Both the position numbers and the translations under genes were made by a program. From Salisapilia sapeloensis CBS 127946 (taxonomy: Eukaryota > Protista > Oomycota): 48,821 bases of DNA. Shown piece by piece: positions 1 to 48,821 of this stretch (within the stretch, counting starts at the first letter, position 1; the number at the start of each line of letters is the position of its first letter). The notes below the pieces were generated by a model, which did not search any database, was not told the origin of the DNA, and saw only the letters and a program-made list of their open reading frames with translations. The stretch spans positions 1 through 48,821 of the forward strand of contig JAADVB010000139.1 of assembly GCA_023334545.1 (NCBI GenBank), read 5' to 3'.

Positions 1-728
1 CGAATCACTGTCCAAGTCTGTGGCGGTTCTTCTTACTCGTACGTTGCTATGAGCCTTTCTATTCCTATTTACATGTATCGTATGCTACTCTGTCATGTCT
101 TGGCGAGGAATCGTGTCGAGCGTATCCTCAGAAGCCTCCAGATTGAAGCTGTATTCGATTTACTTGCAACATTGAGCTCTTCGTCATTTCAATGGGACGG
201 TGTACAGTGCGAGTCGCAAGTATCGCCCAATTATTTCGTTCACCACTGTACTGTGTCTGCTCCGATATAAAAGCGAAGAGCTAACTAGCGCAAGCAAATC
301 GAACAGCTCACGGAGTCATTCGTACGTTTTTTTCAAAGATGCGCATTTCGAGAACCAGGCGTAGCTTGAAGTCTTCTTGAAGACCGCTCCCTATCTTTTA
401 TTATAGATGAATGATCACTTGCTTTTGTATTCCTAGATTGGTGGGAAAGTTGCATTGAAGCGCTTCGCTAGGTTTCCAGTGACAAGTAGCAAACGAAATC
501 GGCTATTCTCAGCGTATGCTGAATTGCCCGACCCAATTATCATGAATAGCACAACAAAAGGTAGATCCTCAATCTTGCCAAATCGGTATTCAGCGCGAAC
601 ACGGCCTACGATCTTACAGTAGTAAAAAAACTACCTTTCTTGAAGCGACTAGAACGAAGTTTGCAGTTCAAATACAACGCTATATTATTTTTAATATTTA
701 TACAGTAATGGTGACAATTACACAACAA

Positions 729-801
729 GCCCGTCTAGCTCAGTCGGTAGAGCGCAAGACTCTTAATCTTGTGGTCGTGGGTTCGAGCCCCACGGTGGGC
801 G
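729..801 (+). tRNA. trnK-CUU: tRNA-Lys (anticodon CUU), intronless
   Basis: 73-nt cloverleaf GCCCGTCTAGCTCAGTCGGTAGAGC...GGTTCGAGCCCCACGGTGGGCG. Acceptor stem GCCCGTC/GGTGGGC, anticodon stem CAAGA/TCTTG around loop CT-CTT-AA (CTT at 762-764), canonical T-loop GGTTCGAG. Confidence 0.98.
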
Positions 802-806
802 ATTAA

Positions 807-816
807 TTTTATTTTT
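807..816 (+). terminator. RNA polymerase III oligo-T terminator of tRNA-Lys
   Basis: TTTT-A-TTTTT starting 5 nt after the tRNA 3' end. Confidence 0.7.
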
Positions 817-1378
817 GCAGACTTGCATGCAGATAGAGTAGGCGTACATTGACATATAGGATGCAACGGCCAGCAAACCGTAGCAACCAGTGGAAAAGCA
901 TAGCATTTTATTAATTTATCCAATCCAACTTCAATAAGTTTTATCAGCTGAATTATGTCTAATTAAAGTGTAGTAACCTCGGTATATGGTTGCTGCGTGG
1001 GTGGTCGATGAGTTCTGTTCGTCTGCTTATTGCAATAATAGTACTTTGATCAGGCCTTGTCGTGGAGTACACCCTGCTTTCTACAAAGCATTTCCTGGTC
1101 GAAACCCCACGGTTTATTTGTACCCAAAGCTTCTATATATTTTGTCGTCAAATGCCGGAATTCTGGGTTATGACTTAAATTTTATCCTTGTTAAATTTAT
1201 CTCAGAAGGCGTGGTCAGGAGGGCTCGATACAAATACAGAATCTTTACTACTAGGCGCCTGGACGTGAATCTATCGACTTGTTCATTCTCAATTTGTCTA
1301 CTTCTCGTTCAACCCACTTGTTTCCTTAAAGACACCTTCACTTCAAGCAAAACTATACCATCGGCATCGGAGATCAAC

Positions 1379-2479
1379 ATGACAGAAAGTAGCACATTAG
1401 AAGCCATTAATAACACTACGGGTACTATATCGACATCAAACGGCACTGGAGAGGTCATTCCTGGCGGCATTCTTGCTATAGCCAATTCCTCTTTAAAGGG
1501 TCCAAGAGCGCGCACCGAGACCGAAGATGATTCGTGCCTTTGGCACAACGATGAAACGTGTCATCGACCACGCTCTTGTAGAGCATGTCTCAATGTAAAT
1601 CTCGGAGATACCAAGGTATACTCGTATAAAAGTACTTTTATAAAGTGTTTATCTAACAATTTATAGTGTATGGTGAATCCCATAGGCGCTTGCGTGCGAG
1701 CTGAACCGATGAGCTCCACGCAAAAAGTGAGATCAGCCCGCTTTGACAGCAGTAGAGACAACTACTATCGGTCAGGATACTTTAAGTACTGCAGTCTAGA
1801 TGATATCATCTGTAAGGACTGGAAGAATCGGTGGCAAGTGCCTTCATCCAGCGGTGACACGAAAGGTTATTACCTTGATTACCATGGACGATGGCATCAA
1901 GGCAATAGTTTATCGAATACAGCAAGTGACACAAACATGCCTTCCTATGTCGTGGGTGAAGATGGAAAGTGTCTATGCATTCAGGCGTGTGAGCAAGATG
2001 ATTGGCAAGTCAATGTCATAAGTAGTGAATGCAAGGAAGGACTCGAAGTGAACTTTACTTTTACTGTGATAGTGATGCTTGGCCTATCATTTGTAACGAT
2101 CAGCTTAATCTGCACCATCATCATGCTCTTTCGGAACCTCTATAGCTGTCGACCGATGAACAACAGCGGGAGGATTTTTAACCAAAGTTATGGACACGTG
2201 AATACTTGGTATCGTCAGACGACTCGAATGGAAAATAGAGAGAATAAATCTCAGCTACTGGATCTCGGCGGATGGAAATCTCACCAAGAAAAAATAGCTG
2301 AAGATGAAAGAGCGCAAGTAGCACGTGGGCGAGAGGATGCACTATCGTCAAGGACGGCGCCCGCTACTAGCATTCTTGTCAAAGAAGAAACCAAATATAG
2401 CACGGCGGAGTACAATGAGTTGCCAGAAGCAGTACATGATGTGGACACTTCGGCCGAGGTGCTCTATCAACGTGTTTGA
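1379..2479 (+). CDS. Cys-rich (PSI-like) single-pass membrane protein; exons 1379-1615 and 1667-2479
   Basis: A 51-nt intron 1616-1666 (GTATAC...CTAAC...TTATAG) joins the two ORFs in frame (GDTK|CMVNPIGACV). Cys pattern CHRPRSCRAC...YCSLDDIIC...CLCIQACE, then a TM helix (FTVIVMLGLSFVTISLICTIIMLF) and a cytosolic LDLGGWK motif. Start at ATG 1379 is inferred from an Inr-like TCATTCT at 1283-1289; the frame is open upstream to ATG 986. Confidence 0.75.
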
Positions 2480-3149
2480 GACTGTAATGGCCCTAGATCT
2501 CGCAATACTTTTCCCAGGTTCGGGTAGAGACCTACGAGTAGCTCCCAAGTATTTCCATCATATATGAAGAAAGCTTTTATTAATTTTTGATTTAAAAGTG
2601 CGGATGCAAAGTAGCATGGATGATTCCACTTATTCCCAAGTAGCTAGAGTTTAAATGGACTGCTTAAGAGCAATTTAAAACCAGAAGAACCAATTAAGCA
2701 TGGAAAAATGAAAGAAGTACTGGGTCTACTGGATTACGGTAATATAGCTCTTCTGGTTGTGACTGAAACCAAAAGCTTGAGTATACACAACACTCGAAGT
2801 AGGTCCGACTGCACTGAAATTTACTGCATGTTGAACAGAAAGAGAACATGACGATGTAAAGATGAATGTCCAAGACCAGGACCTAGATTTTGGATGCAAT
2901 TGACGCGTCGTGAGCTGAAAAAAACCATCGTTCTGTATATCCCAGCAAGGGTACCTCAAGCGAGCCTCCACATCCGCTGCTAGTCATGCTCTTGACCTCT
3001 TAAAATACGTTTCGAAGTGCTATTTTTCTATATATTAAATGGCATTCAACTCCCTTTTGTTTATGCAGTTTATTGTACGAGAAATTCTTCTCTCGAATAT
3101 CTTTGCTTGAATCTAGTGACCTGATAGATGTCACTCAACAATTTGAATC

Positions 3150-4415
3150 TTAAGTCGAAGAACTAAGCTGGTCTGGTATAAAGTCAACTGCGCCAGCACA
3201 TGTATCTTCGCCCGATAAAGCACTCAAGTCTTTTGAAAGCTGAGCGATCCTCAACGGATCAACAATGGTCGATCCACTGCCACCTTTTTCGTATCTTCCA
3301 GCTACAATTTCTTGTCCAGCAACTACGTACGAGCTCACTTGACCGATGAATTTATCGCAAGCGGCGCAGATATAAATTTTCTTGGTCGTTAGTTTTAGCT
3401 CGAGAACGACCTCGTGCAGCTCGATAGAAATAGAGCATGCTCCACATATTGGTGAATCACACAAAGCGCAATGATAAGCTTTACGTAACGATCTGAAGTG
3501 CTTTCTGCACGTTTGACACTCCAATTCGTTCTCCACTTCACTCTTGCCAATAAAGCTCATGACATCCGCTTTGTTCACATTCTTTCTCTGCAGGAGCCAT
3601 GAAAGTTTCTTAAGTTTTGCACAGTGAGTAGATATCCAGCTATCCATAAGTGCGCTAGCCAAGGTGATAGCACCAATAGAGTCAAGAAGGTTGTTTCCAA
3701 ATACTTCATAGTATGCTTTGGTAAACACTTCGACGGATTGGTCTGAAATTGGCTTGAAAAGAACGCAAGTCGAAGCTCGAGATCGTATAATACCTCGCTC
3801 TTCAAGTGGCGGAGTAGACGACAAGTCGATGGAATGGCCGAGATTATATCCAATGCGTTCACTTTCACTCACTTGAAGAACTCCAGTTGCTCGAATGTAG
3901 ACGGCATCTCGGTCTTTGACAACCCCTCGGAAAGCTGGACTTGGACTAGCAACATGCCATTGGATAGTAGTACAGCGATATGGATGCTCCAAAGTCGGCT
4001 TCTCGATCATCGCCAGTATCTGAGCATTCGTCACTGGCTGTCCAGAGTAGTTTACACTTTGCAACATTGCAGCTTCATCGCCGTTCACGAGACCGTATAA
4101 GAGGTCATCCATGTTACCTGAGATCGTCCCATGCCCGGCAATAACACGAGGCTTCTTCCAGCCTACACTGTGAATATAGGAATCTCTCTTGACGCGCCGA
4201 GATGGAGTTCTCTCTCGGTACATAGTCACATTATTAGATGACTTGATCGGCTTCCATCGTTTACTATTTAGCTCTCGAGGCACCGACTTGTCAAACTTTT
4301 GATAATGCCGCAGTGCTTCATTCACGAGTACCATTGCGACGCGTTTACAATGATTCTTCCTCGACTCGGAGATAGAGAGGTCTTCATACGCGTCTGCCGT
4401 CCACTGTGTAGTCAT
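3150..4415 (-). CDS. START-like lipid-binding domain + degenerate FYVE-type zinc finger protein (oomycete-type family)
   Basis: 421-aa ORF. START-like core (WKPIKSSNNVTMYRER, GTISGNMDDLLYG, RDAVYIRATG, RIGYNLGHSIDL), then CQTC...HCALC...CGAC...ICAAC. Inr-like CCATTTT at 4448-4454 on the minus strand. Confidence 0.85.
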   Translation of the reverse strand: MTTQWTADAYEDLSISESRKNHCKRVAMVLVNEALRHYQKFDKSVPRELNSKRWKPIKSSNNVTMYRERTPSRRVKRDSYIHSVGWKKPRVIAGHGTISGNMDDLLYGLVNGDEAAMLQSVNYSGQPVTNAQILAMIEKPTLEHPYRCTTIQWHVASPSPAFRGVVKDRDAVYIRATGVLQVSESERIGYNLGHSIDLSSTPPLEERGIIRSRASTCVLFKPISDQSVEVFTKAYYEVFGNNLLDSIGAITLASALMDSWISTHCAKLKKLSWLLQRKNVNKADVMSFIGKSEVENELECQTCRKHFRSLRKAYHCALCDSPICGACSISIELHEVVLELKLTTKKIYICAACDKFIGQVSSYVVAGQEIVAGRYEKGGSGSTIVDPLRIAQLSKDLSALSGEDTCAGAVDFIPDQLSSST

Positions 4416-5785
4416 CGGTTTAGATAGTTCTTCAGCTTGCTAGTTTGAAAATGGCGTGAAGACTCGTCGGTAATCTATAAGTTAAAGACGATCCAGCGGG
4501 AATCACTTCGTGCGTGATTTGTCCAGCTCTCTCTGTCTCGCTTGGCTTGCCTCGTGCTAGGTATGGTGACATACCTGGGACAAATTAGAGAACGAGTCTA
4601 CGCCATGTCGGCTAGATTACGTTCCAACGTTCTTCAATCATACAATCGTGGTTACTTCGGAGGGAATTAAAGGGAGTACCACTCTTTATGCTAAGATAGT
4701 TTGGACATTGTAGCTTTCGACGACTCGGCCTCCTGACGCAGTCATCCTGTTCCGCCAAAGCGAAAGGATCCAGGCTACTGGATTCTAGAGTGTAATTTAA
4801 TGATTTATATGATTAAAGAACTAAATGGATACTACAGTACAACCTTCCTCAAACATGCTAGTGACGCAAGTGATAGCGTTATCAGACTAACTAGGGCGCA
4901 TCCTCCACAAAGACAAATTTTGATCAATATTACGCGACCACTGGAGACGGCGAAAAGGTACGATTATTTAAATGACAACCACAACTAATCGATATGTACT
5001 TCGAGCAGCAAGGAACCTTCAGGTAACCACTCAAGAGGAGGGAGTATTTTATTATAAAGATTGTATAGTGGTTCGATGAGATAGACTATTATAAGATCAA
5101 CATAACAGTATCCACCCTGACGGAATGTCAGTTTGTTGCTTCATTTTACTGTACATTTGCCACAGCTGAATCAGAAAGCAACTCACTCTTTCGCTTTCGA
5201 CACATAGACTCCCGTATTGAGTTTGTGATATAAATATACGAAACATTGTGTTGTGTCGGCTTATAGAGCACTAGTCCGATCGCAACTCAGGATCCTGTCC
5301 TATGTGCTTCATCTCCACTTCACTCTACTTCTTTAGCTCGCACACTTGTGATAGAACCAACTCGGATCTATTCCGCGCATCAACGACGCACGAACTTCTG
5401 ACTTCACTTGAAACCCAGATGGCCATCTTAGCGGTAACCTAGTGCGAGTGTAAATCGCTACTCGGACTTCACTATGTAACTCTACGTAAGTGTTTTGCGG
5501 TGGTCCTATCTTAATTTCGAATGGCACTGCTATCTTCGAAACCTGGACAAGTATATCGAGTTTTCTACATGCGATGAAGGCAGAACCAACTACTTTTTTT
5601 ATCTTAGCATATTACTTGCTTCTTTAAGCGCTATCACCGAATAGAAACACTACCATCCATAGACTCTTTGTCTTTTAGAAATGGGAACACTGATCACCTT
5701 TAAAGCGCTTGCTCATACAAACAAGGGAGCTTATGGTTGAGTATGCAGTGCAACATCAAGGTATTTATAACACACGCTAGTAAAA

Positions 5786-8332
5786 TTAATCCACGGTGTT
5801 GGATTCTTGTCGTTTATTCACGAGACAACGCTGCAACTTGTACAAGACACTACCCTCTCCCATCAATGCTTGCATCCTTTCGTCATGTTCCTCCACATCC
5901 ATCTCCAACGTACTCTTCAACTCATCCAGAATAAAGTTGTCACCACCTCCAACGGCGCTCAGTACATTATGAAAGTAGTTCAAATCAGCAGCAAGTTGTC
6001 GACTGCCTTGATCCGACAGTTTCGGGATGCAACAAATAGCTCCCAAGAGAGCAGCAAAGGTACCACTCGCAAGTGATGTTGTCCACAAGTCGACAAATTC
6101 ACCCGCCATTCCTTGGTCTTGGGAAGGAGGGATAAAGATACGTTGACACGAATTCATTTCCGTCGTAGACAACTGAATCATTTCACCAAGACGTTGCCAA
6201 GCGGGTGTACATACCTCTTGCTTCAGCTGACTAGAAGCGACATAAGCTGGTTCTAAGCTCTGACTTTCTGAAAATGGTTCCAATTGAGGTAAGAGAGAGA
6301 GAAGCAAGTCTGCGACCATCGTAATGTACTCTTGTGGTAGAGCGTTGGACGACGGCATGTCCTCTTCCTCCTCTGGCTCTTCCTGCCAGATATCTTTCGT
6401 AGGAACTTGATCTAACACTTGGACGATAGGCACAAAGACTGTATCAAAAGTCAGTCGCTGAACCGCTTGCTGCCACGGCCTCAACGCTTCTTTCATGTCG
6501 GACAGTAACGAGTAGGACGACTGCTCTTCCAGAGGCACATCGACATGTTCCTGGATGAATCGATGCAGTCGTGTGAGTCTATTAGGCTCTTGCACGAGCC
6601 ACATAGAGTGGGCAGCCAATGCCGGCGCCTTGGACTCATCTGCAATATCCTGTAGAGAAGGCAATCGATAGCTCTGTTCATCAACGTGCATCCACTGCAT
6701 GATCGTCTCGGCATTCTCCTGATGTAAACGACTTTCTAGTTCCTGTATCTGTTGGTAGAGAACGCCACAGGACGTTAAGAGCGTTAAAGACCCGTGGAAC
6801 TTACTCCAGTCCAAGGAACTAGGATGTGCATTCGAACGAGCGTTCTCATCTACATGACAAAAGGATTTTAAAGAAGGCATTTGTTGTTCCAATCGATCTG
6901 TGAGCTTTGATACAGCCGACCGAAGAGCGAAAATGACAGGCACGACGACACTTCCGTGGCTCCAGTCCAATGCAAACGTCATGTTCTTTTCGACTACTTG
7001 GCATAACGCTGGTGCAATGTCTTCCATCTGATGCGCAAAGTCGTCTAGTCCACTTTCATCTTCACTATCAAAATGTCGAGCGAATGCAACTACTTCTGAC
7101 GTGATTGTACTTCCGACATGCTTTTCGTAGTCCTGGAAGATCACGTAGTAGGGTGCAAAGACTGAATCTAATACTTTCTTCACAAGACCTCGAGACACTT
7201 CATCCGATACAGACGTCGTGTGTCCATCTACTTGCTCTGACTCGATGAAACTACCGTCTTGTACAGATTGGAAGAACAAAGCTAGGTTAGATGCAAATGT
7301 AGTAGAAGTCTGCCATGCAGATAAGAGGTTCTCCATCCAATGTCCGTCTTGGGATTGAAGACGATCGTAAAAGGAGTCTGAGAGAGGGTGGAAGGCCTGA
7401 CCTAGGACTTCCTTTAGAATGTCCATTACGACTGATGGATTCTGGAAGATAGATATGGCATTCGTAGCTTCTTTACGAAGACTTTGGAGCGTTTGCTCAT
7501 AAAAAGTAGGCAAATAGTCATGAACAAAGGCACCATGATCATCTGAAGTGTAGCCGAACCAGACATGATGAATCGTTTCCGACCGCTTCTGGATAAATGC
7601 AGTCTTAAGGACGGACGTATCGCCAACGTGCGATAGTAATTGCTGACAATGCGCTAAAGCAGTCGTTGGAAGAGGATCTAGCGCCATAAACTGCTCCGTT
7701 TTGGTTGTCACGATCGACTTGACCTCGTCATGCAAGGACTGGAACACCCGGTGTCGTTCGTCTGCACCAGGCATACCATCCAGCAACGTAATACTCGTTT
7801 CCATCTGCTGCAAGCGATCGGAGAAATGAAGAGCAGACGCAGAATTGTCGTTTGTCGACAAGATGTCGATAAATCGATCTTTGTCTGCACTAGATAAGCG
7901 GTCTATCATCTGGAAACATATACGTACGTGCTTTTCCCACGTCGTTGCCTCCGTGAGCATCTGAGAGCATTGCTGCATACGTGTCTTGGCTTCATGCAGT
8001 GTAGCTAATTGCGTCAGATCTTTGCTAGGACCAACGTCTTTCGTCGCTGCTCCTTCCGACAACTGTGCATCAACGTTTTCAAGCTGCTGCATCAATGGGG
8101 AAGCAGATTTTTCTAGCAAAGACAATTGACGCTGCAGCTCCGGTGCCGTATGTGTCGATAATTGACGCACTGTCGTCTGCAAGTCTCTCGCGACGGACTG
8201 AGACAGCAATGTCAGTTGAGGCATGAGTGTCTGGAGACTATCTACATCGCCAGACTTGTCTAATAACGCTTGTTCGATCCATGCATAGCTGTCAAAGTCA
8301 TGTGCCGCGAACACATCTTCTTCCAATTCCAT
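5786..8332 (-). CDS. COG7: Conserved oligomeric Golgi complex subunit 7
   Basis: 848-aa single-exon ORF. N-terminal F...DFD..AWI..AL motif plus coiled coil; C-terminal LPQEYIT.VAD.LLSLLPQLEPF and IPKLS..GSRQLAADLNYF.NVL.A.G motifs typical of COG7. Confidence 0.9.
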   Translation of the reverse strand: MELEEDVFAAHDFDSYAWIEQALLDKSGDVDSLQTLMPQLTLLSQSVARDLQTTVRQLSTHTAPELQRQLSLLEKSASPLMQQLENVDAQLSEGAATKDVGPSKDLTQLATLHEAKTRMQQCSQMLTEATTWEKHVRICFQMIDRLSSADKDRFIDILSTNDNSASALHFSDRLQQMETSITLLDGMPGADERHRVFQSLHDEVKSIVTTKTEQFMALDPLPTTALAHCQQLLSHVGDTSVLKTAFIQKRSETIHHVWFGYTSDDHGAFVHDYLPTFYEQTLQSLRKEATNAISIFQNPSVVMDILKEVLGQAFHPLSDSFYDRLQSQDGHWMENLLSAWQTSTTFASNLALFFQSVQDGSFIESEQVDGHTTSVSDEVSRGLVKKVLDSVFAPYYVIFQDYEKHVGSTITSEVVAFARHFDSEDESGLDDFAHQMEDIAPALCQVVEKNMTFALDWSHGSVVVPVIFALRSAVSKLTDRLEQQMPSLKSFCHVDENARSNAHPSSLDWSKFHGSLTLLTSCGVLYQQIQELESRLHQENAETIMQWMHVDEQSYRLPSLQDIADESKAPALAAHSMWLVQEPNRLTRLHRFIQEHVDVPLEEQSSYSLLSDMKEALRPWQQAVQRLTFDTVFVPIVQVLDQVPTKDIWQEEPEEEEDMPSSNALPQEYITMVADLLLSLLPQLEPFSESQSLEPAYVASSQLKQEVCTPAWQRLGEMIQLSTTEMNSCQRIFIPPSQDQGMAGEFVDLWTTSLASGTFAALLGAICCIPKLSDQGSRQLAADLNYFHNVLSAVGGGDNFILDELKSTLEMDVEEHDERMQALMGEGSVLYKLQRCLVNKRQESNTVD

Positions 8333-8760
8333 TTCGATTTTCGTGTTTATACTTGAAAAATGTATACAGCCATAAATCCGTCGAATCTACCTACAGATCG
8401 TATCGGCATGCCAATCTCTCTCGTACGTCGTTTCTACCTCAAGAAAACACATTCGACTTGATGCACAATAGCTCTTCCCCATCTATCTCTGCTATATAGT
8501 ATTCTCTATTTCCCTCCTAAAATCGAACCACAGGTCATCACATCGCTCGTGTGCAACTAGCGATGGAAAATCAGACGTGTACGCACACAAGACGAGTCGG
8601 ATGGACCTATCGATTGGTTCCGACAGCCATCGACTCACCGCATGAATCTGACACTCGAGTCACTTCCTCCACCCTCTGTCAATTTCATCCAATCTGTACA
8701 TGTAAAAATCTTTTCTACCAATCAAAACCGACCGATCTTGAAACGAAAGCAAGTTGCTCT

Positions 8761-8776
8761 TCATTTCTGTTTTTGC
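8761..8776 (+). promoter_or_regulatory. Oomycete-type Inr+FPR core promoter of the ATP-grasp gene
   Basis: TCATT-TCTG-TTTTTGC fits YCATTYY plus a near MWTTTNC, 53 nt upstream of ATG 8814. Confidence 0.55.
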
Positions 8777-8813
8777 AACCTACCGCCCAGATCTTCAGTC
8801 CACTCTCTTCAGT

Positions 8814-11800
8814 ATGGGGAATACCACGTCTACTTCATCAACGAAAGGAAAATCTAGTCAGACTTCTGAAGTAAAGGAAGAACCACCAGTGGCGACAAAT
8901 GATGTTTCGACACATGAAAGTGAAGAAATTGATGAAGAAGGTGCTATGCCGGAATTTCAAGTCCTGTCGGCAGCACAGCGAAGTGTTACCTTTGATGAAC
9001 GACAGTGTGTGACCATCTCAAGTACTGCGCCGTTATCAGATTTCCGACCACTTCAACGCGCAGCGACGTACGATCCTCGACTACGCACGAAGAGGTCGTT
9101 GCTCACGGCGGATGATGTCATGCATCGACGCTTCTTCAACGCGCGAGAACGTCGTCGATCTGCTGCGGACGTGTCGTCGTCTATTGTCAGTACTTTGCAA
9201 AAGCCGAGTAAAGTCAAGGATGAAGTTTTGGAGAAGAAGAATGCCATTGTCGTCGTGGATCCGTTTTCCACCGGTACGACGCTTGCGCAGAAGGCATTAG
9301 CCAGGGGATATAGTGTTGTTGGCATTTATTCGGATACGTTGGAAGTTATGCAAGAACTTATTGCTCACGTACCGAAGGAGCTGTCCGCCCAGTTCACGAC
9401 GACACTCGTACACGATGCTAGTAACAGCGACAGCTTCGATGAAATCGTGGGCATGTTAAAGGACATGAGTGATAAAAGTGAGTTAAATATCATTGGTGTA
9501 CTTGCTGGTGCTGAAACAGGCGTCATGCTTGCCGATAAGCTCTCGGAGACACTGCACTTAACTACGAATGGTACCAAGGGCTCCGATGCTCGTCGAAACA
9601 AGTACAAGATGGGAGAAAAAGTCCGTAGTAGTGGTCTGCGTGCCGTGAAGCAACGTGCTGTGACGAAATGGTCTCAAGTCGTGGAGTTTGTGGAGCAGGA
9701 ATTGCAACCAGACCCGTTCCGAGTGATCGTAAAACCAGTCGAGAGCGCCGGTAGCGATGACGTGACGTTGTGCTACTCTATGGAGGACGTTCGTCGTGCC
9801 TTTGGTAACATCCAAGGTAAGATCAACTCTCTAGGTCTCGAGAACACCATGACGTTAGTCCAAGAATACTTGGACGGGACGGAATACGTCGTAGACACTG
9901 TCAGTCGCGACGGTGTGCACAAGGTCGTGGCTGTGTGGGAGTATGACAAGCGTGCTGTCAACAACGCACCGTTCGTCTACTACGGCGTCTTGCTTCGTCC
10001 AGCGTCGGGTCCGTTGGTCACTCCGATCGTCGACTACATTTTAAAAGTGGTAGACGCGTTGGAAATCAAGCACGGACCAGCACACGCCGAAGTCAAATTG
10101 ACACAAGCCGGAGAACCTTGTTTAATTGAGATCGGGTCTCGTTGTCATGGAGGAGGTGGCGCCTACCTCGATATTGTCAATCCTTGCATCGGATACAACC
10201 AAGTCGAGTGCACATTGGATGCATACTTTGATGCAGATGCCTTTGACGCTCTGCCGAAGAAGCCATCTACATTAAAGAAGCATGGCTGTGAAGCAATGCT
10301 CGTGTCGTATGAGCAAGGCAAACTCAAGAGTTACCCTGGTCTAGAAGAACTTCGAAGCTTGTCTTCGTACGTGACGGACTACATGATCCTCGAGGTCGGA
10401 GATGAACTTCCTATCACAGTCGACATGTACGGGACACCTGGAAGTATCTTGATGGTTCATGAGGATAAAGAAACCTTGGACCGAGACTATGCACGCATTC
10501 GAGAGCTTGAGCACGATGGTATGTACGACATCGAACCAACGAAATCTGATGCGGATGAAGAGAAGAAAGAGGTGGTTGTGGTCGTCGATCCTTTCACAAC
10601 TGGTGCAGTCGTGGCGCATCAGCTCATTGCGAGAGGATACGACTGCATCTGTGTCTACAGCGACAAACTAGAGAATGTGGAACACATTGCGAGTCTCATT
10701 CCCGAAGGACTCACACTGGAGTTTGCTGCCACCGTTGCGTACGACGGTGACGTCGCTGCAACCGCCAAGGCCGTACGCAACGCTGCCAAGCGTGTCGTGG
10801 ACAAGAGCGATGACTCACCCCCTCTCTCGCCACGCAGAAAGGACCAGCGACTAGTTAAAGCGGTCTTCCCGGGCGCAGAACTAGGTGTCCGGCTCGCCGA
10901 TGCACTCAGTGACGAACTCGGTCTCGTCGGCAACGAGCTCTCTCTCTCATCTGCGAGACGAGACAAGTACCTCATGGGCGAGAAATTACGCTCGAGTGGC
11001 GTTCGTGCTGTGAAACAAGTGAAAGCAACGTCGTGGGAAGAAGCAGAACACTTTATCACGCACGAACTCCAGCCAGAACCTTTTGAAGTCGTTCTAAAAC
11101 CTCTCGAGAGTGCTGGTACAGAAGATGTCGTGCTATGCATGTCGATGGAACAAGCGAAAGAAACATTTGGTAAGATCTTAGGGAAGATCAATGGTCTCGG
11201 GATTGCGAATAACGCTGTGCTCTTGCAAGAGTACTTGGACGGTGATGAGTACGTCATTGATACCGTCAGTCGAGATGGTAAACACAAGGTCGTTTGTGTC
11301 TGGAAGTACGACAAGCGTCGTGTAAATGACGCTGCATTCGTCTACTTTGGTCTCTCGGTTGTCCCATGCGAAGGTTTCATCCATGAACTCATCGAGTACC
11401 AGCTCCAAGTCCTCGATGCATTGGGTATTAAGAACGGACCAGCACATGGCGAAGTAAAACTATGTCGAGGAAGTCCTGTGCTCATTGAAGTCGGCGCCCG
11501 ATGCCATGGAGGTGAAGGTGCTTGGATCCCAATAGTCAACAAATGCGTCGGATATAATCAAGTCGACGCTGCCATCGACAGTATCCTCGATGCCGATGCT
11601 TTTGACAAGTATCCGGATCGTCCGACGCAATTGCTTGAACATGGATGTGAAGCCATGCTCGTATCGTACAAGGAAGGTATCCTCAAGTCCGTACCAGGTC
11701 TCGAGGAGATCATTCAGATGCCTGCTTTCTTAAAGAAAGAGATTTTTGTCTCGAAAGGAGATGCATTGCGACGTACGATTGATATGTTTTCGACACCAGG

Positions 11801-11897
11801 AAGTATCATGCTTACGCACAAAGATAAGCAAGTGCTTGAAGCGAATTTATCGAGGATTCGAGAACTTGAAATCGATGGACTCTTTGAGCTGGAGTAA
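8814..11897 (+). CDS. Tandem double ATP-grasp carboxylate-amine ligase (L-amino-acid ligase / NikS-like), N-terminal MGxxxS motif
   Basis: Single exon, 1027 aa from ATG 8814 (the ORF-track start at 8754 is TTG). Two full modules each carry VVVDPF(S/T)TG, GAE(T/L)GV.LAD.LS, ARR(N/D)KY.MGEK.RSSG, (V/L)KP.ESAG, QEYLDG.EYV.DTVSRDG, GPAH(A/G)EVK and LIE(I/V)G(S/A)RCHGG. Confidence 0.9.
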   Translation: MGNTTSTSSTKGKSSQTSEVKEEPPVATNDVSTHESEEIDEEGAMPEFQVLSAAQRSVTFDERQCVTISSTAPLSDFRPLQRAATYDPRLRTKRSLLTADDVMHRRFFNARERRRSAADVSSSIVSTLQKPSKVKDEVLEKKNAIVVVDPFSTGTTLAQKALARGYSVVGIYSDTLEVMQELIAHVPKELSAQFTTTLVHDASNSDSFDEIVGMLKDMSDKSELNIIGVLAGAETGVMLADKLSETLHLTTNGTKGSDARRNKYKMGEKVRSSGLRAVKQRAVTKWSQVVEFVEQELQPDPFRVIVKPVESAGSDDVTLCYSMEDVRRAFGNIQGKINSLGLENTMTLVQEYLDGTEYVVDTVSRDGVHKVVAVWEYDKRAVNNAPFVYYGVLLRPASGPLVTPIVDYILKVVDALEIKHGPAHAEVKLTQAGEPCLIEIGSRCHGGGGAYLDIVNPCIGYNQVECTLDAYFDADAFDALPKKPSTLKKHGCEAMLVSYEQGKLKSYPGLEELRSLSSYVTDYMILEVGDELPITVDMYGTPGSILMVHEDKETLDRDYARIRELEHDGMYDIEPTKSDADEEKKEVVVVVDPFTTGAVVAHQLIARGYDCICVYSDKLENVEHIASLIPEGLTLEFAATVAYDGDVAATAKAVRNAAKRVVDKSDDSPPLSPRRKDQRLVKAVFPGAELGVRLADALSDELGLVGNELSLSSARRDKYLMGEKLRSSGVRAVKQVKATSWEEAEHFITHELQPEPFEVVLKPLESAGTEDVVLCMSMEQAKETFGKILGKINGLGIANNAVLLQEYLDGDEYVIDTVSRDGKHKVVCVWKYDKRRVNDAAFVYFGLSVVPCEGFIHELIEYQLQVLDALGIKNGPAHGEVKLCRGSPVLIEVGARCHGGEGAWIPIVNKCVGYNQVDAAIDSILDADAFDKYPDRPTQLLEHGCEAMLVSYKEGILKSVPGLEEIIQMPAFLKKEIFVSKGDALRRTIDMFSTPGSIMLTHKDKQVLEANLSRIRELEIDGLFELE
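9240..11897 (+). repeat. Intragenic tandem duplication of the ATP-grasp module (about 9240-10530 and 10570-11897)
   Basis: Collinear motif-for-motif similarity of the two halves, partly visible in DNA (AATACTTGGACGGGACGGAATACGTCGTAGACACTGTCAGTCGCGACGGT vs AGTACTTGGACGGTGATGAGTACGTCATTGATACCGTCAGTCGAGATGGT). Confidence 0.9.
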
Positions 11898-11922
11898 CTC
11901 GAGAATGAAAATTTATTTTTAC

Positions 11923-14274
11923 TTACAAACTATGATGTTCGTCACATGCAGCTATCTTGCGGACGATACCGTCGTAACTACATTGTTGACAGTACCCTGT
12001 ACGCATGCGAGGTGCTGACGGTGGCTTTCGATGGGCTTGGAGAGCTGGTAGACGACGTGGCTTTACCTTGATGTCTGTGAGAAGCGTTGGCGGATACTTG
12101 TGCTGGATGTCATTGTCCCATTCGTTTCGGCGAGACATGGAGGTTGGGCGTTGAGGGAGGTAGCTCGGACTTTTATTCCCGCTGGTTGTTCGTCGCTTGG
12201 GCGAGGATACGGATGGGAGGGGCGTCTCGACTGCAGAGATGGATATGTTCGTTTGTACTTCGACATCTAGTAACGTTCGAGAGTGGCGAGGAGTAGTGCT
12301 GCGGGAGATCGGACTTGGTTCTCGAGAACATTTGATCGGAGGAAGAGGACTTTGAGGTGGTGATGGACGGGTTGGGACTTTCAGAGGCGATAGAGGATGC
12401 TCATAGAGTTTCAGATCACATTCTCCTACATTAGGCTCAAAGACAGGTTCAGGTGATGTCGGCCTTGATAAGGGTCTGTTCTTTTGCTTCACCTCGCACG
12501 ATTCACTCATCATAGAAGTTTCTGACCAATGCTCATTGTCTTTAGTATTGACATCGACGACATCGTTAGTCTGCGTGACTTCCTTTTCTGTTGTAGTGCT
12601 CTCTTCTTTCTCTGACAGAGTTTTGCTGATCTCTATGTCTTCATCTTCGACAAGTACCTCCGTAGTTATTACTTCTTTTGAGGGAAGTGCACATGCATCT
12701 ACTACGAGAAACACAACTTCAGTAGTAATGATACTGGTAAGTCTCGATGTAAAGACACTTGATGCATCCTCGGCGTCCTCATTCACATCTTCGTCAGGAT
12801 TCTCGATGACGCTATCCTTTTGTAATAAATCTAGACCATATTCGAACGAGTTCGGCACGTTTTCAGGGGTGAAGAAGTTGGGTAGTCTTGGTGTAAACAC
12901 ATTTGGTTTATGCGCCACATTCTTGCTCGGAATCTCGTCAAAGACGTTTGAGGTCAACGATTCCTGCAATTCGCTTTCACATATTTCCAATTCGGCTGAA
13001 ATAAACTCATTATGGATGACATCAGTACATTCCGGCACCAATACACTTGACTCAAGCTGTGCACTCTCTTTTTCTTCCTTACCAAGTACCTCCGAAACCT
13101 TTGCTTCCTGTGATCTTCTTGTATAAGGCTCCAGCACTGCTGAAACGAATTCTGTGGCGACTATACGACTATGTGATGGCTTAAAGACGCTTGATTCGTA
13201 CTCTAGATATACATGTTCTTCCTCCGTATGTACCTCTGAGGCACATACGTCATGAGGAGTGTTCATGTAAGGTTTGAGCAAGGATGAAACAAACTCAGTC
13301 GCGACGATACGAGTCACCGTTGGTATCGAGATACTTGATTCGTCGTCGACATTCTCGTGCGTAATTAAAAGTATCTCTGATACAATCCCTTGCTGTGATT
13401 CGTATGTGTAAGGTTCCAACAAGGCTGAAACAAATTCAGATGCGGCCACACGCAAAGGTGGTGGGGTCAAGATACTCGCTTCGAGCTCAACATTCTCATT
13501 CTCAGCTTCAAAAATCGATGTCAGACTACTCGTTCTTCTTTCCTTCCGGCTACTAGCCCTCGCGATAACAGGGATTTCAGTTGACATTTTGGCGGGACTG
13601 GCAGGTTCGCATACTTTTTGCGTCTCTTTCCATTCTGCCTGCTTTATGCCAGACTTTCCAACTTGAGCTCCCATCGAAGCTATCTTGGCAACTAAAACAT
13701 CGACAGTCGATAGGACTTTGGCCGTTGAATACCGATGAATAAGATCCCCATGTAATACATTTTTGGACTCTGTTAATGCATCACAATTACTTGTACTACT
13801 TTCGCGATGAGATTCTTGAATATGACCGATACACAAGCCTTTGTTACTTTTCTCATCGCTAGAACCCGAACGATCATAGCTCTCTCTTCTTGCAGACATT
13901 GACAGGTCTTTTACTATACTCTCATTCATGGTGCGTATGTACTCGATGCTAGACTTCTGATACTTCCCTCGAGAATCGCTCGTTACCTCCATCGACTTGC
14001 CAAGTGAACAAAGCACGGTGAAGATGCTATCATCGACAACGGACTGAGCTACACCCGCGACAGATACAAGCTCAGTGAAAACGTTAATTGCGTAGCTGTC
14101 ATTCACCGTATCATTCTCCAGGCTGTGGCGATGCGTTGCAATATCGCTCTCGGGCTTCATATCTATATCTCTTGAATGAGCTATTTCCTTAGAAATTGTT
14201 GACTTCATATCCTTCAAGACACCGTGGATAACGGTGAGAGGATCTCCAGGAGCATTGTCGACGTCCATATTCAT
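11923..14274 (-). CDS. Acidic, low-complexity repeat protein of unknown function (783 aa)
   Basis: Long uninterrupted ORF. Glu/Ser/Pro-rich, with internal 47-48 aa repeats and a short C-terminal CQQC...CDEHH motif. No family recognised. Confidence 0.7.
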   Translation of the reverse strand: MNMDVDNAPGDPLTVIHGVLKDMKSTISKEIAHSRDIDMKPESDIATHRHSLENDTVNDSYAINVFTELVSVAGVAQSVVDDSIFTVLCSLGKSMEVTSDSRGKYQKSSIEYIRTMNESIVKDLSMSARRESYDRSGSSDEKSNKGLCIGHIQESHRESSTSNCDALTESKNVLHGDLIHRYSTAKVLSTVDVLVAKIASMGAQVGKSGIKQAEWKETQKVCEPASPAKMSTEIPVIARASSRKERRTSSLTSIFEAENENVELEASILTPPPLRVAASEFVSALLEPYTYESQQGIVSEILLITHENVDDESSISIPTVTRIVATEFVSSLLKPYMNTPHDVCASEVHTEEEHVYLEYESSVFKPSHSRIVATEFVSAVLEPYTRRSQEAKVSEVLGKEEKESAQLESSVLVPECTDVIHNEFISAELEICESELQESLTSNVFDEIPSKNVAHKPNVFTPRLPNFFTPENVPNSFEYGLDLLQKDSVIENPDEDVNEDAEDASSVFTSRLTSIITTEVVFLVVDACALPSKEVITTEVLVEDEDIEISKTLSEKEESTTTEKEVTQTNDVVDVNTKDNEHWSETSMMSESCEVKQKNRPLSRPTSPEPVFEPNVGECDLKLYEHPLSPLKVPTRPSPPQSPLPPIKCSREPSPISRSTTPRHSRTLLDVEVQTNISISAVETPLPSVSSPKRRTTSGNKSPSYLPQRPTSMSRRNEWDNDIQHKYPPTLLTDIKVKPRRLPALQAHRKPPSAPRMRTGYCQQCSYDGIVRKIAACDEHHSL
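12860..13510 (-). repeat. Degenerate coding tandem repeat, 141-144 bp period, at least 4 copies
   Basis: (S/T/N)EF(V/I)S cores at 13429-13440, 13288-13299, 13144-13155 and 13000-13011 (spacings 141, 144, 144 bp), with DNA-level similarity between copies. Confidence 0.8.
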
Positions 14275-14412
14275 TTCGTTCGAGTGAAAAAGAGATTAGA
14301 ACTCTGTACGTGAGAAGATCGTCTTCCTCTATTTATGCGATTACCCTACATGCCTTATTCTGCTTTTTATAGACCATTCGCGAGTTTGAGTACTATCGCA
14401 TCAAATCTCAAA

Positions 14413-15941
14413 ATGGATCATGCGACAAGGTTGAACGAGCTCGCAACTGTACATGGTCGATACCAAAGGTAGACACTACCATAATCTCATCTTACGACCC
14501 ATGGACGAGATGCCAAACGAATGTTATATCTTGTAGCAAGTTTGTGAGAAGGTTTGCTGCCAAATCACGCTTTCCTCGCCCGATAGTAAGAGGGCAGGTA
14601 TGGGAATCGTACTTCATGCGCAAGTCTCGCTATGAAAAGCAAGTACGTTCTCAATCTCTTTTATAGTAACCTAGCTTAATCTAGGCTTGCTTTAACTTCT
14701 CGCTAGACGATTATTCAACAACCTTGGATATATCCGATGGCCGCACAAAATCTTGCTTCTATTCTTATACAGGTTCAAACGACTTTGATTCCTCCCTGAA
14801 GTGATCTCTGTCTAACAACATGAGATAGAAATATGTTCGAGGAATGCTCGTTCGAATGCACAAGGATACCTCACCAAATTCTTGCAAGGTCAAACCATCG
14901 TTTTTATCGCCAATCCAGCGCTTCATTCAGTATGGAAATGGTTCTTTTACGGATGATAATGGCTTTCGATACTTTACAGCAACAGTTCTCCAGTCATGGT
15001 ATCGAATGGTGAGACTTCGTTGGCGGTATAACCTTCAGCGATGCGCAGTCTATCATATTGCTGCACTCCAAATCCAGTATACATGGAAAGCCCAATCTCA
15101 ACACCGCATGACTCATGCGCAGGGCATATCTCCACACTCTCTACCTACTAGACAAGAGAAAGCTGCTTTGATATTGCAAGCCACATGGAAACGCTATACG
15201 CAGGCTCGGATCTATCATTATTATCGTGATCTTTTATCTTTTAGAGGTACAGGAGATCCAGGCCGAATGCTACGTGCGATCAATCCGAGCGAAGCCGGCC
15301 TATTGGATACTGCGATGGGAGCGCATGTACGATTCCGTCTTGGTGGTTTGTCATTTCCACCAACGATTTACTATAAAATTTATACGTCCCGAGCTGTTTG
15401 TGACTTGAATGCATTCAGTCCAAAGGACTACGCACTGGAGCGACAAGAACCATCGAATACGGACCAAAAGCATGCCATCAAGCCACAGAAGCGCTGGTTA
15501 AGAGTAGGAAATGCCTATTATCGTGTTAAGCAGCAGGCATACGACACATCTCACTGGTACAAGCGTCTTGAAAACAATGGCTGGCGGCCAGTTACTGCCA
15601 AAGTAATGGCAGAAGCACTAGCAGATCCAGTTTACGTGGAAACCTCGAAGAAAGAGCAACATAATTATCACTACTCTCGACTCGTGCGAAAGGAAGACCT
15701 CGTACAACAGCGTCGCATTCGTAAGCGTGAATGGATGGTGAAGCTATATACACAAGGAATGAAGCGGCAAGAGAATGACATGAAGGATCAAAAGCTTGCA
15801 AAAACGGAGAATGAAGACTGGGAAGAAAAAGCCGAAGAAATGTTCGAGTGGGCATCGAGTTTGGACTATGATCAGTACCTAGAAAACTGGCACCAGCTCG
15901 GACAGACCGCTTCAACGGATAACCAAGACACAGAGTTATAA
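14413..15941 (+). CDS. MFI: IQ-motif protein, C11orf65/MFI homolog; exons 14413-14468, 14537-14642, 14707-14772, 14829-15941 (446 aa)
   Basis: The last exon has the MFI core (LQATWK...GDPGRMLRAINPSEAGLLD...HVRFRLGG.SFPP.IYYKI(Y)T...DLNAFSP.DY). Three GT-AG introns of 68, 64 and 56 nt give a continuous frame, and the exon 3/4 junction builds a canonical IQ motif (LIQ|KYVRGMLVR). Confidence 0.85.
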
Positions 15942-16068
15942 GAAAATAAAATCATGTTACAATACGCATTACAATCTGGTGTGCTAGCTTCTTCATCACT
16001 AGCTATTCAATACAAACTCACATCCATACATTCCATGTAGGTTCCGCTCCTTGTTGTCGTGACTGTGC

Positions 16069-17016
16069 TTATTGGAAAAGCGTCGTCAACACCTTTTTGG
16101 TCATTTCAAAGGTGCTGAACATGACCGCTGCATGCGGCACTACCCGCATCAAGTTCGGCAGTGTACCACGATACAGCGCGGGGAACCCTTCATAACGTAC
16201 AATTTGACACATACAATCCCAGTTGCCTCTGTAGCGAGTCACTGGATCGACTTGCAGACGCTTCTTGACCGTATCGAATGGATAGGCAGCCGTTTGAGCA
16301 ACCGCACCCGCGACACTTCCGCACACTAAGAAGTCGACTGCATCCAGCTCGTGCTTGTTGACATTTTTCCATCGAAAAGCAGGCCAACGATGCTGATATG
16401 CAAACAACTTGAGTCCTTCATAAGCTCCGAACTGGACGCCTTCAAACGGGATGGCACCAGCGATCCCAGAGCCACTGCCTCGATAGAGACCTTTGATTCC
16501 CTCCTTTTGATAAATCATCTTGACACCTTGAGTGAGCCCTGAGATGGATGTCGACGAGGTGCTTGGCGCTTGGACGATCAAACGCGTGCGAACGACTTCA
16601 AGTGGGTACGTCGCCATGGTCGCGAGGAGACCGGCGGTCGCACCACAGAAAGCTCGTTGCATATTGCTCGGGTTCGTTTTGTCCACAAAGCGGGACTGGA
16701 GAGTGTCAAAGAGGAAGAACTTGGCTCCAGCGTACGGTCCAAGACGGCAGCAGCCGATCCAGTTTCCACGCCAAAAGCCTCGAAGACCATCCATATAGTA
16801 GAGATCTCGAACTGTTTGGGTGAGGACATTGGACATCGGGAGTGGAGACATGGCGTGTGGAGGCTTTACTTGGATCCTGATTTTCAGCACATCGAGAGGG
16901 GAAGTAAAGGAACGCGTAACGCAGCCAGCGACGACACCTGCCACGATGGACTGAGTGCCGGACAACACTGGAGCATGGGACACAGCAACCAGTGATCCTT
17001 CACCAGTGGAAGTCAT
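16069..17016 (-). CDS. Mitochondrial carrier family (SLC25) protein, SLC25A43/CoA-carrier-like
   Basis: Three carrier repeats with Px(D/E)xx(K/R) signatures (PLDVLK, PLEVVR, PFDTVK) and EG.xG(F/L)(W/Y)RG motifs. The first in-frame ATG is at 17016 (MTSTGEG); the ORF-track start at 17259 is GTG. Subfamily call is tentative. Confidence 0.9.
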   Translation of the reverse strand: MTSTGEGSLVAVSHAPVLSGTQSIVAGVVAGCVTRSFTSPLDVLKIRIQVKPPHAMSPLPMSNVLTQTVRDLYYMDGLRGFWRGNWIGCCRLGPYAGAKFFLFDTLQSRFVDKTNPSNMQRAFCGATAGLLATMATYPLEVVRTRLIVQAPSTSSTSISGLTQGVKMIYQKEGIKGLYRGSGSGIAGAIPFEGVQFGAYEGLKLFAYQHRWPAFRWKNVNKHELDAVDFLVCGSVAGAVAQTAAYPFDTVKKRLQVDPVTRYRGNWDCMCQIVRYEGFPALYRGTLPNLMRVVPHAAVMFSTFEMTKKVLTTLFQ

Positions 17017-17029
17017 TGTGTCGTTGTTT

Positions 17030-17195
17030 ACCACTTGCGTATCGATGAGATAGTTGAGAACGGAGAGACTATATTCCTTGGAAACTTGGTTCGGGACGAG
17101 CGGTTGGAAATCTGGGTGACTATATCTCTTGGACACTTGCGTTTGTGAGGATGACGAAATCGAAATCCCGACGACTGTTTTCCTTGGACTTGCGT
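17030..17195. repeat. Spaced direct-repeat array: three ~24-nt copies plus one partial
   Basis: GACTATATTCCTTGGAAACTTGGT (17067-17090), GACTATATCTCTTGGACACTTGCGT (17118-17142), GACTGTTTTCCTTGGACTTGCGT (17173-17195), partial ACCACTTGCGT (17030-17040). Confidence 0.7.
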
Positions 17196-17619
17196 CTGTA
17201 AGAGTAAATGGGAAACTGAGAGACGAGAGCAGGGCCAAAGCGATAGAAAGGGAGAGCACGGACCGCTACTTCAAGTTGAAATGTATCCGAGATAAAATGA
17301 ACGCATTTGATTGGCGGATCTTGAAAGGTCAGATACCATCTCTGTCTACGCTTTTACAAGCTCTTAAACATAGAAATGGGGAGGCCAGTGGTAGTGGCCG
17401 TTTGCTGCCATAGTGAAAATGGGTTTTGATAAGATCCTCCTTGTTTTTAGATGATATCGAAGTAGTTAGATCATATCAAAGCGTAGATGCGTTCAATTCT
17501 AGAATATATCCTCCTTTACATGACGTCTGGTGGCGGTTAAAAATTATTTTCAACGCCTTCATGACCTGTAGTGCATGAAACGCCTTTAGAGTGGCAACGC
17601 CTACTTTTGGTGGCTAGAC

Positions 17620-19133
17620 ATGGTCGATGGAGATACGAAAGTGGTGCTTAAACGTAAAGTTCGTAACAAATCCACCGAGTTGTTTGAGTGGCATCGATGT
17701 CAGTGCGAACTACTTCTCGATGGTATTCTCAAGATCGAGAATCTGGTCGAGAGCGAAAGTAATTGTAGTGAAAGTGAAGAAGAGAGTATGAATCCGAGTA
17801 GTGAGTTTCAAGAGCCGTTGTCTGCCCAAGCTGTCTACATCGATGTTTTTACACAATTGAAAGGCATTCGAATCAGCAAAACGAACCGAGCTCGATGTAA
17901 AATCTACTACCTCATCTATCCTTCTGATGGCGATGGTGAGCCAGAGAAAAAGTTTGAAGAGCTCATGGCAAGTTCGACTCAGCATTGCCAACGATGGGTG
18001 CAAAAGCTTCGTCGAGCAAAGAAAACAATGTCCAATTCGGAAAGTGATGGCCATAGTAGTGTGCATGATGCATCCATATACACCGAGGCCCCAAACGAGT
18101 CCTTTGATACTAGCTTTGACGTCTCCCATAACAGTATTTCTATCGACAATGCCAATGAAGAATGTACAGGAGATATCTCGGTGTCTAATGATCTAGAGTC
18201 GAATCACTCTCATCTTAAATCATCCTATCCGCCGACTTCCGCACAGGTGACGATCATAATGCATTTCATCCACTTTCAATTGTACTAGCCTTTCCCATCA
18301 TGATGTAGGAAGAGGATGCAGTTGACGAAGTTTCCACAAGCCCTTCCAAAGACGAGAATCAAGACTTGAGTACGTCTATGACAACAAACAACGGTGACAG
18401 CGAAACATGGCCACTACCTCCCGACCGATTCGTTGACCAGTTAGAACAAGTTCGCTCGCACCATCGATCGCATTCGTCCAAAGTAGATTCTTACGATAAA
18501 CACACTGCCTCCAATTCCAAAAGCAACCGAGCTCGTCTTCCAACCGAGACATATCCACACTACGCATCAACATCTCGAGCCCCGAAACTGCGTGTTTCTG
18601 CTTTATCCCACAGTCGCAGACACCATCTTTCTCCTTGCAAATCGACGACTTCCACATCCGATGAGATCTCCACGACAATCCGTAATCTTCGCCGTCAGCG
18701 AAAAGCACATGGAAACTTCGCGGAAGATGAGGAAGTGTCAGATGTGTCGGAAGACGAAACCCAGGCAGAGCTTCAAGTACTTCGTCGAGTCGAAACTACA
18801 CTTCGTAAGCTAGAAGACGACAACGCAGCGCTGACGAAACGTGAACATCTACTACAGCAAGAGGTACAACAATTGAAAGATGAAGTTCGTGTTGGCAAAG
18901 CCGAGAGGAAGCATTTAGAGGCTGCCAAGCAGCATCTTGTAAAGGAAGGTCAGGAATGGCAGCACACCGCGCAAGAGACGAAGAAAGGCATGTCGCAGCT
19001 GAAAGACGAGCTGTCGATCGCTCGAGAGGAAGCGCAGCTTGCACACCGTGAAGCGAGGCGACTGCAACTACGTAATAAGCAACTCTTAGACAACGTACGT
19101 CGACTCGGCACACTAGTCTATGGTCGATTCTAA
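17620..19133 (+). CDS. PH-domain + C-terminal coiled-coil protein; exons 17620-18246 and 18309-19133 (483 aa)
   Basis: PH-like N-terminus (LKRKVRNKSTELFEWHRCQCELL...EELMASSTQHCQRWVQKL). A phase-0 62-nt intron (CAG|GTGACG...ATGTAG|GAA) joins the ORFs. Heptad-rich C-terminus. Confidence 0.75.
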
Positions 19134-19156
19134 CTCCACGGGATACACTTTATTTT

Positions 19157-20233
19157 TCATTTAGACCCTTCTCTCTCCTTTACCTCTTGCTGCTTTTGAG
19201 CTAATTCCTGCGTTTCATGCGCAATGTTCTCGACTGTTTGCTTGATCTCCTTTTCGTCGTCACTCAATGCTTCTTCCTCTTCTTTCCATAACCAGTTCAA
19301 CCAAGTTGGTGTCAAAGCATAGGTGACGGAACCCCAGAGCGCTTCTCCACTCTGACTCTGGACCGTGTGATCTGCAACGACACGTCCGACAAATTCCTTT
19401 GCATGGCGTTCCATATCCTCTCGACTTAACACATCGTGGACACTTTCATTAAGTACTCTCGTGACGTTATTCTTCACTACATCTTGTGTAAATGCATGAG
19501 CTAGCAAGTGCGTGACGTTCTTCTTCGTCTCATCATCCTTTACGAGGTTCTGGAGCAGTGCTAGCACAGTCTCTCTCGTCTGTGGATCCGCAACGAGAAC
19601 GCTAACTAGATGAACAACTTGTTGACGTAAGGAATCGTCCTGAACCAATGCATTCGTCAGTCTCTTAGCAACGTGCGTCGCACGATCAATCGTCTCTTCA
19701 TCCTGTAACGTCGTAAGGATGACATTTCGAACAGATTGCTGCGTCCTTGGGTCCATGAGTAGTCTTTCGACGAAACCTGTTGCCTGTTCCAATACCTTTG
19801 GATCGTTCAGAACGGTTTGCACGATCTGACTCGCGAGTTCACGCGTGTTATTGACAAGCGTCTCGTCCTGCAGAGACTGAGATGCCACCTGAGCTGTCTG
19901 TCGACTCACCCCTGACCGTAGTTCCGGACCAAAGGCAACGAGACTGACACCACCAGAAACAAGCATAAGTCCTCCAAGCCAAAACCAGCTCTGCTGACGC
20001 TGTAAAAGCTGCTTCATCAGCTCACTTTCACTCATACTGGATGCAACTTCAGCTTGTTGTTCCTGCGTAATATTCTTCACATACTGATCATTCCTATCCA
20101 TCGACAAGTACCGACGTGACAATGTACGTCTATTTATCGACGTCAAAGGGGAGCGCATCCATCGCCATCTCATTATCATCTTTTGTGTCCAGTTTTCATA
20201 GCGATTCCACCTTTTGATTGGTTTAAATGCCAT
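19157..20233 (-). CDS. Uncharacterised helical-repeat membrane protein, probably mitochondrial
   Basis: 358-aa ORF. Arg-rich, acid-poor N-terminus (presequence-like), one TM helix (WFWLGGLMLVSGGVSLVAFG), then 17/21-aa xDP-anchored amphipathic repeats. The exact start Met is uncertain. Confidence 0.8.
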   Translation of the reverse strand: MAFKPIKRWNRYENWTQKMIMRWRWMRSPLTSINRRTLSRRYLSMDRNDQYVKNITQEQQAEVASSMSESELMKQLLQRQQSWFWLGGLMLVSGGVSLVAFGPELRSGVSRQTAQVASQSLQDETLVNNTRELASQIVQTVLNDPKVLEQATGFVERLLMDPRTQQSVRNVILTTLQDEETIDRATHVAKRLTNALVQDDSLRQQVVHLVSVLVADPQTRETVLALLQNLVKDDETKKNVTHLLAHAFTQDVVKNNVTRVLNESVHDVLSREDMERHAKEFVGRVVADHTVQSQSGEALWGSVTYALTPTWLNWLWKEEEEALSDDEKEIKQTVENIAHETQELAQKQQEVKEREGSK

Positions 20234-20437
20234 TGAAAAAGTTTATGATTGGATGAAATACGAAAACAAACCAAGATGCCAAAAACGTTTGGTCGATCGT
20301 TATCTCTTGTTCAGATGTCGCTTCCTCCACTACTTGTTTCTCGTTTCTTTGGGGAAAATGTTGCCGGTCTACATGCATTTCCGTCTGGTTCGCATTCGTC
20401 CTCCACGTATACTCACCAAAGCTCTTTCATACACTAG

Positions 20438-22576
20438 TTAGAGGCTCTGGCACTGGTACTTCCACACCACGGCAAAGCTGTCGCCACTGCCAGTTGCAAA
20501 GTACGGAGACGCAGGTGACGACGCGACGCTGATCACCGAATTCCTGTATCCGGTCAACGTCAGCACCGAGCGAGAGGATCGAGGATCCCAGAACACGACC
20601 GACCGGTCTTTCGATCCAGACATTAACCACCGACCGTCGGGCGTGTACGCTACCGAGAGGACAAAGTCCTTGTGGCCTTGGAACAACATGCGTGGCTTAT
20701 TCGCAGAGCGACCCTGACCGCTCACGTCCCACAGCATAATGTTCCGGTCCAGAGATCCAGATATCACGTTCTTGCCATCTGGAGAGAACGCACACGAGTA
20801 CACCGAGTCACTATGTCCTTCCAGTCGTTCTACCAACTGCGACGTCTCGGTATCCCACACACGCACAATCTTATCGAGCGATGCTGCAGCTAATAGTCGT
20901 CCGTCTGGAGATAACGCCACTGACGTGACACCGTCCTGCGGTCCGCCGTCTTCCGCACCAAAGACAGCCTTGCACTCGCTCGTGCGGGCATCCCATAGAC
21001 GGACACGACGGTCGCCAGAACCGGACACGATTAGATCGTTCACGTACGCGAGGGAATAAATTTCAGCTTCGTGACCCGTCAGAGGCGTCAATTCCTCCTG
21101 CGTCGCAATGTCCCATGTACGAATGGTGCTCTGTGGCATACCAGCGACCACTTTCGTCGAGTCGGGGGAAAAGCATACGGCACGGACGTACGCGTCGTCA
21201 TTGTCGTTCGTAGGAACGGACGCACTTTCACCGGACCCGGCACCAGGTCTTGAGACCATAAGCTTTTGCTGTCCCGATTTGACGTCAAACACGTGGACGG
21301 TCTTGTGGCATCCAGACGCGAGCATAGAGCCTTCCGCGGAGAAACGCACGCAGCAAACGACGCTTTGATGATCCATGCTGCGATACAACTCAGCTTGCGG
21401 ACGCTCTGTGTCTTGGTACCCGGACCGCGGATTCGAGTACAAGCAGTTCCAGTTCAGCTTACTCGCCTTGTGACTCATGTTACTGTTTTGACTTGCGGTC
21501 AGTCCACTCTCCTTAGTGTTATTCGAGCTGCCGTGATCGCTCTCTTCCTTGGGTTCGGGACTGTTCTCACCAGAATTGCTTGAAGTGTGATGGATTTTAC
21601 TCATAGGCCGCATCAAAGTGGAGCCACTGACTTGACCAGGTGCACTCACGGGAGGCAACGTGCCTTTGCCGTTGGTCAAACTCGGAATGCTGCCAGCGTT
21701 ACTATCATTTCCGTTCGTCTTATTCTTCTTGCTTGCTGGAGACGAAGGCTCTTGGCCGATCGTGCTCACGGGAGGCATGGGACGGTTCTCGACTTTGGCG
21801 CCATTACTAGGGTCTTGTAAGCTTTCGCGATTGAGCTGCGGGATCTGTGCTCCACGACGGTCCGCAGGACCAGACGGAGGGTTCTCCAACGGACTCAACT
21901 GCGGTGGCGGACCTGGTGGTGCTTGGGACGTGGACGGTTCACCGGCCTGAAGCTGACGAAGAGACCGAGAGGCGGGTTGGACCGGAACCATATGCGCAGG
22001 AGAGCTTGCTCGTTGACCAGCACGACTCGAGTTGGTGGCAGCATTGGCCATCACAGACATCATCGAATCTTCCTGCATTCCAGCGCTTGACCCAGGAGGA
22101 GAGTTCGTAGACGATGATGGACGATGGCGTTTATTTGACGCCTTCGTGGATGTCGTCTGGGCCATGGGCGCCGATGTGGAAGCTGCCTGGCCTTCGAGCT
22201 GGCGACGCAGACGCATGACGTCATCCTCGTACTGCTGACGCATACGACGGTGATTCGTCTCGAGCGTCTTAAGCGTTTGCTGGATCTGGTCCATCTCGAC
22301 GACTTGGGACTGGAATTTGCGTTCCATCTCCATTTGCTCCATCTTGGCCATGTTCAGCTGCTGCACAGCACCTTCGTACTCGGCCTTGATTTGGTCAAAG
22401 AGTTCTCCGACGCGGTTACCGCTACCGGACGACGTGGGTCCCATTTGTGGCGCCCCCATCTGAGACGACTGCGCCGGACCACCGCGCATGGGCTGTTGAT
22501 GCTGGACATTCGCCGGCGCGCCTTGTTGGCTGGTGTTGCCACGCCGTTGCGGACCTGGTCCAGCCTGACTATACAT
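20438..22576 (-). CDS. TUP1: Tup1-like transcriptional corepressor (Tup_N coiled coil + WD40 propeller)
   Basis: 712 aa. Tup_N (RVGELFDQIKAEYE...QSQVVEMDQIQQTLKTLETNHRRMRQQYEDDVMRLRRQLE), a low-complexity linker, and WD40 repeats with Tup1 hallmarks (HQSVVCCVRFS, YVRAVCFSPD, GHKDFVLSVA, FATGSGD). Confidence 0.9.
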   Translation of the reverse strand: MYSQAGPGPQRRGNTSQQGAPANVQHQQPMRGGPAQSSQMGAPQMGPTSSGSGNRVGELFDQIKAEYEGAVQQLNMAKMEQMEMERKFQSQVVEMDQIQQTLKTLETNHRRMRQQYEDDVMRLRRQLEGQAASTSAPMAQTTSTKASNKRHRPSSSTNSPPGSSAGMQEDSMMSVMANAATNSSRAGQRASSPAHMVPVQPASRSLRQLQAGEPSTSQAPPGPPPQLSPLENPPSGPADRRGAQIPQLNRESLQDPSNGAKVENRPMPPVSTIGQEPSSPASKKNKTNGNDSNAGSIPSLTNGKGTLPPVSAPGQVSGSTLMRPMSKIHHTSSNSGENSPEPKEESDHGSSNNTKESGLTASQNSNMSHKASKLNWNCLYSNPRSGYQDTERPQAELYRSMDHQSVVCCVRFSAEGSMLASGCHKTVHVFDVKSGQQKLMVSRPGAGSGESASVPTNDNDDAYVRAVCFSPDSTKVVAGMPQSTIRTWDIATQEELTPLTGHEAEIYSLAYVNDLIVSGSGDRRVRLWDARTSECKAVFGAEDGGPQDGVTSVALSPDGRLLAAASLDKIVRVWDTETSQLVERLEGHSDSVYSCAFSPDGKNVISGSLDRNIMLWDVSGQGRSANKPRMLFQGHKDFVLSVAYTPDGRWLMSGSKDRSVVFWDPRSSRSVLTLTGYRNSVISVASSPASPYFATGSGDSFAVVWKYQCQSL

Positions 22577-23333
22577 GACGTTCGGAGGTGACGACGCGAA
22601 TGTCTAGTTGAAGCAGTTGAATTTAAATCCGATACGAGTAAAAAGGGAGGGAAAATGGAATATACGTGTAAGTGTTGCAGGTAAGAAAAGAAAGTGTGCG
22701 GAAAGTGGAAAGCACGGTGCCGATGAAGATTTGAGGAATGTCAAGTAGTTCCGACGGTCGCCCCCGATCGAATGAAGTACTTTGTAATTCGAGGGGATGG
22801 ACGAATGGAGAGGGAAGCGGAGGCGAAGAAGAGTGGGAAGGCCCTTGCTTTCTTCCGCTGCTTTCGGTTTTTGAACGCGTTTGTGGCGAGTGGGGGAGAG
22901 GCATACTGAGCGCCAGTGATTGCAATATCTTGTCAGATGGTCGACGAGATCTTGTTGTTTGTATGTGACGCCGAGATGGCTACGCTTTTGCGAGGTGGCA
23001 AGCGACGCACAAGTTTTCGCACAGATCACGCGACAGGCCATGTAGAAGCCAGCGGAGTTGCTCGCCGTAACGTTCTTTGCCTCAAAAACAGCATTTCAGA
23101 CTGCACCAATCACCATGTAAATCTGGTCGTGCATCAGGTCACAGTACTTCATGTCGTATTTCGTACCTAATCTTTATGTCAACGGCCCAATCACACGATG
23201 CACACATACACAAATGCATAGAATCAGAACGTACGTAATTCGTGCTCCATGGCCCTGCTGTTCGAGAGTCCAGTTCACGCTTCACCTTATTCGACACGCA
23301 GTCCCCTTTCGGCCACTTGGCGACTTTTAAATC

Positions 23334-25286
23334 ATGGGCCGATCACTCCCTTTGCGCCCTGGCTTCTTTGCAACACCTCAGGTCACGGAAGCAGATGAAC
23401 GAGAGCTATTGGCGTGGGGTAGACACCTCGCGACGGACTTAGCACAGGACCCTCCTCAAGTCGATTGGCGGACGATTGTTGAAAACCCGAGCTTGTCGGT
23501 CTTGGAAGACCGACAGAAAGGTGGATTGAGCTACAGCATTCGTGCAACTGCAACCGTCACGTCACCATTGGATGATGTCCTCGATTTGTTTTTCACGGCA
23601 TCGACACCTGAATTTCGAACGGCGATGCAGCTCCAATTGCGTGACTTGTTCGCTGATGCACAAGTCTTATTTCATCGAGAAGTGAACGAAAGTGAATCGC
23701 TTGGCATCAAGTGGGTTGCTATGCGCAGTAAGAAGAATCCATTCGCACCAGTCCAGCAGCATGTCGACTTTTGTCTACTAGAATACACTGGTGTCGTCGG
23801 CGCAGACATCCTTCCGAATGGAGATCCGTCCCAGCCGATTGGTGTCTGTCTCTACGAAAGCATCGATCAAATGGAATGCCCGCCATTGTTAGATTCCCAC
23901 AAGATTGATCGAGGAGCGTTATCTCGCTGTGGCTTCCTCTTCATCCCTCGTCAAGACGCGACTGGAAATCAATTCATCGAAGCTCGATTCATCGCGACAA
24001 TTCGTCAACCGCCAAACAAGAGCGCTCGACGGCGTCTCAATCGCGCTCTGCTCCAGAATTGGGCTCAGAGCATTGGTCTTGTAGAAGAATCTCTACATCG
24101 TCGTCGTATCAGTCGCGAATTAACGGAACGCAAGGTCCCGAATTGGGTCGAAGATTCAGAACGACAGTGTTGTCATTTGTGTATGCGTGCGTTTTCCAAT
24201 ACTAGACGTCGACATCATTGTCGAGCCTGTGGCGAAATCATTTGTAGACAATGTTCACTGCATAAAGAAGTCGACTTACCATCCGTTGGTCTTACCACCT
24301 TGCGTGTTTGTAAAGCTTGCATGGATGGCACGACGGTTGAGAAGGAGACGCAGGAGAAAGCCAAGGAGGAAGAGGCCAAGCAAAAGCAGCTTGAAGCCTC
24401 CAGTTCGAGCATCGTCCAGTCGACGGTCGAAGAGCACGCATTGGCGCTTCCAGGTCAGCAAGTCCATGTCCCCGATGTCGTCGGGATCGCCTGGCTGCAG
24501 CAGATGGCAGCAAAAGACCCGAGTAAGCGGAACATGGTGCAGGAGATGCTCGACCGGCTGACTCGGGAGCAAGAGCCAGCGCATCGGACGACGAACATTG
24601 GTGACGCGAATGAACAGGTGGACATCTACGACACCTTATGTGACTTGGCAGCACAGACACTACAGTGCAAGTTCGCGGTCGTGAGTCTTGTTGATGAGAA
24701 CCGACAGTGGTTTAAAAGTGCTGTGAATATCCGAGAGACGGACGTGCCGCGAGACTTTAGTTTTTGTGAGTACCCTGTACGTGATGAGCGACCACTCGTT
24801 GTGATGGACACGAAGAAGGACAGTCGATTCCGAGACAATCCGTTCGTGACGGGACCACTCCAAGTCCGGTTCTTGGCAGGCGCGCCGCTCTTTACCATCG
24901 ATAACAAGTGCGTCGGTGCTGTCTGTGTTCTCGACACAGAGCCTCGAAACAATCTACAGGAGCATCAGGTGGCGACGATGCAGAACTTGGCGCACTTAGC
25001 CATGGTCATGGTCCAGGAGCGTCGTGATCAGGGCAAGTGGGCACTTGGCAACGGAGATGCATCCAGCCAACTCGTGTCGTCTGCCAAGCACATGGAAACA
25101 GCATCGAAAGCCTCCACGACGTCATCGGACATGGTTCCTCTGACGACGACACCGAGTGGCAAGGATGAGGATGACCCGGCCTTGAAGCAGCAGATGATGG
25201 ATCTCTTGTACAAGGCTTCGCAAGTGCGCGATCAAGTGAACTTGCAAAGCACGCAGCAGGCTGGACTACAGAGTTCAGCCGAGTGA
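23334..25286 (+). CDS. START-like + FYVE + GAF domain protein
   Basis: 650 aa. START-like N-terminus; canonical FYVE (WVED...CHLC...RRRHHCRACG..IC..CS...RVCKAC); C-terminal GAF (VSLVDENRQWFKS...RDFSFC...DTKKDSRFRDNPFV...RFLAGAPL...VGAVCVLD). Confidence 0.92.
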   Translation: MGRSLPLRPGFFATPQVTEADERELLAWGRHLATDLAQDPPQVDWRTIVENPSLSVLEDRQKGGLSYSIRATATVTSPLDDVLDLFFTASTPEFRTAMQLQLRDLFADAQVLFHREVNESESLGIKWVAMRSKKNPFAPVQQHVDFCLLEYTGVVGADILPNGDPSQPIGVCLYESIDQMECPPLLDSHKIDRGALSRCGFLFIPRQDATGNQFIEARFIATIRQPPNKSARRRLNRALLQNWAQSIGLVEESLHRRRISRELTERKVPNWVEDSERQCCHLCMRAFSNTRRRHHCRACGEIICRQCSLHKEVDLPSVGLTTLRVCKACMDGTTVEKETQEKAKEEEAKQKQLEASSSSIVQSTVEEHALALPGQQVHVPDVVGIAWLQQMAAKDPSKRNMVQEMLDRLTREQEPAHRTTNIGDANEQVDIYDTLCDLAAQTLQCKFAVVSLVDENRQWFKSAVNIRETDVPRDFSFCEYPVRDERPLVVMDTKKDSRFRDNPFVTGPLQVRFLAGAPLFTIDNKCVGAVCVLDTEPRNNLQEHQVATMQNLAHLAMVMVQERRDQGKWALGNGDASSQLVSSAKHMETASKASTTSSDMVPLTTTPSGKDEDDPALKQQMMDLLYKASQVRDQVNLQSTQQAGLQSSAE

Positions 25287-25324
25287 CGTATAGATTTTTG
25301 ATAAAGCAAAATGTTGTTTTTTTC

Positions 25325-27250
25325 TTAATCCAAAGGCTCTCCTACCATGTCCTCGAAATGACTTTCAAAGTCGATCTCTTCCACAAACACGAGACGCTTC
25401 GCATGTTCAGCTTCATGCGCTAAAGTGTCTTTCGTCATGCAACTAGACGAGCAATAGACGTTCGTTTTACAAAGACGACAGCGACGTACTTCTCCTTCTT
25501 CTTCCTGCTTTAGCTTACAAGTGTTGCACGTCAGTTCACGCAAGTGCTGGCCTTCTGCATCACGTTGCCAGACCGTGAGACTGTACGCCGAGTTGCCCCA
25601 GTTCGGAAGATCGACTTGCTGGACGAGATGCCACTCATCTAGCAAAGCAGCTTCGAACTTGCGGTCGCCAGTGTCGCCTTCCCACTCGCCTACGAGTAGC
25701 AGCGTGTCTCCTTTGAACGCTTGGAGGCAGTCGAGTGCCATGGGATTGTTCGGAGGTGGATAGCACAGGAAGAGGTTCCGGTCCATGCCTTCCAACACTT
25801 CTGGGCCACCGGCATGGACGGCACAGAAGGGAGGGACGCTGCCGTGATAGGCATTAGCAGAGTCGACTGCTGGAGGCGTTTGATCGTAAGCAATGATGTC
25901 GACGTTCTTCGACTGGAGTAAAGAGCTCCAGTAACCGGTACCGGCGCCCATTTCCACTAGAGGAGCGTGTGCCTGTAGGACGTCAAGTGCTTCACTTGTG
26001 GGTGTAGCATACGCGTAGAGGTGGCAGCACCAGTCACGACAGTTGTCACGCCACTTGGACAAGAGGGAGAAGGCAGGCATGGGCGCTAGCTCGTCCTTTG
26101 CGTCTCGACGTGAAGGTTTCGACTTGCGTTTCTTGGTTTGTGGAGGCTGCTTGGATACTTTGTCCATCTCACCATGAAGACCAATGCCCTGGTCGTAGAA
26201 GAGACGGACGCCTTCGCGTAGTCGGCAGTGGAAAATGTCCAAGAGGGCGATGGGTTCCTGCCTCTTGTCTTTCGGGAGATGCAAGGAGTCGACGATAGAT
26301 GACGGGATGTTGTCGCCTACAAGCTCCTGGTTGATGAACTGTTGCAAGGATGCCTGTGGGTCTTCTCCCCATAGCCGTTCGAGCTCCATCAAGTACTTGT
26401 CCGGACGATGGACGATGGTACTGAGACGACCGTGGAGGACGATGCTCGCGTAGTAACATTGAAAGTACATATTATCAAGAATACAAGCGATTTCAATCGC
26501 CACTTCCTCCCGGTTAAAGGTAGAAGAAGCGATATCTGCCTTTTGAAGTTCGTTTAAACAGGATAGAACCATCTCACGTTCTTGTGGAGATGACGCACCG
26601 TCGTTTGTTCCACCTGTATGCGCCTGCACCATTTGTGATTTACAAGACAAAAGCAATGAACGAAGGTGGTCCAAGGAAGAGTTGGACCATGTACGGCTAT
26701 GTAGAATGCAGAAAGAGATACGAGCAGTTTTGATCCACTGGAACACGAGACTGAGGAGGCGTACGCCTGTCGGAGCATTCGATGCTTGGCTCTCAATAGG
26801 TTTCTTATCATCATCAACACGGATGATAGAGTGTTGGAGGTATCCGTGCTTGCATTTGCGGCACTTGCCCTCACGAACCTCATCTTGAATCTCATCCTCC
26901 TTGTCGATGGTGAGACTCGCAGAGGCGCAATTACAGTCCGGTACTTGACAAGAACCTAATATTGCATCCGACGGGAGCACATCTGATAGACGAATCATCT
27001 CATTAGTCTTTTGCAATGGTTGCAATTGCACCGAAGGCTTTGCATGTGCTTCTTTCGTGGTCGAAGTAGCTACTGTTCTGCGCTTCGGCTTTCGTTTCGC
27101 CTCCTTCCTACTACGCACATTGGCCTGCACATCATCTTCAACTGTCAAGCCATATTCCGCAGCAATGGCAGCCATTTCATCTTCAATCGAAGCCACTTGC
27201 TGTGCTTGGAGGCCCAAGTGTCCACCCTTCCTCTTCTTGCCTCCAGCCAT
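25325..27250 (-). CDS. Class I SAM-dependent methyltransferase-like domain + C-terminal MYND zinc finger, with N-terminal Cys/His cluster
   Basis: Motif I VEMGAGTGYW, motif II IIAYD, then LFLCYPP and LLLVGEW. MYND pattern CNTC-x12-CRLC-x5-C-x3-C-x7-H-x3-H. Start chosen at ATG 27250 (MAGGKKRK, 641 aa); alternative ATG at 27328; 27382 is GTG. Confidence 0.8.
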   Translation of the reverse strand: MAGGKKRKGGHLGLQAQQVASIEDEMAAIAAEYGLTVEDDVQANVRSRKEAKRKPKRRTVATSTTKEAHAKPSVQLQPLQKTNEMIRLSDVLPSDAILGSCQVPDCNCASASLTIDKEDEIQDEVREGKCRKCKHGYLQHSIIRVDDDKKPIESQASNAPTGVRLLSLVFQWIKTARISFCILHSRTWSNSSLDHLRSLLLSCKSQMVQAHTGGTNDGASSPQEREMVLSCLNELQKADIASSTFNREEVAIEIACILDNMYFQCYYASIVLHGRLSTIVHRPDKYLMELERLWGEDPQASLQQFINQELVGDNIPSSIVDSLHLPKDKRQEPIALLDIFHCRLREGVRLFYDQGIGLHGEMDKVSKQPPQTKKRKSKPSRRDAKDELAPMPAFSLLSKWRDNCRDWCCHLYAYATPTSEALDVLQAHAPLVEMGAGTGYWSSLLQSKNVDIIAYDQTPPAVDSANAYHGSVPPFCAVHAGGPEVLEGMDRNLFLCYPPPNNPMALDCLQAFKGDTLLLVGEWEGDTGDRKFEAALLDEWHLVQQVDLPNWGNSAYSLTVWQRDAEGQHLRELTCNTCKLKQEEEGEVRRCRLCKTNVYCSSSCMTKDTLAHEAEHAKRLVFVEEIDFESHFEDMVGEPLD

Positions 27251-27375
27251 TCGTACGAATAATGTTTGGTGTCGTATTTCGTGGTCTTCGTCTCGTTTTA
27301 TTCCGTAGAAAGAGATATTTTTAGCCATGTGGTCGACATTAATAGCATCACGATTCAGTCGAAAAGCTCTCGAGC

Positions 27376-30300
27376 ATGTCACAAAAAAAGTCGATGAAGA
27401 CGTCCGAGCAAGTCGACCAAGTCGCTACGCAAGTAGAGGCTTGGAGTAAAGAAGACCAGTTACAAAAAGGTCAGGAGTGGTACTTGGTCAATTCCAAATG
27501 GTGGAATAGTGTCCTATTTCCACGTGCCATCCAACAGGACGAGCAGGATGATGATATGGAAGGCACGGATCCAGAGTCGAGTGGATCACCTCCAGGCACC
27601 AATAGCGATACAGGTCAAGCTATTTACAATGCCCCACTAGTCGATACACTAGCAAGCTCCACAGAGCTTGAAAGTGTCGTTTTGAAACCTCGCATGGTAC
27701 ATATCGATCTGACTTCTTTTCTTCCATATCACTTCTGAACATATTCATTCCTAGGCCGAGCATCAGCACTTTGAAGTCGTGAGTGAACGTGTATGGAACT
27801 TGCTGAAACACACGTTTGGTGCCGATTGGTCCATCCCTCGTAAAGTCATCACGCACGGTCCAATGCAAAAGCTACGTGTCGAGATCTATCCGACGCTATT
27901 TCAAGTATATCTAGTCTTCACCTCGATATAGATCCAGTACTAAACTCTCATGCTAGGTACACGTATGGTACAATGGTTTAGATGGCCCTATCGCGTTAGA
28001 GAATGCCGCGACAAAGCAGCCACCGGTTGTCGTGTCTGTCAGTAGTAGTGCATCATTAGCACATGTGCAGGATAAAGTATGGAAAGGTCTAGCATCTCGT
28101 TCCCATGAGTTCTTCCCAGACGTATCGAGTGATCGTACAACGAATGACATTCGTCTATGCATCCAGTCCGACCAGAATCAATGGATTTCACTTGATCAAG
28201 CAGCTACGAACTGTCAGACCAAGGACAATACGTCTACCACTTCATCAAAAGATCTAGAAAATGTCTATCTCTCCGACTTGGAACTCCAAGATCGAGAGTA
28301 TTTAGACGGTAGCGATAGATACCATGCTCTTCTCATTGAAGGCAAGTACAAATCGACAGACACACGCTCAGACTGGCGTCACAGTCGTTTTTTCACGGAC
28401 ATTTCTGCGAATGAATGGAGGTTCGAGCTAAAAGAAGATCAAGTAATCGATGCCATGGATACCGATCGCCACTGGTACGACAGTAGGATCTTACAAGTAG
28501 ATGGTTCTCGTGTTAAAGTACATTATCGTGGGTGGACTCCCAAGTGGGACGAGTGGCTCGATAGACTCTCCCCTCGTCTAGCTCCTCTCCACTCTCGTTT
28601 ACGTAATTGGAGACACTTTCGTATCGGTGATAAACTACAGGTCGGCTTTAAAACACCAGGACGCATCGTCCCAGAGTGGAGGGACGCAGAGGTCATAGCC
28701 TCCGAAGCTGAGACGTCGGAGAATGAGGATGGAACGACCGTCTCTGGACGCGTCCAGTGTCTCATGGATAATGGCGTCAAGGTCTGGAGGGACGTGCAGG
28801 ACGAATTACTAGCTCTCCCAAGCACCCATCGAGCTGCGAACACTACTAAGCAAGTGTCGACAGCTAATCCTCGGCCCAATGCCGTCCGTCAAGAGTTTGG
28901 ACAAAGCAAACCGACATATCGAGGTGTCGTGGGTCTCCAAAACCTCGGCAACACTTGCTTCCTCAACAGTATGCTGCAATGTCTCTTCAGCACACATGTC
29001 TTGAAAGACTACTTTCTCGCGACGCAACCCGACGGCTCGCACCTCTACCTACAAGACGTGAATGTGGATAATCCTCTTGGCATGCAAGGAAAGATCGCTA
29101 AAGAGTTTGGTGCGTTAATGTCCAAAGTCTGGAGCGACACGTTCTCGACTATCGCGCCTACGAAACTCAAAGGTGTCATTGGACAGTACGCACCGCAGTT
29201 TGCTGGATACCAGCAGCAGGACAGTCAAGAAGTCATGAACTTCCTCCTCGACGGCCTGCACGAAGACCTCAATCGAGTACGTGCTAAGCCATACACTGAA
29301 GCAGAGGAGATCAACGGGCGTGATGAAGTCACGTTCGCTAGAGACGAGTGGGATCGATTCCGTCAACGAAACGACAGTGTCGTCGTGGACCATTGCATGG
29401 GTCAATTGAGGTCCCACGTCGTCTGTGCAAATGACGCTTGTCGGCATGAAAGTCTAACGTTCGATCCGTTCATGAGTCTATCTCTTCCGATTCCAACTGA
29501 TGAACAGGAATCGAGTACTAGCGTTCGTGTCCAATTGTTCTGGAGTGACGGTCGTGTCCCGACGAGATATGGTGTCCAGCTAGACAAGATGAAACCGACG
29601 CTACGAGACGTCAAGACTCGCGTGTCACAATTGTCTTGCGTTCCTTTCTCTCATATTTTGTTCGTCGAAGTGACGTCAGGTGGAGACATTCGTAGAGCAC
29701 ATAATGATCGAGTGGCAGTAGAAGATCTAGAGGAAGATGTCTTGCATGCTTACGAACTAGATGCTCCGCTTGTCGACTATGCTTTATCTTCGAAAGATTT
29801 GAAAGCGAACAACTTGGCGTCTCTGTCACTGCGTAATGGCGTCAAGGAAGATAAACCACGTCGACTCGTACGTGTGATGCATCAAGCACCCACTGCGTCT
29901 CCGATTGATAATCGAGAGGATGGGAATCAAAACGACCTGTACAGCTCTAAACAACGCCGTGTGGAAGCGCAGTTGGCGAATGCACCGCTACTCGTGTCAC
30001 TCGAGGAAGGCATCTCGAAAGCTGATGTCCATGCACGTGTATGGACGGTTGCTCAGCGCTTGGTGAACGACCAAGCGTCCACGTACGGAGTGGATGAAGG
30101 TCGGACACTACCTTATCGACTGCACGTGGCTGCAACGGATGGATCTCGAATGCTTTTGAATGATCTTCCTCGATCGGACGAAGCGTTTGATGTAGACGAG
30201 TGGGAAGAGAATGAGTTTTGCTTCTTGTTGGAATGGAGTCGACATGGATATCTCGATGGCTATAGCGTCGAATCGGCTGAACGTGTCGAGCTCCATGAGT

Positions 30301-30809
30301 CAATGAAAGGGTTGACGATCTCTTCGACGACGAAGAAAGCGGATCCGACTTTGATGGATTGTCTTGGGAAGTTCACCGAGCGTGAGCAACTTGGTGATTC
30401 CGATACATGGTACTGTCCCAAATGTCATCAGCACGTCCAAGCGTATAAAAAGTTTGACATGTACTCGCTTCCAAAGGTACTTGTGCTCCACTTGAAACGC
30501 TTCCGCTATGCCCAGAATATGTTTGCACTCCATCGAGATAAAATCACGACGTTAGTTGACTTTCCACTGGAGGAACTCGACCTTGCACCTATGGTCGTCG
30601 GCCCACAGAAGGAGACACCGCAATTGTACGACTTGTATGCCGTGTCGGAGCACATTGGTGGACTTGGTGGAGGGCATTACACAGCGGTGACGAAGAATCC
30701 GGAGCTGCAAGAATGGTTTAGCTACAATGATAGCCACACGTCCAAGACGACAGCGGACAAGGCCGTCTCGGCTCGTGCGTATGTGCTTTTCTACGTGCGA
30801 CGAGACTAA
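27376..30809 (+). CDS. Ubiquitin-specific protease, USP4/11/15-like (DUSP + Tudor-like + peptidase C19); exons 27376-27696, 27755-27904, 27957-30809 (1107 aa)
   Basis: Two phase-0 GT-AG introns (58 and 52 nt) rebuild the DUSP domain (WYLVNSKWW...VVSERVWNLL..TFGADWSIPRKVI...VEIYP). Cys box GLQNLGNTCFLNS, QQDSQE..FLLDGLHEDLNRV, LVLHLKRF, His box YDLYAVSEHIGGLGGGHYTA, WFSYNDS. Confidence 0.95.
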
Positions 30810-31180
30810 GGAGTAGACTAGGTAGCTTACCAAGAGAAATAAAGATGAAAATAGGGCAGTTGACCTCGGCGAGGTGGTTTGCTCCTGTGCTTTCATTTGT
30901 GATATACAAGTCTATGATGCTTCGGTTCTTAATTACGTCGGGTAGTACGATGAAGGGATAAAGATAATTTTCATAGTAGTGTTCCCATCGATAAGATAGA
31001 AACATATTGAACTTTCTCGTATCTGTACCATACTATTCCGCCTAACGCTAGCAATTGAAACAAAGTTAAAAGATGCACATCTATCGAGTCTACAGCAGCT
31101 ATCATTGCCCAAGTTTCAATATAGCATGCACACTTCATGGTAAAAAGAAAACGAATATATATTGAGTAGTGGCTTTCGAC

Positions 31181-34100
31181 TTAAATGTCAAGTTGAGTAA
31201 GCATCGCTACACCACGTCGAATCCAGTGTTTCTGGCGATGCGAAGGAGCCATCGGGAGACGAATGAACATGACAAAGTTGGTGGAATGACCCGTCGTGGA
31301 CAGCGTTCCTTGTCGGAGCGATGTCTTGTAGACAGGACAAAGGTATACATGAGCTGTACCGTTTGGGTCTGTATCCTCGATCGGCTCAATTTTATCCCGA
31401 CGCTTTGGTAGTAAGTGTATTATTGGCATCGTAGCATGCAACTCTCTTGGATTCGATTCAGTCAAACAATGCTTGCGACTATCCCATCGAGCACCTTCAA
31501 GAAATAGCCCATCAACATAAGCTCCATCTTCTGCTTTCACTGATACATCATGCGACTCTTTCAACACGACCATATCATATCCGACTTGATCGATCGGAAT
31601 TTGATGCTTTCGAGCATAATTCTGTTGCGTACCAGTGATAAACGCCTGAGTGAAGAAGAACCCCGATATCCAGAAGACTGGTGGCGAACTACCTTTGTCG
31701 ATCCAATTCTGAAGAAAAGCAAGGCGAGCGAGGAAGTCGTTCACCCAACTACCTAGTGGTTTCAACGACGGATACGCCATACTACTCCAAAGCGTAGGTA
31801 CTTGTCCATTAAACATGCTATTACCCATAGCTTCCAACTCGGATGAGAGCACGACCAGTCCCTTGAGTGCTCGCTGTATCTCAGACAAAGATCGAGAGAT
31901 GATAGCGATCAGTCGATTAAACCGAATGAGCTCTTGGGTTAGCACCGTATTCATGCTCTCGGAGTAACAGACGGGAAAGTCTAGCTCTGCCTTTTCAATA
32001 TCAAAGAGTGGAGGAATCTTACCAGCTATGTCATGTGCTGCTTCTCCTAAGACTTGGTCCCATGACTTACCACTACCACCTGCACTTCGTGGTTGAAGAG
32101 ATAAAGCAGACTCGAGCAAGAGATTCGTCTCAGCTATCGCACACGAGATGTTTGCATTGTCATGCAGTCCAAAGACCTCTGGGCCTTCATTCATTGGAAG
32201 AGACGCAATGTAATCTAAATATGTACTTAGAGGTCCACTCGTTGGTGCGTAGTAAGTACCCGAGATGGAGAACTTGTAGTCTTCATCAAGAATGTCTGGC
32301 GTATAAAAGTCCGATAGGATATTAATAATACACCTTCGATCTTTATCATCCGTGACTCGACCTCCATAGTTGCATTCACCAGTCAAATAGGCTAAAGCAG
32401 CATACGGTATTGGATCTTGATCATTTAGTTCGTCGAGACATATCTTCAATTGGTCTTTCGAAATGTTCAAGTCGGACGAGGAAAAGACGTATTGGATGTT
32501 CCATCCAAGCGGACCAAACTTGGTTCGTTCACGAACGACAGCATGGAAGAAACAAAGACCAAACAGCATCTTTTTAAAAGCTTCTGGTCGTCGACAATTC
32601 TCAAACCACTCTTCTTCAATCGTTAGATACGAACCTTTCAAGTTCGCGCGCATCCCCTTCGGTGGTTCATTCGTCATTTTCACACCATTTTGCAAGATGA
32701 AGGAAGGAAAAGCTCTTGTTGGCTCACTCGTAAGCCACAAACGGAAGCTCGCGTGAACACGATCGGGTGTTATCTCTTCACATATCTTTTCTAGACGAGG
32801 TAGCCAACTCACGGACAAGTGGCAGTTCTGAAGACATACCCATGTGCCATTATCAATCGCTTCAGCAATTGCATTCTCAGCTAAAGGTCCTTGTCCCTGG
32901 CCTAGTGAGATAGCTACAAACTTCTTATTAAAGCCGAGCTCAGCCGCTAGCTTGAGTAACTCAGACATAGGGTCAGCTCCTGGCGTTAGAACGAAGATGA
33001 GTGGCGTTGCGCAGTTCGAGTCGTCGTATCCGGCCTTTAGATCGAACGGCTGAGGTTCAATAAAGCGTTGGCCCATTTCCGCGGCGACGAAGGACATGAC
33101 GGACGGAATGACTTTATCCGGTCGGATGCACCGGAGGACAATGAGCTGCTGGAAACGATCGAGAACAGAGATACTAGAGAAGTTTTGCATCATATCTGCC
33201 GGATCCGACGCGTTGTAGCACGTCTCCCATATTGAAATATCCTTTTCAAACTGAGAGCTAAAGCCTAGGAATGTAGCCAAGGCATCAAGTCCGAGGACAT
33301 TGGCCCATGTCTTATCATTTAACCACGCATCTGTATCATTCGGACGTGGCTTGGACAATTCCATTTGTGTACTACCAGTGAAAAAGTAACGTAGATCACC
33401 TGGATCAATCTTTCCTTCCCCTACAAGTACTTTGACTGTCAAGAGGAAAGCAAATAGAAGCTTATCCTTTTCAAAGAGTGATCTACAGACATTTTGATAC
33501 AGCACGAAAGTAAATGTGTCATTTAGGTTGGTAAGACGTTGTGCCAGTGTGGATGCCTTCTCCGCTCTCCCGACAGCAAAGACGAATAGATTGATAAACC
33601 AGTCGAGAGCATATTGGTACATGGGATCTATAACCGACAAATCTGCAATGCAGAAGAAGAGCTGTGACGATCGGAAGGCAACGGGCGTATACCCTTGCCT
33701 CTTATCTGCTATCATCTGCTGTGTAATCGCTGCTTCACGTACTTTTTCTTCAATCTTCGTCGCAGTCACTTTGGACGCACCCAAGGTATCGATCAATGTT
33801 TCATCGTCTAAAATATTCCCCTCTGCTGTCTGCAAGAGGTAGAGGATCTTATCTTCAATCTCCTTAAGTGTCTTCTTATTCGCTGCATCCTCTAGTACTA
33901 ACTTTTCTCGCTGCTGCTCTAACACCGGTTCTTCTTTCGCGACGACGATTCCAAGCATTTGGTCCTGCAGTCCTTCTTCCGTCGCCATAAAGTTCAAGAG
34001 ATTCACTTTGACACACGTCTCTGGCGGGTAATGTGGATTTCGCATCTTGGTCGTTAGATACAGTCGGAAGTTGATATCATACTCGATCGTGTTGTCACCT

Positions 34101-37100
34101 AGTCGTATCGTCGCCACACCCCCCGTCTTGACAACTTGCTTCAGTAAGATTGGCTCTAGGATTGGATCTAACTCCTCTGGAATATTTTCAATCAAAACCG
34201 CTGCACCGATCATGATACTATTCTCTAGTGTGCGCACGAAGCCTGTTTGCGACTGCTTAATCACCTTGAGGTTATTCCCTTCCTCCATGTTTTTCACCCA
34301 TCGATTCGCTTGTCCTTGTGGATCAATCATAAGTGGCCATCGATTACTATATTGCAACATGATCGCATTATCAATCGAAAATGAATCATTCGGTAGCTTT
34401 GCAATCGTCCATTCTCGAATCTTCACGGCATCACCTAGCGTTGTCGTAAGTGTAAAAGGATCAGAACAAGTGATATGTTTCTTATGTAGCTCTTCACTCC
34501 AATGTGTAATCGCTCGATCACGATAGGCACTTGTAAAAGCACCGAGGTAAGCTATAACACCAGACGAGAGCATAATGTCGCCAACGACATTGTCATATAT
34601 CACTTGTAACTGTCCAGACATTTCACTCCATCTCGCTTTTTCACCTCCTAATCCACCGATCAATTGTGTCGCACGAACTAATTTCTTGGAGCAATCTTCG
34701 ACTTGGAACTCTAAATCCGATTTCTTCTGATAAGCAGCAGCTAGATCGGCTTCGAGCTGTGCAACTTTGTCTAAAACAACTTGTAAAGCATCTTGCTTTG
34801 TTTTTAATTCCGTCTGAGCTTTCTCTAAAGCTGCCGTTGCTTCCTTTAATGCAATACGTTTCGGAGCAACGACTTTCGCTACACGATCATAGACGACCAT
34901 CGCATGTACCCAACTACATAAGCCAGATGCCGCGACGGATGCCTTTCGGATCTTTTCAGCAGAAAAGTCTGGGTTCGCGGCGTACGGAATGACTTTTTCC
35001 ATCGCTTGCGGCGGAATATTATCTTTATCATAATCAAGCAAATTCTGAAGGAAACGTGTATCGTTGAGCAATGTCTTTTGTGCTGGTCCCCAGTAGTCAT
35101 CCACTTTCTTCGGACCACCGTTGGGATCTTTGATCTTGACAGGAGGCACTTTCATCATGATACAAACCGCTTCCATTACTAGTTTGACACCATCTGGAGG
35201 CTTCTTCATCGCCTTAATCTCCGTGATATCACCCTTTGTTAATGTCTGCAACGCACGAACAGCATTCTCTAGAGCTGGAATCGCTTCAGCAAGTTCTGCT
35301 TCACAACTTTCTTTTATACCATTCGCTTCTGCAGCTTGTTCATTACACAGTTGCTCTTCTTTCTGTACAACAGCTTTTGTTTCATTCGCATCTTTCTGTT
35401 CCTTCGAGATAGTTTCCAGTAGCGCATCCGTTTCAATAGTCGCAATCTTTAGTTGTGGTTGTAAAGCCTCTAGTTCCACTTGCATCTTTTCTACTTGATC
35501 AGCAGTCTCCATGAGTTTCGTTAGCCCATTATCATATCGAGTCTTCATCGTCATCACTTCGACACGTTTGTTATTCAAGAGTTTCTTAAACGTATTAATC
35601 AATTCCAAGTACGATGTCGGTGTGACATAGTAGTGACGACGAAGTGAATCTAAAAAGTCTTGCGTCAATTCACTCACGCGCTCTTGCATATCGACACAAA
35701 CGTCGACAAGTCCATCTTTAATCGTCGACGGCAAGTCTACATCGACAAGAAAGTGGTCTGCAACGGATCGAAGCGCTTCTTCCGGCCATTCCGTAAACCA
35801 ATCGATCGTACAACAATTCACGAGTGACGGAAACATACGTAGACGTCGACGGAAAGCATCTCCTATAGGAGATAGCGCCAAGACAATGTGCAAATTTGTT
35901 CGACAGCGACTGACAAAGAACGAGTAGACTTCAGCATTGTTACCAGTGTTGACACCAGAGGCAGAAGCAGAAGCTTCTAGCGCCTCATTCACTTGCATCA
36001 GCTCTTCATTCGTCCATAAGTTGGCGACTTCACCTGTATTCAAGATACCATTAATATCCTCCAAATAAGCTTCTTCTACGATCTGCGTATCCGAGAACAA
36101 GAAGACTGTCGGTTGATTCTTTACACCAGCGAGTTGCAACACTTTCTTTAGATCATTACGCCAGTCCGCTCGAGAATACGACTTGGAGATCTCGATCTGG
36201 AACAATGTATAGTCAGCCATGAAGACCGCAAGTGTCGTGAGACTCTTGCGGCCACTACCACCAACACCGACAAGGAGTGCATTCCCATACGGTTGATGGA
36301 TCACACGTGAAATACGTGCAACGTGTTCAATCGCATTTTGGAAGAGAACGAGACCCATTGGTGCAGAGCTGACATTATTATAATCTTCTAGATACTCACT
36401 CATCGATGCTTCTAACACCTTTCGATCTCGTAGTTCATTATATCCTTTCTTGGATGCTTTTGCATCACCAAAGTTACCATAGATAAGCGTCGCATGTGGA
36501 CCTTGGACATTCTTGGCATAATCCGTTTCAAAGTGTGTCTGGACGACTTGTGCTAATGTGTTTGCAAACCATACTCGATCCTTTTCATCGATCAATCGAT
36601 CCGAAAACACACGTAGACATTCGTGACTCCACAAGCGAATAAAATCATTTGGCTCTTCTAGAGCGTCTGTGGAAACTTGGGACATCCCTTGGAATACCTT
36701 AGACAGATCTCGAAGATTAAATGTATAATGTGACTTGGCTGGTGTCGGTAATAACGAAGCTGAGATGGTGTTATACACGTCGATCGTAGCATCGACGATA
36801 GCTCCACCGAGTTGTTTGACACCACCAGGGAAGTTGAGAAGAAACCATTCCGAGATCTTACCGAAGATGGTACTTAGAGAATCACTGTCGAATGGGACAA
36901 AGTTAATCAGATTAAAGTATCGAATGTAGCGCTGAGTAATCTTTGTTCGACCCCCACCAGGAGGACCCATGGCACTGATGAATTGAATGTCAACGAGCTG
37001 AGTGAACGAGTTGTCTTTCCGATTGTACCATCCACCATGTCCCATCCACTGTCGAAGTATCTCGATCGGAGGTTGTGCTCCATATGTCTCTTTCGCAGGC

Positions 37101-40100
37101 ATATTCAAGTCATCTACAAAGATCATACAATGCACTCCAAGCGGAGGTCCAAGTACTCCTTTCCGACGTTTATCAAGTTTCGATTCAATGATATCTTGTG
37201 TCTGATTCGCACTCGTTTGAGCAGAAAAGTTAAGGAAGATGGACGAGTACGTTTCATCCATCCCTGAGATCATCTTTTTCTTAATAGAAACAGACTTACC
37301 TGTACCTGTTTCTCCAGTACACATGACGTGATACTGATGACGCATGAGTGTATCTAAGATCCAAGCATTTCGCTCCGTGTCGATCGTAGGAACTAAAATG
37401 AGAGCAAATTGGGCATCACGAGGGATACTGAAGACACCACTGTTCTCCATCCAAGGAAGCCATGCACCTCTCTTGGCATCGAATTGATAATCATACACTA
37501 GTCCTTCATCAGGAAATGGAAGAAGAGATGGTCTACTTGCTTCTCGATATCCTGGATGCTTGGAAGCGAACTCGGCAAAGTAAGTGCTAGAGCCGTCCAT
37601 GTCGGCTACATCTCCCGACAGAAAGTCACGAAGGTATTGATCAAATAGTAGGCGAGACTTTGCATCGACACAAGCGCCAATGGACCATATAAGCGCCTTG
37701 ATGAGAAGACACTCGATTACTCGATCGATGTCCGAGGCTAATCCGTCGGGACTATCTAGCATACACTCGAACAAACGAAGCAAAGACGCGATATGCTCGA
37801 GGAACGTGACTGTAGTCGGAACGACACAACTCTTGTCGACGAAGTACAGCATGGGAGGTACGAGCCATTGCAATGTCTCTTGTATAAAAGTACCTTTATC
37901 AGCATGGACGGAAGGAAGCTTTGTCTTTATCCACGTACGCACAAGTACTTCCCATCCGAGATTCTTTGGTTCTAGGAAGACCATACCAACTCTCGAGACA
38001 GTCGCAGGGGAAGCTTCTTCTAGATCCTCCGTCTCAAACATCATTCGCATTCGATCGGTCATCTTGACAATCTCGCCACTCATGAGACATAGCTTCTTGT
38101 TATCATCGAGCACAGTATTCATATTCTCAATCCAGACAGCATCCACTGGTCCGTCGAACATGACCCATTGCAAGTCCTCACTAGTGTCTCTCGCACACTC
38201 TCGATAGGTGCATGCAAGGACACCGTCCGACCATTCGTGTGTATTTTCATCAAAGTTACCATAAAGCTGTCCACTTGTAATCGACTTTGGATTCATCGTA
38301 TGAATGTTCACTCGATGCTGGAAAGCACCTTGACTTTCTTCATGGCATGCAGTCATAGCTGTCGCAAGTGCGTGCACGATACACGTCTTACCACATCCCG
38401 TTTGTCCGACGATCATCAAGCCATGCCGAACTTGCACTGTTTCATAGAACTGAATGACTTTCATCTTAAACTCAGGTTTACATTCTAGAGGAATCGAAAT
38501 GTCCGGGATGATACATACACCACGTTCACAGACAGTATCAATCATCGGTAGTAAAGCTCCATGATCCGGATTTGGCAAGTTTGCTTCTGGAAATAGATCC
38601 GACGTAATGCCTTTAAATAGAGGTAAATCGTCTGTCGTGAACTTTGGCAAGTTGACGTCTTGTACAGACCGTAGAACAATCTTATCTTCGGACCAGAAAG
38701 GATCACTACCTAGTTGTTGACGTAGTTTACCTGCCGCTACTAGAATCGAATTTACTGCTCGCATGCCATAGTCATAGTGTTTTTGAGATGAAAGTTGCTC
38801 GGACGAGAGCTGAAGCACTTGCGTCAGCTTGCGTGCATTGCTTCGAGCGTCCGAGAAGCCGAACGAGTACAGTCGGATCTCGGCTATAAGCGCATAGTCC
38901 GGAACCATCATCGCACATGGACGGAAGAGTGCTTTGAGATTATCTGGAAGTTCCGCACGACCAGCGTAGCCAGGGTTCATCGTGATAAAGACATTCGCAC
39001 TAGCATTCAGCTTGATGAACGTACCTTCGAACATGAATTTATCTACATTCGCTTTCTTGCCTTCATTTATCGTAAGAATCTGTTGCGCAATGACCGACAG
39101 TACTTCAATATTAATCCGGTTGAACTCATCAAAGCAACACCAGGATCCACATCCCGCGAGGCCTTTAAAGAACTTTGCCATTGCCAAGTAATCTAGACCA
39201 TCGGAGCAATTGAAGACGACGCACTGGATCGCAATGGCTTTGGATAAATCCTTTACAGTCTCTGTCTTTCCTGTTCCTGCTGGTCCTTCCGGAGCACCAC
39301 CATAGAGAAGGTCGATAGCCCCCATCATCGTACGGTAGCATCGGTCCGTAAGAGGTGTAATTACCAGACGCATAGTATTTCCTAGGTACTCATATCCGTA
39401 CTTCACTCGAGCGTTGACGATACGTGCTTGGAGATCGAATGTCCCAGGCTTCTTTGCACCGTCAATCCAGTAGTAACGTAGCTGTGAGACCCATTCAAAG
39501 TCCTGATCGTTCTCCACACCTCGTTCAATCATCTGTGCAATCGTATCTCGAGCATGTACATCGATAACAATCAACGCACCAATCGTCGTGCGCTCTAACT
39601 TGGACAAATTACCACGCACGAGGATGACAACGCTTTCTAACTGCGTGTTTAAGACCTGCAAGTACTCTTTCAATCCTGCATTTCCGCCGTCGTTCATGGC
39701 TTTCGTCACGTCTTGTGTCCAATAGACTTGAGAAGCAGCTAGTACGACTTGTGCAGGCCACTTTAGAATCCATTCTTCCCTCGTTTCCACCGGGTACGTC
39801 GCGATCGCACGTTCTGTATGATCGCGAATGCTATCCCATTGATTATGCTCAACCTCTAGTAACCACATCTCGACATTTCCTTTATTCTTCGTACTCTCAG
39901 GATCGACCGTAACACGCAATGGGACGACTTCACCTTCGGCAGAGATCATCTCGGTGATCACGAGTGATTCGGTAAATGTAACACGGTTCACACCTTCGAA
40001 ACACTTGCCTAGATGGGGCTGTACTGCCTTTGGTTCCTTCGTCTGAGACAGAATCTCCAATAATTCGTCATTTGATAGGAAGAAGAAGCGAGGAAAATAG

Positions 40101-43100
40101 AGACGTTTCATCTCTAAATAGTCATTCAATCCCTTTTGAATCTCATCCAGTTTCTCATTCGCTTTCTGAAACTTTTGCAAGAGCTTATCGATTGTCATGA
40201 CAGTCATGAACGTCGGATCATTCACCGTGTCTTCCATCGTCTTGCGCCAGAGAGCATCGACACTAGCAAAGCGTCTAGCTTCCGTCGGCATCTGACGCAT
40301 AATATCATCCGAACTAAAGATTGCTTCGAGATACAACCACGTACGTTGGCAATTCATCCACTCATCTAGTAATTGTTGTGAGTATTGTAGTTTCTTCTCC
40401 CATGCTTTACAATCTTTCTCGATCGGTTTAATATAAGGTGACCCACGCATCGTCTGTGTCTTGACAAGATGGTCATCTAACAGTGCTACGATGTCGTCTG
40501 TACTTCTCACGAGATACGTTCCTGTTTCACGATACGGAGCACAATCGAATTCTACTTTTTCCCACTCGGCTATCATGGCACCTAAATTCTTTTGTAAAGC
40601 ATACTCTTTCTCGGCAAACACCCCGACTTCCTGTACTGCATCCAAGTGCTCGAGTATGTCTTTATCAAGCAACATCTGGAGCGTCAACTCTTCTTCAGCT
40701 TCATCAAAACCGATTTTATGACGAAGCGAGTCCCAATGGCGATCTTGTAATGCTGGACTGGCCAACGACTGAATGACTGGCAAGTACGCTTTGAACTCAT
40801 CTGTGCGTTCACGAAGTGTCAGAGCTACTTCTGCAGATCCAGGTGCTTCATCCGTGAGTGACTTGCTCAATTTATAGGACGATTTCCACCACTCAGTTAC
40901 TTGCTGTTCAATTTCACTACCATTAAGTTCGAGGAAGGAACCGTCTAGCCATGCTTGTCGACTCTGTTTGAATTCAGAGCACATGGTCCAGAGTTTATAG
41001 TACGGTTGGAAATTTGCATCGAGCTTATCTAGTATCGAATATTCCGTCGGTGGGAAGCCAAAGACCGCTTCTCGCGCATTAAAGTCCTCTCCTTTTGCTT
41101 TTGCTTCTTGAATCGAATCATATAACGTGATAGCCATCTCGACATATTTATCCGTCTGGTCGATTTCACCATATAATTTAAACGCTTGGACTTCACTTTC
41201 AAAGCGTTCTAAATCGACTTCAAACTCTTCTTTCTCTAATGCTAATTTATCCATCATCCGGACTTTATCTTCTTCTAATGCCGAATCACAACTTTCAGCA
41301 GCTCGAGTGACTTTCAACGGCCATTCTTTCGTTGAATAAGCTAATTGGAAATCATCTGTCGATAACTTGTACTCGAACGCTTCGAGTACACTTAGTTGTG
41401 CATGACATGCATCGACTTTATCTATTAGCTCGGTCACTACACTTCGACTTTCATTCACAAATTGTTTTAACTTTGCGAGCTCTGCTTCATTCTTCGGTTT
41501 TTCATTGATACGTTTTAATATTGCTTGATATCGCCTCGTGATGTCCATATTCCGTTCACGAACATCCGTCACGATGCTATCTACAAGTTCATTACGAATA
41601 GCTGTAGCCTGATCTTTTAGTTGCTGCTTCAGTCCAGATGTGTCAACGCACACAAGAGGTAGAGCTTCTTCATCAAAAGCAACTTGATCGATCTGCCCGA
41701 TGAGTGAGTGGAACCATCGGATCTTATCACAAATCTTTTCGAATCGATCCTCTTCTTCGTTAATTTCGATTAGAAATGCATTTGGATCGAAGGCAACGTG
41801 TTCGACGTACTCGACGAATCTATTCGCAATTGTTTGTGCATCCGTCATGGCATGATGAATACACTCTTCAATTCTAGTTTTTGCATCTTCAATCATATCT
41901 AATGTTGATGATATGACGTCAAAGTCCCCTTCGAAATCCAGTAATTTTCTCTGTTCAAGAGGCAAGAGAGATAAGATATCACCATCAATGCACTCAATCT
42001 CTTGTATCGAGGCAACCATTGCTTCCAAAGGTTCGACCATTACTTCTTTAATGGCATCGGTAGACGGTTCAACGCAAACGTTTTTCTTTCCTATTCTTAA
42101 CTCGACTTGAAAAAGTGATTGACTAGGTGATCTAAGCTCTTCGACCTTTCCTTTAAACGTATTCGCTTTAGTAAAATCGACCCACAAGGACGTTGATTTT
42201 ACGACGATATGACGTAATTGAGCAGATAAACGCACTTCAATACTCGTGACAATACGTCGCAGTCTACTAGCCAGATACTCTTCCATGTCAGAAATGAAAA
42301 AGTTAAAGTGATCTTGAAGATTGTCAATGACACTCTCCGACACCGCTCGTCTCCAATCCGTCAATAACACTTGCGCGACTTTATTCTGATGACTCGTCTG
42401 CAAAGCCCGAAAGTTTGTGATCCGCAGTGGTGTCTCAATTGCCTGGCTATTTAACTCTACTTGCATGAAACAAAGCGATTGGAAACTCTTCTCCCATTCC
42501 GCATAGATGCGTCGTAAGATTGCTAGTAAGGGTTGAATACTCGTGTAATGACTCAACGCAACGTTCTTCCGATGACGCTCGTATGCATGATACGGAACAA
42601 ATACTTTGCCAGACGCTGGTACGACAGTCTCTTGCTGCGGTAAAATGATACTCGTCATTTGAGAAGACGTGCACTTGGCATCCTGAGACCTGATTTGATC
42701 GTATAACTTGGCTTTCTTCATACTGCGCATATAGTCTTGGATCACGACGTCCGTCAGTGCTCGCAACGTCAATGCGGCAGGTTGTCCTTCCGTTAGAGGA
42801 AACTGGTTTGATAATCCATTCACGACTTGCTGATGAATACGTTCGAGCATCATTCGACTCATCGGACGAAGTTCCGTAGTAGGTTGTTTACTTAAAAAGT
42901 GATCAAAGCGCAATTGACGCTTCGTTTCCTCTCGTCTTTGTGTCGCAACTTGAATGCGCTCTTGGAAAGCAACAGGATCTTCGGTATCAAATTGAAGATT
43001 GATACGTCGCACGTGCTTCTGCCGATTTGAACCTTGGAACTCGACAAGAAACTTTTGAGTATCTTCATCGTAGCTAAGGATTTTGCATGGTCTCCAACGC

Positions 43101-43831
43101 CATTCGCCTTTCACAAAGTACAGAGACAATCCGGTGTCCGCCCCTTGTTCTAGCCATTCAACCGGATTCGCGTCTTCCGGATCGCCCATGTCAAACTTGT
43201 GAAGAGGGTATTGACTTTGATCGATTTGAAGAAACTCGTCGGTAGATAATGCTTTCTCCTCGTCATCCTCTACCTTTGTCTCGACTGGTCGAGCATCCAA
43301 GAGCTCTGCGGCATCTTGCTGCGTTTGCAAGATGCGATTACGGAGCTTTCCAGGATAAGGTCGAACGTCAGAATCTTTCCTGATCATCTTTTGAAAGTTT
43401 TTCGTGTCCTCTTCACGCTGGAATGTCGTGATATCTTTCCATCGGTACGGTAGATTGTTATGATCGACGCGAGTGATGTCGGCAGGTTTTAATTTCACTT
43501 CTGATCTGCGTCTTTCACCGGAGTGCTTGCTGATGGCAGATTGACGCACGGACTTGATATAAGCTTCTTTGTCTTTACGATGTTTCTTGTGTAGCTTGAA
43601 ACGCTGCATCAACTCTGCCGCAGCTGAATCGGTTTCTGATCGAGCCGAATGCGTTGCGTGCGAAGGAGATGTAGCATGTTGCAAACCACTCTCCACATCT
43701 ATACGTTCCTCCTGCTCATGTCGACTATCGTCGTCATGTTCCTCTTCCTCCATTTGAAACGAACTCCAAGTAGATAAAGATGACTCGAAATCTGCTCGGG
43801 GTCTGCTGAAAACAATCAGGAGTCGTTTCAT
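31181..43831 (-). CDS. DNAH1: Axonemal inner-arm dynein heavy chain, DNAH1-like, intronless
   Basis: 4216-aa continuous ORF with four P-loops (GPAGTGKT, GQTGCGKT, GETGTGKS, GVGGSGRKS), stalk/MTBD and C-terminal RGVAMLTQL. N-terminal VRRINLQFDTEDP..F..R motif resembles DNAH1. Start is ATG 43831 or 43753. Paralog assignment is less certain than the family call. Confidence 0.93.
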   Translation of the reverse strand: MKRLLIVFSRPRADFESSLSTWSSFQMEEEEHDDDSRHEQEERIDVESGLQHATSPSHATHSARSETDSAAAELMQRFKLHKKHRKDKEAYIKSVRQSAISKHSGERRRSEVKLKPADITRVDHNNLPYRWKDITTFQREEDTKNFQKMIRKDSDVRPYPGKLRNRILQTQQDAAELLDARPVETKVEDDEEKALSTDEFLQIDQSQYPLHKFDMGDPEDANPVEWLEQGADTGLSLYFVKGEWRWRPCKILSYDEDTQKFLVEFQGSNRQKHVRRINLQFDTEDPVAFQERIQVATQRREETKRQLRFDHFLSKQPTTELRPMSRMMLERIHQQVVNGLSNQFPLTEGQPAALTLRALTDVVIQDYMRSMKKAKLYDQIRSQDAKCTSSQMTSIILPQQETVVPASGKVFVPYHAYERHRKNVALSHYTSIQPLLAILRRIYAEWEKSFQSLCFMQVELNSQAIETPLRITNFRALQTSHQNKVAQVLLTDWRRAVSESVIDNLQDHFNFFISDMEEYLASRLRRIVTSIEVRLSAQLRHIVVKSTSLWVDFTKANTFKGKVEELRSPSQSLFQVELRIGKKNVCVEPSTDAIKEVMVEPLEAMVASIQEIECIDGDILSLLPLEQRKLLDFEGDFDVISSTLDMIEDAKTRIEECIHHAMTDAQTIANRFVEYVEHVAFDPNAFLIEINEEEDRFEKICDKIRWFHSLIGQIDQVAFDEEALPLVCVDTSGLKQQLKDQATAIRNELVDSIVTDVRERNMDITRRYQAILKRINEKPKNEAELAKLKQFVNESRSVVTELIDKVDACHAQLSVLEAFEYKLSTDDFQLAYSTKEWPLKVTRAAESCDSALEEDKVRMMDKLALEKEEFEVDLERFESEVQAFKLYGEIDQTDKYVEMAITLYDSIQEAKAKGEDFNAREAVFGFPPTEYSILDKLDANFQPYYKLWTMCSEFKQSRQAWLDGSFLELNGSEIEQQVTEWWKSSYKLSKSLTDEAPGSAEVALTLRERTDEFKAYLPVIQSLASPALQDRHWDSLRHKIGFDEAEEELTLQMLLDKDILEHLDAVQEVGVFAEKEYALQKNLGAMIAEWEKVEFDCAPYRETGTYLVRSTDDIVALLDDHLVKTQTMRGSPYIKPIEKDCKAWEKKLQYSQQLLDEWMNCQRTWLYLEAIFSSDDIMRQMPTEARRFASVDALWRKTMEDTVNDPTFMTVMTIDKLLQKFQKANEKLDEIQKGLNDYLEMKRLYFPRFFFLSNDELLEILSQTKEPKAVQPHLGKCFEGVNRVTFTESLVITEMISAEGEVVPLRVTVDPESTKNKGNVEMWLLEVEHNQWDSIRDHTERAIATYPVETREEWILKWPAQVVLAASQVYWTQDVTKAMNDGGNAGLKEYLQVLNTQLESVVILVRGNLSKLERTTIGALIVIDVHARDTIAQMIERGVENDQDFEWVSQLRYYWIDGAKKPGTFDLQARIVNARVKYGYEYLGNTMRLVITPLTDRCYRTMMGAIDLLYGGAPEGPAGTGKTETVKDLSKAIAIQCVVFNCSDGLDYLAMAKFFKGLAGCGSWCCFDEFNRINIEVLSVIAQQILTINEGKKANVDKFMFEGTFIKLNASANVFITMNPGYAGRAELPDNLKALFRPCAMMVPDYALIAEIRLYSFGFSDARSNARKLTQVLQLSSEQLSSQKHYDYGMRAVNSILVAAGKLRQQLGSDPFWSEDKIVLRSVQDVNLPKFTTDDLPLFKGITSDLFPEANLPNPDHGALLPMIDTVCERGVCIIPDISIPLECKPEFKMKVIQFYETVQVRHGLMIVGQTGCGKTCIVHALATAMTACHEESQGAFQHRVNIHTMNPKSITSGQLYGNFDENTHEWSDGVLACTYRECARDTSEDLQWVMFDGPVDAVWIENMNTVLDDNKKLCLMSGEIVKMTDRMRMMFETEDLEEASPATVSRVGMVFLEPKNLGWEVLVRTWIKTKLPSVHADKGTFIQETLQWLVPPMLYFVDKSCVVPTTVTFLEHIASLLRLFECMLDSPDGLASDIDRVIECLLIKALIWSIGACVDAKSRLLFDQYLRDFLSGDVADMDGSSTYFAEFASKHPGYREASRPSLLPFPDEGLVYDYQFDAKRGAWLPWMENSGVFSIPRDAQFALILVPTIDTERNAWILDTLMRHQYHVMCTGETGTGKSVSIKKKMISGMDETYSSIFLNFSAQTSANQTQDIIESKLDKRRKGVLGPPLGVHCMIFVDDLNMPAKETYGAQPPIEILRQWMGHGGWYNRKDNSFTQLVDIQFISAMGPPGGGRTKITQRYIRYFNLINFVPFDSDSLSTIFGKISEWFLLNFPGGVKQLGGAIVDATIDVYNTISASLLPTPAKSHYTFNLRDLSKVFQGMSQVSTDALEEPNDFIRLWSHECLRVFSDRLIDEKDRVWFANTLAQVVQTHFETDYAKNVQGPHATLIYGNFGDAKASKKGYNELRDRKVLEASMSEYLEDYNNVSSAPMGLVLFQNAIEHVARISRVIHQPYGNALLVGVGGSGRKSLTTLAVFMADYTLFQIEISKSYSRADWRNDLKKVLQLAGVKNQPTVFLFSDTQIVEEAYLEDINGILNTGEVANLWTNEELMQVNEALEASASASGVNTGNNAEVYSFFVSRCRTNLHIVLALSPIGDAFRRRLRMFPSLVNCCTIDWFTEWPEEALRSVADHFLVDVDLPSTIKDGLVDVCVDMQERVSELTQDFLDSLRRHYYVTPTSYLELINTFKKLLNNKRVEVMTMKTRYDNGLTKLMETADQVEKMQVELEALQPQLKIATIETDALLETISKEQKDANETKAVVQKEEQLCNEQAAEANGIKESCEAELAEAIPALENAVRALQTLTKGDITEIKAMKKPPDGVKLVMEAVCIMMKVPPVKIKDPNGGPKKVDDYWGPAQKTLLNDTRFLQNLLDYDKDNIPPQAMEKVIPYAANPDFSAEKIRKASVAASGLCSWVHAMVVYDRVAKVVAPKRIALKEATAALEKAQTELKTKQDALQVVLDKVAQLEADLAAAYQKKSDLEFQVEDCSKKLVRATQLIGGLGGEKARWSEMSGQLQVIYDNVVGDIMLSSGVIAYLGAFTSAYRDRAITHWSEELHKKHITCSDPFTLTTTLGDAVKIREWTIAKLPNDSFSIDNAIMLQYSNRWPLMIDPQGQANRWVKNMEEGNNLKVIKQSQTGFVRTLENSIMIGAAVLIENIPEELDPILEPILLKQVVKTGGVATIRLGDNTIEYDINFRLYLTTKMRNPHYPPETCVKVNLLNFMATEEGLQDQMLGIVVAKEEPVLEQQREKLVLEDAANKKTLKEIEDKILYLLQTAEGNILDDETLIDTLGASKVTATKIEEKVREAAITQQMIADKRQGYTPVAFRSSQLFFCIADLSVIDPMYQYALDWFINLFVFAVGRAEKASTLAQRLTNLNDTFTFVLYQNVCRSLFEKDKLLFAFLLTVKVLVGEGKIDPGDLRYFFTGSTQMELSKPRPNDTDAWLNDKTWANVLGLDALATFLGFSSQFEKDISIWETCYNASDPADMMQNFSSISVLDRFQQLIVLRCIRPDKVIPSVMSFVAAEMGQRFIEPQPFDLKAGYDDSNCATPLIFVLTPGADPMSELLKLAAELGFNKKFVAISLGQGQGPLAENAIAEAIDNGTWVCLQNCHLSVSWLPRLEKICEEITPDRVHASFRLWLTSEPTRAFPSFILQNGVKMTNEPPKGMRANLKGSYLTIEEEWFENCRRPEAFKKMLFGLCFFHAVVRERTKFGPLGWNIQYVFSSSDLNISKDQLKICLDELNDQDPIPYAALAYLTGECNYGGRVTDDKDRRCIINILSDFYTPDILDEDYKFSISGTYYAPTSGPLSTYLDYIASLPMNEGPEVFGLHDNANISCAIAETNLLLESALSLQPRSAGGSGKSWDQVLGEAAHDIAGKIPPLFDIEKAELDFPVCYSESMNTVLTQELIRFNRLIAIISRSLSEIQRALKGLVVLSSELEAMGNSMFNGQVPTLWSSMAYPSLKPLGSWVNDFLARLAFLQNWIDKGSSPPVFWISGFFFTQAFITGTQQNYARKHQIPIDQVGYDMVVLKESHDVSVKAEDGAYVDGLFLEGARWDSRKHCLTESNPRELHATMPIIHLLPKRRDKIEPIEDTDPNGTAHVYLCPVYKTSLRQGTLSTTGHSTNFVMFIRLPMAPSHRQKHWIRRGVAMLTQLDI

Positions 43832-44132
43832 CGAGAAACATTTTCATCCCGGCCGTTTCATCTACCTGTTTTGCAAGAAAAGAAAATCTACTGTGGAAAC
43901 CTAAGGTCCAGTAGCTCGTATCTAATCAGCTATCTCCATTATAACAACTTGATATCCAACTCTTGAAGATCCAAGTCCAGATCTTACTACCGTACGGAGC
44001 ATAATCGTCTCCTAGTCTTATCAGCGCTGATCTTGATATAAATATGCAAATTAATAATAGCAACACTCAATTAATCTGTCGTGGCACCTGGAACGTCGCG
44101 ATGCCACACTTGGTAAGTAGTTCTTCCGCATC

Positions 44133-44900
44133 ATGTACTCCCTTCCTGTTCTAATGGGGACGACCATCATCCTCGCCACCACTATTGCAGCGCAGGAATC
44201 GCTATCCAAATCCTACGTCTATGACGCGACATTGGCAGATCTGACGACCTCAACTCCCTTTGATCTGTACATTCTCGCGCTCAGTTGGCAGCCAGAGTTC
44301 TGCCGTAGCAAAGGGAATCATCTCCCTGGCTGCCGCGAACCTGCTCCTTATTGGAGAAACCACTTCACTTTGCACGGACTCTGGCCAGAACTTGCGCATG
44401 GAGCTCACCCAGAGTTCTGCGGCGGACCTCCGTTTGATCCCAAGGAGATCATACGTCAAGTTGGGATCGATGCGATGGTACAGTACTGGCCGGACGTTAA
44501 GTACAACATTTCCGATCCTTCCTACTCGGACTTTTGGGCGCATGAGTGGACACGTCATGGCTCATGCTCGAAGCTCGATCAAGTGACTTACTTTAGCTCT
44601 GCTGTGAATATCTTAAGGAACGATACACAAGGCACGCTGACGCCGCAATTGATTCAAGACAATCTTGGCAGTAGTATCTCTTTGAAAGACTTACGTGCGT
44701 CGTTCGCACCGTCGGAGAATGGACTACCACCTGTCGTGCTCAAGTGTGATCGAGGTGGTGTACTAGCACAAGTGTTCATGTGCTGGGATAAGGATGAAAA
44801 GAACAGGCCGACGCATCGAACGAAATGTCCTGATCATATCCTCAAGGAAGACACGTGCCGAGGTGTCAAAGTGTATATACAAGCTTTCCCACAAATGTAA
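44133..44900 (+). CDS. Secreted ribonuclease T2
   Basis: Signal peptide (MYSLPVLMGTTIILATTIAA), LALSWQPEFC, CAS I FTLHGLWP, CAS II FWAHEWTRHGSCS. Confidence 0.95.
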   Translation: MYSLPVLMGTTIILATTIAAQESLSKSYVYDATLADLTTSTPFDLYILALSWQPEFCRSKGNHLPGCREPAPYWRNHFTLHGLWPELAHGAHPEFCGGPPFDPKEIIRQVGIDAMVQYWPDVKYNISDPSYSDFWAHEWTRHGSCSKLDQVTYFSSAVNILRNDTQGTLTPQLIQDNLGSSISLKDLRASFAPSENGLPPVVLKCDRGGVLAQVFMCWDKDEKNRPTHRTKCPDHILKEDTCRGVKVYIQAFPQM

Positions 44901-44968
44901 AGAATCAATCAATCTTGCATTCTTTCAATTTCGATTTCAACGTGTTCGTACGATACCTCGTCAAGGAC

Positions 44969-45571
44969 TTACGCCGCCATTTTCTTCACGATTTCTGCAA
45001 AGCTTTCGCCCTGCGTTTCCGCAAGATCCAACTCCAATTCACTCGGTTGGCGAGATCCGTCCGGACCGGCGTATGTACCAGCGCCGTACGGACTACCACC
45101 ATGGACATTTTCCATATCAAATAGTTTCGGATTGCGGTATCCGAGCGGCACAAAGACAATGCCTTGGTGCGTCAAGAACGTGATTGACGTCAACGCCGTC
45201 GTCTCCTGTCCGCCACCTTGCGTTGCACTGCTAAAGAAGATACCAGCCAACTTCCCGATGAGCGCGCCTTCGCCCCAGAGTCCTCCACACTGGTCAAAGA
45301 GTGCACGAATCTGGGCAGGAGTGGATCCGAATCTCGTCGGAATGCCAAAGAGGATGCCATCCGCATCTCGAAGCGTCTCCGGCGACGCGATCGGATGATC
45401 TTTCTTCGGACCCGCGTGCATTTTGGAGAGCACTTCATCGGAGAGTGTCTCGGCCACTTGGTAGATCTCGACTTGGACGCCAGAGATCTTTTCGACGCCC
45501 TTTTTAATTGACTCGGCCAACGTCGCGATGTGGCCGTACATGGAGTAATAGACGATAGCAATCTTTGCCAT
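44969..45571 (-). CDS. wrbA: NAD(P)H:quinone oxidoreductase type IV, flavodoxin-like (WrbA/Pst2 family)
   Basis: 200 aa from ATG 45571. FMN loop YYSMYGHI, FGIPTRFG, FSSATQGGGQETT, HGGSPYGAGTYAGPDGSRQPSELEL. Confidence 0.95.
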   Translation of the reverse strand: MAKIAIVYYSMYGHIATLAESIKKGVEKISGVQVEIYQVAETLSDEVLSKMHAGPKKDHPIASPETLRDADGILFGIPTRFGSTPAQIRALFDQCGGLWGEGALIGKLAGIFFSSATQGGGQETTALTSITFLTHQGIVFVPLGYRNPKLFDMENVHGGSPYGAGTYAGPDGSRQPSELELDLAETQGESFAEIVKKMAA

Positions 45572-45615
45572 GCTTCGTTTCCGTTGCTTTTGCTCTTCGA
45601 TGTCTTTCCGGAAAG

Positions 45616-45633
45616 GAAAATTCCAAAATGAGC
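45616..45633 (-). promoter_or_regulatory. Oomycete Inr+FPR core promoter of wrbA
   Basis: Minus strand reads GCTCATT-TTGG-AATTTTC, a full match to GCTCATTY + MWTTTNC, about 45 nt upstream of ATG 45571. Confidence 0.75.
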
Positions 45634-45866
45634 TTTTCAACTTGCATCAGATCCAGGCTTGAAGTTGCGGGTTCGATGGAAATGTAGACTACGATTCGAT
45701 CTTTAAAGGTAGGATGAGACTATACAAGATACAAGTGGATCGCACTGTGTCGGATGTAAATTTCAGTGAGACCTCGGACGGTAGGAAGGATGCTTTTTGT
45801 TTCTATAGCGACGTGAATACAGGAAAAGAGAATTTATTGTAGCTTTATGAGTCTAGTAGTACTACA

Positions 45867-46415
45867 TCACGACTTGGTGTCTCGATCGGAAGTGGTTTCT
45901 ACGCTAGCTGTCGTTGTTTCTTGCGGCGCCTGAGCTTGCATCACCTTTCTTGGTGTCTCTCTTTGTCGAATGCATAGAATGCAGAGCCAGCCACCTAGTA
46001 TCAAGGCGCAGAAGATGGAGACAAAGTACAGGTGGATGTATGGTAACGTCCCTCCGTTCTGAACGCACTCTTCATCGAGCGAGCTCACGTTGTCACAAAC
46101 TCGTGGACACACGCAACCATCCTGACCTTTGCGCTCGCTGTCAGGCATGCCGGTATGAGGCATCTTGCAGTAAATATCGGCATGATGACAGTAGTTCACA
46201 TTGTCGAGACTTGTCGAGGCCATTTTGCAATTGCCAGAAGTCAGGTCGAACGTACAGCCTGGTTGTGAATAGCATTCATAACATCGTGGCCGGAAATTGC
46301 AGGTACCGTATCGAGGGTACGACAACTGATTCACTTTATCACAGACGTCGTCCGCAGATACCATGCTACCCCAGCATGACAGCGCAATGAGCATCATCCA
46401 AAGTGATGGTGCCAT
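45867..46415 (-). CDS. Small type I membrane protein with Cys-rich (PSI-like) ectodomain
   Basis: 182 aa. Signal peptide MAPSLWMMLIALSCWGSMVSA, 13 ectodomain Cys (CNFRPRCYEC...YCHHADIYC...CVCPRVCD), TM helix LYFVSIFCALILGGWLCILCI, short tail. Confidence 0.8.
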   Translation of the reverse strand: MAPSLWMMLIALSCWGSMVSADDVCDKVNQLSYPRYGTCNFRPRCYECYSQPGCTFDLTSGNCKMASTSLDNVNYCHHADIYCKMPHTGMPDSERKGQDGCVCPRVCDNVSSLDEECVQNGGTLPYIHLYFVSIFCALILGGWLCILCIRQRETPRKVMQAQAPQETTTASVETTSDRDTKS

Positions 46416-46815
46416 GCTTCTCGTCCACTATAACGTAACGCTTGCACGCTTGTGATGTACGATGCAAATGAACAAGTGTCTCCCCATCATGCCTGCATAA
46501 AGTAGGGACCAATGGTTGCTTCGACTGGAGAGATGGCAGCTGTAGATTAGAAATCAAAGCTAATCATCCAACCTTGAGTCGAATCAATCTATTCTTGTAT
46601 ACTACTTTTGTGTATCGAAAATACTTACAGTCCTACTCTATGCTCCGAGCACACTTTAGTCAATATCTGCGGTCAAAAATTGCGCCGTATATCAGGAGAC
46701 AACGTGCGCTGACGATCACGTAAGTCTATACTAAATCCCAGGTACATGCTACTTAAGGATCGAGCTAGTAAAACCAAGGCATATTATCCGATTATTTCTC
46801 CACTTGGACGAATAA

Positions 46816-47724
46816 TTAACTGTCATTTACGGCGCCATAGTCTTCATTGGCACGTGGAGATTTCTTCGCTTTGCCAAATTTTGGCAATGGGATTAAGATG
46901 CTCGTATTCTCCTTGTACTCTTGATACTCAGGTCGGTCGCCGTATTTCTTATCATTATTTTTCTCCAGCATCGGGATACCTGAGATCAGTGTAATCAGTA
47001 GTGTCACAAAGATCGGGCCGATCATTGCTGTCAATTGGTATTCAAGTCCATCGATGGCATGGACGACGATCAGAAACATGCCAATCCATAGCGTGATTTC
47101 ACCAAAGTAATTCGGGTGACGACTGTACCACCACAAGCCTTCGCGAATAAACTCGTCCTTGTTCCGTTCGTCCGCTTTAAAACGTGACTTTTGCGTATCT
47201 GCAGTGACTTCACACACGAAACCGACGACCCATACGACGATACCAACAATGTCCAATGCATGCACGCTCTTCCGGTTTCCATGTGCCATCAATAGCAGCA
47301 CTGGAAGCAACGTGAGCAGGACCCAAAGACCCTGAATCGTCCAAACGGAAAAGAAGAGAAGAGGGTTGCCTCGGATATCCTTGAAGCGCTTGTCTTCGCC
47401 AGCAGCTCGAATGCGTTTAAATAGAAAAGTCCCTAGACGAAGGCACCAGATCCAGACGAAGACGGTCACGATGATAGCTCGCCAATCATGCTCGTCCGCA
47501 AGGCCGAGTGCAAGGCCAGAGGTGAGTGCGTACGTCAATGAGCCCGTGAGATCAAAGACACTTTCGTCTTGCTTCGGAATAGCGTACAGGAGAGACACAA
47601 CCCATTGTACACCGTAGGCTACGAGCGCAAACGGCCACGTGCCAGTGGGGATGGAGACGGCTGCGCCAACGGCAGTGCTGATAATGGCACCACCAAAGTC
47701 TTTAGCGAATTGTGCGAAGCCCAT
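46816..47724 (-). CDS. DUF1295 / steroid 5-alpha-reductase-like polytopic membrane protein
   Basis: 302 aa from ATG 47724. Motifs FDLTGSLTY, WCLRLGTFLFKRI...GEDKRF, EVTADTQK..F, GLWWYSRHPNYFGE..LW.G, SGIPMLEK...KYG..PEYQEY. Confidence 0.92.
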   Translation of the reverse strand: MGFAQFAKDFGGAIISTAVGAAVSIPTGTWPFALVAYGVQWVVSLLYAIPKQDESVFDLTGSLTYALTSGLALGLADEHDWRAIIVTVFVWIWCLRLGTFLFKRIRAAGEDKRFKDIRGNPLLFFSVWTIQGLWVLLTLLPVLLLMAHGNRKSVHALDIVGIVVWVVGFVCEVTADTQKSRFKADERNKDEFIREGLWWYSRHPNYFGEITLWIGMFLIVVHAIDGLEYQLTAMIGPIFVTLLITLISGIPMLEKNNDKKYGDRPEYQEYKENTSILIPLPKFGKAKKSPRANEDYGAVNDS

Positions 47725-47747
47725 GAAGCTGACTTGTCGGCTGCGTT

Positions 47748-47765
47748 GCAAATGCGGGAATGAAC
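47748..47765 (-). promoter_or_regulatory. Oomycete Inr+FPR core promoter of the DUF1295 gene
   Basis: Minus strand reads GTTCATT-CCCG-CATTTGC, a full Inr+FPR match ending 23 nt upstream of ATG 47724; supports that start over the longer ORF. Confidence 0.75.
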
Positions 47766-48664
47766 AGCGGCAGGTATAAACGGTCGAGATAGGAGGAATG
47801 ATGGTAGGGAGTGTAGTTCGAACGTCGATTGCGTTCCTGGAGTTTTTTAACTTCAACCTTCCGTCGGAATGGATAGTATCAAAAGTCAAGGTAGGAACTA
47901 GAAATTGTCTTCTGTACGTGCAGTGGTAGTTTGTATTCGTATTGTACTTGAAATTGTATTGTGCTTTCCTTGTATGAAATTACAATGGTATTAGTAGCTG
48001 CTTTTGAAGCAAGATCATTTATCGTTTTCAGCAAGGTTATGCTTTCATGGCGGTACTTTGTTAGCAGTAACGTGGTAAAAGACTGATACGAAAGGTTGAT
48101 GCTGCATCCGATATAGCATGATTGTTTTGACAGCACAATCACAAGCATTCCGTACTAGTAGCGTGCTTGAGACAGATACGTGAAGCAAGTTCAGTACTGT
48201 TCAGCTATCTTCAAAAAATATCCAAGCGATCCGTTCAACTCTATATCGAACGCTGTTTATGCGAAAATGTTTTGCACTCCCCATCGTTCAGTAACACGTT
48301 GTATAGCACTTTCATGTGTATCTGGCCGGAACTAGTTGCCGTAGAAGTACAGCTATGCACCTTTGAATAACCATCATCGTTTCTGAAGCGGTTTCTCCAC
48401 ATACATGTTTCAACGACAACAAACAAAGCCGTGTAGCCTAGTCTAGAGGTATTGGTCACTCCATCACAGAAGTCATTGGCGACATACGCTCAGTGAAAGA
48501 TGACCTTGCAGCTCGAACCAAAGCGAGCACATATACTCTGGAAGCACCGTCTATTAAATACCATCATGAAACACATTTTAAACAAACTCTACCCACAGTC
48601 AACTCCAGTTTCTTTAGCGCTGCTTCACTACTATTCATGCACCACGCTTCTCCTCTCCTTTGAA

Positions 48665-48821
48665 CTATCCAGTAGTTGATTCATCCTGTCGAAGTCGTAG
48701 CTCCGTCATCTTCAGCCACGCCAACTGCCGACCACGTGCCTGATCGTTGAGAGAGAGCTCCGAAATGCTGCCCCGCCATACATTCTCAATCATCGTATCC
48801 AACTCGTCTTCACCCTCCGCA
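48665..48821 (-). CDS. Possible 3' end of a gene truncated by the window edge
   Basis: Open frame from the window end to TAG at 48665-48667: AEGEDELDTMIENVWRGSISELSLNDQARGRQLAWLKMTELRLRQDESTTG*. Protein-like composition; no family recognised. Confidence 0.35.
   Translation of the reverse strand, partial: AEGEDELDTMIENVWRGSISELSLNDQARGRQLAWLKMTELRLRQDESTTG

What the first reader, a model, noticed from the sequence alone, without database searches (positions are those of the whole stretch)
8814..11897. Eukaryotic two-active-site ATP-grasp peptide ligase: a candidate NRPS-independent small-peptide synthetase
Seen: one intronless ORF with two complete ATP-grasp modules. Both keep the ATP-binding lysines (R-N/D-K, K-P), the QEYLDG hinge, HxE and the E-x-G-x-R catalytic loop. 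Known: E-x-(A/G)-x-R in place of the ExNxR of D-Ala-D-Ala ligases, together with an N-terminal VVVDP..TG strand, is typical of L-amino-acid ligases and natural-product amide ligases (BacD/YwfE, NikS). Vertebrate carnosine synthase is also an ATP-grasp ligase but is a different, animal-type protein. Inference: two intact sites could add two residues in sequence (tripeptide) or make two different dipeptides. No such product is known to me in oomycetes, which are poor in classical secondary-metabolite enzymes. There is no biosynthetic gene cluster around it.
Basis: partly seen in the sequence, partly recalled or inferred. Interest (0 to 1): 0.75.

Follow-up and report, generated by a model that had tools for sequence, protein, structure and literature searches.

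The report
Two-headed amino-acid ligase of oomycetes
This is a real, transcribed, intron-free oomycete gene for an enzyme made of two complete bacterial-type amino-acid-joining units behind a regulatory tail; it is kept in every oomycete examined and in many marine protists, yet nobody knows what small molecule it makes.

Summary
Window 8814-11897 (+) is one uninterrupted 1027-codon ORF with two complete L-amino-acid-ligase (LAL) type ATP-grasp modules that are 50% identical. Each module alone passes the curated NCBIfam PRK07206 threshold, and both carry LAL_C2.

In 69 two-module relatives, the four Mg/catalytic residues and both ATP lysines are kept in 69/69 first modules. In second modules they are kept in at least 66/69.

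Probable RNA contigs cover exactly 8748/8783-11929 without a gap, so the gene appears to be expressed and unspliced. There is no gene cluster around it: the neighbours are COG7 and an acidic repeat protein.

The protein is a LAL-family ligase, not DdaF or BacD, and no characterised ortholog was found. But it is not a peculiarity of this genome.
- Full-length orthologs occur in all oomycete orders, obligate biotrophs included.
- They also occur in ochrophyte algae.
- Single-module kin with the same N-terminal tail motifs are common in protists.

The substrate loops of the two modules are nearly identical, and LALs are normally homodimers. My best reading is therefore a covalently fused LAL dimer that makes one or two closely related amides, probably under membrane and phosphorylation control. 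A sequential tripeptide synthetase remains possible (about 0.2). The product is unknown.

The parts
8814..11897 (+). Complete coding sequence, 1027 aa plus TAA stop, no intron
   Evidence: gapless transcript-like contigs 8748/8783-11929 in runs X2 and X4
8748..11929 (+). Extent of the probable mRNA: 5' UTR of at least 31-66 nt and 3' UTR of at least 32 nt
   Evidence: table 8: the contigs end at the gene borders; k-mer depth is 227/194, against 46/32 for COG7 and about 4 for the downstream gene
8814..9239 (+). N-terminal tail, aa 1-142. Residues 1-94 are predicted disordered.
   Evidence: AF2 pLDDT below 50 for residues 1-94; no NCBIfam family
8814..8834 (+). MGNTTST, a candidate N-myristoylation signal (Gly2, Ser6)
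   Evidence: An MG start is found in 29/29 oomycete orthologs. The motif reading rests on the established N-myristoyltransferase consensus; no myristoylation predictor was run.
8955..9002 (+). Tail motif A, copy 1 (F-x-x-L-...-R-x-x-T-F-D-E-R): a basophilic-kinase-type Thr59 that overlaps an RVxF-like R-S-V-T-F
   Evidence: Conserved in oomycetes; related motifs occur in single-module protist kin
9042..9086 (+). Tail motif A, copy 2 (F-R-P-L-Q-R-A-A-T-Y-D-P-R), with Thr85 preceded by Arg at -3 and Leu at -5
   Evidence: F77 and L80 are nearly invariant in 51 proteins. GFxPLx[RK]xx[ST] is found in 47/69 two-module proteins and 7/38 single-module proteins.
9114..9143 (+). Tail motif B (D-V-M-H-R-R-F-F-N-A), the structured part of the tail
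   Evidence: pLDDT 80-86 for residues 101-120; F108 nearly invariant; motif present in 37/69 two-module proteins
9240..10535 (+). Module 1 (aa 143-574): complete LAL-type ATP-grasp unit
   Evidence: NF005543 at 341.9 bits against cutoff 302; Pfam; pLDDT mostly above 90
9732..9764 (+). Module 1 ATP lysine and P-loop, K307-V317
   Evidence: Aligns with RhiM/RizA K151 and P-loop S156-A158 (with residue roles from PMC13579937); K present in 69/69
10083..10151 (+). Module 1 catalytic stretch: H424-x-E426 ... E439-x-G-x-R443-x-x-G446
   Evidence: The spacing E-13-E-4-R-3-G is identical to RhiC E258/E271/R275/G278. E426 aligns with RhiM E268. All are present in 69/69.
9936..9986 (+). Module 1 omega-loop region, W375-G391, carrying E376
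   Evidence: Position inferred from the LAL loop description. E376/K831 is a conserved charge difference between the modules.
10416..10445 (+). Module 1 C-loop region (T535-x-D537-...-P-G)
   Evidence: T535 in 69/69 and D537 in 64/69; lies in the LAL_C2 domain
10536..10571 (+). Acidic linker of about 12 residues between the modules
   Evidence: pLDDT below 50 at residues 579-581; module borders
10572..11894 (+). Module 2 (aa 587-1027): complete LAL-type ATP-grasp unit
   Evidence: NF005543 at 343.6 bits against cutoff 302; best PDB match is the LAL 30vh, E 1.6e-48
10803..10850 (+). Ser/Pro-rich insertion found only in module 2 (aa 664-679), predicted disordered
   Evidence: Gap in module 1 in the alignment; pLDDT below 50 at residues 666-677
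11097..11129 (+). Module 2 ATP lysine and P-loop, K762-V772
   Evidence: K present in 66/69 two-module proteins
11445..11510 (+). Module 2 catalytic stretch: H878-x-E880 ... E892-x-G-x-R896-x-x-G899
   Evidence: H, E and R in 69/69; the second Glu in 67/69, with 2 Asp

Best explanation
The gene encodes a conserved, expressed stramenopile enzyme with three parts.

1. An N-terminal tail that is disordered over residues 1-94. It begins with a myristoylation-type Met-Gly and carries two copies of a basophilic-kinase-type Thr motif plus a short structured motif.
2. [quoted passage not shown]
3. A short acidic linker between the modules.

By homology, each module binds Mg-ATP and converts the carboxylate of an amino-acid-like substrate into an acyl phosphate. 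An amine then attacks it to give an amide, ADP and phosphate.

Stand-alone LALs work as homodimers, and the substrate-forming loops of the two modules are almost the same. I therefore read the tandem as a covalently fused dimer whose two sites work in parallel on the same or closely related substrates. In oomycetes the halves have been kept apart since the crown ancestor and differ at a few conserved positions near the site. The clearest are Glu376 versus Lys831, Tyr451 versus Trp904, Pro386 versus Ala841 and Ala425 versus Gly879. These suggest mild sub-specialisation.

The tail probably places the enzyme at a membrane and puts it under phosphorylation control.

Shown: the architecture, family membership, conservation of catalytic residues, probable transcription, and distribution. 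Inferred: the chemistry (by homology), parallel rather than sequential action, and the roles of the tail. Unknown: substrates and product.
For: Family:
- Each module passes NF005543/PRK07206 (342 and 344 bits against 302).
- ATP-grasp_4 and LAL_C2 are each found twice.
- The best solved relatives are LALs: 30vh at E 1.6e-48, then BL00235, RizA and BacD.
- The AF2 model (pLDDT 84.8) matches BL00235 at TM 0.82.

Catalytic competence:
- K307, E351, E357 and E426 align with RhiM K151, E193, E200 and E268, whose roles are given in PMC13579937.
- The E-13-E-4-R-3-G spacing equals that of RhiC E258, E271, R275 and G278.
- These residues are kept in 69/69 first modules and at least 66/69 second modules.
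- Both modules are under similar constraint, with mean pairwise identity among oomycetes of 67% and 70%.
- 31 of 40 listed differences from a sibling taxon about 95% identical are synonymous.

Fused dimer acting in parallel:
- RhiM and RhiC are homodimers.
- Oomycete M1 and M2 share 135 conserved positions. Only 16 positions are conserved but different, and most of those changes are conservative.
- Single-module kin are common.
- In several algal proteins the two modules are each other's closest kin. A single ancient M1/M2 split is rejected (difference in lnL 670, p-AU 0.0005).
- pTM is 0.77 for the whole chain although 123 residues are disordered. This suggests a defined packing of the two modules.

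Expression: gene-sized gapless contigs have depth 227/194, against 46/32 and about 4 for the neighbours.

Core rather than accessory:
- Orthologs occur in all oomycete orders, including the obligate biotrophs Plasmopara, Peronospora, Hyaloperonospora and Peronosclerospora.
- The gene is single copy in this 22.4-Mb assembly.

Membrane link: an MG start in 29/29 oomycetes, and FYVE-fused single-module kin elsewhere (P0183 and P0223 carry PF01363).
Against: - No substrate, product or activity is known for any eukaryotic member, so the chemistry is inferred by homology only.
- Oomycete M1 and M2 have stayed distinct clades (support 100 each) since the oomycete ancestor. Their conserved differences include a charge reversal in the omega-loop. 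This would also fit two different steps.
- The nearest characterised relative by profile score, DdaF, and the pair RhiM/RhiC both work in two-ligase sequential pathways.
- The inter-module packing could not be inspected because no coordinates were available, and the complex test gave no verdict.
- Runs X2 and X4 are only guessed to be RNA.
- Myristoylation and phosphorylation are motif readings.
Confidence: 0.45

Rival explanations
1. Sequential two-step synthetase. One module joins two building blocks and the other adds a third. This would give a tripeptide or pseudo-tripeptide without ribosome or NRPS.
For: - Both sites are intact and conserved.
- Oomycete M1 and M2 are separate, old clades with conserved differences next to the active site, including E376/K831 and Y451/W904.
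- There are precedents. RhiM then RhiC build rhizocticin. DdaF, the closest named family at 180-208 bits, adds an amino acid to an already acylated one (plus established knowledge of dapdiamide biosynthesis). GshF fuses two ligases for glutathione (cited in PMC13338154). Carbamoyl-phosphate synthetase is a tandem ATP-grasp enzyme with two sequential sites and is the top Foldseek hit by E-value.
Against: - The P-, omega- and C-loops that form the substrate pocket in LALs are nearly identical in M1 and M2. A dipeptide-accepting site would be expected to differ.
- Many protists carry only a single module.
- In several algal two-module proteins the modules are sisters.
- The match to carbamoyl-phosphate synthetase reflects domain order only (TM 0.27, rmsd 21 A).
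Confidence: 0.2
2. Oligomerising or macromolecule-modifying ligase. The modules add amino acids repeatedly to give a short homo-oligopeptide, or add them to a protein, peptide or lipid-linked acceptor at a membrane, rather than making a free dipeptide.
For: - Membrane-targeting devices recur on the family: an MG start in all oomycetes and FYVE fusions in other protists.
- A weak RimK-family Pfam hit, E 6e-4, below the cutoff.
- From established knowledge only: some LALs, such as RizB, oligomerise amino acids.
Against: - The best profile and structural matches are free-amino-acid LALs, not RimK or tubulin-ligase types.
- The RimK score of 19.8 is below its cutoff of 21.
- No acceptor candidate is encoded nearby.
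Confidence: 0.12
3. Only one module is catalytic. The other is a structural or regulatory pseudo-enzyme half of the fused dimer.
For: Fused duplicates often lose one site. A few second modules in other taxa carry substitutions, with K307-equivalent in 66/69 and E351-equivalent in 67/69.
Against: - In this protein and in all 29 oomycete orthologs, both modules keep every ATP, Mg and catalytic residue examined.
- Both evolve at the same slow rate, 67% against 70% identity.
Confidence: 0.05

Closest known systems
Bacterial L-amino acid ligases of NCBIfam subfamily NF005543 (PRK07206), including the solved 419-aa 'L-amino acid ligase' PDB 30vh/30vq
   Same: Each module is a full-length member above the curated cutoff. 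It has the same A/B/C-domain ATP-grasp fold plus LAL_C2, and the same ATP, Mg and Arg residues. The aligned region appears roughly 40-45% identical to 30vh by eye (not computed).
   Different: - Two modules sit in one chain behind a eukaryote-specific tail of about 140 residues.
- The gene is eukaryotic, single copy and not clustered.
- Bacterial kin found here are only 28-36% identical and patchily distributed.
- The source and substrates of 30vh could not be established.
RhiM (RizA) and RhiC, the rhizocticin ligases (PMC13579937)
   Same: Same family and the same catalytic residues, mapped residue by residue. They show that two LAL active sites can cooperate to build a tripeptide. They are homodimers, the likely template for the tandem.
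   Different: They are separate proteins in a bacterial gene cluster with very different pockets. Similarity to the modules here is low (E 3e-8 for RizA).
DdaF, dapdiamide A synthase
   Same: It is the closest named equivalog by profile (180 and 208 bits) and an ATP-grasp amide ligase for small molecules.
   Different: The score is far below the equivalog cutoff of 840, so this is not an ortholog. Public labels such as 'Dapdiamide A synthase' or 'ddaF' on eukaryotic kin are over-annotations.
BacD/YwfE and BL00235 (solved dipeptide-forming LALs)
   Same: Same fold (TM 0.70-0.82), the E-x-(A/G)-x-R loop and the LAL_C2 domain.
   Different: Sequence identity is 15-19%. The BacD equivalog scores 36 bits against a cutoff of 850.
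Carbamoyl-phosphate synthetase large subunit (tandem ATP-grasp)
   Same: One polypeptide carries two duplicated ATP-grasp units that are both active. It gives the best Foldseek E-value for the whole model, 3.5e-29.
   Different: It belongs to a different ATP-grasp family (12% identity) and has a different spatial arrangement (TM 0.27, rmsd 21 A). It makes no amide-bond product.
Fungal ATP-grasp ligase of the E-64 pathway (PMC12568646)
   Same: A eukaryotic ATP-grasp enzyme that condenses a carboxylate with an L-amino acid in an NRPS-independent pathway (abstract seen).
   Different: It is a single module inside a fungal biosynthetic cluster. Its relationship to this family was not tested here.

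Membership tests
L-amino acid ligase family (ATP-grasp_4 + LAL_C2; NCBIfam NF005543/PRK07206) | Profile score above the curated cutoff for each module taken alone | tested here: met
   NF005543 scores 341.9 and 343.6 bits against cutoff 302, over profile positions 2-414 of 416
L-amino acid ligase family (ATP-grasp_4 + LAL_C2; NCBIfam NF005543/PRK07206) | C-terminal LAL_C2 domain | tested here: met
   PF18603 at 47 bits against cutoff 29.4, in two stretches
L-amino acid ligase family (ATP-grasp_4 + LAL_C2; NCBIfam NF005543/PRK07206) | ATP-grasp fold superposable on solved LALs | tested here: met
   The AF2 model matches 3vot at TM 0.82, 4wd3 at 0.74 and BacD at 0.70
L-amino acid ligase family (ATP-grasp_4 + LAL_C2; NCBIfam NF005543/PRK07206) | ATP lysines, adenine/ribose glutamates, two Mg glutamates and the catalytic Arg-x-x-Gly, in both modules | tested here: met
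   Alignment to RizA/RhiM and spacing identical to RhiC; conserved in 69/69 first modules and at least 66/69 second modules
L-amino acid ligase family (ATP-grasp_4 + LAL_C2; NCBIfam NF005543/PRK07206) | ATP-dependent formation of a dipeptide from unprotected L-amino acids | not testable with these tools
   Needs an enzyme assay
L-amino acid ligase family (ATP-grasp_4 + LAL_C2; NCBIfam NF005543/PRK07206) | Dimeric assembly, here expected as an intramolecular pseudo-dimer | tested here: inconclusive
   A whole-chain pTM of 0.77 suggests fixed packing, but no coordinates were available and the complex test gave no verdict
DdaF (dapdiamide A synthase) equivalog NF041595 | Score above the equivalog cutoff | tested here: not met
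   180 and 208 bits against cutoff 840
BacD (alanine-anticapsin ligase) equivalog NF053745 | Score above the equivalog cutoff | tested here: not met
   35.7 and 37.1 bits against cutoff 850
Argininosuccinate lyase fusion PRK02186 (source of the public 'Argininosuccinate lyase 2' labels) | Score above cutoff and presence of a lyase domain | tested here: not met
   84-88 bits against cutoff 625, covering the ATP-grasp part only; Pfam finds no lyase domain
Carbamoyl-phosphate synthetase-type tandem ATP-grasp | Same relative arrangement of the two ATP-grasp units | tested here: not met
   TM 0.27, rmsd 21 A and 12% identity despite E 3.5e-29
Animal carnosine synthase (CARNS1) | Orthology to CARNS1 | not tested
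   No CARNS1 sequence was available by reference, and none appeared among the named hits

The most novel reading that the evidence does not exclude
The two modules act one after the other as a ribosome- and NRPS-independent assembly line. The product would be a still-unknown tripeptide-like metabolite, made at a membrane under kinase control and universal in oomycetes, including genome-reduced obligate parasites. That would be a core metabolite and a possible oomycete-specific drug target missing from current metabolic maps.
Probability: 0.2. Interest if true: 0.8.

Novelty: new variant of a known kind. Interest (0 to 1): 0.5.

Why it matters
Oomycetes have almost no classical peptide natural-product machinery. 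Yet all of them, even obligate biotrophs with stripped-down genomes, keep and apparently express this double ligase. That points to an unrecognised conserved small amide or peptide in their core physiology.

The family appears to be one bacterial-type enzyme taken up by eukaryotes (a single eukaryotic clade with support 99). It was fitted with a eukaryotic regulatory tail and, repeatedly or by conversion, doubled in tandem.

No plant or animal protein appeared among the named hits. This absence was not tested directly. If it holds and the product is essential, the enzyme would be a candidate target against plant- and fish-pathogenic oomycetes. The enzyme is also a natural example of a fused LAL, of interest for enzymatic peptide synthesis.

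The finding is not categorically new. The fold, chemistry and family are known, and the sequences already sit in databases as 'ATP-grasp domain-containing protein'.

Tried and rejected
- Complex prediction of module 1 with module 2 as separate chains gave no verdict (score 0.00, controls not run). It counts neither for nor against packing.
- I could not identify the closest solved structure, 30vh/30vq. The ids are not in the paper library. A 419-aa Pseudomonas abietaniphila homolog (L013) is only a relative, E 1.6e-78 and roughly 40% identical by eye. The TabS paper PMC3754701 is not held, and the penicillin-cascade paper gave no PDB link.
- Literature searches found nothing on function. These covered an oomycete or protist LAL and the locus tags PITG_20994, SDRG_04930, Poli38472_011923, PHMEG_0001729 and SPRG_20619.
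- Gene neighbourhoods of bacterial kin gave no coherent pathway. In Hafnia L010 the neighbours are an AraC/DJ-1 regulator, an isochorismatase-family protein and hyp genes. In L003 they are a periplasmic binding protein and a histidine kinase. In Pseudomonas L013 they are a carbamoyltransferase-like fragment and unrelated genes.
- The AU test on the full 95-row tree did not finish. It was rerun on 45 rows with LG+G4. The tested group was named after seeing the tree, which weakens the p-value.
- The Atlas search returned only unnamed 'ATP-grasp domain-containing protein' clusters.
- I rejected several public labels on orthologs as over-annotation: 'Argininosuccinate lyase 2', 'biotin carboxylase' and 'Dapdiamide A synthase'.
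- The large representative-protein search and the third word search were not used, because no claim here rests on absence of relatives.


Full report
**Observation**

The window has one open frame on the plus strand from 8754 to 11897. Its first ATG is at 8814 and it ends with TAA at 11895-11897. The product is 1027 aa. The start is confirmed by comparison: all 29 oomycete orthologs examined begin with Met-Gly.

Pfam finds ATP-grasp_4 and LAL_C2 twice each, both above their curated cutoffs. The two halves are 50% identical over 440 residues, E 9e-163.

**Is it a real, intron-free, expressed gene?**

Two runs of the same organism (X2 and X4, guessed to be RNA) each hold one gapless, 100% identical contig, covering 8748-11929 and 8783-11929. 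These contigs stop at the gene borders. Their k-mer depth is 227 and 194, against 46 and 32 for the upstream COG7 gene and about 4 for the downstream gene.

Gene-sized contigs with gene-specific depth are what a transcriptome assembly gives. I therefore take the gene to be transcribed as one unspliced mRNA with short UTRs. The caveat is that the library type is not on record.

Runs of a second organism hold contigs about 95% identical. Of the 40 differences listed, 30 fall on third codon positions and 31 are synonymous. This indicates purifying selection. The assembly (22.4 Mb, 1365 contigs) has no second copy of the family.

**Family**

Each module alone scores 342 and 344 bits against NCBIfam NF005543 (PRK07206, a 416-position 'hypothetical protein' subfamily). 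That is above the cutoff of 302 and covers the whole profile.

The named equivalogs fail by a wide margin. DdaF scores 180/208 against 840, and BacD 36/37 against 850. The model behind the public label 'argininosuccinate lyase' (PRK02186) matches only its ATP-grasp part, at 84-88 bits against 625.

The best solved relatives are all L-amino-acid ligases: 30vh/30vq (E 1.6e-48), BL00235, RizA and BacD.

An AlphaFold2 model built on 51 full-length relatives has mean pLDDT 84.8 and pTM 0.77. Its modules superpose on BL00235 at TM 0.82, on RizA at 0.74 and on BacD at 0.70. Carbamoyl-phosphate synthetase has the best E-value for the whole model. However, its TM is 0.27 and rmsd 21 A, so it shares only the order of two ATP-grasp units and not their arrangement.

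**Catalytic competence of both modules**

The 2026 structural study of RhiM and RhiC (PMC13579937) assigns these roles:
- In RhiM, K151 and E193 contact the adenine, E200 the ribose, the P-loop S156-A158 the phosphates, and E268 Mg.
- In RhiC, E258 and E271 bind Mg, and R275 and G278 bind the substrate carboxylate.

In the alignment with RizA (the same protein as RhiM), these residues fall on K307, E351, E357, the P-loop 311-313 and E426 of module 1. The spacing E426-13-E439-4-R443-3-G446 is identical to that in RhiC. Module 2 has the same residues at K762, E806, E812, E880, E892, R896 and G899.

In 69 two-module relatives these residues are kept in 69/69 first modules and at least 66/69 second modules. 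Among oomycetes the two modules are equally constrained, with mean pairwise identity of 67% and 70%.

**Distribution and history**

Full-length two-module orthologs at 55-68% identity occur across the oomycetes. They are found in:
- Pythium, Globisporangium, Lagenidium, Phytophthora and Nothophytophthora;
- the obligate biotrophs Plasmopara, Peronospora and Peronosclerospora;
- Saprolegnia, Achlya, Thraustotheca and Aphanomyces.

Hyaloperonospora has it as split gene models. No listed protein exceeds 68% identity. The window's organism is therefore an oomycete that is not among the named records.

Two-module proteins at 40-47% identity occur in ochrophytes: Triparma, Undaria, Chrysophaeum, Aureoumbra and many metagenomic or MMETSP sequences. 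Single-module kin at about 45% identity are common. They include Saprolegniales paralogs, Symbiodinium, Pteridomonas, Spumella, Ectocarpus and a diatom-rich Atlas cluster.

Bacterial kin found by pattern scan are only 28-36% identical and patchy: Sorangium, cyanobacteria, Erwinia, Hafnia, Photobacterium and Streptomyces.

In a maximum-likelihood tree of 95 modules, all eukaryotic modules form one clade (SH-aLRT 99) apart from all 20 bacterial rows. This fits a single bacterial origin, but bacterial sampling was limited and biased by the search patterns. Oomycete first modules (support 100) and second modules (support 100) are sister clades (support 98). The Saprolegniales single-module paralogs sit inside the first-module clade.

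In several algal proteins the two modules of one protein are each other's nearest kin. A tree that forces one ancient M1/M2 split is rejected (difference in lnL 670, p-AU 0.0005, 45 rows, LG+G4). The group was defined after seeing the tree, which weakens this p-value. Either tandem doubling happened several times or the halves are homogenised by gene conversion. In both cases the two halves are functionally interchangeable in those lineages.

**The tail**

Residues 1-94 are predicted disordered. Residues 101-120 are structured, with pLDDT 80-86. Oomycete tails share four features:
- the MG(N) start;
- F-x-x-L-S-x-x-Q-R-x-x-T-F-D-E-R;
- F-R-P-L-x-R-A-A-T-(F/Y)-D-P-R;
- D-V-(M/L)-(H/Y)-R-R-(F/Y)-F-N.

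The motif G-F-x-P-L-x-(R/K)-x-x-(S/T) is present in 47 of 69 two-module proteins. The D-V-x-Y-R-R-x-F motif is present in 37 of 69. Both also occur in front of several single-module protist proteins. The tail is thus a eukaryotic hallmark of the family and older than the oomycete tandem.

Reading Gly2 as a myristoylation site, and the Arg(-3)/Leu(-5) threonines as basophilic-kinase (CDPK/CaMK-type) sites, rests on established consensus motifs and is inference. Two single-module relatives carry a FYVE domain instead. That is a second, independent membrane-targeting device on the same enzyme, and it strengthens the membrane idea.

**How it most likely works**

The chemistry follows from family membership: an acyl-phosphate intermediate followed by amine attack. 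The open question is what the second site is for.

RhiM and RhiC are homodimers. Within oomycetes the two modules share 135 conserved positions. Only 16 positions are conserved in both modules but different between them, and most of those changes are conservative.

The P-loop, omega-loop and C-loop build the substrate pocket in LALs, and they are almost the same in the two modules. The omega-loops read WEYDKRAVNNAPFVYYG and WKYDKRRVNDAAFVYFG. The C-loops read TVDMYGTPGS and TIDMFSTPGS.

Three lines of evidence make a covalently fused LAL dimer with two parallel sites the best reading:
- single-module forms are common;
- modules are interchangeable in some algal lineages;
- a whole-chain pTM of 0.77 is hard to reach unless the two modules are confidently packed.

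In oomycetes the long separation of the halves, and conserved differences beside the site, suggest related rather than identical substrates. These differences are E376/K831, P386/A841, A425/G879 and Y451/W904. I give this reading 0.45.

The sequential tripeptide reading keeps about 0.2. Its precedents are RhiM followed by RhiC, DdaF, GshF and carbamoyl-phosphate synthetase. An oligomerising or macromolecule-modifying ligase gets about 0.12. A half-dead pseudo-dimer gets about 0.05. The remainder is left unassigned.

**Context**

There is no cluster. Upstream on the minus strand is COG7 (166 bits). Downstream on the minus strand is an acidic repeat protein with no Pfam family. Neighbourhoods of bacterial kin gave no coherent pathway.

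**Literature**

Nothing was found on a eukaryotic member of this family or on the ortholog locus tags.

**Verdict**

It is ordinary in fold and chemistry. It is unusual as a conserved, expressed, tail-regulated double LAL with no known product in a group poor in peptide natural products. I rate it a new variant of a known kind, with interest 0.5.

Noticed in passing
window 11897-11929 and 11923-14274 (-): The probable mRNA of the ligase runs to at least 11929. The convergent downstream gene ends with its stop codon at 11923-11925. The two 3' ends therefore overlap by a few bases, a very compact convergent pair.
   Followed up: no
P0183 and P0223: Single-module relatives from unnamed protists carry an N-terminal FYVE domain (PF01363) in place of the myristoylation-type start. 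This is a second membrane-targeting device on the same enzyme family.
   Followed up: partly
P0143, P0150, P0154, P0165, P0168 and others: Single-module protist kin carry two or three repeats of the tail motif F-x-P-L-x-R-x-x-T-F / R-x-M-T-F-D-(E/D)-R before the ATP-grasp unit. The putative phospho-regulatory tail is family-wide in eukaryotes and absent from bacterial kin of about 410-420 aa.
   Followed up: partly
Public records of orthologs P0003, P0007, P0011, P0009 and P0148: Orthologs are labelled 'Argininosuccinate lyase 2', 'Dapdiamide A synthase', 'ddaF' or 'biotin carboxylase'. None of these labels is supported by curated cutoffs or domain content.
   Followed up: yes
window 9014-11871, runs X6 and X7: Large 2025 runs labelled organism B hold fragmentary contigs about 95% identical to the gene. 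This is probably a sibling species or strain sampled within a mixed (host or environmental) library.
   Followed up: partly
P0149: A 583-aa protein filed under an 'archaeon' MAG is 46% identical and looks like a piece of a eukaryote-type two-module protein. It may be a mis-binned eukaryotic contig.
   Followed up: no
window 8333-8813: The 481-bp divergent spacer between COG7 (-) and the ligase (+) holds a separate low-depth 285-nt contig at 8375-8659 in run X2. This could be part of a UTR or an unannotated short transcript.
   Followed up: no
L003:2236-4257: A Bdellovibrionota relative appears to carry an extra N-terminal region of about 250 aa before the ATP-grasp unit, if the longest ORF is the true gene. 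It is followed by an amino-acid-type periplasmic binding protein and a histidine kinase.
   Followed up: no
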